A stretch of DNA of 45,914 nt from assembly GCA_030633565.1 (NCBI GenBank), contig DAOVSH010000002.1:1-45914 (forward strand). The letters are read 5' to 3'. Made by a program: the position numbers and the translations under genes. The notes beneath the pieces are model-generated. The model saw only the letters and a list, made by a program, of their open reading frames with translations, made no database searches and was not told the origin of the DNA. The stretch comes from Candidatus Cloacimonadota bacterium. Lineage in GTDB: Bacteria; Hydrothermota; E44-bin80. Positions 1-45,914 of the stretch are shown here, in pieces. Position 1 is the stretch's first letter. Each line of letters opens with the position of its first letter.

Positions 1-49
1 TCACATGGTAAAATGCTCCAGGATATTCTATTCTCGGTTTCCTCGCCAT
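1..49 (-). CDS. Y1 (IS200-like / COG1943 RayT-type) transposase. Only the first 16 codons are visible; the gene runs off the left edge.
   Basis: Minus-strand ATG at 49-47 with AGGAG (complement of 54-58) just upstream. It reads MARKPRIEYPGAFYHV and then leaves the window. The MAR.PRIE..GA.YHV N-terminus is typical of Y1_Tnp-family transposases. With only 16 codons seen, the call is tentative. Confidence 0.45.
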   Translation of the reverse strand, partial: MARKPRIEYPGAFYHV

Positions 50-130
50 ATATCTCCTATACCAAATTTATACCAATCTGTCAATCATAAATTACAGATT
101 CCAGCCTGACCCCAGTCTGTCACAGTGTGT

Positions 131-1162
131 CTAGGCTCCCGTATCGGCGGTGTCGTTGACTAGAACGATTCGGTAGCGTGCCTTGTTCGCCTTCACCTTC
201 CGAATCGCTTCGTTTACCTCCGTCATGGGCATCAACTCCACCTTGGGCACGATGCCGTGCGCATGTGCGAATGAGAGCATCTCCCGCATTGTGGCCCGGT
301 TGCCGAGGAAGGAACCGGTGATCGACAGTTGGTGCGTCACGAGGTCGGTCGAATTGAGCGCCACGTCTGGAAAGCCGAGAAGGACCAGCCTCCCATTTTT
401 TTTCAAGGTGTTCAGCAGCGCCTCCCAATTGATCTTGCCGTGGGCGGTGCATAGAAGCAGGTCGAAGCCGAACACAACCTGCCGCAAGCTGGTCTGGTCG
501 TCCGAAACGATGAAGTGGTCTGCGCCGAAGGCAAGCGCCTGCTCCTTCTTCTCTGGAGAGGAAGAAATGGCGGTGACTTCGTAGTCGAGGGCGCGGGCGA
601 ACTGTAATGCGAGGTGGCCCAGCCCTCCCACACCGATGATGCCGATTTTCTGCGCGGGTTGCGCGGCGTACGATCGGAGCGGGGAGTAAACCGTGATCCC
701 GGCGCACACGAGCACCGCGGCCACCTCAGAGGGCATGGTGTCAGGCAGCGGGTAGGCGAAGCGGCTATCCACAAGGACAGAGGACGAGAAGCCGCCATAG
801 GGGACCCACGTTCCCGACGAGACAATGTCCAGGCAGAGCTGCTCTTCGCCCTGCAAGCACCACTCACATTGCATGCAAGAACGGCCCTGCCAACCGATGC
901 CGACCCGGTCCCCTTCCTTCAGGCCGGATGCCGCGCGGCCCACAGCCGACACGTACCCAACGATCTCGTGACCGGGGACAAAGGGAAAGGTAGTTATTCC
1001 GTAGTAGTCGTTGATGGCGTGGATGTCGGTATGGCACACACCGCAGTGCGTGACCGAGACCCGGACATCATGCTCCCCTAGTTTGGGTGGCTCGTAGGTG
1101 AATGGCTCGAGCGGCTGTCCCACCGCTCTCGCTGCGTATCCCAAGACCCTCGAAGAAGACAT
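131..1162 (-). CDS. NAD(P)-dependent zinc alcohol dehydrogenase (MDR family, cinnamyl-alcohol-dehydrogenase/YahK-like)
   Basis: 343-aa ORF with catalytic-zinc motifs (CGVCHTD, GHEIVGYV), a structural-zinc Cys cluster (CMQCEWCLQGEEQLC) and a Rossmann motif (IGIIGVGGLGH). GGAGG RBS upstream. It is strikingly GC-rich compared with the rest of the window. Confidence 0.9.
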   Translation of the reverse strand: MSSSRVLGYAARAVGQPLEPFTYEPPKLGEHDVRVSVTHCGVCHTDIHAINDYYGITTFPFVPGHEIVGYVSAVGRAASGLKEGDRVGIGWQGRSCMQCEWCLQGEEQLCLDIVSSGTWVPYGGFSSSVLVDSRFAYPLPDTMPSEVAAVLVCAGITVYSPLRSYAAQPAQKIGIIGVGGLGHLALQFARALDYEVTAISSSPEKKEQALAFGADHFIVSDDQTSLRQVVFGFDLLLCTAHGKINWEALLNTLKKNGRLVLLGFPDVALNSTDLVTHQLSITGSFLGNRATMREMLSFAHAHGIVPKVELMPMTEVNEAIRKVKANKARYRIVLVNDTADTGA

Positions 1163-1300
1163 TCGCAGGACCTCCTCTTATCTCTTTATAAATCAATTAT
1201 ATATTGCGCTTTCTTGCTATGATTCTTCAGTACGAAGACTGTGGTGTTTTGTTCGTAATATTAAACGAACTTGATCTAATAATTTAGGTTTCACAGTAAC

Positions 1301-1329
1301 ATATTATCGAAAAATCAATATTTTGTCAA
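1301..1329 (-). promoter_or_regulatory. sigma70-type promoter upstream of the ADH gene
   Basis: Minus strand TTGACA (1329-1324), 17-nt spacer, TAATAT (1306-1301). It lies in AT-rich DNA about 140 nt upstream of the ADH start. Confidence 0.4.
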
Positions 1330-1420
1330 GGGGAAAAAATGCAGAAAAAAAGCTAAACGCCATAAATGCTCAAACGGTCGAATCGATAATATACTTCAAC
1401 TTTTCTGTATTCTTTTAAAC

Positions 1421-1915
1421 TTATATTTCGTTATTGATTCTTTTCTGGTATTTCTCTGGAAGAAGGTATACTGCTAATTTGACTAAAGTAACTGTTCGCC
1501 TACCCAGTGTTGATTTTTTTATGAAATTCTTCCCCCCAGGAATGAATGTATAAATGAGTAAAGAAATGAGCCCTGCAATGATTACTCCTTTCAAAAGACC
1601 AAAAATGCTACCAATAATTCTATCTAACCACGAGAGACGGATAAATTTTATTGCTTTCTTTAAGAACATACCAATTGCTATTATTACAGCAGCAGAGACA
1701 AGGAAAAGGATAATGAAACTAATAATCAATGCCAATGGTTCGCTCTTGACAAGTTGAATAACATACGGTTTAACGATAAACGAATACTTCATTGCTACTA
1801 TAAAACCGATAATGAGTCCCGACAGAGCAAATATTTCGCTTATGAAGCCTTTAAGCAAACCATAAAGAAAACCCGCAGCCACAATTGCCACAATAAAAAT
1901 ATCAAACCAGAACAT
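1421..1915 (-). CDS. cvpA: CvpA-family integral membrane protein
   Basis: 164 aa with four hydrophobic segments. The N-terminus MFWFDIFIVAIVAAGFLYGLLKGF is typical of CvpA. AAGGAG RBS upstream. Confidence 0.75.
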   Translation of the reverse strand: MFWFDIFIVAIVAAGFLYGLLKGFISEIFALSGLIIGFIVAMKYSFIVKPYVIQLVKSEPLALIISFIILFLVSAAVIIAIGMFLKKAIKFIRLSWLDRIIGSIFGLLKGVIIAGLISLLIYTFIPGGKNFIKKSTLGRRTVTLVKLAVYLLPEKYQKRINNEI

Positions 1916-1945
1916 TTTTACTCCTTTTCTTTCACCCCCTCTTTA

Positions 1946-2046
1946 ATTCTCCCCCATCAAGGGGGAGAAAATTGAAAGGGATTTCTCCCCCATCAAGGGG
2001 GAGAAAATTGAGAGGTATTTCTCCCGCATCAAGGAGGAGAAAATTT
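1946..2046. repeat. Three tandem units of about 36 nt, each containing an 8-bp perfect palindrome (TCTCCCCC-ATCAA-GGGGGAGA)
   Basis: Copies lie at 1946-1980, 1981-2016 and 2017-2046. The third is degenerate (TCTCCCGC..GGAGGAGA) and encodes the last codons and the stop of the upstream CDS. Confidence 0.85.
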
Positions 2047-3072
2047 ATTAGTTATTTTCTTCAGTTTCTCAAATCCAACCATTCTTATTAACACAAAACC
2101 ACCAATAATTACGGAAATATAGAAGGTAAAAAACCTCCAGAGAAGCACATACACCCCGAGAAGTTCCTTTGGACAAATTAAAGCAAAAACAGAAAAACCT
2201 CCTAACTCGGCAATTCCACTTGCTCCCGGCGTAGGAATAAAAACAAGAAGATATGTAAGAACCAATTGCAGTATTGCAGCTTTCACTATAGGAACCGGAA
2301 CACCTAGACCATAGAGCAAGCACGGAGCTATTAAAAAATAGATCCCCATGGAGATAATGGTAAGAAGGAAAGATAAAAGGGTCTTCCATTTACCTACTTT
2401 AAAAAATAATCCCATACTTTTCTTAAAATTAGAAACCTCATTGAGAGTTCGATCGACAAATCTGCGCGGTCTATCACTCTTTATTATTTTTATCTTTCTA
2501 AGAAAATCCCCAAATTTGTGAAGTACTTTTCTAACCACTTCTGTTTTAAAGAGAATGAGTAAAAGAAGGATAATTGCTATTAAGTAAAAGAAAAAGAGGT
2601 AATTTAGAATGGATTTTAATACCTGTGCAGTAGAAATAATATGATAGTATGAGATTATTCCCGGGAGTGCAACAAACACAACCCCCAGACCAAGAACTGC
2701 CCTGAAAAGGATAACAGCTGTTCCCTCGCCTATGTTAAAACCCTCACGCTTAAGAATATATACCTGTAGAGGAATTCCTCCAGATTGAAACGGTGTTACT
2801 GCACCAAGAAATAAGCCCCCCATAGTAAATTCTATACTGCTTTTAAATGATATAAATCTTCCAAGAGCCCAGGTAAGAACCTGAAGTCTTAAAAAATCAA
2901 GATATAAATGAAGTAGTGCTAAGAACAAAGAAAGTAAAAGAAACAGGGGAACCATCTGCCCAAGGGCTATGTATGTACCCTTATTAACGGTAAAAACCAG
3001 GACACCTATTATCGCAATTATTGTTATAATCAGGAAAATCCTTAATCCTCTTATTATATCTTTCTTTTCCAT
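2029..3072 (-). CDS. Flippase-like / lysylphosphatidylglycerol-synthase-TM (UPF0104) family membrane protein
   Basis: 347-aa polytopic protein with PTPGASGIAELGG and LWRFFTFYI motifs typical of the family. Confidence 0.8.
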   Translation of the reverse strand: MEKKDIIRGLRIFLIITIIAIIGVLVFTVNKGTYIALGQMVPLFLLLSLFLALLHLYLDFLRLQVLTWALGRFISFKSSIEFTMGGLFLGAVTPFQSGGIPLQVYILKREGFNIGEGTAVILFRAVLGLGVVFVALPGIISYYHIISTAQVLKSILNYLFFFYLIAIILLLLILFKTEVVRKVLHKFGDFLRKIKIIKSDRPRRFVDRTLNEVSNFKKSMGLFFKVGKWKTLLSFLLTIISMGIYFLIAPCLLYGLGVPVPIVKAAILQLVLTYLLVFIPTPGASGIAELGGFSVFALICPKELLGVYVLLWRFFTFYISVIIGGFVLIRMVGFEKLKKITNKFSPP

Positions 3073-3090
3073 TCTCTTAAAACTTTTTTC

Positions 3091-4152
3091 CTACCGTTTT
3101 CTCCGCACGCTTTTCTTTTTATATTTCTCTATTTCTTCTTCCTCTCCCCTCTGAAGCATCCGTATAATAACAAATCCTCCAATTGCTGCTCCAATATAGA
3201 ATGTGAAAAATCTCCACAGAACAACATAAACACCGAGGAGGTGCACCGGACTTATACGTTTAAAAAGTGATACAAAAGCAGCCTCTGATACCCCACTTGC
3301 TCCTGGCGTTGGAACAAAAAAGAGTAAAAACTTAAGGATGAGCTGAAGATAAATCGTTTCAAGTATGGGTGGATGTTCACCAAGTCCAAGCAACATTATC
3401 GGTGCAATAAGAAATAGAGAAATATATGAAATAATGGTTACAAAAAAAGCGAGTAGGAGCTTTAGTTTCTGTCTGCTAAAATAGGCTCGTAAGCTTTTTC
3501 TAAAATCCTCTACTTCAACGAACAATCTTCTAAAGAGACGCAGTAATCTCTTTGTTTTCACAATCCTTCTTCTCTTTAAGAAAAAGTAAAAACGGTACAA
3601 GACTTTCTTAAAGATTTTTGGATTTAGAATCAATATGATAAGGAGGAAAATCCCAATTCCGTAAATAATGAAAAGATATCTCATAAGTGCTTGTGTTACT
3701 TTACCTGTTAGTAATCCTTTATAGTAAAAGAATATTAACGGCACAACAAAAATGAAAATGAAGAGCTCGAGTATCCCCCTAAACAGAAGAATTACACTTC
3801 CTTTTCCAATAGAAATATCTTCTTTCTTCAGAATGTATAATTGAACGGGAAGTCCACCCGTCTGGAACGGTGTAACAGCAGCGAGGAAAAGCCCTGATGT
3901 AATAACTGAAATTGCAGTTTTGATACTAATCCGTTTCCCGAGTGCTGAACTAAGTATCTGGACTCTGAGCCCGTCCATAGTGATATACAAACCCCAGAGA
4001 ACAAAACATAAAGCCAGATAAATAATTTTAAAATCTTTCAGTGATGCCCATGTGCGCTTATCAAGCGTCAGAGTCATAATAACAATAATGGTCAAAACCG
4101 TTATTATTAAAAATACACGCAATCCTATATTAACCTTTCTTCTTAATGTCAA
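3091..4152 (-). CDS. Flippase-like (UPF0104) family membrane protein, tandem paralogue
   Basis: 353 aa. It shares PTPGASGVSEAAF and LWRFFTFYI with the downstream paralogue. The TTG start at 4152 overlaps the lpxK stop. Confidence 0.8.
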   Translation of the reverse strand: MTLRRKVNIGLRVFLIITVLTIIVIMTLTLDKRTWASLKDFKIIYLALCFVLWGLYITMDGLRVQILSSALGKRISIKTAISVITSGLFLAAVTPFQTGGLPVQLYILKKEDISIGKGSVILLFRGILELFIFIFVVPLIFFYYKGLLTGKVTQALMRYLFIIYGIGIFLLIILILNPKIFKKVLYRFYFFLKRRRIVKTKRLLRLFRRLFVEVEDFRKSLRAYFSRQKLKLLLAFFVTIISYISLFLIAPIMLLGLGEHPPILETIYLQLILKFLLFFVPTPGASGVSEAAFVSLFKRISPVHLLGVYVVLWRFFTFYIGAAIGGFVIIRMLQRGEEEEIEKYKKKSVRRKR

Positions 4153-5201
4153 ATCAACTCCTTTTCTTTGAGTAACGATTTAAATCTCTTCTCATTCTCT
4201 AAAGAAAGTTCTATCGGTAGGGAGTAAAGCGGTACAGGCAATTTAGTAGCATAATCTTTAATAGAATATAAATCCTTCTCTGTGGTAACAATCGCATCAA
4301 TTGTATGTTCATCAACAAGTCTTTTTATTCTTTTAATATCTCTCATTGAATAACTATGATGGTCTAAATAGCTCTCAGAGTGGATTACATTTAGACCCGA
4401 CGACTTCAATGTTAAAAGAAATGACTTATTATTTCCAATCGACGAGATAGAAAGTATTCTTTTTCTTTTGAGGTTGGACAGGTTAACAGTTTCATTTTCA
4501 GGAATTTTCACAAAAGACAAAGGATTATGAAAAGATAAGAAGAGAGGAATAGTACTACTGTATCTTCTCACTAATCTTTCAATTCTTCTAATCTGATTAT
4601 CCTTAGCCTGATTACAGCGCGTGATGACAACTATATCTGCTCTTCTTATCGCATCCAATGGTTCTCTCAATTTCCCTGCTGGAAGAATCATGGAATCCAT
4701 AAAATTATCACTTGCATCAAGCAGGAGAATATCCACATCTCTTTCTATTGAAAATGATTGAAATCCATCATCAAGTATTATAATATCTGGTTCATATTTT
4801 TCAATTGCATAGGACAATCCCTCTTTTTTATCCCGTGAAACAACAACAGGAACCGCAGTCCTTTTTCCTATTAACCAGGGTTCATCCCCTGATTCTATTT
4901 CATCACCTTTATCCCGAATGTCAACAAGCCTGTTCTTTCCTTTTCGTTTATATCCTCTGCTCACAACCACAATCTTCTTATCAGCTCGTTTCAAAAAATT
5001 CACAAGGAAGATTACAAAAGGTGTTTTACCTGTACCTCCAACAGTTAAGTTCCCGACACTCACTATCTTCTTAGAAAATCCTTTTTGCTTAATAATTCTA
5101 TATCTGTAAGCGGCTTTGTGTATATTTTGCAGAAACTGATAAAGGTAGGATATGGGAATAAGCAGGAAATAAAAAACTCTATAGAGTTGATGTATATTCA
5201 T
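4149..5201 (-). CDS. lpxK: Tetraacyldisaccharide 4'-kinase
   Basis: 350 aa. N-terminal TM followed by the VGNLTVGGTGKTP P-loop characteristic of LpxK. It sits directly downstream of waaA. Confidence 0.9.
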   Translation of the reverse strand: MNIHQLYRVFYFLLIPISYLYQFLQNIHKAAYRYRIIKQKGFSKKIVSVGNLTVGGTGKTPFVIFLVNFLKRADKKIVVVSRGYKRKGKNRLVDIRDKGDEIESGDEPWLIGKRTAVPVVVSRDKKEGLSYAIEKYEPDIIILDDGFQSFSIERDVDILLLDASDNFMDSMILPAGKLREPLDAIRRADIVVITRCNQAKDNQIRRIERLVRRYSSTIPLFLSFHNPLSFVKIPENETVNLSNLKRKRILSISSIGNNKSFLLTLKSSGLNVIHSESYLDHHSYSMRDIKRIKRLVDEHTIDAIVTTEKDLYSIKDYATKLPVPLYSLPIELSLENEKRFKSLLKEKELI

Positions 5202-5206
5202 TACAC

Positions 5207-6466
5207 TTAAATGATAGCATTTTCTTCAAGGGATTTTATATAATTATCCACAACTCCTCTTTTCTGCTTAAGGTAGTTTCTTGAATTCTCACCCATCTTT
5301 TTTCTTCGAGATGGATGATTTAATAAATATTTGATTACCTCCTTAAAATCCTTTCCATTTTTAATACTAATTGCACTATCTGATTCAAGGAGTTCCTTTG
5401 CAGTCTCCCTTGTATTATTAATATATGGACCAAAAAGAATAGGAACACCGAAATAAGCTGGCTCTATAAGATTGTGTCCGCCGTAAGGAAGAAGGGTTCC
5501 ACCTACAAAAGCAATATCAGCAACAGAATAGACACTCCTCAATTCACCCATAGTATCGAGTATCAGGACAGTTTCTCCATTGTACGAAGATTTTTCAGTC
5601 CTCTTCATGTATCTTAAATTTTCTCTCCTTAAAATGTTTTCAATTTCACTTACCCTATTCAAATGCCTTGGAGCAATAATAAGAAAGGTTTCATTTAGTT
5701 CCTCTTTTACCGACTTAAAAACCTTTATAATAATTTCCTCTTCTCCTTTCCTTACACTTCCAGCAACAATAACTGATTTATGTGAAGGTATTGAAAGAAG
5801 TTCTTTTGTAAGAATTTCAGGATGAGAATTATCGGATTTCAATGAACCTGTCACTCTAACCTTCGTTTTACTCATTCCAAGCCTCAAAAACTTATGCGCT
5901 TCACCATTACTTTGAGAAAAAATAACATCAATTTGATTAAATAGCTGCTGACTCATGTAGCGCAATCGGAGATATCTCTTAAAGGTCTTATCTGATAATC
6001 TTCCATTTGCTAAAACAATCTTCACTCCTCTTCTTCTGCACAAAAAAATCAATGTTGGCCAGATCTCTGTCTCTATTAAAATTAACGTGTCAGGATTTAT
6101 TCTCCTGATAGCATTTCTAATTAAAGGAAAGAAATCAAAAGGAAGAAGCACGAAATTATTTATACCTTTTATAATCTTCATTGCTCTTTCTTTGCCACTT
6201 ACAGTCATTGAGGAAATAACAATTCTTTTCTTTGGGAATTTCTCTCTTATTCGCATTGCTAATTGACTTGCTGCCGTTATCTCTCCAAGCGAAGCACCAT
6301 GAATCCAGATACACTTCTCATCCTGTGAGGAATTAAACGAATACACACCCATTCTTTCTCTCCATTCAAAGGAAGAAGTTATTCTTTTAAAAATAGTATA
6401 CGGAAACATTATAATATAAACAACTCCCCAGAGCAAATTGTAGAAAAACATGAATATTACATTCAT
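5207..6466 (-). CDS. waaA: 3-deoxy-D-manno-octulosonic acid (Kdo) transferase
   Basis: 419 aa with an N-terminal TM, a WIHGASLGE motif and a C-terminal GT-B half typical of WaaA/KdtA. Confidence 0.9.
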   Translation of the reverse strand: MNVIFMFFYNLLWGVVYIIMFPYTIFKRITSSFEWRERMGVYSFNSSQDEKCIWIHGASLGEITAASQLAMRIREKFPKKRIVISSMTVSGKERAMKIIKGINNFVLLPFDFFPLIRNAIRRINPDTLILIETEIWPTLIFLCRRRGVKIVLANGRLSDKTFKRYLRLRYMSQQLFNQIDVIFSQSNGEAHKFLRLGMSKTKVRVTGSLKSDNSHPEILTKELLSIPSHKSVIVAGSVRKGEEEIIIKVFKSVKEELNETFLIIAPRHLNRVSEIENILRRENLRYMKRTEKSSYNGETVLILDTMGELRSVYSVADIAFVGGTLLPYGGHNLIEPAYFGVPILFGPYINNTRETAKELLESDSAISIKNGKDFKEVIKYLLNHPSRRKKMGENSRNYLKQKRGVVDNYIKSLEENAII

Positions 6467-7119
6467 CTAAAACTCTCTGCTATCCTGTTTAATTCATTGA
6501 GTTCCTGTGTAAGAGAATCCCTAATAACATTATCTTCCTCACTCTTCTTGAGTATATGAACATTTCCAAAAACTATGGATATCCTGCTCATTGGAAGAGG
6601 AAACATGAAACGGTCCCAGCTGGAAAAGTACTTTGCACACTTTGCTCCAATTCCTATAGGAACTATCGGTCTTCCTGAAAACTTTGCTATTGCGATTGCA
6701 CCACCCGAGAAATGATATGGGGGACCTTTCGGACCATCGGGAGTAATCGCAAGGTCAAACTGCTTTATTGCTTTCACCATCAATCGACATGCCTTCATTC
6801 CTCCACTTGTTGAAGAACCCCTTATAACAGTGAAGCCAAGAAACTTCAGAGCACGAGCGATTAATTCACCATCCCGATGCCGAGAAACCAGTATATTCAT
6901 TCTACTTGTTCTTTGCAGATAAAGAAGGGGGAAAAATTTCTGATGCCAGAAAACAAATATACAATTCCCCCCAGATTTTGCTTTCGTGTATGAATGCATG
7001 TTTTTATAAGAATACCGCAGGGTTAACCCTATCGACCGCACAATGAAAATGATCAAAAACGGCAGAATAAAAATTGAAATATTTTTAAACACTTTTTTGA
7101 ATGCACTCTTTCTCTTCAT
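6463..7119 (-). CDS. DUF374-domain (lysophospholipid-acyltransferase-like) protein
   Basis: 218 aa with an N-terminal TM and a PDGPKGP motif typical of DUF374. ATGA overlap with waaA and a 35-nt overlap with the lpxB 3' end. Confidence 0.75.
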   Translation of the reverse strand: MKRKSAFKKVFKNISIFILPFLIIFIVRSIGLTLRYSYKNMHSYTKAKSGGNCIFVFWHQKFFPLLYLQRTSRMNILVSRHRDGELIARALKFLGFTVIRGSSTSGGMKACRLMVKAIKQFDLAITPDGPKGPPYHFSGGAIAIAKFSGRPIVPIGIGAKCAKYFSSWDRFMFPLPMSRISIVFGNVHILKKSEEDNVIRDSLTQELNELNRIAESFR

Positions 7120-8239
7120 CTTTTCCTCTACACTCTTTCACAATTATTTCTGCTGCATTCGGTGCCGCACCCTTCTGACCGAGCATTTTTTTAACTTCAT
7201 TGAGTTCAACTTTAATCTTATCAGCATAACCTTCATCATCAAGTATTTTAAGGATCTCTTCTGATATTTGATTAATCTTTATAGCGTACTGAATATATTC
7301 CCGTATAATCCTCTTTCCTCTTACGATGTTAACAAGACTAATGTACGGAAGTTTTATTAATTGTTTTACAATAAGATACGTTACAATCGAAACTTTATAG
7401 ACAATAACACCCGGGGTTCCTAACAGGGCAGTCTCAAGGGTTACAGTACCTGATGCTGCAATTACAGCATCGGCAACATTGATACCATCAGAGGTTTCAT
7501 CATGAATAACTTCAACATCCTGTTCTTCAGGTAATAAACCTTCTATCTCATCAGAAATAGTAGGAAGAATAAACTGCACATCTTTCCTTCTCTTTTTTAT
7601 CTCCTTTGAAATATCAAACATAACGGGTAATAGCCTCTTTATTTCACCCTCTCTACTTCCGGGAAGCAGGGCAATTATAGGTTTCTTTGAATCCAATTTG
7701 TGCTCTAAGCAAAATTCTACCTTACTCCTTTTCAGCCTCATCTCATCAAGAATTGGATGCCCGACAAAATCCGTCCTAATTCCATACGAAGAGAGAATCT
7801 TCTTCTCAAAAGGAAATATCACAAGTGCATGATCAACATTTTTATACAAACTGCGCAATCTCCAACCGCCCCATGCCCATACCTGCGGGGTAATATAGTA
7901 AATAACCTTTATTCCTAAGTCTTTTGCAAATTCAGCAAGTCGGAGATTAAACCCGGGAGAATCAATAAGAATAAGAGCGTCTGGTTTCTCAGATTTCATC
8001 TTTTTAATAAGCGTACGTAATATTCTTTTAATACTTTTCACCTTCTTAAGAACTTCCCAAAATCCTATTACAGAAAGATTCTCGATGGGGAAGAAAAGCT
8101 GTACGCCTTCATCCTCCATCCACTTTCCTCCAATACCAAAAAACTTACTATCTGGAAGTATTTTTTTTATCTCTTTTATAAGAAAAGAGGCATGTAAATC
8201 ACCCGATGCCTCACCCGTAATGACGAAAAACTTAACCAT
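7085..8239 (-). CDS. lpxB: Lipid-A-disaccharide synthase
   Basis: 384 aa. The N-terminal VITGEASGDLH motif and the overall GT19 layout match LpxB. Confidence 0.9.
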   Translation of the reverse strand: MVKFFVITGEASGDLHASFLIKEIKKILPDSKFFGIGGKWMEDEGVQLFFPIENLSVIGFWEVLKKVKSIKRILRTLIKKMKSEKPDALILIDSPGFNLRLAEFAKDLGIKVIYYITPQVWAWGGWRLRSLYKNVDHALVIFPFEKKILSSYGIRTDFVGHPILDEMRLKRSKVEFCLEHKLDSKKPIIALLPGSREGEIKRLLPVMFDISKEIKKRRKDVQFILPTISDEIEGLLPEEQDVEVIHDETSDGINVADAVIAASGTVTLETALLGTPGVIVYKVSIVTYLIVKQLIKLPYISLVNIVRGKRIIREYIQYAIKINQISEEILKILDDEGYADKIKVELNEVKKMLGQKGAAPNAAEIIVKECRGKDEEKECIQKSV

Positions 8240-8245
8240 CGACTA

Positions 8246-8274
8246 TTTATACCACAATTCCCCTGCTTTGTCAA
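8246..8274 (-). promoter_or_regulatory. sigma70-type promoter of the lpxB operon; predicted leaderless
   Basis: Minus strand TTGACA (8274-8269), 17-nt spacer, TATAAA (8251-8246). Only 6 nt (TAGTCG) then precede the lpxB ATG at 8239. Confidence 0.4.
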
Positions 8275-8381
8275 CTTTCAGTTAACATTTCTATCAGATA
8301 ATTTCACTACATGAATAAAGACAAATTTTTAGCATTTCATACATTTTTCAACCCGACCCCCTGACTCCTCCAAGAAAAACC

Positions 8382-8410
8382 TTGACAAATAGACAAAATT
8401 ATACTATATT
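8382..8410 (+). promoter_or_regulatory. sigma70-type promoter of the riboflavin operon
   Basis: TTGACA (8382-8387), 17-nt spacer, TATATT (8405-8410). The predicted TSS near 8417 coincides with the 5' end of riboswitch helix P1. Confidence 0.5.
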
Positions 8411-8416
8411 TTAATA

Positions 8417-8530
8417 CTTTCTTCGGGGCGGGGTGAAAGTCCCCACCGGCGGTAAAGCCCGCGACTCCTGAGAAGGATTGATCTGGTTAGATTCCAGAGC
8501 CGACAGTTAAAGTCTGGATGGAAGAAGGAA
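8417..8530 (+). promoter_or_regulatory. FMN riboswitch (RFN element) aptamer
   Basis: Contains the conserved RFN blocks GGGGTGAAAGTCCCCACCGGCGGTAAAGCCCGCGA and GCCGACAGTTAAAGTCTGGATGGAAGAAGG. P1 can form between TTCTTC (8419-8424) and GAAGAA (8521-8526). It sits upstream of ribD. Confidence 0.92.
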
Positions 8531-8638
8531 GCTATCTCTATTCCCCGAAGAAAAAAATAAAAATCAGTTATGGATGAACTAATTATTAAAATTAGACATA
8601 TAACCTAAGATATAAAATAGAAGCATTGAAATTTTGCT

Positions 8639-9724
8639 ATGATGAATAACGAGTTTTATATGAAGAAGGCAATTCAGCTGGCGAGAAGAGGAAAAGGGAG
8701 AGTTAGTCCCAATCCCCTTGTTGGAGCAATAATTGTAAAGAATGGAAAGATTATCGGTGACGGTTACCACAAAAAAGCAGGCACAGAACACGCAGAGATA
8801 GTTGCCATAAAGAAAGCGGGTAAAAAAGCAAAAGATTCAACAATGTATGTAAACCTTGAACCATGCTGTCACTATGGCAAAACCCCACCCTGTACAGAAA
8901 CTATCATAGGAGCAGGAATTAAAGAGGTTTTTATCGGAACAAAAGATCCAAATCCTCTTGTATCAGGAAATGGAATTAAGAAACTGGAGAAGAAGGGTAT
9001 TAAAGTTAACATAGGAACCCTTGAAAATGAAGCACGGAAATTAAACGAATTCTACTTTACATATATGAAAAAGAAAAGACCCTTTATTATACTTAAGATT
9101 GCACAGACCATAGACGGTAATATTGCAGATTTATCTGGAAATAGTAAATGGATAACAAATGAATCAGCAAGAAAAAAGGTGCATTCTTTGAGATATGAAG
9201 TGGATGCAATCCTCACCGGAATAGGAACTGTAAAGAAAGATAACCCCCAACTCACAGCAAGGCTTTTAAAAAACACAAAAACCCCTTTACGGATAGTTCT
9301 TGATTCAAATCTGAGAATTCCACACAATTCAGAGATTGTAAAAGAAGGTACAATTATTGCTACTCTCCCAAAGAGTAGCATGAAAAAGAAAAAAAACCTG
9401 ATAAGTAAGGGCATCAGGATATGGGAAATTCAAGGGAAAGATAATAGAATCGATCTTTCTAAAGTATTAAAACGAGCCTATGAAGAAAAAATAATAAGTA
9501 TCCTCGTTGAAGCTGGGAAAAAGGTTTCCTCATCCTTTTTAAAAGAGAATCTTATAGACAAAATTTACATCTTTATCTCTAATAAGATACTCGGGAAAGG
9601 TTTACATTCTTTTGGAAACTTAGGTTTTGATCATTTAGAGGATTCACTAATAATCGATAATGTTGTTTTCGAACGCCTTAAGGAAAATTTTTTAATTAAA
9701 GGTTATGTTTACAGGAATTATTGA
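8639..9724 (+). CDS. ribD: Bifunctional diaminohydroxyphosphoribosylaminopyrimidine deaminase / 5-amino-6-(5-phosphoribosylamino)uracil reductase
   Basis: 361 aa. Deaminase zinc motifs HAEIVAI and PCCHYGKTPPC, followed by a C-terminal reductase domain. Confidence 0.92.
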   Translation: MMNNEFYMKKAIQLARRGKGRVSPNPLVGAIIVKNGKIIGDGYHKKAGTEHAEIVAIKKAGKKAKDSTMYVNLEPCCHYGKTPPCTETIIGAGIKEVFIGTKDPNPLVSGNGIKKLEKKGIKVNIGTLENEARKLNEFYFTYMKKKRPFIILKIAQTIDGNIADLSGNSKWITNESARKKVHSLRYEVDAILTGIGTVKKDNPQLTARLLKNTKTPLRIVLDSNLRIPHNSEIVKEGTIIATLPKSSMKKKKNLISKGIRIWEIQGKDNRIDLSKVLKRAYEEKIISILVEAGKKVSSSFLKENLIDKIYIFISNKILGKGLHSFGNLGFDHLEDSLIIDNVVFERLKENFLIKGYVYRNY

Positions 9725-10301
9725 AAACTTAGGTATAGTAAAGGATATAAGAAGAAAACTGAATGGTATGAGCCTTTCGGTAGAGGTAAAACAATCGAGC
9801 AATGCATTTAAGATAGGCGGGAGCGTTGCAGTAAACGGAATATGCCTGACAATTACAAATTCCCTCGATGATACATTTACCGTTGACGTTGTCACCGATA
9901 CGCTCAACAGAACAAATCTCTCTCTGTTAAGGAAAAATGATAGTGTTAACATTGAATTCCCCCTTAAAGTTGGTGATAGATTGGAGGGACATATACTGGA
10001 AGGGCATACTGATGGTACAGGGAAAATCATTTCTATCATAAAAAGAGGAACTCAAACAACTATAAAAGTTAGAATTCTACATGAACTAATTAAGTATATC
10101 ATCAAGAATGGTTCTATTGGTATTGACGGCGTAAGCCTTACTGTAAAGGATATAAGAGGAAGTATAGCAAGTGTTACATTAATACCCTTTACAGTTGAGA
10201 ATACGAATTTTATCTTTAGAAATGTAGGAGATGTTGTTAATATTGAAGTAGATAGAATAGGAAAATATATAGAGAAATATCTAAAGAAAAATTTTTTATA
10301 A
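9705..10301 (+). CDS. ribE: Riboflavin synthase (alpha chain)
   Basis: 198 aa with the canonical MFTGIIE N-terminus and two lumazine-binding repeats. 20-nt overlap with ribD. Confidence 0.92.
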   Translation: MFTGIIENLGIVKDIRRKLNGMSLSVEVKQSSNAFKIGGSVAVNGICLTITNSLDDTFTVDVVTDTLNRTNLSLLRKNDSVNIEFPLKVGDRLEGHILEGHTDGTGKIISIIKRGTQTTIKVRILHELIKYIIKNGSIGIDGVSLTVKDIRGSIASVTLIPFTVENTNFIFRNVGDVVNIEVDRIGKYIEKYLKKNFL

Positions 10302-10336
10302 AATCAATACAATCAAAATAATATTAGGAGAATATT

Positions 10337-11533
10337 ATGAAAACAATTGAAGAAGCAATAGATGGGATCAAAAAAGGGGAAATTGTTATCATTGTGGATG
10401 ATGAAGACAGGGAGAATGAAGGTGATTTTATTATGGCAGCAGAGAAGGTAACTCCCGAGGCAATTAATTTCATGACAAAACATGGACGTGGTTTGGTTTG
10501 CCTTGCAATGGAAGGGAAGAGACTTGACGAACTACAGATTCCCAGTATGGTGGAGAGAAACACTGCAAAGATGAATACAGCCTTCTCTGTCTCCATCGAT
10601 GCTGTAGATGGTACAACCACAGGTATAAGTGCACACGATAGGGCACAGACCATCCTGACAGCAATAGATAAAAAGACAAAGCCTGAAGACCTTGCAAGAC
10701 CAGGACACATCTTTCCTCTCAGGGCAATGCCAGGAGGAATTCTCAAACGTGCAGGTCACACTGAAGCTGTCATTGATCTTACGCGGCTTGCAGGTCTGTT
10801 TCAAGCTGGGGTGCTCTGTGAAATAATGGACGATGATGGCAGTATGGCAAGGTTACCAAGGTTAAAGGAAATTACTAAGCAGTTTAATCTTAAATTGATT
10901 ACAATTGCTTCACTTATCGAGTACAGAAAAAGGAAAGAGAAATTCGTTGTCCGGGAAGCGGAAGCAGAATTACCATCAAAGCATGGAGATTTTAAAGTAA
11001 TTGCTTACAGGGACCTTATCTCTGATATTGTCCATATTGCTCTTGTGAAAGGAGAGGTAAAGGGTAAAAAGGATATTCTCGTGAGAGTGCACTCAGAGTG
11101 CCTTACCGGTGATGTCTTTGGTTCAAAGAGATGTGATTGCGGTGAGCAGGTTCATTCTGCTCTTAAAATAATAGAAGAGGAAGGAGAAGGAGTTTTCCTC
11201 TATATGAAACAGGAAGGAAGAGGTATTGGTCTTCTTAACAAAATAAAAGCGTACAGGTTACAGGAAAAAGGGTTTGACACAGTAGAAGCGAACGAAGAAC
11301 TCGGATTTCCACCAGATCTAAGGGACTATGGAATAGGTGCACAGATTCTTGTTGACCTTGGACTTTCAAGTATCCGTCTTCTAACAAACAATCCTAAAAA
11401 GGTTGTTGGACTTGAAGGTTATGGCCTTTATATAAAAGAACGTATTTCTATAGAAATATGTCCGAATAAACTAAATAAAGAATATCTCAAAACAAAAAAG
11501 ACGAAACTTGGACATCTTCTCGAAAGTGTTTAA
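10337..11533 (+). CDS. ribBA: Bifunctional 3,4-dihydroxy-2-butanone-4-phosphate synthase / GTP cyclohydrolase II
   Basis: 398 aa. The DHBP-synthase half carries DRENEGDF and GHTEA. The GCH-II half carries RCDCGEQ and [16 protein letters not shown] upstream. Confidence 0.93.
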
Positions 11534-11552
11534 TATTAACAAAGGAGTTGTT

Positions 11553-12020
11553 ATGTTAAAGGTTACAGAAGGAAAATTGGATGCAAAAGGTTTAAGGTTC
11601 GGAATTGTCGTTTCTCGATTTAACAGGTTCATCACAGAAAGACTGCTTGAAGGAGCAATCGATTGTATTAAAAGACACAATGGTGATGTCAGAGACATAA
11701 GCATATTTTGGACTCCAGGCTCTTTTGATCTACCACTCGTCGCAAAAAAAATCGCCAGACCAAAGAAATTCGATGCACTGATATGCATTGGTGCAATTGT
11801 GAGGGGTGATACACCACATTTTGACTTTGTAGCACAGGAAGCATCGAAAGGGATTGCAAAAGTTTCTTTTGAAACAGGTATCCCGGCAACTTTTGGTATT
11901 ATAACAGCTGATAGTGTTGACCAGGCAGTTGAAAGAGCGGGTCTAAAAGCAGGTAATAAAGGCTGGGATGCTGCTCTATCAGCCATCGAGTTAGCAAATC
12001 TTTTGAAGAAAATAAAGTGA
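11553..12020 (+). CDS. ribH: 6,7-dimethyl-8-ribityllumazine synthase
   Basis: The track ORF starts at 11508. The ATG at 11553 (MLKVTEGKL...) has an AAAGGAG RBS at 11541-11547 and avoids overlap with ribBA. Lumazine-synthase blocks VSRFN and [17 protein letters not shown] are present. Confidence 0.9.
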
Positions 12021-12059
12021 TGACTGACTTTGTTAAAAACTTAAAAGGCTAATAACATA

Positions 12060-12482
12060 ATGGGTAAACGAAGAAAAGCCAGAGAGATTGTTCTCAAGAC
12101 CCTCTACTATTATGAAATTTCAGGGGATGATAAAGAGTCACTGCTTCAAAATATAATAGAAAGGAAAGGCGTTAATAAGACAATCACGGATTATGCAATA
12201 AGACTTCTAAAAGAGACAATGAATAACCTTGAAATTATTGACAAAAAACTTGTTAAAATTATTAAAAATTGGGATTTACAAAGAGTTGCTATTATAGATA
12301 AAAGCATACTGCGATTGGCTGTAGCAGAGATTCTCTTCTTTTCCGATATTCCTGTAAAAGTCTCCATCGACGAGGCAGTAGAGATTGCAAAAGAATATTC
12401 CACAGAAAATTCTGGACGTTTTGTCAATGGCATACTCGATGAAATTGCACGGAGCGAAAACCTCATTAATATGAGTAAATAG
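12060..12482 (+). CDS. nusB: Transcription antitermination factor NusB
   Basis: 140 aa with a typical NusB sequence (AREIVLKTLYYYE, DRVAIIDKSILRLAVAEIL). The ribH-nusB linkage is classical. Confidence 0.88.
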   Translation: MGKRRKAREIVLKTLYYYEISGDDKESLLQNIIERKGVNKTITDYAIRLLKETMNNLEIIDKKLVKIIKNWDLQRVAIIDKSILRLAVAEILFFSDIPVKVSIDEAVEIAKEYSTENSGRFVNGILDEIARSENLINMSK

Positions 12483-12503
12483 GAGGAAAATAAGGGAAAC
12501 CAA

Positions 12504-13232
12504 ATGAGAATTGGAATTTTATCTGATATACATAGTAATCTCGAAGCACTCAATGCCGTTATTGAGTCTGCAAAGGAACAAAATGTTGACGAGTACATCT
12601 GCCTTGGGGATATCGTAGGATACGGTGCAAATCCAAAAGAATGCATTGATATAATAAAAGGTCTTACTACCAAAATTGTCGCAGGTAATCATGACTACGG
12701 TGTTTGTGGTCTTACTAATATCTCATATTTCAACGATGTTGCTAAAAAAGCAATCGAATGGACCAAAGAAACTATTACACAGGATTATATTGATTTTCTG
12801 AAATCACTTCCTTTAGTTCTGGAGTACAAAGAAGGTCTTTTCGTTCATTCTACACCGTCCTCCCCGGATTCATGGAATTATATCTTGAGTATGTACGATG
12901 CAAAAAGAGAATTTAAATTTTTTGATCAAAATTTTTGTTTTATAGGACACTCCCACCAGCCAGTCACCTTTTCAATCAACTCTGAAGAAGAGATCGGCGT
13001 ATCTATTGATGATACCTTAATTTGCGTTGATAGTAAACGGTACATAGCAAATTCTGGTAGTGTTGGTCAACCCCGTGATGGCAATCCAAAAGCATCCTAT
13101 CTTATTTATGATATTGAGAAAAAGATCATTTCCTTCTCAAGGGTACTGTATGACATTAGAAAATGTCAGACCAAAATCCTTAATGCAGGACTTCCACCAT
13201 TTCTTGCACAAAGGTTAGAGATTGGAAGATGA
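12504..13232 (+). CDS. Metallophosphoesterase (calcineurin-like) family protein
   Basis: 242 aa with DIHSN, GDIVGYG, GNHD and GHSH metal-binding motifs. AGGAGG RBS upstream. Confidence 0.85.
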   Translation: MRIGILSDIHSNLEALNAVIESAKEQNVDEYICLGDIVGYGANPKECIDIIKGLTTKIVAGNHDYGVCGLTNISYFNDVAKKAIEWTKETITQDYIDFLKSLPLVLEYKEGLFVHSTPSSPDSWNYILSMYDAKREFKFFDQNFCFIGHSHQPVTFSINSEEEIGVSIDDTLICVDSKRYIANSGSVGQPRDGNPKASYLIYDIEKKIISFSRVLYDIRKCQTKILNAGLPPFLAQRLEIGR

Positions 13233-13948
13233 TGATAACTTGTCCACAATGCGGTGCGGATATTACAATTCAACCAAGAAGTCTCCAACTCGTATGCCCA
13301 TTCTGTGAAGCACCCCTTATATTAAAAAAAGAACCGTTACTTGAATCCTACAAACTCGAACCAACATGTGAAGAAACCCCGGCAACTTTGATTGCAGAAC
13401 AGCATCTTGTAGAAAAAGGCAGAGAGGAAAAAATCGTAAAAAGAGAACTACACTATCTTCCGTTTTATAGATTTTTATCCGAAAAGAACGGAAAATTCGT
13501 TGAGAACGTCTTTTCTGCTCTTAGTTCTCCTCCGTTTTTCCTCTTTTCCATTCCATCCGGTTCAATTGTCACATTAAAAGAGAACGATAAAGATCTTCTA
13601 ATGAAACCTGAAAAGAGCATTTCAGAAATCCTTGAATCAATGAAGAAACAAAAAACGTTATGCCTTGATGAAATGCTTCTTTTACATATCCCATTCTGGA
13701 AGATTACAATCTCATCTGACGAAATAATATGGATTGATGCCGTTCAGGGAAAAATTCACTCCTCAACTGTTCTCGAAAAACAAAAAAGAACAGGAAGATT
13801 CCTGAAAATTACATTAACAACCCTTTTAGCTTTATTATTAATTGAAGGAATATCAGTACCTCAAGTTGCTTTACGATTACTTCTCCAGTTTGTAACTGCA
13901 GGGTTCTTTCTTTTCTTTATAAGGAAATATTTCAGCGATGAGTATTAG
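13229..13948 (+). CDS. Zinc-ribbon protein with C-terminal membrane anchor; uncharacterised (paralogue 1)
   Basis: 239 aa. N-terminal CPQCGA-x12-CPFC ribbon, PFY/PFW strand motifs, and a hydrophobic C-terminus (LLALLLIEGI...AGFFLFFI). ATGA overlap with the phosphoesterase gene. Confidence 0.7.
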   Translation: MMITCPQCGADITIQPRSLQLVCPFCEAPLILKKEPLLESYKLEPTCEETPATLIAEQHLVEKGREEKIVKRELHYLPFYRFLSEKNGKFVENVFSALSSPPFFLFSIPSGSIVTLKENDKDLLMKPEKSISEILESMKKQKTLCLDEMLLLHIPFWKITISSDEIIWIDAVQGKIHSSTVLEKQKRTGRFLKITLTTLLALLLIEGISVPQVALRLLLQFVTAGFFLFFIRKYFSDEY

Positions 13949-14891
13949 AGTCATTTCCTATCTCTGCCCAAAATGCGGGGCTGGAGTAAAGTTTTCTGAG
14001 GAAGATAGAGTTATAAAATGTTTTCACTGCGGGACGAATTTTCTCCCGACCCACTCAGAGGGGATCGAAAGATACTATTTCAAACCACAGATAAAGAATC
14101 CTCAAAGGAAAATAGAAAGTTTACTGAGAAAAAATGGTTTTAATAAATCGGATTACAGAATCATTGACATTGATAAATTATTCATTCCCGTATGGAGGGG
14201 AAGTGGGCAGGTGACAGGCTGGATTGCAGGATTATCACCCATAAAGATAATTGTTTATACTGAAACAATTACAGTACCAAATGGACGACAGATCACGGTA
14301 AAAAGAAGAAGAAGAGAAGGTGGAATTCCCTTAAAAAAATTAATGAGAATTGAAAAAGAAATTCTATTTAATGCAGTAAAATTTCAAGATATCAGATGGC
14401 GTAACGAAGAAGTTCTAAATGCTGATTATGAAAAATTATTCAGGGTTTATGACGAGAAAAAAATGGTAATATGGGGAAAGATAATAACCCCTGATGTCTC
14501 ACCACAAACTAAAAAAAAAGAGATAAATTCAAAATTCATTAATTCATCTGTGTCACTATATAACGGTTACGATCCACTACGGCACAGATTAAAAGTTATT
14601 GGACAACGAATTTTCCTCTACTATTTTCCTGTCATACTCATCAAGGTAAAATTACAAAAGAAGATAGTTTCCCTCACGGTAAATGGGCTTTCCGGCAAAA
14701 TTACTTCAAATACCCTGTTGAAAAAAGGAAATGCTCCGAAAAGAAAAAAGTCACTATTATTGGACATATTAACCATTCTCACTTCATCTATTTTATTTAC
14801 GTTCCTTATACATACGAACAGTCTCTTTTTAAAACAATTAGGATTTGTTATTTCAATCATCATCATTGTCTATATCTGGATTAAAAAATGA
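13938..14891 (+). CDS. Zinc-ribbon protein with C-terminal membrane anchor; uncharacterised (paralogue 2)
   Basis: 317 aa. CPKCGA-x12-CFHC ribbon, an IPVW motif, and two C-terminal hydrophobic segments. 11-nt overlap with the previous gene. Confidence 0.7.
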   Translation: MSIRVISYLCPKCGAGVKFSEEDRVIKCFHCGTNFLPTHSEGIERYYFKPQIKNPQRKIESLLRKNGFNKSDYRIIDIDKLFIPVWRGSGQVTGWIAGLSPIKIIVYTETITVPNGRQITVKRRRREGGIPLKKLMRIEKEILFNAVKFQDIRWRNEEVLNADYEKLFRVYDEKKMVIWGKIITPDVSPQTKKKEINSKFINSSVSLYNGYDPLRHRLKVIGQRIFLYYFPVILIKVKLQKKIVSLTVNGLSGKITSNTLLKKGNAPKRKKSLLLDILTILTSSILFTFLIHTNSLFLKQLGFVISIIIIVYIWIKK

Positions 14892-15610
14892 AAATATTCA
14901 ACCTTCTTCCACTACAGTGTATTCATTGCGGTGCACCTATCTCATCAGGATGTTCTGATATGGTTTATTTCTGTCAAAATTGCGGTTCAGGATTAGAATT
15001 TAACGGAAAAAATTTTGAGTTAGTTGAAGTCTCCTATGCAAGTCCTCTCTTAGAAAAAGAGACAGAGCCTGAACTTTTTCTCCCATTTTGGTCATTTCAT
15101 CTTGATATTTCTATTAAAGGAAAAGAGGCATATCTTCCCCTCCTTTTTAGAGAAAATTTTCTCAGAACAGAAGATAGACTTTTCACAGATGAAACTTTCA
15201 TAGAGGAAATACTAAAAAAATGGAAAAATAAGGAAATTAAAGGAGAAAGTGATTTTATAATATATGTCCCTTCTTTCCCTACAACAGGAGCTTATGCATA
15301 CTCTTCAGGACTCGGGAATAAATTTACCAAAGCACAACCCCATCTCAGTTTCTATGAAAAAAATAAAAGGATGGAATCCTGTATCTACAATTCAAAAGAT
15401 GCTCTTGCAATTGCTGAAGATGAATATATCTCTCTTCAATCTGCGGTAATCCCTAATCTTCTCGCACTTGACCTCTCGTTTAATTTGAAGGATAAAAAAG
15501 TTATAGGTATTCCATATATTAGAAAGGAAAAAGGGATTTTCCTTAACCAAATAATCGGTGAAATAATTCTATCAAGCGCACTGAAAAAGACAGTAGGCAG
15601 TATGGAGTAA
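14888..15610 (+). CDS. Zinc-ribbon protein, soluble; uncharacterised (paralogue 3)
   Basis: 240 aa. CIHCGA-x12-CQNC ribbon and an LFLPFWSF motif, with no TM segment. ATGA overlap with the previous gene. Confidence 0.7.
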   Translation: MKIFNLLPLQCIHCGAPISSGCSDMVYFCQNCGSGLEFNGKNFELVEVSYASPLLEKETEPELFLPFWSFHLDISIKGKEAYLPLLFRENFLRTEDRLFTDETFIEEILKKWKNKEIKGESDFIIYVPSFPTTGAYAYSSGLGNKFTKAQPHLSFYEKNKRMESCIYNSKDALAIAEDEYISLQSAVIPNLLALDLSFNLKDKKVIGIPYIRKEKGIFLNQIIGEIILSSALKKTVGSME

Positions 15611-15624
15611 GGAGTAGGAAGCAG
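15604..15624 (+). repeat. Short GGAGTAA/GGAGTAG heptamer array overlapping the stop codon of the upstream gene
   Basis: GGAGTAA GGAGTAG GAAGCAG. The same heptamer is expanded at 28828-28873 (minus strand). Confidence 0.6.
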
Positions 15625-15657
15625 AGGAATAAACAAATGTGCAAACAAAAAATCTGT

Positions 15658-15768
15658 GCAATTATTGTTGCAGGCGGGAAAGGTAGAAGAATGGGAGGTA
15701 AGATACCAAAACAATTTATAAAAATCGATACCATCCCCATAATTATCAAAACGCTTCTTCCCTTTGAG
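15658..15768 (+). repeat. 111-bp direct repeat, copy 1 (ispD codons ~8-44)
   Basis: Identical to 15920-16030 except for one synonymous A/G difference (15687 vs 15949). The offset is exactly 262 nt. Confidence 0.9.
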
Positions 15769-15775
15769 GATGTAA

Positions 15776-15799
15776 GTAGCGTTGGGGCTTGTCCCCAAC
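15776..15799 (+). repeat. REP-like element core GTAGCGTTGGGGCTTGTCCCCAAC (copy A)
   Basis: A GTAG tetranucleotide followed by a 7-bp-stem hairpin (GTTGGGG/CCCCAAC). An identical 24-mer occurs on the minus strand at 24864-24887 and 28695-28718. Confidence 0.8.
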
Positions 15800-15898
15800 A
15801 GACAGAAACGGAGAATGGGTGAAACTGAGTGCGAAACAAGTTTCGCTACTCCAGAAAAAAGGACAGAATGTATAATTTCTTAAGCGTGAAATAAAATA

Positions 15899-16585
15899 AT
15901 GGCTAAGCAAGTTATTTCTGCAATTATTGTTGCAGGCGGGAAAGGTAGGAGAATGGGAGGTAAGATACCAAAACAATTTATAAAAATCGATACCATCCCC
16001 ATAATTATCAAAACGCTTCTTCCCTTTGAGAAATTGAAGGTGATTAACAACATTATCCTCATCCTTCCCAAAAAATGGAAACAGAAAGGCTTTAATTTAC
16101 TCAGAAAGTATCATATTAATAAGGTTATTGAAATAGCAGATGCTGGAAGAACCAGGCAGGTATCAGTCTATAATGGATTGGTTTCGCTTAGAAAATACAA
16201 TCCTGACATCGTTGTTATACACGATGTAGCACGTCCTTTTGTCACTGAAAAGTTAATTAAGGCTTCATGTGAAGGTGCTAAAAAACACGGTGCAACCAGT
16301 ACAGCAATTACTATTCGGGATACAATAGTTGAAAAAAGAAAAATGAAACTTCTCGACAGAAAAAATGTCGTACGGTTACAGACACCACAAGCATTCAGGT
16401 TTCCCTTGATACTGGATGCACACTTACATGCAAAAAAAAGAAAAAAATGTGATTATCCGGACGACTCAAGTCTTCTACTATCTTTTGGGGGAAAAACCTT
16501 TCTTATTGATGGAGACAAAAGAAATATAAAAATTACTGACAAAGAAGACCTTCAGCTTGCACATGCAATTGCAAAAACACTCTAA
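15899..16585 (+). CDS. ispD: 2-C-methyl-D-erythritol 4-phosphate cytidylyltransferase
   Basis: 228 aa with the IIVAGGKGRRMG nucleotide-binding motif and typical IspD length and layout. Confidence 0.88.
   Translation: MAKQVISAIIVAGGKGRRMGGKIPKQFIKIDTIPIIIKTLLPFEKLKVINNIILILPKKWKQKGFNLLRKYHINKVIEIADAGRTRQVSVYNGLVSLRKYNPDIVVIHDVARPFVTEKLIKASCEGAKKHGATSTAITIRDTIVEKRKMKLLDRKNVVRLQTPQAFRFPLILDAHLHAKKRKKCDYPDDSSLLLSFGGKTFLIDGDKRNIKITDKEDLQLAHAIAKTL
15920..16030 (+). repeat. 111-bp direct repeat, copy 2 (inside intact ispD)
   Basis: See copy 1 at 15658-15768. Confidence 0.9.
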
Positions 16586-16595
16586 AGAAAGTTTA

Positions 16596-18233
16596 TTACT
16601 CTATCTTTTTTAAATTCCCTTCATCGAGGTTCTTGATGAAGATATCCACAAGTCCTGGGTCAAATTGTGTAACAGAATCCTGTTTCAGCCTTCTTATAGC
16701 CTCCTCTCTCGGGAGTGCTTTTCTGTAAGGTCTGTCTGTCGTCATTGCATCATATGCATCTCCAATGGTGATTATCCGCGCAACAAGAGGTATATCATCA
16801 GTCTTGAGCCCATCTGGATATCCCGTTCCATTCATCTTTTCATGATGGTATTTTATACCATCAAGTACTATTTCCAACTGCTTTATCGGCTGCATAATCT
16901 TTACACCACGAACAGGGTGTTCTTTCACTACTTCAAATTCCTCATCTGTAAGCTTTCCTGGTTTTAAGAGAATCCTGTCAGGAATACCTATCTTACCTAC
17001 ATCGTGAAGAAGCCCTGCAAGCTCTATTCTATGGATTTCATCCTGTGGCAGATCCAATCCTCTCGCGAGCATTACACTATATTCAGTAACCCGCTCTGTA
17101 TGCCCTCTTGTATACTTATCCTTCGCTTCCACTGTATTAACGAGAGCCCTTATAGAACTCTTGAAAAGGTCAGAAAGGTCCGTATAAAGCCTAGCATTAT
17201 CTATTGCAACGGCTGATTGCTTCGCAATTGCCTCAAAGATTTTCACATCTCGTTCATCAAAAGGTTTATCACCTATTTTATTGAGCACCTCTGCTACTCC
17301 AATGATCTTCCCTTTTATTTTAAGCGGCACAGCAAGGATTGAACGCGTTTGAAATTTTGTCTTATTATCAACACCTGTAAAAAACCTTTTATCCTGTGAA
17401 ACATTCGGGACATTCAGAGTAACTCCTTTCTCTGCAGTCCATCCTACAATACCCTCCCCCCAGGGAACTCTTATTTCTTTTGCCTCCTCTCCCTTCTCGC
17501 CTGTTGCAACAAGAAAATACAATTCATTTGTCGCTTTATCGATTAGAAAAATAGAACTTGCTTCAGCATGCATCACCTCTTTCAGTTTCTCCATGATTAC
17601 GTGCAGGAGTAATTTAAGGTCAAGAGTAGAACTAATCAACGTGCTTGTTTCTGTTAAAATTGACAGTTCCTTAATTCTATTATTCATCTCTTGAAGAAGT
17701 CGTGAATTCTCTATGGTCTTGGCAAGAAATGAAGTAAAAAGCATAGAGATATCCAGATCATCCTGAACAAAGTTTTTATCCTTCCGTTTATTTATCAACT
17801 CAAGAACACCAATAACATCTGTTCCCGATTTTATTGGCAGACAGAGGATATTTCTTGTCTCATATTGAATGGCTTCTGCTACTCTACTGTCCCATCTTTC
17901 ATCTGCTTTAACATTGTTAGACAAAAGTGGAACACCTGTTTTTGCTACCCAGCCGGCAATTCCACTTCCAAGTGGTAACTTCATATTCTTTAGAAGCTTT
18001 GCTTTAGGTCCTTCAGCTGCTTCAATCACTACATAATCTCCTTCTCTGAGAAGTATAGAACCTGCTTCACTACTGGTAATTTCAACTGCAAGATCAAGAA
18101 GTTGAGAAAGAACTTTCTTAAAATCTTCAATACTCGATGCAACTTCGGTAACCCTTTCAAGTACTTTTAACCTTAACCGAAGGTTATTGAGTTCTCCCTC
18201 TTTCTTCAACAACTCATTGTTTCCCTCATCCAT
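16596..18233 (-). CDS. GAF-GAF-HD-GYP protein (probable cyclic-di-nucleotide phosphodiesterase)
   Basis: 545 aa. N-terminal coiled coil, two GAF-like regions, HD motif (LLHDVGKIGIP) and HHEKMNGTGYP (an HD-GYP signature). Confidence 0.85.
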   Translation of the reverse strand: MDEGNNELLKKEGELNNLRLRLKVLERVTEVASSIEDFKKVLSQLLDLAVEITSSEAGSILLREGDYVVIEAAEGPKAKLLKNMKLPLGSGIAGWVAKTGVPLLSNNVKADERWDSRVAEAIQYETRNILCLPIKSGTDVIGVLELINKRKDKNFVQDDLDISMLFTSFLAKTIENSRLLQEMNNRIKELSILTETSTLISSTLDLKLLLHVIMEKLKEVMHAEASSIFLIDKATNELYFLVATGEKGEEAKEIRVPWGEGIVGWTAEKGVTLNVPNVSQDKRFFTGVDNKTKFQTRSILAVPLKIKGKIIGVAEVLNKIGDKPFDERDVKIFEAIAKQSAVAIDNARLYTDLSDLFKSSIRALVNTVEAKDKYTRGHTERVTEYSVMLARGLDLPQDEIHRIELAGLLHDVGKIGIPDRILLKPGKLTDEEFEVVKEHPVRGVKIMQPIKQLEIVLDGIKYHHEKMNGTGYPDGLKTDDIPLVARIITIGDAYDAMTTDRPYRKALPREEAIRRLKQDSVTQFDPGLVDIFIKNLDEGNLKKIE

Positions 18234-18241
18234 TTCTTCTC

Positions 18242-19360
18242 CTATACTATCTCTTTCAGGGTATACCTTCTACTACCAAGACCAATACGTTCAGCATAAT
18301 CTAAACCGTATTCCCAGTCTACCTTAGGAAAAAGGTCTTTAAACTTATCTTCACCTTTAGCAAAAGCTTTTTTCAACTTACTTTCCTCAATTCCAATAGA
18401 GTTATTCACAAGATCACAACTTGCCTGATCAATTGCAACAGGATCATGTGCTGCAAGCACTCCTATATCAGAAACAATGGGTGTATCTGATTTTGGAAAA
18501 CAGTCGCAACTTGGGGTAACATTCATCAAAAAGTTTATATAGAACATCTTTCCTTTTTTCAGGTGAGCTACTGCATAACAGTATTCAGCTAACCTCTCCT
18601 GGAACACAGTGAGTTCAATATCCCAATTTATTTTTATTGCATCCTCCTTACAAACTGCAATACACATCCCACAACCTATACATTTTTTCTGATCAATAGC
18701 TGCTACAGTTCCCATAGAGATTGCTTCAACAGGACAGTATGAAACACAAAGACCACATGAAATACATCCTTTTTTATCTATATAAGGAGAAACTGTAGAA
18801 TGCATTTTTAATTTTCCTTCTTTTGCAGCACATCCCATAGAAATATTCTTTATTGCGCCAGCAAATCCAGTAAGCAAATGACACTTAAAATGTGCAATAC
18901 TTACGACGGCACCACATGAAAACACAAGTTGAGCAATACTTGCCTGCTTGAACTGTTTTTTATTAATCTCCACGTTCTCTTTTGCATTGCCAAGAAGACC
19001 ATCTCCAATAATAATAGGATAACCGATATTAAACCCGTTTTCAATTGCAGTTCTTATATGGTCAACTGCGTTTGAGCGTGCTCCACTGTAAAGCGCTGTT
19101 GTATCAAAGAGAAAAGGTTTCCTTCCCTTTCCTTCTATAAACCTCGCAATTCTCTTAACAAACAAAGGTCTAATATAAGAAGTATTTCCCTTCTCTCCAA
19201 AATGAAGTTTCAAGCCAACAAGTTCATTTTCACCAAATATTTTTGCTAAACCGGAAGTTGATAGGAGTTTATCTATCTTTTCGAGAAAACCTGTTTTTTC
19301 AACCCGCATAGATGCAAAAAAAACTTCACTCATATCCTTACAATGGTCACTTTTTCTCAT
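18242..19360 (-). CDS. DUF362-domain protein with inserted 2x[4Fe-4S] ferredoxin domain
   Basis: 372 aa with two CxxCxxCxxxC(P) clusters (CISCGLCVSYCP, CIGCGMCIAVC) in a DUF362-like scaffold. The start could instead be the internal MSEVFF. Confidence 0.7.
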   Translation of the reverse strand: MRKSDHCKDMSEVFFASMRVEKTGFLEKIDKLLSTSGLAKIFGENELVGLKLHFGEKGNTSYIRPLFVKRIARFIEGKGRKPFLFDTTALYSGARSNAVDHIRTAIENGFNIGYPIIIGDGLLGNAKENVEINKKQFKQASIAQLVFSCGAVVSIAHFKCHLLTGFAGAIKNISMGCAAKEGKLKMHSTVSPYIDKKGCISCGLCVSYCPVEAISMGTVAAIDQKKCIGCGMCIAVCKEDAIKINWDIELTVFQERLAEYCYAVAHLKKGKMFYINFLMNVTPSCDCFPKSDTPIVSDIGVLAAHDPVAIDQASCDLVNNSIGIEESKLKKAFAKGEDKFKDLFPKVDWEYGLDYAERIGLGSRRYTLKEIV

Positions 19361-19398
19361 AACACATTTCCTAACTCAATAATACTTCTCCGTTTCTA

Positions 19399-20334
19399 TT
19401 ACAATTCCTTTAGAAAGGGTTCTTCCTCATCATTTTTCTTTGTAGAAAAGAAGTTTTTGAATCTATTCTTAAAGCTCATTTTTTCCTTTATCACGCTTCT
19501 AATCTCAGCTACTGCATCTTTTGCAGCCTTATACCCCTTTTCAATACAGTAATCAAGTCGACCAAAATCTGCCCAGTGAACATCATGAACATCGGGTCTA
19601 ATTATCACATCTGCTTTTCTTGTCTGATTTTCTATTAGCCTTGTCGTAACAATTTCATCGATACGAAGATGTATTTCCAACCCTGTTCCTGGTATCTTTG
19701 ATTTCTCAAGTTTTCCTCTAAGGGAGACTGCAATTACAATATCTGCACCCATTTTCTTCGTCGCATATACAGGAACACCACTGGTTGACCCACCATCGAC
19801 AAGAATAGAACCATTCTCTTTCGTGTAAGGAAAAAGCCCTGGTATCGACATACTTGTCATCACTGCATCCCTAAGGGAACCTTTTGTTTTAATAATATCC
19901 AAACCTGAAATTAGATCAAGCGAAACTGTTGAAAAGGGAATTTTAGTCTCCTCTATCATCATATCAGGAATAATCTGATTTAAGGTGTTAGATACCTCAT
20001 CTTCCTCAACAAGATGGGGTTTAAAAAGTGCTTCCGCAAAAAGAATTTTCTCTCTTATCATATTCACAATCTTTTGCAAACGCCCCTCTTCTTCTTTCTT
20101 GAAAATTGAGAGTCCTAAATTTTTGAAAGCCTTTGAGGAAGTAAATTTTCTTGTCATCTCTTCAAGCCGTATTACATCAGGCATTGATGAGTAAATAGCT
20201 CCTGTGACAGCCCCCATACTCGTCCCGGAAATACAATCAATTGGGATATTTTCCTCCTTAAATAACTTAAGAACACCGATATGGGACAACCCTTTACTCG
20301 CACCACCACCAAGCGCCAAACCAATTTTTAACAC
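19399..20334 (-). CDS. Patatin-like phospholipase
   Basis: 311 aa. GGGASKG oxyanion loop, GTSMG (GxSxG) nucleophile and DGG catalytic Asp (LVDGGS). GTG start with a GGAGA RBS. Confidence 0.88.
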   Translation of the reverse strand: MLKIGLALGGGASKGLSHIGVLKLFKEENIPIDCISGTSMGAVTGAIYSSMPDVIRLEEMTRKFTSSKAFKNLGLSIFKKEEEGRLQKIVNMIREKILFAEALFKPHLVEEDEVSNTLNQIIPDMMIEETKIPFSTVSLDLISGLDIIKTKGSLRDAVMTSMSIPGLFPYTKENGSILVDGGSTSGVPVYATKKMGADIVIAVSLRGKLEKSKIPGTGLEIHLRIDEIVTTRLIENQTRKADVIIRPDVHDVHWADFGRLDYCIEKGYKAAKDAVAEIRSVIKEKMSFKNRFKNFFSTKKNDEEEPFLKEL

Positions 20335-20553
20335 CTTTTATTCTCCAAGAGAAAATTTTTCAGAGATATTCACAAAACAGATGAAATTGCACTAACATTC
20401 TAACAATTATACCCTGTTACTGAACGTTCAAAATTATAAGTTGCTTTCTAATCTCTGATTATGTGAAGAAATTTTGCTTTGAATATGATCCTTTAACCTT
20501 TACCTTCCCATTCAGCTGAGGTTATTTTACATCCATACTTTAATACACTTTAT

Positions 20554-21555
20554 TTATTCCTTTAACCAACCTTCTCTCTTCAATTCGTCAATACTCTCAG
20601 GTTCTTTCCCCTTAATTATCCTATAAATCAACATAAGTTCATTTATTTCCTGCTTCCTGTAATTTTCAATGTGCTGTGATTCTCTCGTAAATACTTTCTG
20701 ATTCATCTTGTGAAATGGATTTATAACTAATCTGAAGGTAATGTTTGCCAGGAGAAAGAGAACAGCTACAATCCAAAGAATTAGATTGATAGTTTCTTTT
20801 GTTCTTACAGCAAATGGTTTTTTCTTCCTTAATTTTGGTTCTGCAATAACCGTAGTCCTTTCAATAACCCCACTTTCAAGTAAATTATAAAGTGAGTGGT
20901 AAGTTCTAAACTTACCAAGCCCTGATGACTGTGCAATATCATCCACACACATCTTCCCATCTATCAAATCTATTACAATCTTCTCCTGTTCCCCCATTTC
21001 TACTGAAAGGCTTGGTCTCTTCTTCTTCCTAAATACGATATTATAATCAGGAATTGCTTTCTTTATCTTTGGCCATTCATCAATCCTTCTCATTCCCTCA
21101 AGGATTAAAAACTGAGGATTTACCAGAACGCTATATTTACTCCTGGAATATAACCTTTCTCCCAACTGAAACTTATACTCTCCCTTTTTCCATGTAAAAA
21201 GTTCATCAACTATCTCTTGTATCTTAAACTCTATTATTTTCTCCAAAACCTCCCTTGTTAAAACATTATTTTCCACTAATGTATCGACTACAGGAATCCC
21301 TTTCTTCTTTGATATTGCATCATACCTTTTTAATTCTTCATTTGTAATTTTACCTGTAAGGACAAGGTAATCGCCTATAGGTTTTAAAACCCCCTTCCTA
21401 TTATGAGATGCAGATGAAATCATTCCATTTTCGAAACCAATTGATATAATCTCCTTCTTCTCATGGAAGGTAAGAACACCTGTCTTTCCCTGGGAATTAA
21501 TTAACTGTAACACATCAGCTACACCGAAATCCTTTATATTTCCTTCAAATGCCAT
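20554..21555 (-). CDS. DUF4388-domain protein with wHTH-like middle region and one TM segment
   Basis: 333 aa. N-terminus GNIKDFGVADVLQLINSQGKTGVLTF is the DUF4388 signature. A TM segment follows (LILWIVAVLFLLANITF). Confidence 0.7.
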   Translation of the reverse strand: MAFEGNIKDFGVADVLQLINSQGKTGVLTFHEKKEIISIGFENGMISSASHNRKGVLKPIGDYLVLTGKITNEELKRYDAISKKKGIPVVDTLVENNVLTREVLEKIIEFKIQEIVDELFTWKKGEYKFQLGERLYSRSKYSVLVNPQFLILEGMRRIDEWPKIKKAIPDYNIVFRKKKRPSLSVEMGEQEKIVIDLIDGKMCVDDIAQSSGLGKFRTYHSLYNLLESGVIERTTVIAEPKLRKKKPFAVRTKETINLILWIVAVLFLLANITFRLVINPFHKMNQKVFTRESQHIENYRKQEINELMLIYRIIKGKEPESIDELKREGWLKE

Positions 21556-21557
21556 AA

Positions 21558-23660
21558 CTATTTCCTCGTTTCAAAAGCACTTGCAAAAAGACTAATCAAA
21601 GAGAAAAGGTATAGAAAAACAATTAGTATTATATTAATGTATATTCCAAAGCTTGTCCCTCTTGAGAAAGGAAGATAAAATGAAAATTCTGTTATCCTAT
21701 TAATTATTAAAATTGTCAATAAAATTGAGAACGAAAGAATATATAAAACACCTGTCCTGATCTTCCCAATTTGGAGATGCCCAAGACCAGGGAGAAAAAG
21801 TCCCCAGAAAACAGCTGTATATCCGACTCTCAAACGTGTGTCCATATTAATTTTATCTTTCAATCGTTCCTGTATATCTACTGAGTTTATAGCACTTAGT
21901 TTTTTGCAACACCTCCAGCAAATAATTACATTCTGAAACACTTTTGAATTCCCTTTCGAAATCGCAGACGAACAGATCGGACACTGACTTTTAACTCCAC
22001 TAATAATCCGTGGAATAATAATAAAAAGTAGGAAAAAGACTATAAGAAGGGCAGAAAATATTCTATAATTTAATCCAACAACCTTCCATGGAAAAATGCT
22101 GTTATCCTCCTCTAAAGCAAAAAATTCCATCCAGAGCATTTCCTCTGGTAAAGCAAGATCAATTAGAAAACGGTTATTTTTCTCCTTGGAATTTTTTATT
22201 TGTTTACTTATTACGTTAAAATCTAACTGAGAAGCTATCGCCATATGATGAGAGGATTTATCAAATATAAGTTTTCTTACATATGCCTGTGAAAGGTTAT
22301 AGTGTGATGCTGATGCCTTTGGGTTGTATTTCAATGCCAGATCATAATATTTTATTGAACTATCAATCTCGCCTTTCCAAAAATAAACATTTCCAAGGTT
22401 ATTGTACGTATGATAAAAGTTAGGATTTATATTAATTGCTCTTCTGTAATTCTCTTCGGCTTCAACCAGAAATCCACCCCTTTTTAGCTGTAAACCTTTT
22501 AGATAGTTAAACGAAAAATCTTTTTCGGAGAAGGACAACAAGCTATCACTTTTTATTATATATTCCTGATTAAATTGTGATTTCTGCATGTTGTCCAGTA
22601 TCCCAATTCTCTGTGTTGGATCCATTGCTGGATTAGCCCTTGTCTGGAACCAACCAAAGGAAGATATAATAAATAAAAGTAGAATAAACGACTGAACAAC
22701 CCATCGTTCTTTTCTTTCAAGAAATGGAATAGGGATAATTAATATAAAAATAAATGCATAAAATGAAGGAATCATCCAGATTATTGGAAGAAGAACAAGA
22801 GAGATGGATGCAAAGTGTCTAAAAGACATAGGAAGTTTTTGCGGAATGACATTAGTTATTTTTGAGACAACAAAAGAGAAGTATTTTATAAAAAAGCCAA
22901 TAGCAAATGCAGCCAAGGCAAAAGCAATAAATGAGAATAAAAAGTTGTATGTAAAAATACTGAAAAGTAATCTCGTTTTGAAATCGAGAAACATAATATG
23001 GAACAACGATAAAAATTCATCAAAAAAGTCAAATCTTCTGTTTAAGAAAAGAAATCTGATATAAAAGACCCGAATTCCAAGATTGTACGGATTCAGTTCC
23101 TTTGAAATTCTGATATTCTTCTCAATTTTATCATCTAAACCAGTTTTTGCAGCCTCTCTTCCACGTATAAAAAAATATGTACTTAAAAGAGGAAGTGACA
23201 GCGCTCCAAAATCTTTCTGTAATTCAATAAATTTCTCTTCTTCAACCATTTGCCATTGGTGAAGTCTTCTTTGAGAAAAGAGATTAAGAAGTATTGTATG
23301 TTTAAAAACATTCTCTTCTGCTTTTCTGATCGCAATATCGAAGTGTTTGAAAGTTTCTTCGTACTTATTTTTATATCTATATAACTCTCCCATGCAAAAA
23401 TCAAGAAATGGATTATCCGGATACTTCCGCATTTCATTTCTATATTTCCATCTGATGTAGTTAAAATTCAAAGTTGGAACATACCCCCTTCCTGAAAGAA
23501 CTTCATCAAATTCAGGGACAAGACTAAATGCATACTCTTTCTCCTTATTAGCAATTTCGTATTCAATTTTATCTTTTGAAATAGTCCCGTTTGCAAAAGC
23601 AACAAGTGAAGAACTTAGTAAAATTACTAAAAGTATGAAAGTTACTTTAATCCTCAGCAT
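21558..23660 (-). CDS. TPR-repeat polytopic membrane protein with internal zinc ribbon
   Basis: 700 aa. Signal peptide, TPR units (e.g. YHTYNNLGNVYFWKGEIDSSIKYYDLALKYNP), several TM blocks, CPIC-x17-CWRCC, and a C-terminal TM2-like tail (FWGLFLPGLGHLQIGK). Confidence 0.7.
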   Translation of the reverse strand: MLRIKVTFILLVILLSSSLVAFANGTISKDKIEYEIANKEKEYAFSLVPEFDEVLSGRGYVPTLNFNYIRWKYRNEMRKYPDNPFLDFCMGELYRYKNKYEETFKHFDIAIRKAEENVFKHTILLNLFSQRRLHQWQMVEEEKFIELQKDFGALSLPLLSTYFFIRGREAAKTGLDDKIEKNIRISKELNPYNLGIRVFYIRFLFLNRRFDFFDEFLSLFHIMFLDFKTRLLFSIFTYNFLFSFIAFALAAFAIGFFIKYFSFVVSKITNVIPQKLPMSFRHFASISLVLLPIIWMIPSFYAFIFILIIPIPFLERKERWVVQSFILLLFIISSFGWFQTRANPAMDPTQRIGILDNMQKSQFNQEYIIKSDSLLSFSEKDFSFNYLKGLQLKRGGFLVEAEENYRRAININPNFYHTYNNLGNVYFWKGEIDSSIKYYDLALKYNPKASASHYNLSQAYVRKLIFDKSSHHMAIASQLDFNVISKQIKNSKEKNNRFLIDLALPEEMLWMEFFALEEDNSIFPWKVVGLNYRIFSALLIVFFLLFIIIPRIISGVKSQCPICSSAISKGNSKVFQNVIICWRCCKKLSAINSVDIQERLKDKINMDTRLRVGYTAVFWGLFLPGLGHLQIGKIRTGVLYILSFSILLTILIINRITEFSFYLPFSRGTSFGIYINIILIVFLYLFSLISLFASAFETRK

Positions 23661-23666
23661 ATAGAA

Positions 23667-23695
23667 ATAGTAAATCTAAAACCAATTAATGTCAA
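23667..23695 (-). promoter_or_regulatory. sigma70-type promoter of the TPR/DUF4388 pair; predicted leaderless
   Basis: Minus strand TTGACA (23695-23690), 17-nt spacer, TACTAT (23672-23667), then 6 nt before the ATG at 23660. Confidence 0.4.
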
Positions 23696-23781
23696 GCAAA
23701 AATTTATGAGACTGTCCCATCTATTGGGCAATCTTACCTTTCAAATAGTGCTTGACCTGGTATAATTTCAGATGATTTTTG

Positions 23782-24837
23782 TCAAAATATAAATGGGGCT
23801 GGAATAAAGGTTGCAATTAGAAAAATCATTGCAGATATACCCATAATCTTATGTTTAAGAGAAACGACACTGATGTCATCAAGTGGGGCAGGATGTTTAA
23901 TCTTTATGATTACCACTATTACAACTGCCCATAAAAACCATCCCTGCCATAGGAAACCAAAAATAAAAAGGGAAATGAAAACAACCCAGCCAATCCACTT
24001 TTGATATCTCCCAATCAACCCATACGTAATATGTCCTCCATCAAGTTGACCAATGGGAAGCAGATTGAGTGCAGTTACAAAAAACCCAATCCAACCTGCA
24101 AAAGCAACTGGATGAAGCAGTAGATCCATACCAGCAGGAATATCACCAATTACAACCTTTGAGAGTAGAGCAAAGAGTATCGAGTTGCCAAGACCAAGTC
24201 CTCCCTCCCCAACAGGGATAATCGTTGATAATTTAAGTCCAATAATTACAGCAGGAATTGCAAAAACCAGTCCGATAAGCGGACCAGCTGCTCCTATTTC
24301 CAGAAGTGCCTTCTTATCGGGTATTGGATCACGTACTTTAATCACGGCTCCAAATGTTCCTATTATATGGGGAAAAGGTATAAAGTATGGAGGAGTTGCA
24401 TCTATGCCGAGTCTTTTTGAAGCGAAGTAATGACCCAGTTCATGTGAACCAAGTATAAGGATGATTGTAAAAGAGAAGGGAATTCCTGTATATATTTTAA
24501 GAATAGGATTTACTCCCATTTGCAGAGCACCTGCAAACATGGTAGTAATAATTGTTGCTATGAAAAGAATAATATTTACAGTATATCTTATTTTCTTTAG
24601 AGGTTTTGGTTTTGGAACAAACTGAATTAGGACTTTCTTCTTCCTCCTTCTAAAAAGCGGCATAAGATTAAGTGTATCAGTTCTTTCTTTTATTCGCTTA
24701 ACTGCATCCTTAAGGGGAATAATAAAATCACCGATAACAGTAATCCTGAATTGTTCGGACCCTATCTCAGAAATTGTCATTATTCCATCAAGGATAATCC
24801 GAATCTTCTCTTCCCTTTTATCACTGATATCAAACAT
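23782..24837 (-). CDS. Site-2 protease family (M50) zinc metallopeptidase
   Basis: 351 aa, polytopic, with HELGHY zinc motif and a downstream LDGG (IGQLDGGH) motif. Confidence 0.85.
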   Translation of the reverse strand: MFDISDKREEKIRIILDGIMTISEIGSEQFRITVIGDFIIPLKDAVKRIKERTDTLNLMPLFRRRKKKVLIQFVPKPKPLKKIRYTVNIILFIATIITTMFAGALQMGVNPILKIYTGIPFSFTIILILGSHELGHYFASKRLGIDATPPYFIPFPHIIGTFGAVIKVRDPIPDKKALLEIGAAGPLIGLVFAIPAVIIGLKLSTIIPVGEGGLGLGNSILFALLSKVVIGDIPAGMDLLLHPVAFAGWIGFFVTALNLLPIGQLDGGHITYGLIGRYQKWIGWVVFISLFIFGFLWQGWFLWAVVIVVIIKIKHPAPLDDISVVSLKHKIMGISAMIFLIATFIPAPFIF

Positions 24838-24863
24838 ATCTTTAGTCTCTCCGAGCTAAGCCT

Positions 24864-24887
24864 GTTGGGGACAAGCCCCAACGCTAC
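24864..24887 (-). repeat. REP-like element core (copy B)
   Basis: The minus strand reads GTAGCGTTGGGGCTTGTCCCCAAC, identical to copies A and C. It lies 26 nt upstream of the M50 start. Confidence 0.8.
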
Positions 24888-25000
24888 TTTGAGTTAATTC
24901 CAGCCGAAAGCTAACTTCCATCCTGAGATAATCGAAGGGTATCTTCCAGCACATAGGGCTAACTTCCAATGCGCAGCATTCATTCTTTGTGGGAGTAATT

Positions 25001-25093
25001 GTTATTCATAGTTATTCGTAGTTATTTATAGTCATTCGTGTTTCGTCATTCGTCATTATTTGCACATTGCCACTTGTTACTTGTCACTTGGTA
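25001..25093 (-). repeat. Array of short tandem repeats: 10-mers, then 7-mers
   Basis: On the plus strand, four 10-mers (GTTATTCATA, GTTATTCGTA, GTTATTTATA, GTCATTCGTG) occupy 25001-25040. They overlap 7-mers (GTCATTC GTGTTTC GTCATTC GTCATTA; then ATTGCCA CTTGTTA CTTGTCA CTTGGTA) running up to the buk stop at 25098. Confidence 0.75.
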
Positions 25094-25097
25094 GTAT

Positions 25098-26174
25098 CTA
25101 TTTTTCTCCCCCGTACTGCTTCGCCTCTTCCTCTCCTCTGAGAACACGTAACGCCCCCATCGCAAGGGCTTCCATCTCATCTTCACCAGGAAGAACAATT
25201 ATCTCTGCCAAGAAGTCGGTTTTTCGCTTTATGTAACCGACAACAAACTCTGAATTGGCAATGCCCCCGCTTATAACTATTGCATCAATTTTTCCTGAGA
25301 GGACAACCGCCATCTGACCTATCCATTTTGAGACCTGATAAGCCATTGCTTCAAGCACAAGTTTTGATTCCTTATCACCATGGTTGATCCTTTTCTCAAC
25401 TTCCTCAACATTATCTGTTTTTAGATGCGAATAGAGCCCTGATTGCTTAAGTAGTTTTTTCATCATCTCCTTCATGGTAAACTCTCCGCTGTAACACAGT
25501 TCAATCAAGCCTATTAACGGAACCATCCCTGCCCGTTGTGGTGAAAACGGTGCCTCATCATTTGCATTGGAAGAATCTATCTGTCTTCCATTTTCATGAG
25601 CACTGACAGAGATACCACTGCCGAGATGAACAATAATAAGGTTCACATTCTCATAATTCTTTTTAAGCTGCTTTGATGCCCTTCGTGCAACAGCTTTCAT
25701 ATTCAGGGCATGTGAGAGGCTTAGCCGGGGTATTTCTTTTACTCCGGAAATTCTCGCAACAGGTTCAAATTCGTCCACTGAGACAGGGTCGACAAAAAAA
25801 GAAGGAATACCGATTTTCTCAGCAATACCATGAGCAAGAAAAACACCAATGTTAGAGATGTGTTCCGCCTGAACTTTTCCATTTTTTACATCGTTAAGTA
25901 TCCTCTCATTTATCCTGTACGTCCCGCTTTCAAGAGGAAGAAAAGGACCACCTCTCCCTACAACTGCGCTCAGTGATTTTAGTGAAACACCTTTCTCCTC
26001 AATAAGTTCAATTATATGATTTCTTCTAAACTCATACTGGTCAAGATGTGTTTCAAAACGATTTAGCTCATCATTACTGTGTTTTACCACCTCAACAAAA
26101 ATTGGGTTTTCATCCTCATACACCCCTACCTTCGTAGATGTCCCCCCTGGATTTATAACAAGAATTTTATACAT
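25098..26174 (-). CDS. buk: Butyrate kinase
   Basis: 358 aa. The MYKILVINPGGTSTKVGVYEDE N-terminus and ASKHA-fold layout are typical of Buk. Confidence 0.88.
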   Translation of the reverse strand: MYKILVINPGGTSTKVGVYEDENPIFVEVVKHSNDELNRFETHLDQYEFRRNHIIELIEEKGVSLKSLSAVVGRGGPFLPLESGTYRINERILNDVKNGKVQAEHISNIGVFLAHGIAEKIGIPSFFVDPVSVDEFEPVARISGVKEIPRLSLSHALNMKAVARRASKQLKKNYENVNLIIVHLGSGISVSAHENGRQIDSSNANDEAPFSPQRAGMVPLIGLIELCYSGEFTMKEMMKKLLKQSGLYSHLKTDNVEEVEKRINHGDKESKLVLEAMAYQVSKWIGQMAVVLSGKIDAIVISGGIANSEFVVGYIKRKTDFLAEIIVLPGEDEMEALAMGALRVLRGEEEAKQYGGEK

Positions 26175-26198
26175 TTTCTTTCTTATCTAATTGTTTAT

Positions 26199-27005
26199 TC
26201 ATCGCAGGTTAAAGCCTGTGGCTACCCTTTTTCGAAAGAGAGTAATTTTCTCAATATCCATACTTATGAGCAATTCCATTGTCTCTGGTATCCTGTATCC
26301 AATATGCTCTGGTAGATGCGAATCCGAACCAATAGTAAGACGTACACCTCCGAGGTCTAAAAACCTTTCCACTATTTCCATACGGGGATATGTTTCCTTT
26401 GGCAGATGCCTGAGTCCCGAAGTGTTAATTTCAAGCGCCATTCCTTTTTCTATCAACATGTTAAGAATTTTATCAATGGGTTCCTTGAACTCTTCGTACG
26501 TGTAATCCCGAATACAGCTTATCCCATATCTCCGTATCATCTCAAAATGACCAAGACAGTCAAATAAACCGCTCTGTACAAGGCTATTAGTAACCTTAAA
26601 ATAAGATAGAAAAGCTTCCTTCCTATTAAAACATTTAAAGAATCTCTTTGTTCCTTCATCCCCTGAAATATCAAAATCTCCCACCAAATGAACGGATCCG
26701 AGGATAAAATCATAGTCTTTATCTTCAATGAATTGCCTGATTTCATTCTCACGTTTACTCTGATAGGTTACCTCTACTCCCTTTTTAATTTTCAGTCTGC
26801 CATCATAGATACTTTGCAGTTCTGAGAGCTTCTTAGAAATTCCTTCATAATCATATAATCCATAACCTTCATCTTTCGGATCTAAATCAAGATGTTCTGT
26901 AAATGCAATTTCATTTAACCCAAGTTCAATTGCACGATTGCACACCATTTCAGGCTCAAGCTGAGAGTCACACGAATAAGTCGTATGTATATGATAGTCT
27001 ACCAA
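26199..27005 (-). CDS. PHP-domain phosphoesterase (HisJ-family histidinol-phosphatase-like)
   Basis: 268 aa with DYHIHTTYSCDS, FTEH and GSVH/GSDSH metal-ligand motifs of the PHP/HisJ family. Confidence 0.8.
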   Translation of the reverse strand: MVDYHIHTTYSCDSQLEPEMVCNRAIELGLNEIAFTEHLDLDPKDEGYGLYDYEGISKKLSELQSIYDGRLKIKKGVEVTYQSKRENEIRQFIEDKDYDFILGSVHLVGDFDISGDEGTKRFFKCFNRKEAFLSYFKVTNSLVQSGLFDCLGHFEMIRRYGISCIRDYTYEEFKEPIDKILNMLIEKGMALEINTSGLRHLPKETYPRMEIVERFLDLGGVRLTIGSDSHLPEHIGYRIPETMELLISMDIEKITLFRKRVATGFNLR

Positions 27006-27006
27006 A

Positions 27007-27579
27007 TCACCCTCTCAGTGAAGAACCCTTTAGACCAACAGCAGATGGACAAATTATTTCTACGTTCTTGTACTTGAACTTTCCAGTTTTAATGTATTCA
27101 TGGGCTAACATTCGAATGTGATACCCCCCAAGTGTACCTGAAATACTTCCATCAGTATTATTATGCCATTCAACCATTTTCTCACTCTCGTTCACAGCAA
27201 GGATTATGTACACATTCCCTTCTTCCATATCTGCTATATCGTCACCACTGGGATGTGGAATTGCCTTACTATCTCCGATCTCAGTATGGGAATGGTAGTC
27301 TCCAATAACATCCACAGGCAGAAGGTGAACTATTTTCTTCACCCGTGATGCTCTTCTTTCATTCGGACTGACCCATGTTTTTGCCTTCTGTGCAGTCTGG
27401 AAGGGAATTGCATACTCCACAACATACGTATCCTCACCTTTTAGACCAAGCAAAATCCCGAGTGTTTCAAGATGAAATACCTCTATGGCTGAGAGTACCA
27501 TAGACCAGAAAGCTCTCTCTTTGACAATTATCTTCCTCCTCTTTTTCTTCTTTTCTTCTGATCTTTTCCCCTTAGACAT
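27007..27579 (-). CDS. JAB/MPN (JAMM) domain metalloprotease-like protein
   Basis: 190 aa. Intact JAMM elements: Glu (HLETLGILLG), HSH, and S-x-x-D (PSGDD). The N-terminus is Lys/Arg-rich. 8-nt overlap with the upstream HD gene. Confidence 0.75.
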   Translation of the reverse strand: MSKGKRSEEKKKKRRKIIVKERAFWSMVLSAIEVFHLETLGILLGLKGEDTYVVEYAIPFQTAQKAKTWVSPNERRASRVKKIVHLLPVDVIGDYHSHTEIGDSKAIPHPSGDDIADMEEGNVYIILAVNESEKMVEWHNNTDGSISGTLGGYHIRMLAHEYIKTGKFKYKNVEIICPSAVGLKGSSLRG

Positions 27580-28108
27580 CTTTCATTATTTTAAGGGATT
27601 CAAAATTAACGAAATCACTATAATGGATAATAATACTTTCTACTGTTCTTTTATAAATGTCCCCTTCCTTTGAATGGGTATAAATCATATGGACAATCTC
27701 AAAAGGCAATCCAATCTCACTCGCAAGATTTGCTCCACTTACCGGATGCCTGAGTAAAACTCCTATCTTTGATTTTCGGAAACCTTCACCCGAACGTTCA
27801 TATTCTAACAATTTTCCAACATCGTGGAGTAACCCACCTGCAATCAAATAATCTCCATTTATCGACAGTGTCTTATAAGACAACTGCAACACTTCGGCAA
27901 TTTTTAATGCACAGTTTGTAACTGCTCTTGTGTGCTCAATTATATTAATTTTAATATTTGGGATTAAAAGGGTAAAGGGTATCTTAAACAAGTCTTCCTC
28001 TTTCCATCCTCCAAGTTCAATTGCCCGTTTCCAGACCTTTGTGGTTTTATCCTGTAAATCCTTCTCTTTTATAAGTTTTATTTCAGGAAAAATCTCTATT
28101 AATTCCAC
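27572..28108 (-). CDS. HD-domain phosphohydrolase
   Basis: The track ORF (to 28498) runs through bioY in another frame. The GTG at 28108 has an AAGGAGA RBS a few nt upstream and gives a 178-aa protein with the HD motif GGLLHDVGK. Confidence 0.75.
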   Translation of the reverse strand: MELIEIFPEIKLIKEKDLQDKTTKVWKRAIELGGWKEEDLFKIPFTLLIPNIKINIIEHTRAVTNCALKIAEVLQLSYKTLSINGDYLIAGGLLHDVGKLLEYERSGEGFRKSKIGVLLRHPVSGANLASEIGLPFEIVHMIYTHSKEGDIYKRTVESIIIHYSDFVNFESLKIMKDV

Positions 28109-28668
28109 ATCTTTCTCCTTGTTGTATGAACAAGAAAAGAAGCAATAACTATTTTTATTGTATCTCCTGGTATAAAAGGAAGTATCCCTAATTTTACTGC
28201 ATTCAAAAATCCACTTTTGAGAAATATGGAAAGATGGAGTATTCCTGTAAGATAGATAACAAGGAGTCCCAAACACATCGCTACGACTGTGGATAAAATT
28301 CTCTTTCCTGTTCTTTTGAACACTAAAGAAATAATTGATGGAGCAATAAGAAAACCTATGATATAACCTCCAGTTGGACCAAGGATTCTCGTCATTCCTC
28401 CGAATGCTCCTGCAAAAACTGGTAAACCTGCTGCTCCTGATAAGACATAGAGCAATGTTGAAAGTGTACCGTACCTTTCGCCAAGAATGATTCCACATAG
28501 AAGTACAAATAAAACCTGCAACGTTATTGGAACAGGAGTAAATGGTAATGGAATGTACACAAATGCTCCGACTGCAATAAGCATAGCAAATATAAAACTA
28601 CCAATGAGCATCATAATCTCATTTGGTATCTCTATCCTTTTACTTAGGACCGCTTTTACAGTGTACAA
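28099..28668 (-). CDS. bioY: Biotin transporter BioY (ECF S-component)
   Basis: 189 aa with a PVPITLQ motif and six hydrophobic segments. The TTG start at 28668 follows AAGGAGG. The internal ATG at 28614 is an alternative start. Confidence 0.85.
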   Translation of the reverse strand: MYTVKAVLSKRIEIPNEIMMLIGSFIFAMLIAVGAFVYIPLPFTPVPITLQVLFVLLCGIILGERYGTLSTLLYVLSGAAGLPVFAGAFGGMTRILGPTGGYIIGFLIAPSIISLVFKRTGKRILSTVVAMCLGLLVIYLTGILHLSIFLKSGFLNAVKLGILPFIPGDTIKIVIASFLVHTTRRKMWN

Positions 28669-28694
28669 ATTTCCTCCTTTCTGCAGCGAAGTCC

Positions 28695-28718
28695 GTTGGG
28701 GACAAGCCCCAACGCTAC
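28695..28718 (-). repeat. REP-like element core (copy C)
   Basis: The minus strand reads GTAGCGTTGGGGCTTGTCCCCAAC. It lies 26 nt upstream of the bioY TTG. Confidence 0.8.
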
Positions 28719-28743
28719 TTTACTCTTTTCCATTTGTTAGACC

Positions 28744-28823
28744 GTTGCGAAGCAACCAATTTCCGTTCATTGCAGATGAACCCATTTCATTCTATAAGAA
28801 CTCAATCACCGTCCCGAAGGGAC
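28744..28823 (-). other. Cluster of three short perfect hairpins
   Basis: On the plus strand: GTTGC-GAA-GCAAC (28744-28756), GTTCAT-TGCAG-ATGAAC (28765-28781) and GTCCC-GAA-GGGAC (28811-28823). Like the REP core, all have the form GT...AC. Confidence 0.7.
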
Positions 28824-28827
28824 ATTT

Positions 28828-28873
28828 CCTCCTTACTCCTTACTCCTTACTCCCTACTCCCTACTACATCTTC
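28828..28873 (-). repeat. Heptanucleotide array (GGAGTAA/GGAGTAG)n immediately after the ALDH stop codon
   Basis: The minus strand reads TAG-GAAGATGTAGTAG GGAGTAG GGAGTAA GGAGTAA GGAGTAA GGAGG. Each unit combines an SD-like GGAG with a TAA or TAG. Confidence 0.85.
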
Positions 28874-30373
28874 CTACTTCTCCACGCTTGTGTCTATCTG
28901 TGCTTTTTGGAGCTTCCCAGAATAATCAACGTAAATAGTCTTTATCTCGGTAAATATCTCATATACAGTGAGCCCACCTTCTCTGTGTCCATTACCTGTA
29001 TTCTTCACTCCTCCAAAGGGAAGATGGCATTCAGCTCCAATAGTTGGTCCATTTATATACGTAATCCCCGCCTCTATTTCCTCAGCTGCCCTCATAGCAA
29101 GATTAACATTCTTTGTATAGATCGAGGAGGATAAACCATAAATAGTATCATTCATTATCTCTATTGCATCTTCAAACGTATTGAATTTAATAATAGAGAG
29201 TACTGGTCCAAATATCTCTTCTTGTTCAATCCTCATACCAGGCTTCACATCTTTAAAAATGGTCGGTTTATAAAACCATCCATCTGCACACTCTCCCTCT
29301 TCATAAAATTCACCACCAATCACAAGTTTGGCTCCTTCATCCTTCCCAATCTGGACATAATTATGAATAACTTCCCTCTGCCCCTTGTTTATCACAGGTC
29401 CCATCTCAACAGTCTCATCAAGACCATTTCCTATCTTTATCTTTTTTACTCTTTCCACAAGCATCTCAATAAACGTATCATAGACTTTTTCACTAAGAAT
29501 TAATCTGGACGTCGCAGTGCAACGCTGCCCTGTTGTCCCGAAGGCTCCCCATAGAACACCTTCAAGTGCAAGATCCAAATCAGCATCTGAGGTAACAATC
29601 TGTGCATTCTTTCCACCGAGTTCAAGCGATACTCTTTTTAGTGTCTTTCCGCAAACCTCTGCAATGCGGCTTCCCACTTCTGATGAACCGGTAAATGACA
29701 CAACACCGATATCAGGGTGTGCAAGCAGCGCTTCTCCTACTTCTCTTCCTGCTCCATGAACAATATTAACTACACCTTCTGGAATACCTGCCTCCACTAA
29801 TATCTCAATAAGTTTTGCAGACGTAGCAGGCGTAGCACTTGCAGGCTTAATAACTACAGTGTTTCCCGAAAGAAGAGCAGGAATCACTTTCCAGCAAGGT
29901 ATAGCCATGGGAAAATTCCAGGGTGTTATCAAACCTGCCACACCAATAGGTTTTCTGACGGTGTAACATAATTTGTTCGAAAGTTCCGAAGGTGTGGTTA
30001 TACCAAAAAGCCTTCTTCCTTCTCCAAAGGCATAATAAGCAGTATCAATTCCTTCTTGAACATCACCCCTCGTTTCCTTGATGACCTTTCCCATTTCTCT
30101 CGTTTCAAGTTTTGCAAGTTCCTCTTTTCTCTCAACCATAATATCACCACAGCGGCCAAGTATTTCGCCCCTTTTGGGGACGGGAACTTTTTTCCAGAAC
30201 TTAAAAGCATTTTTTGCAGCTTCAACTGCTTTCTCTATATCTTTTGGGGTCGATTTGGGGAAAATGCCAACAATTTCATCCCAGTTTGCTGGATTTCTGT
30301 TTTCAAACGTCCTCTTTGATTCAGAATCAACCCATTCTCCTCCTATAAAATTTTTATAAACCTCTGCCATCAT
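28874..30373 (-). CDS. NAD(P)+-dependent aldehyde dehydrogenase
   Basis: 499 aa with FTGSSEVG, ELGGKN and GQRCTA (catalytic Cys) motifs. AGGAGG RBS upstream. Confidence 0.9.
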   Translation of the reverse strand: MMAEVYKNFIGGEWVDSESKRTFENRNPANWDEIVGIFPKSTPKDIEKAVEAAKNAFKFWKKVPVPKRGEILGRCGDIMVERKEELAKLETREMGKVIKETRGDVQEGIDTAYYAFGEGRRLFGITTPSELSNKLCYTVRKPIGVAGLITPWNFPMAIPCWKVIPALLSGNTVVIKPASATPATSAKLIEILVEAGIPEGVVNIVHGAGREVGEALLAHPDIGVVSFTGSSEVGSRIAEVCGKTLKRVSLELGGKNAQIVTSDADLDLALEGVLWGAFGTTGQRCTATSRLILSEKVYDTFIEMLVERVKKIKIGNGLDETVEMGPVINKGQREVIHNYVQIGKDEGAKLVIGGEFYEEGECADGWFYKPTIFKDVKPGMRIEQEEIFGPVLSIIKFNTFEDAIEIMNDTIYGLSSSIYTKNVNLAMRAAEEIEAGITYINGPTIGAECHLPFGGVKNTGNGHREGGLTVYEIFTEIKTIYVDYSGKLQKAQIDTSVEK

Positions 30374-30455
30374 ACCTCCTGTTTATAGCATTAAATTTAT
30401 AGAAATTTACTCTTCAACCTTAGCTCACAACTGTTGAATTTTTAACATGGTGGTG

Positions 30456-30484
30456 AGCATAACAATAAAAAAAACCAATGTCAA
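30456..30484 (-). promoter_or_regulatory. sigma70-type promoter upstream of the aldehyde dehydrogenase
   Basis: Minus strand TTGACA (30484-30479, overlapping the stop of the upstream gene), 17-nt spacer, TATGCT (30461-30456). Confidence 0.4.
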
Positions 30485-31614
30485 GCCTTTTTCTTTTTTT
30501 CATTTTCCCTTCCACTTAAAATGGAAACAAATCCAATTATTGAAAAGAAAAGAGGATTTATTATCGGTTCCTGTGTATGACCGCTAAAGAAGCTTGCAAC
30601 ATACATCGCAACAAGTGCAAAGAAAAAAGCACATCCAATATCCCTCCAGTAACGATTCCTGAAAATTGTGATACAATGCTTAAAAAGCATTATGGATAGA
30701 TAAATATAACTTGCAAAACCGAAAATCCCACTCTCCATGTATACCTGCAAATAATCTGAGTGCCAGGAACCTCTATCTTTTAAAAAAGGAGAAACAACCG
30801 AATAAGTACGTGGTCCGAAACCCAAGAATGGATTTCGTGTAATGAGCGATCTTGCCCCCTCCCATATAGTAAACCGTCCTGACGTATGTGAAAAAGGCTG
30901 AGTAAGGGTCATAAACCGATCTCGTATATTTTGTAAAAATGCAATACACACTCCAATAAGTGTAGTGATATATACAAACAGCCACCGTTTCCTCTTCAGA
31001 CCAACTATGATAATTACCGGAATAATACCAAGCCACTGTGCTCTTTCCTGAGCAAATATAAGACCAACAGTCGTAATTCCTAAAACTAAAAAAGCGATAT
31101 ACTTTTTCGGGAAAATACGTCTATTATCAGCAAGTGCAAATGATAGGCAGAATACAATCATAGTATACTCAGCAAATCTGGTAATTCCTCCTGCCGTACA
31201 TTGTGCCTTCTCTGCAAAGTTGTAAACAATAACACGTGTTACCCCATATACTGACGCTATTGCTCCAGCATAAATAATTATTGTTATGTATCGAATAAGA
31301 AGAACGTCTTTATTTTTATCATCATGAAAATTTGTTATGGCAAAATAAATGAGCGAAAAGAAAATACCCGTTTGGAGTTCCTTAAGACTCAGCAGTATGT
31401 CTACTGAGGTAAAACAGGAAATCGATCTTATAAAAAGGTAGATGATAACAGGAAAATCAAGGGAACTCTCAACAAATTTTCGCTTGGATATCCATTTATA
31501 AATCCAGAACAAAATAATAATTAGTGCAAAACCTTGAGCTAATGTATTGGAGAATATGAGTGAAGCGAAGAATAGATAAAAGAGATATTCAGAAAACCTA
31601 TTAGACCATCTCAT
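30481..31614 (-). CDS. O-antigen ligase (Wzy_C)-like polytopic membrane protein
   Basis: 377 aa with about 10 TM segments and a large loop (GGITRFAEY...AQERAQW) resembling O-antigen ligase/polymerase family members. Family assignment is by general resemblance only. Confidence 0.55.
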   Translation of the reverse strand: MRWSNRFSEYLFYLFFASLIFSNTLAQGFALIIILFWIYKWISKRKFVESSLDFPVIIYLFIRSISCFTSVDILLSLKELQTGIFFSLIYFAITNFHDDKNKDVLLIRYITIIIYAGAIASVYGVTRVIVYNFAEKAQCTAGGITRFAEYTMIVFCLSFALADNRRIFPKKYIAFLVLGITTVGLIFAQERAQWLGIIPVIIIVGLKRKRWLFVYITTLIGVCIAFLQNIRDRFMTLTQPFSHTSGRFTIWEGARSLITRNPFLGFGPRTYSVVSPFLKDRGSWHSDYLQVYMESGIFGFASYIYLSIMLFKHCITIFRNRYWRDIGCAFFFALVAMYVASFFSGHTQEPIINPLFFSIIGFVSILSGRENEKKKKA

Positions 31615-34476
31615 CTAAAACTCACTCTTTATTCTCCTCCATATCTTTTCGAGTTCTACTGTTTTATTCATCTTATCAAGTATCTCAAGAGATTTATCAT
31701 AATAGTTTAATGCTTCGATATTTGCATATGCCTTTTTTGCCTTATCACCTGCCTCAATCGAATAATAGAACGCCTTCTCCCAGTTCTGTCCCCTATAATA
31801 ATGGTGTGTGAGTAAACCAAGCACTTCCTCTACTGCTTTTCGGTATTTTTTCTCGATAAAGTCAGCAACCATAATATGAATTTCTCTTTTTCTCTTGAAG
31901 GAAAGACTATTGTATGATACTTCCTGAGTTAAAATGTGTTTAAAGATATACTGTTCCTCTTTCTCCATTTTCTGATGTAATAGAAGGTCAAGATTCTGGA
32001 GAGATAAAAGATATCCTTTTAATTTCTTCTTATCCTCAGAATATACACCTTCCAATGTAGAGTAGTCAAATTCTCTTCCTATCACTGATGCCGTTAACAG
32101 TACCCTTTTTACTTCTGACGAAAGCCTGTCAATACGGCTCATAATCACTCCTTGGATGGTATCAGGAATCTCAAATTTTTGAAGATTCTCTGGAAAAACC
32201 CACTCTCGGTGTACCTTCTTAAGAATTGTTCTTTCTATTAATGACCTTATGAGTTCCTCAATGTAAAATGGATTACCCTGCGTTTCATTTTTTATGAAGT
32301 CAACAAACACCCGACTTGGTTCCTTAATTCCGAGTAGGGATGATATAAGATATTGAACTTCTTTCTCTTCAAGTTCTGTAAGAACAATTTCCTTATGATG
32401 ATTATAATTTGTAAATCCCCACTTTTCCTTTACAGGACGGGTTACCACTATTATAAATATTGGAATATCCTTCATATTTCTGGCAATGTAGTTTAGCAAA
32501 TCACAGGATGCAGTATCTGCCCAGTGAAAATCTTCAAGTACCAGTAAAAGTGGTTCTTTCTTTCTCTTTTTACCTGTTCTCTTCGAAAACAACAGAAGCT
32601 CAAGGACAATATCAAATAACCTCTGTTTCCTGAGTTTGGCATCAATTGAGCTTGTCAATTTTGTCTCTTCGATATCAAGATCAAGTAGTTCACCAACAAT
32701 GGGTGACCATTCACATAATGAAGGATTTACATTTTTCATAAAATCTTCAACTGTTTTCTTTTTCTCTTCGTCTTTAACGATCTTCTCAAGTTCCATAAAA
32801 GAAGCTATTGGTTCTTTCCATGGATGATATGAAATGGGCTTGCCATAAAATTGACAGCTTCCCATAGCAAACTCATAACCTTTTTTAAGCCACAGATCTA
32901 TAAATTCCCTCGTAAGTCTCGATTTTCCAAGACCCGCTTCACCTGATATCGTTACAACAAAACCCTTCCCCTTCTCAATCCTTTTAAGAACCAACTTCAG
33001 TGCTTTTAATTGATGCTCCCTCCCAACAAAAACCTCCGACTCGCCACCACGTAACCTTTTAAATGGAACAATTTTTTCCCTCACCGATTGAACCCTGTAA
33101 ATCTTTAACGGTTTCTCCTTGCCTTTCAATTTGACTGTTTTAAGACTCTCTAATTTAAAAACATTCCTTACTTTTTTGTACACATTATCCGACACAATAA
33201 TATCATCATCTTTCGCCTTAGCAAGCAATCGTGCTGCAAGATTAACCTCATCTCCCATCACTGTATATTCCTTTCTTTCACTGGAACCAATATTTCCTGC
33301 AAAAACAAAACCAGCATTTATACCAATACTCATCTTAATATCCAAAGTTTGCGACCATACACTTGAGAGAATCTCATATGCACAGTTTACTGCCCGTTCT
33401 TCATCATCCTCATGGGCGAAAGGAACACCAAAAAGAACCATCACGTTATAACCCAGACAGGCAAAATCAATTTTATCAATAGAACCATCGTATCTTTCAA
33501 CAATACTTTCCAGTTCCGAAAAATATCGGTGTAGGTTAACCATTGCTTTATCATCATTATCAAAATCGAATCCGTGAAAATTTAGGAAGAGAACAGTAAC
33601 CTTTCTATGTTCACCCCAGACCTCAAGATTAAAAGGAGATTCTATTATCTTATTGAAAAGAACTATATTAATAAAAGGTTTCAGTTTTCTTATCCCTTCG
33701 ATAAGTTTCTCCTTCTTCTCCTCTTGCATACCATATCTCTTGATTTTCCTGACACCTACATCTGTTTTGACCCTTTTAACCAGGTACTTGCCTTCCTTTT
33801 TCTTATCAATTTCAACCTTTCCTTTAACAACTTTATGAAAATCCTCACTGAGAACTACCTCACCAGCCTTTCCCCTCTCCTCCAATGCGGCAATCTCATT
33901 CGTAGTATTTCCAACGGCAAGATAAAATAGACCTACATCTTGCATACCTGTACTTAACAATCTAATTTTACCAGTATGAAGCGTTATATGAACTCTCAAT
34001 GGAAAAACTCCTCTTGAGGTTTTCACCTGGCTGAACTCTTGTAGAACCTCCTTCATCTCCCAGGCAGATAGAAGTGCTCTGGATTCCTTATCGTCTTTTT
34101 TCCCTTTCTCTGCATAGTAAAATGCCGAAAGTGCATCACCACTGAAATGATATAAGTCTCCTCCATTCATGAAAATAATGTCAAGTAAATGAGAAAAATA
34201 ACTGTTAACAATTTCCGTAATTTCTTCTGCTCCTTCTTTTCCAACCCTGGAGAGCTTTTCCGAAAGTGCAGTAAAACCTGTGATATCTGCTATAAGGATT
34301 GCACATTCCTTTGTTATTCCGTCTACCAAAGCACTATCTTCTTTCATTAATTGTTCAAATATAGCAGCGGGAACATATAAAGCAAGACTTGAAAATAATG
34401 AACGAAGTTGAACCGTGCTTTTTATTCCTTTATCTGATAAAAACCTCTTTAATTCTGCGTTTTTCTTTTTCATCAT
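31615..34476 (-). CDS. Tandem class III nucleotidyl cyclase domains + P-loop STAND/AAA ATPase + TPR-like C-terminus
   Basis: 953 aa. CHD1 motifs (ILIADITGFT, FSGDALSAFY), CHD2 motifs (YTVMGDEVNLAARL), Walker A (ISGEAGLGKSRL), Walker B-like (LLLVLEDFHWAD) and a helical repeat tail. Confidence 0.85.
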   Translation of the reverse strand: MMKKKNAELKRFLSDKGIKSTVQLRSLFSSLALYVPAAIFEQLMKEDSALVDGITKECAILIADITGFTALSEKLSRVGKEGAEEITEIVNSYFSHLLDIIFMNGGDLYHFSGDALSAFYYAEKGKKDDKESRALLSAWEMKEVLQEFSQVKTSRGVFPLRVHITLHTGKIRLLSTGMQDVGLFYLAVGNTTNEIAALEERGKAGEVVLSEDFHKVVKGKVEIDKKKEGKYLVKRVKTDVGVRKIKRYGMQEEKKEKLIEGIRKLKPFINIVLFNKIIESPFNLEVWGEHRKVTVLFLNFHGFDFDNDDKAMVNLHRYFSELESIVERYDGSIDKIDFACLGYNVMVLFGVPFAHEDDEERAVNCAYEILSSVWSQTLDIKMSIGINAGFVFAGNIGSSERKEYTVMGDEVNLAARLLAKAKDDDIIVSDNVYKKVRNVFKLESLKTVKLKGKEKPLKIYRVQSVREKIVPFKRLRGGESEVFVGREHQLKALKLVLKRIEKGKGFVVTISGEAGLGKSRLTREFIDLWLKKGYEFAMGSCQFYGKPISYHPWKEPIASFMELEKIVKDEEKKKTVEDFMKNVNPSLCEWSPIVGELLDLDIEETKLTSSIDAKLRKQRLFDIVLELLLFSKRTGKKRKKEPLLLVLEDFHWADTASCDLLNYIARNMKDIPIFIIVVTRPVKEKWGFTNYNHHKEIVLTELEEKEVQYLISSLLGIKEPSRVFVDFIKNETQGNPFYIEELIRSLIERTILKKVHREWVFPENLQKFEIPDTIQGVIMSRIDRLSSEVKRVLLTASVIGREFDYSTLEGVYSEDKKKLKGYLLSLQNLDLLLHQKMEKEEQYIFKHILTQEVSYNSLSFKRKREIHIMVADFIEKKYRKAVEEVLGLLTHHYYRGQNWEKAFYYSIEAGDKAKKAYANIEALNYYDKSLEILDKMNKTVELEKIWRRIKSEF

Positions 34477-34503
34477 CCATCCATTCTACAGTCGATAAAT
34501 ATC

Positions 34504-34532
34504 TACATAATATAAATTCTTTCTATTGTCAA
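34504..34532 (-). promoter_or_regulatory. sigma70-type promoter upstream of the cyclase gene
   Basis: Minus strand TTGACA (34532-34527), 17-nt spacer, TATGTA (34509-34504). Confidence 0.35.
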
Positions 34533-34550
34533 GACAAAACAAGAACACAA

Positions 34551-35327
34551 TTATCTGTTTTCTGTCATTCCTATTATCCCGAGGTTTTCTCCTACTCTTT
34601 CCCCTGATTTCCTATATGAGAAGAAGAGGTCATCTCTACTATAAGTACAAATTTCCGGTATAAATATTTTCCCCACGCCACATTCTTTCAACTGGTCCCT
34701 TACAATATTCCATATATTAAGGTAGATGTTTTTTCCCTTTTCAACAAAATATTCCCACCTAAACCTATCAAGTAACTCCACTCCAACTTCATAGCAACAG
34801 GGACCTATAGACGGGCCAAAGAGTGCTTCAATGTCTTCGGCTTTTATGTTAAAAGATGTACAAATTTTCATTACTGCCTTTTTAACAACTCCTTTCTCAG
34901 AACCTCTTCTCCCGGAATGCACCACTCCAATAACTCTCTTAGAGCGTGAATAAAGAAAAACAGCAAGACAATCTGCTGTAAAAACACCAAGAAAGAGACC
35001 TTATTTATCTGTAATCATTCCATCGCCAAATGCTTTGTTAAAAGGCTCCCTTACAATATTTACAATATCTGAATGAATCTGCTTTGTATATACTATATCT
35101 CTTTTATCAAGTGAAATAATATTAAAAAATTTATCTCTATTAAGCTTCACATTTTCTCTATCATCCCCTCTTCCATTATGTAAATTCAACGTATTATAAG
35201 GCGGTGGACTAACTCCGCCAATCCTCGTTGAATAATAAACCTCAACACCTTTCCATTCATCAAATGAAAGGTAACATATATCATTTTTTTCTTTACATCT
35301 CCAGAACCTGAACTCTTTTTTATCCAT
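34551..35327 (-). pseudogene. pgeF: Peptidoglycan editing factor PgeF (YfiH/DUF152 family) interrupted by one in-frame TAA
   Basis: The two track ORFs (35001-35327 and 34551-34925) are in the same frame. Reading through the TAA at 35003-35001 gives ...DGMITDK*GLFLGVFTADCLAVFLYSRSKRVIGVVHSGRRG..., restoring the family motifs QIHSD, TADC, HSGRRG, GPCCYEV and CTYS. Confidence 0.75.
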
Positions 35328-35419
35328 TAATTATTTGCCATAAAAGATCGTTCATCCTGTTAATGAAATTAAAATGCGGAGGACAAATTTCACAGATAAG
35401 CAATGATAACTATTTCGAA

Positions 35420-37096
35420 TTAATAAAGTTTCTCTATCTTCAAGAGATGTAACTGTACTTCTTTCCTGTTCCTGTATTTAGATTCTTTTAAGTGATAAAA
35501 TATAGAATAGACTTTCTTTCCCATCTCTATACTCTTAACTGCATCGGCTTGCCCGAAACCAATAGCTTCAAATACAATATTGTCTTCCCGTACCTTTATT
35601 TTTAAATGATCTTTTCCCACAATTCTTGGATAACCAACAAAATCAACATTCTTAGTTAAAAAAATAGGCTGTGGGTTTCCCACACCAAAAGGTTCAAGCA
35701 TCTTAATTTCTGAAAGTAATATTTTATCTATCTCCTTGAAGGTTAGTTCACAATCGCTTTCTATCGTTTTTACTAAATCCTGTTCTTTTAACTGTTCTCT
35801 TACAATATTGTTAAATGCAGTACGGAAACCTGGAATCATATCTTTGTCAATTGTAATTCCGACAGCATAACGATGTCCGCCATATCTAATCAGATATTCT
35901 TTGCACCTTTCAAGCGCATCGAGAATTGAAAATGATTTTATGCTCCTTCCTGAACCTTTTCCGAATTCACCTGCTGTCGATATTAGAATAGTCGGTCTGG
36001 AATATTTCTCTGCTATTTTTGACGCTGCAATTCCTACGACTCCTTCATGCCAGTCCTCCTTCGCAAGTACAATACCATTGATTCCCTTATCATATTCCTT
36101 CTCTTTAATTATTTCAATGCTTTCTTTCACTACTTTTCCGTGAAGTTCCTGTCTAACCTTGTTTGATTTATCAAGAATCGTTGCATACTCCCATGCGCGT
36201 TCCCTTTCCTCAGTTAGTAATATCTCAACTGTCTTAACAGCAGAATCAAGCCTACCACTTGCATTTAATCGTGGACCCAGGATGAAACCTATCTCGTAAG
36301 CACCGATTGCACCTTTCTTCAATCCAGACCTCTGAATAAGAGCTAAAAGACCGGTTTTTTCTGTCTTATTGAGCATATCAATTCCTTTCTTTGCGAGTAT
36401 CCTATTCTCACCATTTAATGGAACAACATCTGCTATTGTTCCAAGCGCAACAAGGTCAAGATCTCTGAAAATTTCACTTCTTTCTTTCCCTATCTTAAAA
36501 AAAAGTGCATCAATAAGTTTAAATGCTACACCAACACCAGATAATTCCAGATATGGATAATTTTCTCCATCTCTTTTTGGGTTGATGACTGCAAATGCAT
36601 CCAGTAAATTTCTCTTTGGAGTATGGTGGTCGGTAACGATAACATCTATCCCCAACTCTTCAGCAAGTTGGATTTCTTCTACTGCATTTATCCCGCAATC
36701 GACTGTTATTATAAGCTTGAAACCCTCATTTTTTATACTTCTTAGACCTTTCTTTGATAAACCATAACCCTCCTTTAGTCGATGAGGAACATAATAGAAT
36801 GGATGTGAATTACATTTTTGAAGATTTCTCACAAGAAGGGCAATTGAGGAAGTTCCATCAACATCGTAATCTCCATAAATAATAATTGGTTCTTTTCCTC
36901 TTATTGCTCGAATGATTCGATCGGTAGCCTTATCCATATCCCTGAAAAGGAATGGGTCGGAAAGTTTATCCAAAGACGGTGATAAAAAATCCTTTATCTG
37001 CTTAACACTCCTGTATCCTCTATGAATCAAAATTTTAATAATGGGAAGAGAAAGTGAAAGCTTTTTTTGAAGTTCTCTAATGTCCTCGCTCGTCAT
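35420..37096 (-). CDS. recJ: Single-stranded-DNA-specific exonuclease RecJ
   Basis: 558 aa with DHH-family motifs DYDVDGTSS, TVDCG, VTDHH and GGHRYAVG. Confidence 0.92.
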   Translation of the reverse strand: MTSEDIRELQKKLSLSLPIIKILIHRGYRSVKQIKDFLSPSLDKLSDPFLFRDMDKATDRIIRAIRGKEPIIIYGDYDVDGTSSIALLVRNLQKCNSHPFYYVPHRLKEGYGLSKKGLRSIKNEGFKLIITVDCGINAVEEIQLAEELGIDVIVTDHHTPKRNLLDAFAVINPKRDGENYPYLELSGVGVAFKLIDALFFKIGKERSEIFRDLDLVALGTIADVVPLNGENRILAKKGIDMLNKTEKTGLLALIQRSGLKKGAIGAYEIGFILGPRLNASGRLDSAVKTVEILLTEERERAWEYATILDKSNKVRQELHGKVVKESIEIIKEKEYDKGINGIVLAKEDWHEGVVGIAASKIAEKYSRPTILISTAGEFGKGSGRSIKSFSILDALERCKEYLIRYGGHRYAVGITIDKDMIPGFRTAFNNIVREQLKEQDLVKTIESDCELTFKEIDKILLSEIKMLEPFGVGNPQPIFLTKNVDFVGYPRIVGKDHLKIKVREDNIVFEAIGFGQADAVKSIEMGKKVYSIFYHLKESKYRNRKEVQLHLLKIEKLY

Positions 37097-37196
37097 CCTC
37101 GGCTATGTAAAAATTATAACTCCAACCTACTATTTTTAATATCTCTTTACCTCAGCTATTTAATCTGTAACTATCTCTCTAATCTGCGTGCGACTT

Positions 37197-37748
37197 CTAT
37201 TTTTTTAGCATTTTTCTTAATTTCGAAAGTGCAATAGCAGCTTCATAGCCAGTGACATTTTTATCCTTATAGAAGAAACCATCCTTAAGTTTTAAAAACT
37301 CGTTTGAAACAGTAAAAGTTACTGCTTTATATGTATAATCAGAATAGTCAATATCCTTAATGTTATAATTATTCTCGGTCTTACCCTGGAAAAGTGGGAG
37401 GGTTTTTGAAACTTTGAAAAGGATTATTGCGAATTGGAACCTTTTTATCTCATCGACAGGATAAAACTTACCATCGGGAAAATTTTTCATCCAACCAATT
37501 CTGAGGACATCAGCAATATATGGACCTTCTTCTAAACCAATAATATCAAAAATATTGTTATTTTCAACAGGATACATTTCAGGATGTTCTTCAAAAAAAG
37601 GAAGAAGATCATTTAAATAGTAAATTAAAAGAAAGGCTATATCCTTTCTTCTTAGTTTCTCTTGTGTAAGAATATGCAAAAGGTGCTCTTTCTCCCACGC
37701 TTTTTTTAACTGCCCCTGAGTTTGTGGTTTAGTTTTTTTAACAGGCAT
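37197..37748 (-). CDS. SLH-like repeat protein, probable lipoprotein (true start may be upstream)
   Basis: 183 aa from the ATG at 37748. Two SLH-like segments are present (GWMKNFPDGKFYPVDEIKRFQFAIIL; KDGFFYKDKNVTGYEAAIAL). The in-frame upstream codons encode a lipoprotein signal peptide ending in the lipobox ITGC. Confidence 0.55.
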   Translation of the reverse strand: MPVKKTKPQTQGQLKKAWEKEHLLHILTQEKLRRKDIAFLLIYYLNDLLPFFEEHPEMYPVENNNIFDIIGLEEGPYIADVLRIGWMKNFPDGKFYPVDEIKRFQFAIILFKVSKTLPLFQGKTENNYNIKDIDYSDYTYKAVTFTVSNEFLKLKDGFFYKDKNVTGYEAAIALSKLRKMLKK

Positions 37749-37815
37749 ACATCCTGTAATGCATAGAAATAAAATTACAGCAAATTTGGAGAAATAAGCT
37801 TTTGATTTTAAAATT

Positions 37816-38739
37816 TTAATATGTTAAAGTATCCCTTATTATATAATGAATTGGATTAACGGCTTTGTTCAGTATTCTCACCTCATAATGAAGATGATTT
37901 CCTGTTGACATGCCAGTTCTTCCCATTCTTGCAATAATGTCGCCTCTTTTAACGTTCTGACCTACCTCAACAAGTATCTCAAGAAGGTGTCCGTATTTCG
38001 TTTTGAATCCATAACCATGGTCGATAGACACATATCTTCCATAACCTCCCTGCCAACCTGTAAAATCAACTACACCATCTGCTGTGGCATAAATAGGTGT
38101 CCCAGAACCATTTGCTATATCCAACCCCCTGTGGAACTCAACATATCTCTTTATCGGATGTTTTCGATAACCAAAACCAGATGAAATGTACCCATGGGTT
38201 GGCCAAATGGATGGGGTATGCCTCTTAAGATCCAGTATAGATGATAGTTTTTTGTAAACATCTTCATAGGATAATTGCTCGAGGTCAACAAGTTTTTCAG
38301 TAAAGTTAACCTCTCTCACTAAATCGCTTACTACTCGATATGATGACCTGGATAGCTTTCCTCTCAACGTATCAATCTCCGATGGTCCACCAATACCCTT
38401 TACACGTAAATTCCTTTCCAACGGTGACATATCACTTGCATATCTCAATTTATCACCAAAGGAGGAGTATAAAGCTATTTTCCCCTTAAAGGATTCCATT
38501 TCTTCACCAATGTTTTTAAGAGAAGCAATATATCGCTCCTTCACTTTTACCCGGTGTTTGTATTCCCCATACAGGGTTCGTTTTTTTATCCCACCAATTG
38601 TTAGTAATGAAGTAAATAAAACCAAAACAGTAATAAGTGCAAGGAATATATATAGATAGGTATCCTTTAATATAAATTGACGAATGCCACCTTTTGTTAA
38701 TATACTAAAAGTCCAATTGTATCTTCTGAGTCTCTGCAT
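37816..38739 (-). CDS. M23-family (LytM-type) peptidoglycan metalloendopeptidase
   Basis: 307 aa with an N-terminal TM, a coiled region, and HRGLDIA and GNHLHYEV zinc motifs. Confidence 0.88.
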   Translation of the reverse strand: MQRLRRYNWTFSILTKGGIRQFILKDTYLYIFLALITVLVLFTSLLTIGGIKKRTLYGEYKHRVKVKERYIASLKNIGEEMESFKGKIALYSSFGDKLRYASDMSPLERNLRVKGIGGPSEIDTLRGKLSRSSYRVVSDLVREVNFTEKLVDLEQLSYEDVYKKLSSILDLKRHTPSIWPTHGYISSGFGYRKHPIKRYVEFHRGLDIANGSGTPIYATADGVVDFTGWQGGYGRYVSIDHGYGFKTKYGHLLEILVEVGQNVKRGDIIARMGRTGMSTGNHLHYEVRILNKAVNPIHYIIRDTLTY

Positions 38740-38750
38740 ATTTGTTGGCG

Positions 38751-38779
38751 ATATTATACTAAAAAGAAAGAAATGTCAA
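38751..38779 (-). promoter_or_regulatory. sigma70-type promoter of the M23 gene (very short leader)
   Basis: Minus strand TTGACA (38779-38774), 17-nt spacer, TAATAT (38756-38751). Only 11 nt separate the -10 box from the ATG at 38739, and no SD is present. Confidence 0.4.
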
Positions 38780-38890
38780 GTAAAAAACCTGAATATTTTT
38801 AAAAAAAACAAAATTATTGCATTTTTTTGCTAAATCTGCCTTTTTTAATTCCTTTTTCGCATAACTCATCCATATTTTCCCACATACCCC

Positions 38891-39847
38891 TTATTTCCTC
38901 TCTTTTCTTATCCCAAATATAAAAATAACTGCACCTAAAAGACTTACAAACAACGCAATTCCGAAATAGATCATTGAAATAAGAATCGACTGTGACGAAC
39001 CAACTCCTGCAAGGCTAAAAAGATACACACAGAGACTCTCACGTATTCCAATACCATTTGGCGTTAGTGGAATCATACTCCCAATGTTTATCACGGGAAT
39101 GAATGCAAGGAAATAGTAATAAGGTATTGTAACCAGAAGAGCTCTACCGATAAAAAAGAAAATTGTAACAAGAATTACCTGGTATAGAAGAGATAAAAGA
39201 AGTGTTTGGATAAGCGCAGCCTTTTTATCCTTATAATAATACAGCGCATCATAGAGACTTTTAATCTTTTCCCTCAATTTTAAAAGAATTCTCATCCTGA
39301 ATAACCAGGTAAATCCTTTTAATTTTTTTCTTTTCGGAAAGAAAAAGATACCTGCAATAAACAAGATCAAAAGTATAAACAATCCGAAGAATATAAAGAG
39401 AATAAAGCGGTCCCTCAATATAAAAATAGGTAGGAAAAAGACTCCGAGAAGAAGTATCGCAAGAAGTCCAATAACCTTTTCTGAGATGACGGATGCGAAA
39501 CATTCAGCCTTTCTCCCATATATGTTTGAAACATAGACTGCCCTTATCAAATCGAGACCAACTATTGTTGGTAAAAAATTATTAAAGAAAAATCCAACGA
39601 GATAGTATGAAACCGTTTTGTGGAATGGTATTGAAATTGAATGGGCAGAAAGGAGAATTCGCCACCTCAAAGAAATAACTGCAACAGCAGAAAGGAATAA
39701 AAGAATTGAAAGAAAGATAAATAGGGGCTCTATTTGTCTAAGTTTTCCAAGAATTTCAATGGCTCCAACCTTCCAGAAAAGAATTATTAAAAGTCCAAAT
39801 CCAATTACAAATCGCAATACGAATAGAAGGCTTTGTTTATATTTCAC
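38891..39847 (-). CDS. Flippase-like (UPF0104) family membrane protein, third paralogue
   Basis: 318 aa, polytopic, with an IPLTPNGIGIRE motif. 11-nt overlap with the upstream glycosyltransferase gene. Confidence 0.75.
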   Translation of the reverse strand: MKYKQSLLFVLRFVIGFGLLIILFWKVGAIEILGKLRQIEPLFIFLSILLFLSAVAVISLRWRILLSAHSISIPFHKTVSYYLVGFFFNNFLPTIVGLDLIRAVYVSNIYGRKAECFASVISEKVIGLLAILLLGVFFLPIFILRDRFILFIFFGLFILLILFIAGIFFFPKRKKLKGFTWLFRMRILLKLREKIKSLYDALYYYKDKKAALIQTLLLSLLYQVILVTIFFFIGRALLVTIPYYYFLAFIPVINIGSMIPLTPNGIGIRESLCVYLFSLAGVGSSQSILISMIYFGIALFVSLLGAVIFIFGIRKERK

Positions 39848-40946
39848 CTGATAGTCTTTTAGTTAAAATTTCCAGTACCCCTCTCGCTGATTTCTCCCAA
39901 TCAAATTTCTTTGACCATTCAATTGCATTATTTTGCAATCTCTCAAGGAGTTTACTATTCTTTAGCAATTTCTTTATAGATTCAGTTAATATACTTATAT
40001 CCCCGTAAGGATAAAGCAATCCATTAAATCCATCTTTTACCGAATCCCTTAATCCAGGTGAATCTGCTGCAACAACAGGTATACCACACGCATTGCTTTC
40101 TATAACAGTCAGTCCCCAACCTTCTTTTGATGAGGTATTTACAACAATTTCAGATTCCTGAAGTATTCTTACTTTCTCGTTCGCTGAAACAAACCCGGTA
40201 AAATTTACTATACCTTCTATCTTAAGGGAACCTGCAATCCTCTTTAAATCAGGCAGAGCGTCACCATCTCCAACAACAATAACCCTCAATTGAGAAAATT
40301 CATTTCTCAAACGCACAACTGCGTAAAGGAGGTGTTCAATAGTTTTATATTTCTTAATCCTTCCAAGAAATGCAATTTGGAATGCGTTCTTCTTTCCTTT
40401 CCCTGGTTTATACATACTGCGATCTATTCCATTGTAATGTATGAATATCCTTTCCGCAGAAATGCCAGAGGCAACAAGATCATCTTTTGTACTTTCTGAT
40501 ACAACGTCAAAGGGGATATTTCTGTAAACCACGGGTATCATAGATTCTGCTATATAAACATACATTGCAAAGGGAAGAATAGTCTCGGTGAAGATACTTT
40601 TTCCGAAGCGATGATGCAGAATGGCAACTGTCGGGATTTTCATAAACATGGGAGTAAAGAAAGGAATCTTGTTAAGGTCCTCAACAAGAATGTCAATATT
40701 CTCCCTCCCTACTATTTCCCGTATGGCAGAGGGAACAAAGAAATTAAAGTCGTTTCTACTTCCCTTTCGTACAACATGTATCCTATCTACAGTTTCTTCC
40801 TTCTTTGCTCCCGGAAACCCACTTGCCAACAAAGTAACCTTATGTCCCCAAGCTGCAATTCTTCCGAAGATCTCATGAAGATGAACCTCTGCACCACCAG
40901 CATTTGGGTTATGTCTATCCTGCCAGTTTACAATGAGTATATTCAT
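39837..40946 (-). CDS. GT4-family (GT-B) glycosyltransferase
   Basis: EGWGLTVIESNACGIPVVA (E-x7-E) motif. I prefer the ATG at 40946 (MNILIVNWQD) to the track's TTG at 40970, which lies inside the purA terminator T-tract. Confidence 0.8.
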   Translation of the reverse strand: MNILIVNWQDRHNPNAGGAEVHLHEIFGRIAAWGHKVTLLASGFPGAKKEETVDRIHVVRKGSRNDFNFFVPSAIREIVGRENIDILVEDLNKIPFFTPMFMKIPTVAILHHRFGKSIFTETILPFAMYVYIAESMIPVVYRNIPFDVVSESTKDDLVASGISAERIFIHYNGIDRSMYKPGKGKKNAFQIAFLGRIKKYKTIEHLLYAVVRLRNEFSQLRVIVVGDGDALPDLKRIAGSLKIEGIVNFTGFVSANEKVRILQESEIVVNTSSKEGWGLTVIESNACGIPVVAADSPGLRDSVKDGFNGLLYPYGDISILTESIKKLLKNSKLLERLQNNAIEWSKKFDWEKSARGVLEILTKRLSGEI

Positions 40947-40949
40947 AAA

Positions 40950-40996
40950 AACAGAAAAATAAAACAGCAAAAGTAAGGGCGTTCAATCGAACGCCC
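40950..40996 (-). terminator. Rho-independent terminator after purA
   Basis: The minus strand has GGGCGTTC-GATT-GAACGCCC (40996-40977, 8-bp GC-rich stem) followed by TTACTTTTGCTGTTTTATTTTTCTGTTTTT. Confidence 0.65.
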
Positions 40997-41019
40997 CTAC
41001 TAACTTATTTGATAGAAAA

Positions 41020-42294
41020 TTACCATATTTTTTCTTTAACAATTGTCGCATCCCTATCAGGACCAGTTGAAATAATCACAAAATCAACATTTAGTATCTC
41101 TTCCAATCCCTTCAGGTAATCCCTTGCCTCTGAGGGAAGATCCTCTATCTTGTTAATTCCCCGAATATCTTCTTCCCATCCTTTGAATTCTTCATATGTT
41201 GGAACTACCTTAGAAAGCTCATTTGAATATGAAGGAAATGATTGTATTTGTTTTCCTTCTTTTGTTTTATAATCAATACATACTTTGATTGTTTCTATTC
41301 CAGAAAGGCAATCAATCTTTGTAATTGCAATGGATGATACTCCATTCACCATACACGCGTACCTGATCCCAACGGCGTCAAACCAACCACAACTTCGAGG
41401 TCGCCCAGTAGTTGCACCAAACTCATGAGCATTTTCACGGAACTGCTCCTGGAAACCTTTGTCAAACTCGGTTGGGAAAGGTCCCACGCCTACTCTTGTA
41501 GAATAAGCCTTTGCTACCCCAATCACCCGTTTAATCTTTGAGGAAGGAACACCCGTTCCAGTGCATATACCACCAACCGTTGGATTACTTGATGTAACAT
41601 AAGGATAGGTTCCAAAATCAATATCCAGAAGGCATCCCTGGGCACCTTCGAAAAGGACCCTTTTTCCTTTATCTATTTCATTATTTAGAAAAAAAACAGT
41701 ATCAGTAAAGTATTCTCTCAATTCACTGACAATCGTCCGATATTCTTCAAGTATTGATGGTATATTAATCTCATCATCCATTACCTTTTTCGTTTTGAGA
41801 TTGTTCTCTACTAATGCTTCTAATCCTTCAGGGTAAAGCAAATCAGCAATCCTTATTCCTGTTCTTGCATATTTATCCGTATAGGTTGGTCCAACACCCC
41901 TGGAGGTCGTTCCTAATTTCCCCAAACCTTTAATCTTCTCTGTTTTTTTATCTTCTTCTATATGGTAGGGAAATGTCACATGAGCACGCTTACTTATAAA
42001 TAGCCTTCCCTTTACATCAATTCCTTCTTTTTTTAAATTGAGTATCTCTTCGTAAAGACTCCTTAAATCAATAACACAACCATTTCCAATAACGCATTTG
42101 GATTTTTTATTAAATATCCCCGAAGGAATTAAGTGAAGAGGAAGGGGCTTTCCTTTATAGTAAACCGTATGACCAGCATTAGTTCCTCCCTGGTAGCGTA
42201 CAACAACATCTGCTTTTTTACTAATAAGGTCAACAACTTTACCTTTTCCTTCATCTCCCCACAATAATCCAACCACTGCAAGAGTATTCATCAT
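41020..42294 (-). CDS. purA: Adenylosuccinate synthase
   Basis: 424 aa with GDEGKGK, GTNAGHTV, GTTSRGVGP and GATTGRPRSCGW motifs. Confidence 0.93.
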   Translation of the reverse strand: MMNTLAVVGLLWGDEGKGKVVDLISKKADVVVRYQGGTNAGHTVYYKGKPLPLHLIPSGIFNKKSKCVIGNGCVIDLRSLYEEILNLKKEGIDVKGRLFISKRAHVTFPYHIEEDKKTEKIKGLGKLGTTSRGVGPTYTDKYARTGIRIADLLYPEGLEALVENNLKTKKVMDDEINIPSILEEYRTIVSELREYFTDTVFFLNNEIDKGKRVLFEGAQGCLLDIDFGTYPYVTSSNPTVGGICTGTGVPSSKIKRVIGVAKAYSTRVGVGPFPTEFDKGFQEQFRENAHEFGATTGRPRSCGWFDAVGIRYACMVNGVSSIAITKIDCLSGIETIKVCIDYKTKEGKQIQSFPSYSNELSKVVPTYEEFKGWEEDIRGINKIEDLPSEARDYLKGLEEILNVDFVIISTGPDRDATIVKEKIW

Positions 42295-42333
42295 TAACTT
42301 AGTAACTTCATTTTAAGCTGAACTATAGGACAA

Positions 42334-43059
42334 TTAAAAACTATCAAGATAACTTAGTTTTAATATCCTGTTAATACCATCATCTCCTGTTTTTAGAAGA
42401 TTTCTAACATCAAATTCTATCGCTATGTTTGGAGCAAAATAACCTTTTATTCCAAGATTTAGATAACCATCTTCCGCGTATTCTTCAATACCTTCATTAA
42501 AGGCAAAGTCGTAATCAGCAAGGAAACTGTAAATTGATGTTATTGACTTTTCAAATCCCAGAAAAACATTAAGGTTTTTATTACCATCACTGTGCTCAAG
42601 TGAATAGTTAATACCCCCATGAAGGCTTAAATTTCCAATAAATTCAAAATTTTTGCTCACAACACCATAGAATCCTTTTGATTTTATCCTATACCTTCCG
42701 TCAATCTGCGGACCATACCCTTGAGAAGAGAACCCGAGTGCCAAGGCAGGATACAAAAAAGTTTCCTCAAACACCCTATATCTCACCTCCACTCCCGGAT
42801 ACTTATTCCCCACTACAGCACCGTATCCAATAATATGATTACCACCGTAACTTACCCCAATCGAAAAATTATTAGTTATCCCGATATAAATTCCTGCGAG
42901 CACTCCACCTTCTGGCTCCATTCTTGACCTCATTTCATACTGTCCTCTAAAATAATTTCCACAGGTTGGGTTATCAATAAGCATAAAAAGTGGATTCTCA
43001 AACGCTGCAAGAAGATTTATACTAAATAGAAAAAAAATAAAAATGATTGTTTTTTTCAT
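42334..43059 (-). CDS. Small outer-membrane beta-barrel protein (uncharacterised)
   Basis: 241 aa with a signal peptide (MKKTIIFIFFLFSINLLAA), alternating-hydrophobic strands rich in G/Y, and a terminal aromatic residue (...SYLDSF). Confidence 0.6.
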   Translation of the reverse strand: MKKTIIFIFFLFSINLLAAFENPLFMLIDNPTCGNYFRGQYEMRSRMEPEGGVLAGIYIGITNNFSIGVSYGGNHIIGYGAVVGNKYPGVEVRYRVFEETFLYPALALGFSSQGYGPQIDGRYRIKSKGFYGVVSKNFEFIGNLSLHGGINYSLEHSDGNKNLNVFLGFEKSITSIYSFLADYDFAFNEGIEEYAEDGYLNLGIKGYFAPNIAIEFDVRNLLKTGDDGINRILKLSYLDSF

Positions 43060-43084
43060 CTCTATCCTCCATTATGTCATCTTT

Positions 43085-43113
43085 TCCATATCACATTATC
43101 CCTTATATGTCAA
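43085..43113 (-). promoter_or_regulatory. Possible promoter of the OMP gene
   Basis: Minus strand TTGACA (43113-43108), 17-nt spacer, TATGGA (43090-43085; a weak -10). A GGAGGA RBS precedes the ATG at 43059. Confidence 0.3.
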
Positions 43114-43176
43114 CTTTTTTCTTCTCTGATAACACTTTGTATCTTCCAAAATTCAAAACAACTTCAAATTTTTTCC

Positions 43177-43205
43177 TTGACTTTGTTTTATTTATAAGGT
43201 AGTAT
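43177..43205 (+). promoter_or_regulatory. sigma70-type promoter of the zinc-finger gene and secDF
   Basis: TTGACT (43177-43182), 17-nt spacer, TAGTAT (43200-43205). A GGGAGA RBS precedes the ATG at 43230. Confidence 0.4.
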
Positions 43206-43229
43206 GGATAAAAAAGAAGGGAGAATAAA

Positions 43230-44045
43230 ATGACGGTAGAGTGTCCGAAATGCAAGAAAAAATATAATGTAAATGAAGCACTTATTCCAGCTGGTGGCGC
43301 AACAATAAGATGTCCAAGCTGCTTAAATGTATTCACATTATATAAAGAACCTCTTGATATACCCTTAGAACCTATAATTGAAGAAACAGTATCAACGACA
43401 GAAGAAGAAATAATCGTAGAGAAAGAACCGTTTGTATCTCAGGAAGAAGAGCCAGCAGTTACTGTAACATCTGAAAATAGTGGTATAGAAACCAAGATAC
43501 CACCAATTGAAGAAAGAACAAAATTATGGGAGAAACTACAACAGTCATATAAACCTGAAAAAAAAGAGGAACCGATCTCACCTGCCATGGAAGAAGAGCC
43601 AATTGTAACCGAAGAGCCTGCTATTCCTACTCAAACAGAAACTCCTGTGGTAGCTCCAAAAGAAGAGATTCAATCTGTAGAAACCCCTTCTGTAGAGCCT
43701 TTCACTGAAGAAATTCTTACTGAACAAGAACCAAAAGAAGTAACAACAGAGAAAATTACACAAGATACAATGGTTGAAGAGGAAATTATCACAGAAGAGG
43801 ACAAAATTGAAAAAGAGGCTAAAAGACTTGCTCGTTCCCTCGTCAAAGATATTCTTCTTTACCATGGCGATAAAGTTGAGATAGGCTTAAGGCAGGGGAA
43901 TCTTGCTCAACTCATTGGAGACGAGATAAGAAGATCGTGGAAATTTTATAAAGATAACTTCCCACTTGAAAAAACAGGCGGAGTAAATTATTTCAAGAAT
44001 GCTCTGAATGAAATAATTGGTAAAGGGAAACCCATTTTCAAATAG
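43230..44045 (+). CDS. MJ0042-type zinc-finger protein with acidic/Pro-rich linker and conserved C-terminal domain
   Basis: 271 aa. N-terminus CPKCKKKYNV..IRCPSCLNVF fits the MJ0042 finger pattern. A long E/P/T-rich low-complexity middle follows, then a structured ~75-aa C-terminus (AKRLARSLVKDILLYHGDKV...). Confidence 0.65.
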   Translation: MTVECPKCKKKYNVNEALIPAGGATIRCPSCLNVFTLYKEPLDIPLEPIIEETVSTTEEEIIVEKEPFVSQEEEPAVTVTSENSGIETKIPPIEERTKLWEKLQQSYKPEKKEEPISPAMEEEPIVTEEPAIPTQTETPVVAPKEEIQSVETPSVEPFTEEILTEQEPKEVTTEKITQDTMVEEEIITEEDKIEKEAKRLARSLVKDILLYHGDKVEIGLRQGNLAQLIGDEIRRSWKFYKDNFPLEKTGGVNYFKNALNEIIGKGKPIFK

Positions 44046-44091
44046 AAAATTAACACATATTTATGCTTCTTTTTAAAGGGAGGTCCAACTA

Positions 44092-45648
44092 ATGAAAAAG
44101 AACCTCAGATGGAAATTTATATTTTTCTTAATCGTGCTTGCTTCCGCTCTATGGCAGTTATCATATACATTCCGCTACTCGCAAATGTCAAATGAAGAAC
44201 TCGCCAACTTAGATCCTAAAGAGAGAAAAAAACTTGAGGATAGAACTATTCACCTTGGTCTTGATCTCAAAGGAGGTATGCATCTTATTCTTGAAGTTGA
44301 TAAATCCAAACTCAGCGATGAGGAGAAGAAAGGTGCAACGGATAGAGCCCTGGAAATTATTAGAAACAGGATTGACCAGTTTGGTGTTTCAGAACCAACA
44401 ATAGAAAAACAGCAGGGAGCAGACAGGATTTTGATCCAACTACCAGGAGTTGCTGATAGAGACAGAGCTAAGGAGATTATTGGAAAAACCGCACTTCTTG
44501 AATTCAGGCTTGTGGAAGAAAGAGAAGCAGAACAAAACCTTCTTTTAAAAATAGATGAGCATCTGGCTCAGGATAAAGGAGAAGACACGTTGGTCTCTGA
44601 ATCAAATCCACTCCTATCTAATATTGAAGTAATACGAGGTAGTTTTTTTGTACTCACTGATTTCAAACAAGAAGTCGATGACTACTTAAAAAGAGAAGAT
44701 GTAAAGAATCTGATACCAAGGGATAGAGAATTTCTATGGGCAAAGGCAGAAGAAATTGAAGGTAGAAAGATGTTTTCCCTTCTTCTTGTTCACTCTGAAC
44801 CCGTTTTAACTGGAGCAGCAATACTAACAGCAGATGCTGGAATAGGAACTGCGAACAATCCTATGGGAGTGAAGGTCGATTTAACGATGACAAGAAAAGC
44901 TCGAGCAAAATGGGCTGCAATTACAGGAGCAAATGTAGGCAAAAGGATTGCAATTGTACTTGACGATATTGTCCAATCTGATCCTGTTGTGAGAGAACGT
45001 ATACCAAGCGGTCGATCTGAAATTACCTTAGGAAATGCTACAATGGAGGAAGCGAAGGACTTATCTGTTATTCTCAGAGCCGGTGCTCTTCCAGCTCCAG
45101 TAAAAATCGTAGAGGAACGTTCGGTTGGACCTTCACTCGGAACTGATTCGGTAAGAAAAGGAGTCAGATCTATCGTTATTGGTGGAGCAATCATTATCGT
45201 CTTTATGCTTATCTATTATGGTCTATCAGGGTTTGTTGCAGATTTTGCACTTTGCCTGAACCTTTTATTCATCCTTGCTATCCTTTCTGCATTCAAATTT
45301 ACTCTTACCCTCCCTGGGCTTGCCGGCATAGTACTAACAGTAGGCGCTGCAATAGATGCAAATGTCCTTATATTTGAAAGGATAAGAGAAGAATTACGCT
45401 CAGGTAAGACCGTTGGGTCTGCAATATCTTCGGGGTATCAGAAGGCATTCGTTACCATCCTTGATGCAAACGTTACAACCTTTATAATCGCTGTCATTCT
45501 CTATTTCTTCGGAACGGGACCAATCAAGGGTTTCGCAATAACTCTTGGAATTGGCATACTTGCTAACTTCTTTACTGCAATCGTCGTAACCAGAATGATA
45601 TTTGATTTTGGTACTGGTGTTTTAAGAATAAAAAGGATTTCAATATAG
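44092..45648 (+). CDS. secD: Protein translocase subunit SecD
   Basis: 518 aa. N-terminal TM, a large periplasmic domain, and a C-terminal 5-TM block with LTLPGLAGIVLTVGAAIDANVLIFERIREE. GGGAGG RBS upstream. Confidence 0.92.
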   Translation: MKKNLRWKFIFFLIVLASALWQLSYTFRYSQMSNEELANLDPKERKKLEDRTIHLGLDLKGGMHLILEVDKSKLSDEEKKGATDRALEIIRNRIDQFGVSEPTIEKQQGADRILIQLPGVADRDRAKEIIGKTALLEFRLVEEREAEQNLLLKIDEHLAQDKGEDTLVSESNPLLSNIEVIRGSFFVLTDFKQEVDDYLKREDVKNLIPRDREFLWAKAEEIEGRKMFSLLLVHSEPVLTGAAILTADAGIGTANNPMGVKVDLTMTRKARAKWAAITGANVGKRIAIVLDDIVQSDPVVRERIPSGRSEITLGNATMEEAKDLSVILRAGALPAPVKIVEERSVGPSLGTDSVRKGVRSIVIGGAIIIVFMLIYYGLSGFVADFALCLNLLFILAILSAFKFTLTLPGLAGIVLTVGAAIDANVLIFERIREELRSGKTVGSAISSGYQKAFVTILDANVTTFIIAVILYFFGTGPIKGFAITLGIGILANFFTAIVVTRMIFDFGTGVLRIKRISI

Positions 45649-45657
45649 GAGCTATTT

Positions 45658-45914
45658 ATGATACAAATACTTAAGGGAACACATTTCGACTTTATTAAAG
45701 CAAGGAAAAAAGCGTTTATTGTGTCCCTCGTTCTTATAGTTGTTGGAATTATATTTTTAATCATAAGAGGGGGATTGAATTATGGTATTGACTTTTCCGG
45801 AGGATCTTTAATTCAATTGCATTTTGAAAAACCTATCTCAACAGCAGAGATAAGAAAAGCCCTGAGTGAAATCGGTTATACAAATGTTCAGATTCAGAAA
45901 TTCGGAACAACACA
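45658..45914 (+). CDS. secF: Protein translocase subunit SecF (5' part; continues beyond the window)
   Basis: The ATG at 45658 follows a GGAG RBS. It reads MIQILKGTHFDFIKARKKAFIVSLVLIVVGIIFLIIRGGLNYGIDFSGGSLIQ..., a typical SecF N-terminus immediately after secD. Confidence 0.88.
   Translation, partial: MIQILKGTHFDFIKARKKAFIVSLVLIVVGIIFLIIRGGLNYGIDFSGGSLIQLHFEKPISTAEIRKALSEIGYTNVQIQKFGTT

Follow-up and report, generated by a model that had tools for sequence, protein, structure and literature searches.

The window (the whole stretch of DNA that was analyzed, 45,914 nucleotides) contains four co-directional open reading frames at positions 12504-15610, all called on the plus strand, which encode a metallophosphoesterase and three zinc-ribbon proteins, here termed ZnR-A, ZnR-B, and ZnR-C (A, B, and C; Table 1). 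The first-pass annotation had chained these genes by their stop/start overlaps, and all three overlaps are present (ATGA at 13229-13232, 11 nt at 13938-13948, and ATGA at 14888-14891). The surrounding gene string reads FMN riboswitch-ribD-ribE-ribBA-ribH-nusB-phosphoesterase-A-B-C-ispD. A terminator scan found no plus-strand terminator between 8200 and 16700; therefore, operon structure draws no boundary between the phosphoesterase and the trio or between the trio and either nusB or ispD.

Table 1. Genes and domains of the four-gene stretch (nucleotide positions of the window).
Feature	Position	Strand	Length or residues	Characteristics
Metallophosphoesterase	12504-13232	+	242 aa	Pfam Metallophos_2 1.5e-20; PDB 3rqz 3.2e-49
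ZnR-A	13229-13948	+	239 aa	C4 ribbon, short SamG/YdjG-like core, TM hairpin
ZnR-A ribbon	13241-13306	+	C5, C8, C23, C26	
ZnR-A C-terminal TM hairpin	about 13799-13924	+	aa about 191-232	Two adjacent helices (hydropathy); invariant G207 and Q220 (family alignment)
ZnR-B	13938-14891	+	317 aa	C4 ribbon, long SamG/YdjG-like core, TM hairpin
ZnR-B ribbon	13965-14030	+	C10, C13, C28, C31	
ZnR-B C-terminal TM hairpin	about 14751-14885	+	aa about 272-316	Hydropathy; invariant Q300
ZnR-C	14888-15610	+	240 aa	C4 ribbon + alpha/beta domain, soluble
ZnR-C ribbon	14918-14983	+	C11, C14, C29, C32	

The first gene encodes an ApaH/PrpE/YfcE-like enzyme of the calcineurin superfamily, scoring 74.2 bits against a Metallophos_2 cut-off of 27, with DxH (DIH), GD, GNHD, GHSH, and GSVGQPRD motifs in its translation. 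Its alignment to 3rqz, a metallophosphoesterase solved by structural genomics, spans the full length, and all metal-binding motifs are retained. Each of the three proteins that follow carries one ribbon, and the spacing is the same in all three, as had been noted from the sequence (CPQCGA-x12-CPFC in A, CPKCGA-x12-CFHC in B, and CIHCGA-x12-CQNC in C); the ribbon cysteines are invariant or nearly so in alignments of 17-23 homologues per family. The Y-x-x-(x)-P segments described after the ribbons are likewise found in A, B, and C, as are the h-h-P-F/V-W/Y strands, whose P, F, W, and Y residues prove to be invariant columns of the family alignments (P78 F79 Y80 and P155 F156 W157 in A, P84 W86 and F230 P231 in B, and P66 F67 W68 and P209 Y210 in C).

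Hydropathy agrees with the earlier reading of A and B as membrane-anchored and C as soluble: each anchor is a two-helix hairpin, and no TM helix was detected in C or in the phosphoesterase. The hairpin of B also appears in its AF2 model (H273-291 and H296-316; pLDDT 75.6), and basic residues on both of its flanks are consistent with an N-in/C-in topology. The long core of B is interrupted by beta-hairpin insertions, carries a GGxPLKKL loop that is invariant, and is modelled as helix-plus-long-curved-sheet modules. In C (AF2 pLDDT 68.9), the alpha/beta domain after the ribbon contains the conserved strands LPFW, YVPSFPTTG, and IGIPY, and this protein is the best conserved of the trio, at 60-79% identity inside the clade.

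The first-pass annotation regarded the three proteins as divergent paralogues. This holds for A and B, whose homology extends throughout the cytoplasmic part and persists after removal of ribbon and TM segments (hhalign 97%, E 5e-11, 147 columns). C is probably a further paralogue, with secure similarity to A and B in the ribbon alone; its core aligns with that of B colinearly but weakly (hhalign 53%), so that homology to the A and B cores is not demonstrable.

When the four proteins were searched against Pfam, NCBIfam, PADLOC, and PHROGs, the ribbon proteins gave sub-threshold ribbon matches only, and the same was true of Pfam searches with 17 diverse B homologues. Two of the sequence profiles of the ribbon proteins matched ribbons and nothing else in the PDB, and Foldseek comparison of the AF2 models of B and C with the PDB returned nothing below E 0.2. 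Aerolysin-type toxins, YpeB, and VPS26, which are among these non-significant Foldseek matches, were set aside (YpeB, 5boi, is at rank 22 for B, with E 1.5). Against viral models, B matched two giant-virus proteins ("DnaJ-like") with E about 1e-6 and TM-scores of about 0.3. The generic ribbon families (Zn_ribbon_3, DZR, TFIIB, RPAB4, and S27e) have in common with the trio a pair of knuckles (CxxC...CxxC) spanning about 25 residues, but they score below their gathering thresholds and leave a core of roughly 150-230 residues uncovered.

The trio had been described as belonging to no named family or described system. This stands in that none of the curated families of Pfam, NCBIfam, PADLOC, and PHROGs accounts for the core, nor does any fold in the PDB, but it needs amendment for A and B, which are, on the evidence of profile comparison, remote homologues of the YdjG/SamG-type proteins of the PspA-YdjGHI (SamGHI) system. 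Against a YdjG-type set of seven proteins (P0200, P0182, P0143, P0133, P0193, P0129, and P0201), chosen by architecture and operon context and not including the Bacillus subtilis protein itself, the B family aligns at 99.8% (hhalign, E 1.8e-27, 292 columns), the B core without ribbon and TM at 98.3%, and the A family at 98.5% (E 3e-15), while C matches in the ribbon alone. The ribbon of A and B aligns to the second ribbon of this set, and the CxxC-x14-CxxC spacing is common to A, B, C, distant homologues, the C-halves of the fusions described below, and the second ribbon of P0200. In P0200 itself, two ribbons are combined with a core and a TM segment; its gene is flanked by Band_7_1 and TPM_phosphatase genes, and the B profile matches it at 1.4e-4. 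P0133 lies in a PspA-Band_7_1-TPM cluster and is matched at 1.9e-6 (both in the whole library). An approximate YdjG query, corresponding to no exact database entry, matched P0182 (1e-69) and P0200 (1e-64) at 30-36% identity, which backs the link informally as a lead. The termini of this approximate sequence agree with primers printed in PMC8581546.

YdjG (SamG), encoded in the sigma-W pspA-ydjGHI (pspA-samGHI) operon, is described as having two ribbons, a core, and a TM anchor, and as occurring in Band_7_1/TPM-phosphatase/PspA operons (PMC11237479); its core has been published as YpeB-related, with an NTF2-like fold (PMC11237479, PMC8581546). In B. subtilis, YdjG/YdjH anchor YdjI and PspA at the membrane (PMC8581546; bioRxiv 10.64898/2026.02.06.704340), and membrane recruitment of YdjI requires YdjG/YdjH (PMC8581546). 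A and B resemble YdjG in their N-terminal C4 ribbon, cytoplasmic alpha+beta core, and C-terminal anchor, and the YdjG type also shows paralogous duplication within one operon (locus L021). Unlike YdjG, which is described with two ribbons and one TM segment, A and B carry a single ribbon, and their anchor is a two-helix hairpin. Sequence identity lies below the reach of BLAST and of every curated model. The cassette also spreads over three specialized genes, with C soluble, or has B~C as a fusion, in place of the one gene of B. subtilis.

Word-based homologue searches reached Cloacimonadota-level relatives only, as did a GTDB scan with C (5 loci, all at that level). A search of 1.84 billion representatives with the B profile recovered 185 remote homologues (E<=1e-3). 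The A-B-C order with overlapping genes recurs in at least four other lineages, in which B is 19-27% identical, with A-B-C protein sizes of 220-296-233 aa (L013/L014), 241-330-279 aa (L017), 193-339-237 aa (L022), and 252-363-253 aa (L023). Each gene of these cassettes matches the corresponding profile (in L013, A at 1.7e-17, B at 8.6e-29, and C at 4.2e-28). Orthologues of A are found at L013, L017, L022, L023, and L024-L095, and orthologues of C follow B at L013, L016, L017, L022, and L023. A-B-C is, therefore, a real, conserved, and translationally coupled three-gene cassette. Fusion of B and C into a single protein, with C joined to the C-terminus of a B-like protein, is seen in many more lineages. 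All seven of the B-profile matches of 477-565 aa that were inspected consist of a B-like N-half and a C-like C-half, the C-halves align with C, and the fusion at L015 matches both B (3.5e-15) and C (2.9e-5) of the window (tblastn). Because B and C are fused in many genomes, the membrane-tethered hetero-oligomer suggested in the first pass is plausible: C would bind A and B, which would be anchored in the membrane through their hairpins and have their ribbons and cores facing the cytoplasm.

The neighbor that recurs beside the cassette in other phyla is a gene for a soluble SPFH protein of the YdjI/SamI type (Band_7_1, PF13421, with a C-terminal double zinc ribbon), in which the cassettes of those phyla resemble the YdjG operon. 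A Band_7_1+DZR gene adjoins in L013, L015, L017, L020, and L021; in L018 the distance is 4.5 kb. In the reverse direction, an SPFH alignment search for the YdjI-like SPFH + zinc-ribbon subfamily yielded 80 metagenomic loci, 64 of them informative, and in 42 of the 64 the trio or fusion lies directly downstream of the SPFH gene (23 B~C fusions, 8 complete A-B-C cassettes, and 11 in which the contig end truncates A and/or B); the median gap is 16.5 bp. Upstream of the SPFH gene, these phyla encode a helical protein (h160, about 160-185 aa) that bears no annotation; unlike SamGHI, the trio and fusion loci have no TPM partner (YdjH/SamH) or pspA beside them by single-query tblastn, which has limited sensitivity. 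A TPM gene occurs beside Firmicutes-type genes only (L019/L020, weakly L021), and PspA was seen only at L021, with none found by tblastn in the window or at the other loci.

The PspA-YdjGHI features, namely an operonic SPFH gene (Band_7_1 + zinc ribbon), TPM (YdjH/SamH), and a linked pspA, were not detected in the window: tblastn found no Band_7_1, h160, PspA, or TPM homologue in its 46 kb. None lies within +-7 kb of the cassettes at L022 and L023. Therefore, the cassette can stand alone.

The first-pass annotation had treated the phosphoesterase and the trio as one four-gene module. In such a module, the enzyme would be the catalytic partner of the trio, for example in the place of YdjH/SamH (TPM), dephosphorylating a protein or hydrolyzing a nucleotide signal at a membrane platform. 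The catalytic motifs of the enzyme are all intact, its ATGA overlap with A is kept in all Cloacimonadota relatives, and a TPM_phosphatase gene follows YdjG-type genes in Firmicutes. However, the phosphoesterase is found upstream of A in Cloacimonadota loci only, where the string from ribD to ispD is syntenic, as are all genes from ribD through a GAF-HD gene; since the whole region is collinear, the linkage within this clade carries no functional information. None of 91 loci from other lineages (L013-L103) that carry trio, fusion, YdjG-type, or SPFH genes has a phosphoesterase homologue. The enzyme family is, moreover, widespread and stand-alone (3rqz) and its fold is unrelated to TPM. The closest known proteins are 3rqz and the ApaH/PrpE/SapH-like enzymes (3qfm), and the window enzyme shows no conserved link to the ribbon cassette. 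The neighborhood thus fails to be conserved for four genes and is conserved for three: the phosphoesterase is a lineage-specific neighbor and not a conserved part of the cassette, a catalytic partnership with the trio is unlikely, and the tempting link between phosphoesterase and ribbons is corrected here as unsupported. A role for the enzyme as a Vps29-like subunit of a retromer-like complex was also considered, and nothing supports it.

We consider it probable, with moderate confidence, that A, B, and C are ribbon proteins of the YdjG/SamG superfamily that serve SPFH-type membrane-stress machinery as a sub-membrane platform, most likely assembled from all three. The proposed role of such a platform is to bring in or control an SPFH scaffold (Band_7_1 + zinc ribbons, YdjI/SamI-like) and, through it, perhaps to engage PspA/ESCRT-III-type machinery in membrane-stress sensing and maintenance; this function is transferred from B. 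subtilis genetics and may apply to the cassette by analogy. In the Cloacimonadota lineage, the cassette is embedded in a long string of housekeeping genes, away from SPFH genes, and the phosphoesterase would be a neighbor acquired in the lineage.

Membrane maintenance relies universally on SPFH/flotillin-type scaffolds and PspA/ESCRT-III proteins, yet the tethering and control of soluble SPFH proteins are known from one Bacillus operon only. The comparisons made here place YdjG/SamG in a far larger zinc-ribbon superfamily, which has no curated Pfam or NCBIfam model and whose members occur as a three-gene cassette or a two-domain fusion beside SPFH genes in many uncultured lineages. They also provide a basis for comparing the sensor/anchor part of such systems, through conserved motifs, a Gln within the membrane, and fusions as evidence of subunit contacts, and make three "hypothetical" genes annotatable in Cloacimonadota and related candidate phyla. 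A bolder extension, to which we give little credence, would be that A-B-C or B~C, the helical protein of about 160-185 aa, and the YdjI-like SPFH protein constitute an undescribed, widespread five-component membrane-surveillance system of uncultured and apparently mostly non-Firmicutes lineages, related to SamGHI and built differently around a new soluble C; in Cloacimonadota, the cassette would then have been uncoupled from SPFH and rewired to an ApaH-like phosphoesterase replacing the TPM "phosphatase" SamH.

The cassettes that lack an SPFH gene (the window, L022, and L023) could instead point to a trio acting independently of SPFH/PspA in this lineage, as an envelope-biogenesis or cell-division accessory that, for example, ties the synthesis of lipid A, phospholipid, or peptidoglycan to the membrane's inner face. 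Envelope genes are frequent neighbors: lpxB-DUF374-kdtA-lpxK near the window cassette and at L016/L022; Omp85, an acyltransferase, and CdsA at L023; mraZ, rsmH, ftsL, and a PBP at L015; PBP1 and OmpA at L013; and a MurJ-like flippase at L017. In B. subtilis, loss of ydjG or ydjH leads to mislocalized wall synthesis under alkaline shock (PMC8581546). These neighbors vary by locus and are anecdotal, however, and the sole tight linkage that repeats is the one to the SPFH gene (42/64 loci), so that an envelope accessory independent of SPFH appears improbable.

Two further readings concern the ribbons and the genomic setting. (i) The ribbons could bind nucleic acid, in which case the proteins would regulate transcription or translation while sequestered at the membrane; ribbon families of RNA polymerase and the ribosome, matched weakly and below threshold, point this way, and the automatic names of homologues follow suit (RPC12/RpoP, S27E, DUF1610, and TFIIB ribbon). 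We regard this as very unlikely, as the matches all fall below curated cut-offs and cover only the 25-30-residue ribbon, whereas the conserved mass lies in the core domain and membrane hairpin, and the SPFH partner also bears ribbons, a hint that ribbons mediate protein contacts. (ii) The cassette could belong to an anti-phage defence or mobile-element module, given that YdjG-type genes at L021 are interleaved with HEPN/nucleotidyltransferase pairs and that B has the two giant-virus matches. This is the least credible of the readings considered: PADLOC gave ribbon-only matches to B (8e-4 and 7e-3), and there was no relevant PHROG. The first-pass placement of the genes in a housekeeping/envelope setting and not in a defence island is sustained, and the cassette genes have the composition of the host genome and a stable position within the housekeeping string.

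The four overlapping reading frames proposed in the first-pass annotation are present exactly as claimed, chained by an ATGA overlap, an 11-nt overlap, and a second ATGA, and the CxxCGA-x12-CxxC motif occurs at the N-terminus of all three zinc-ribbon proteins, here called A, B, and C. Alignments of 17-23 homologues show invariant or nearly invariant ribbon cysteines in all three proteins, and the same holds for the P/F/W/Y residues in the recurring 'h-h-P-F-W' strands. The reading of two membrane-anchored proteins and a soluble one was also accurate: A and B each end in paired adjacent hydrophobic helices, C has none, and no such helix pair was found in the phosphoesterase. Because basic residues lie on either side of the helical hairpin of B, its sequence is consistent with an N-in/C-in topology. 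The phosphoesterase itself is a calcineurin-type metallophosphoesterase (Pfam Metallophos_2, 1.5e-20) whose alignment with PDB 3rqz (3e-49) spans the full length.

Coordinates of features in the window and in related loci
Feature	Sequence	Coordinates	Strand	Size or note
High-G+C end	window	1-1162		first ~1 kb 58% G+C, remainder about 36%
Zinc-dependent alcohol dehydrogenase ORF	window	131-1162	-	
lpxB, DUF374, kdtA, lpxK	window	2029-8239	-	late lipid A genes
Best sigma-70-like promoter site	window	8382-8410		
FMN riboswitch	window	8415-8533		RF00050, 117.8 bits
Phosphoesterase ORF	window	12504-13232	+	242 aa
A ORF	window	13229-13948	+	239 aa
B ORF	window	13938-14891	+	317 aa
C ORF	window	14888-15610	+	240 aa
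Duplicated ispD 5' end	window	15628-16030		141-nt direct repeat, 91% identical, 262 nt apart
Short ORF in ispD-repeat region	window	15637-15822		
Insert after first ispD copy	window	15769-15889		about 121 nt, two hairpins
ispD	window	15899-16585		
h160 gene	L013	4824-5306		
h160 gene	L015	5267-5770		
YdjG-type cluster	L021	421-7970		

With the ribbon and transmembrane (TM) segments removed, the cores of A and B aligned over 147 columns (hhalign, 97%, E 5e-11), with large beta-hairpin insertions in B relative to A. Secure similarity of C to A and B was confined to the ribbon, and the C core gave a colinear but weak alignment with B (53%). From these core alignments, sequence comparison identifies A and B as paralogues and C as probably a more diverged one. 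Searches of Pfam, NCBIfam, PADLOC, and PHROGs returned ribbon matches only, all of them sub-threshold, and PDB sequence profiles matched nothing beyond the ribbons. AF2 models of B (pLDDT 75.6) and C (pLDDT 68.9) had no significant Foldseek neighbour in the PDB. Against BFVD, the B model matched two Klosneuvirinae proteins annotated as 'DnaJ-like subfamily C member 3' (Edafosvirus A0A3G4ZSZ8 and Yasminevirus A0A5K0UBJ7) with probability 1.0 and E about 1e-6 over 265-299 aligned columns, yet with a TM-score of only about 0.3; on these models, the ribbon-plus-core fold of B may be encoded in giant viruses.

Word-indexed searches returned about 20 clusters for each protein, 45 to 79% identical except for one near-duplicate each at 98-99%; the few source labels among them read Cloacimonadota, Candidatus Cloacimonas, or 'WOR-3'. 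All of these contigs carry a collinear gene string (lpxB / ribD-ribE-ribBA-ribH-nusB-phosphoesterase-A-B-C-ispD / GAF-HD), and since the entire string is kept, the phosphoesterase-trio linkage is functionally uninformative within this clade. Outside the clade, none of 91 loci carried a phosphoesterase homologue, whereas the A-B-C linkage recurs there; judged by the refuting condition set in the first-pass annotation, the four-gene module fails and a three-gene cassette remains, with the phosphoesterase tied to it by adjacency alone. The phosphoesterase may still be co-expressed with the trio. The co-directional genes from ribD to ispD are headed by an FMN riboswitch, the best promoter-like site lies directly 5' of it, and no terminator was predicted on the + strand as far as ispD. 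If this riboswitch attenuates transcription, internal promoters would be needed for nusB and the genes downstream of it.

Searching 1.84 billion representative proteins with the B profile gave 185 matches at E<=1e-3, which fall into three classes: (i) B-like proteins, 280-365 aa long, whose C-termini carry TM helices; (ii) proteins of about 437-565 aa, where in the seven that were read a B-like half is linked to another ribbon and a C-like half and TM helices are lacking (B~C fusions); and (iii) Firmicutes-type proteins that begin with two ribbons (P0200, P0182 from Lachnospiraceae, P0143, P0133, P0193, and P0129). In four further lineages, where B is only 19-27% identical to that of the window, the order A-like, B-like, C-like is kept throughout, with A-B-C lengths of 220-296-233 aa (L013/L014), 241-330-279 aa (L017), 193-339-237 aa (L022), and 252-363-253 aa (L023); neighbouring genes of the trio overlap in L013, L022, and L023, those of L017 lie close together, and the cassette of a further locus, L016, runs off the contig end. 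Family HMMs confirmed the assignments (in L013, A 1.7e-17, B 8.6e-29, and C 4.2e-28). Given the fusions, B and C would be expected to function together, by the Rosetta-stone argument.

The third class suggests a link to Bacillus subtilis. An approximate version of the B. subtilis YdjG sequence, identical to no database entry, matched P0182 and P0200 strongly by BLAST, which serves as a lead only. P0200 combines a pair of ribbons with a core and a TM segment, and its gene sits between one for Band_7_1 and one for TPM_phosphatase. In L021, two YdjG-type paralogues of 328 and 338 aa (39% identical, one of them P0133) share a cluster with PspA_IM30, a Band_7_1 protein with a ribbon, and a weak TPM protein; two HEPN-nucleotidyltransferase pairs are interspersed in this cluster, and a 404-aa protein with a weak RNase H-like (RVT_3) match comes after it. 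Both contexts match the B. subtilis pspA-ydjGHI operon, in which YdjG has a TM segment, a YpeB-related NTF2-like domain, and two zinc ribbons, YdjH a TPM domain, and YdjI a zinc ribbon and band-7 (PMC11237479). The YdjG-type group, defined by architecture and operon context, is homologous to the B family (hhalign, 99.8%, E 1.8e-27, 292 columns; 98.3% against the B core without ribbon and TM segments) and to the A family (98.5%), and matches the C family in the ribbon only. Rather than a categorically new system, A-B-C is best read as a divergent variant of the YdjG/SamG family with three subunits; it lies within a broad superfamily that has no Pfam or NCBIfam model, and paper searches found no published description of the three-subunit form.

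In other phyla, an SPFH protein recurs as the partner of the cassette. In L013, L015, and L017, the gene directly 5' of the cassette or fusion encodes a Band_7_1 (PF13421) protein that carries a double zinc ribbon at its C-terminus; in L018 this gene lies 4.5 kb upstream. In the reverse direction, metagenomes were scanned with an alignment of this SPFH subfamily, and 80 loci were retained, 64 of them informative. Directly 3' of the SPFH gene, at a median gap of 16.5 bp, 42/64 carried a B~C fusion (23), a complete trio (8), or an A and/or B gene truncated at the contig end (11); the other 22 had neither trio, fusion, nor A/B gene. Immediately 5' of the SPFH gene, 56 of the 80 loci (L024-L103) encode a conserved helical protein of about 160-185 aa ('h160') without a Pfam match, which is probably one more component of the SPFH/ribbon system outside this lineage's phylum. 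By tblastn, no SPFH homologue was found in the 46-kb window, nor does it hold an h160 homologue; the SPFH partner of this lineage, if any, is encoded elsewhere.

In B. subtilis, membrane recruitment of the soluble SPFH protein YdjI and of PspA requires YdjG and YdjH; when these are lost, wall synthesis becomes disordered under alkaline shock (PMC8581546). In a 2026 preprint the proteins are renamed SamGHI, and SamG-SamH are proposed to form a membrane stress sensor that SamI keeps in check (bioRxiv 10.64898/2026.02.06.704340). By analogy, A and B would be held at the inner membrane face via their hairpins, and the invariant Gln that opens the second helix of each (Q220 in A, Q300 in B) could mediate contact between them. 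C would bind B, and the ribbon-rich assembly would recruit or regulate an SPFH scaffold, possibly also the ESCRT-III-like PspA, in membrane-stress sensing or repair. That the phosphoesterase substitutes for the TPM 'phosphatase' SamH is speculation. The cassette extends a known theme and should be of use to the SPFH/PspA membrane-stress field and to the annotation of candidate phyla.

Several features of the surrounding sequence were also observed. The 5' end of ispD is duplicated: the first copy retains an ancestral-looking start codon region, as in the relative L005, and runs into an insert that supplies a new start to the full-length gene, with a fold that was not significant (z -1.4). L001 and L002, contigs of the same species, share the duplication and the insert, which L005 and L007 lack. 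The high-G+C start of the window stems either from a recent transfer or from a chimeric end of the assembly. Lastly, the late lipid A genes of the window, which are accompanied by a tandem pair of LPG_synthase_TM paralogues, are only a few kb away from A-B-C, and such genes are similarly close downstream of the cassette in L016 and L022, in a lineage where B is only 27% identical; this proximity may reflect remnant synteny or an envelope-related association.
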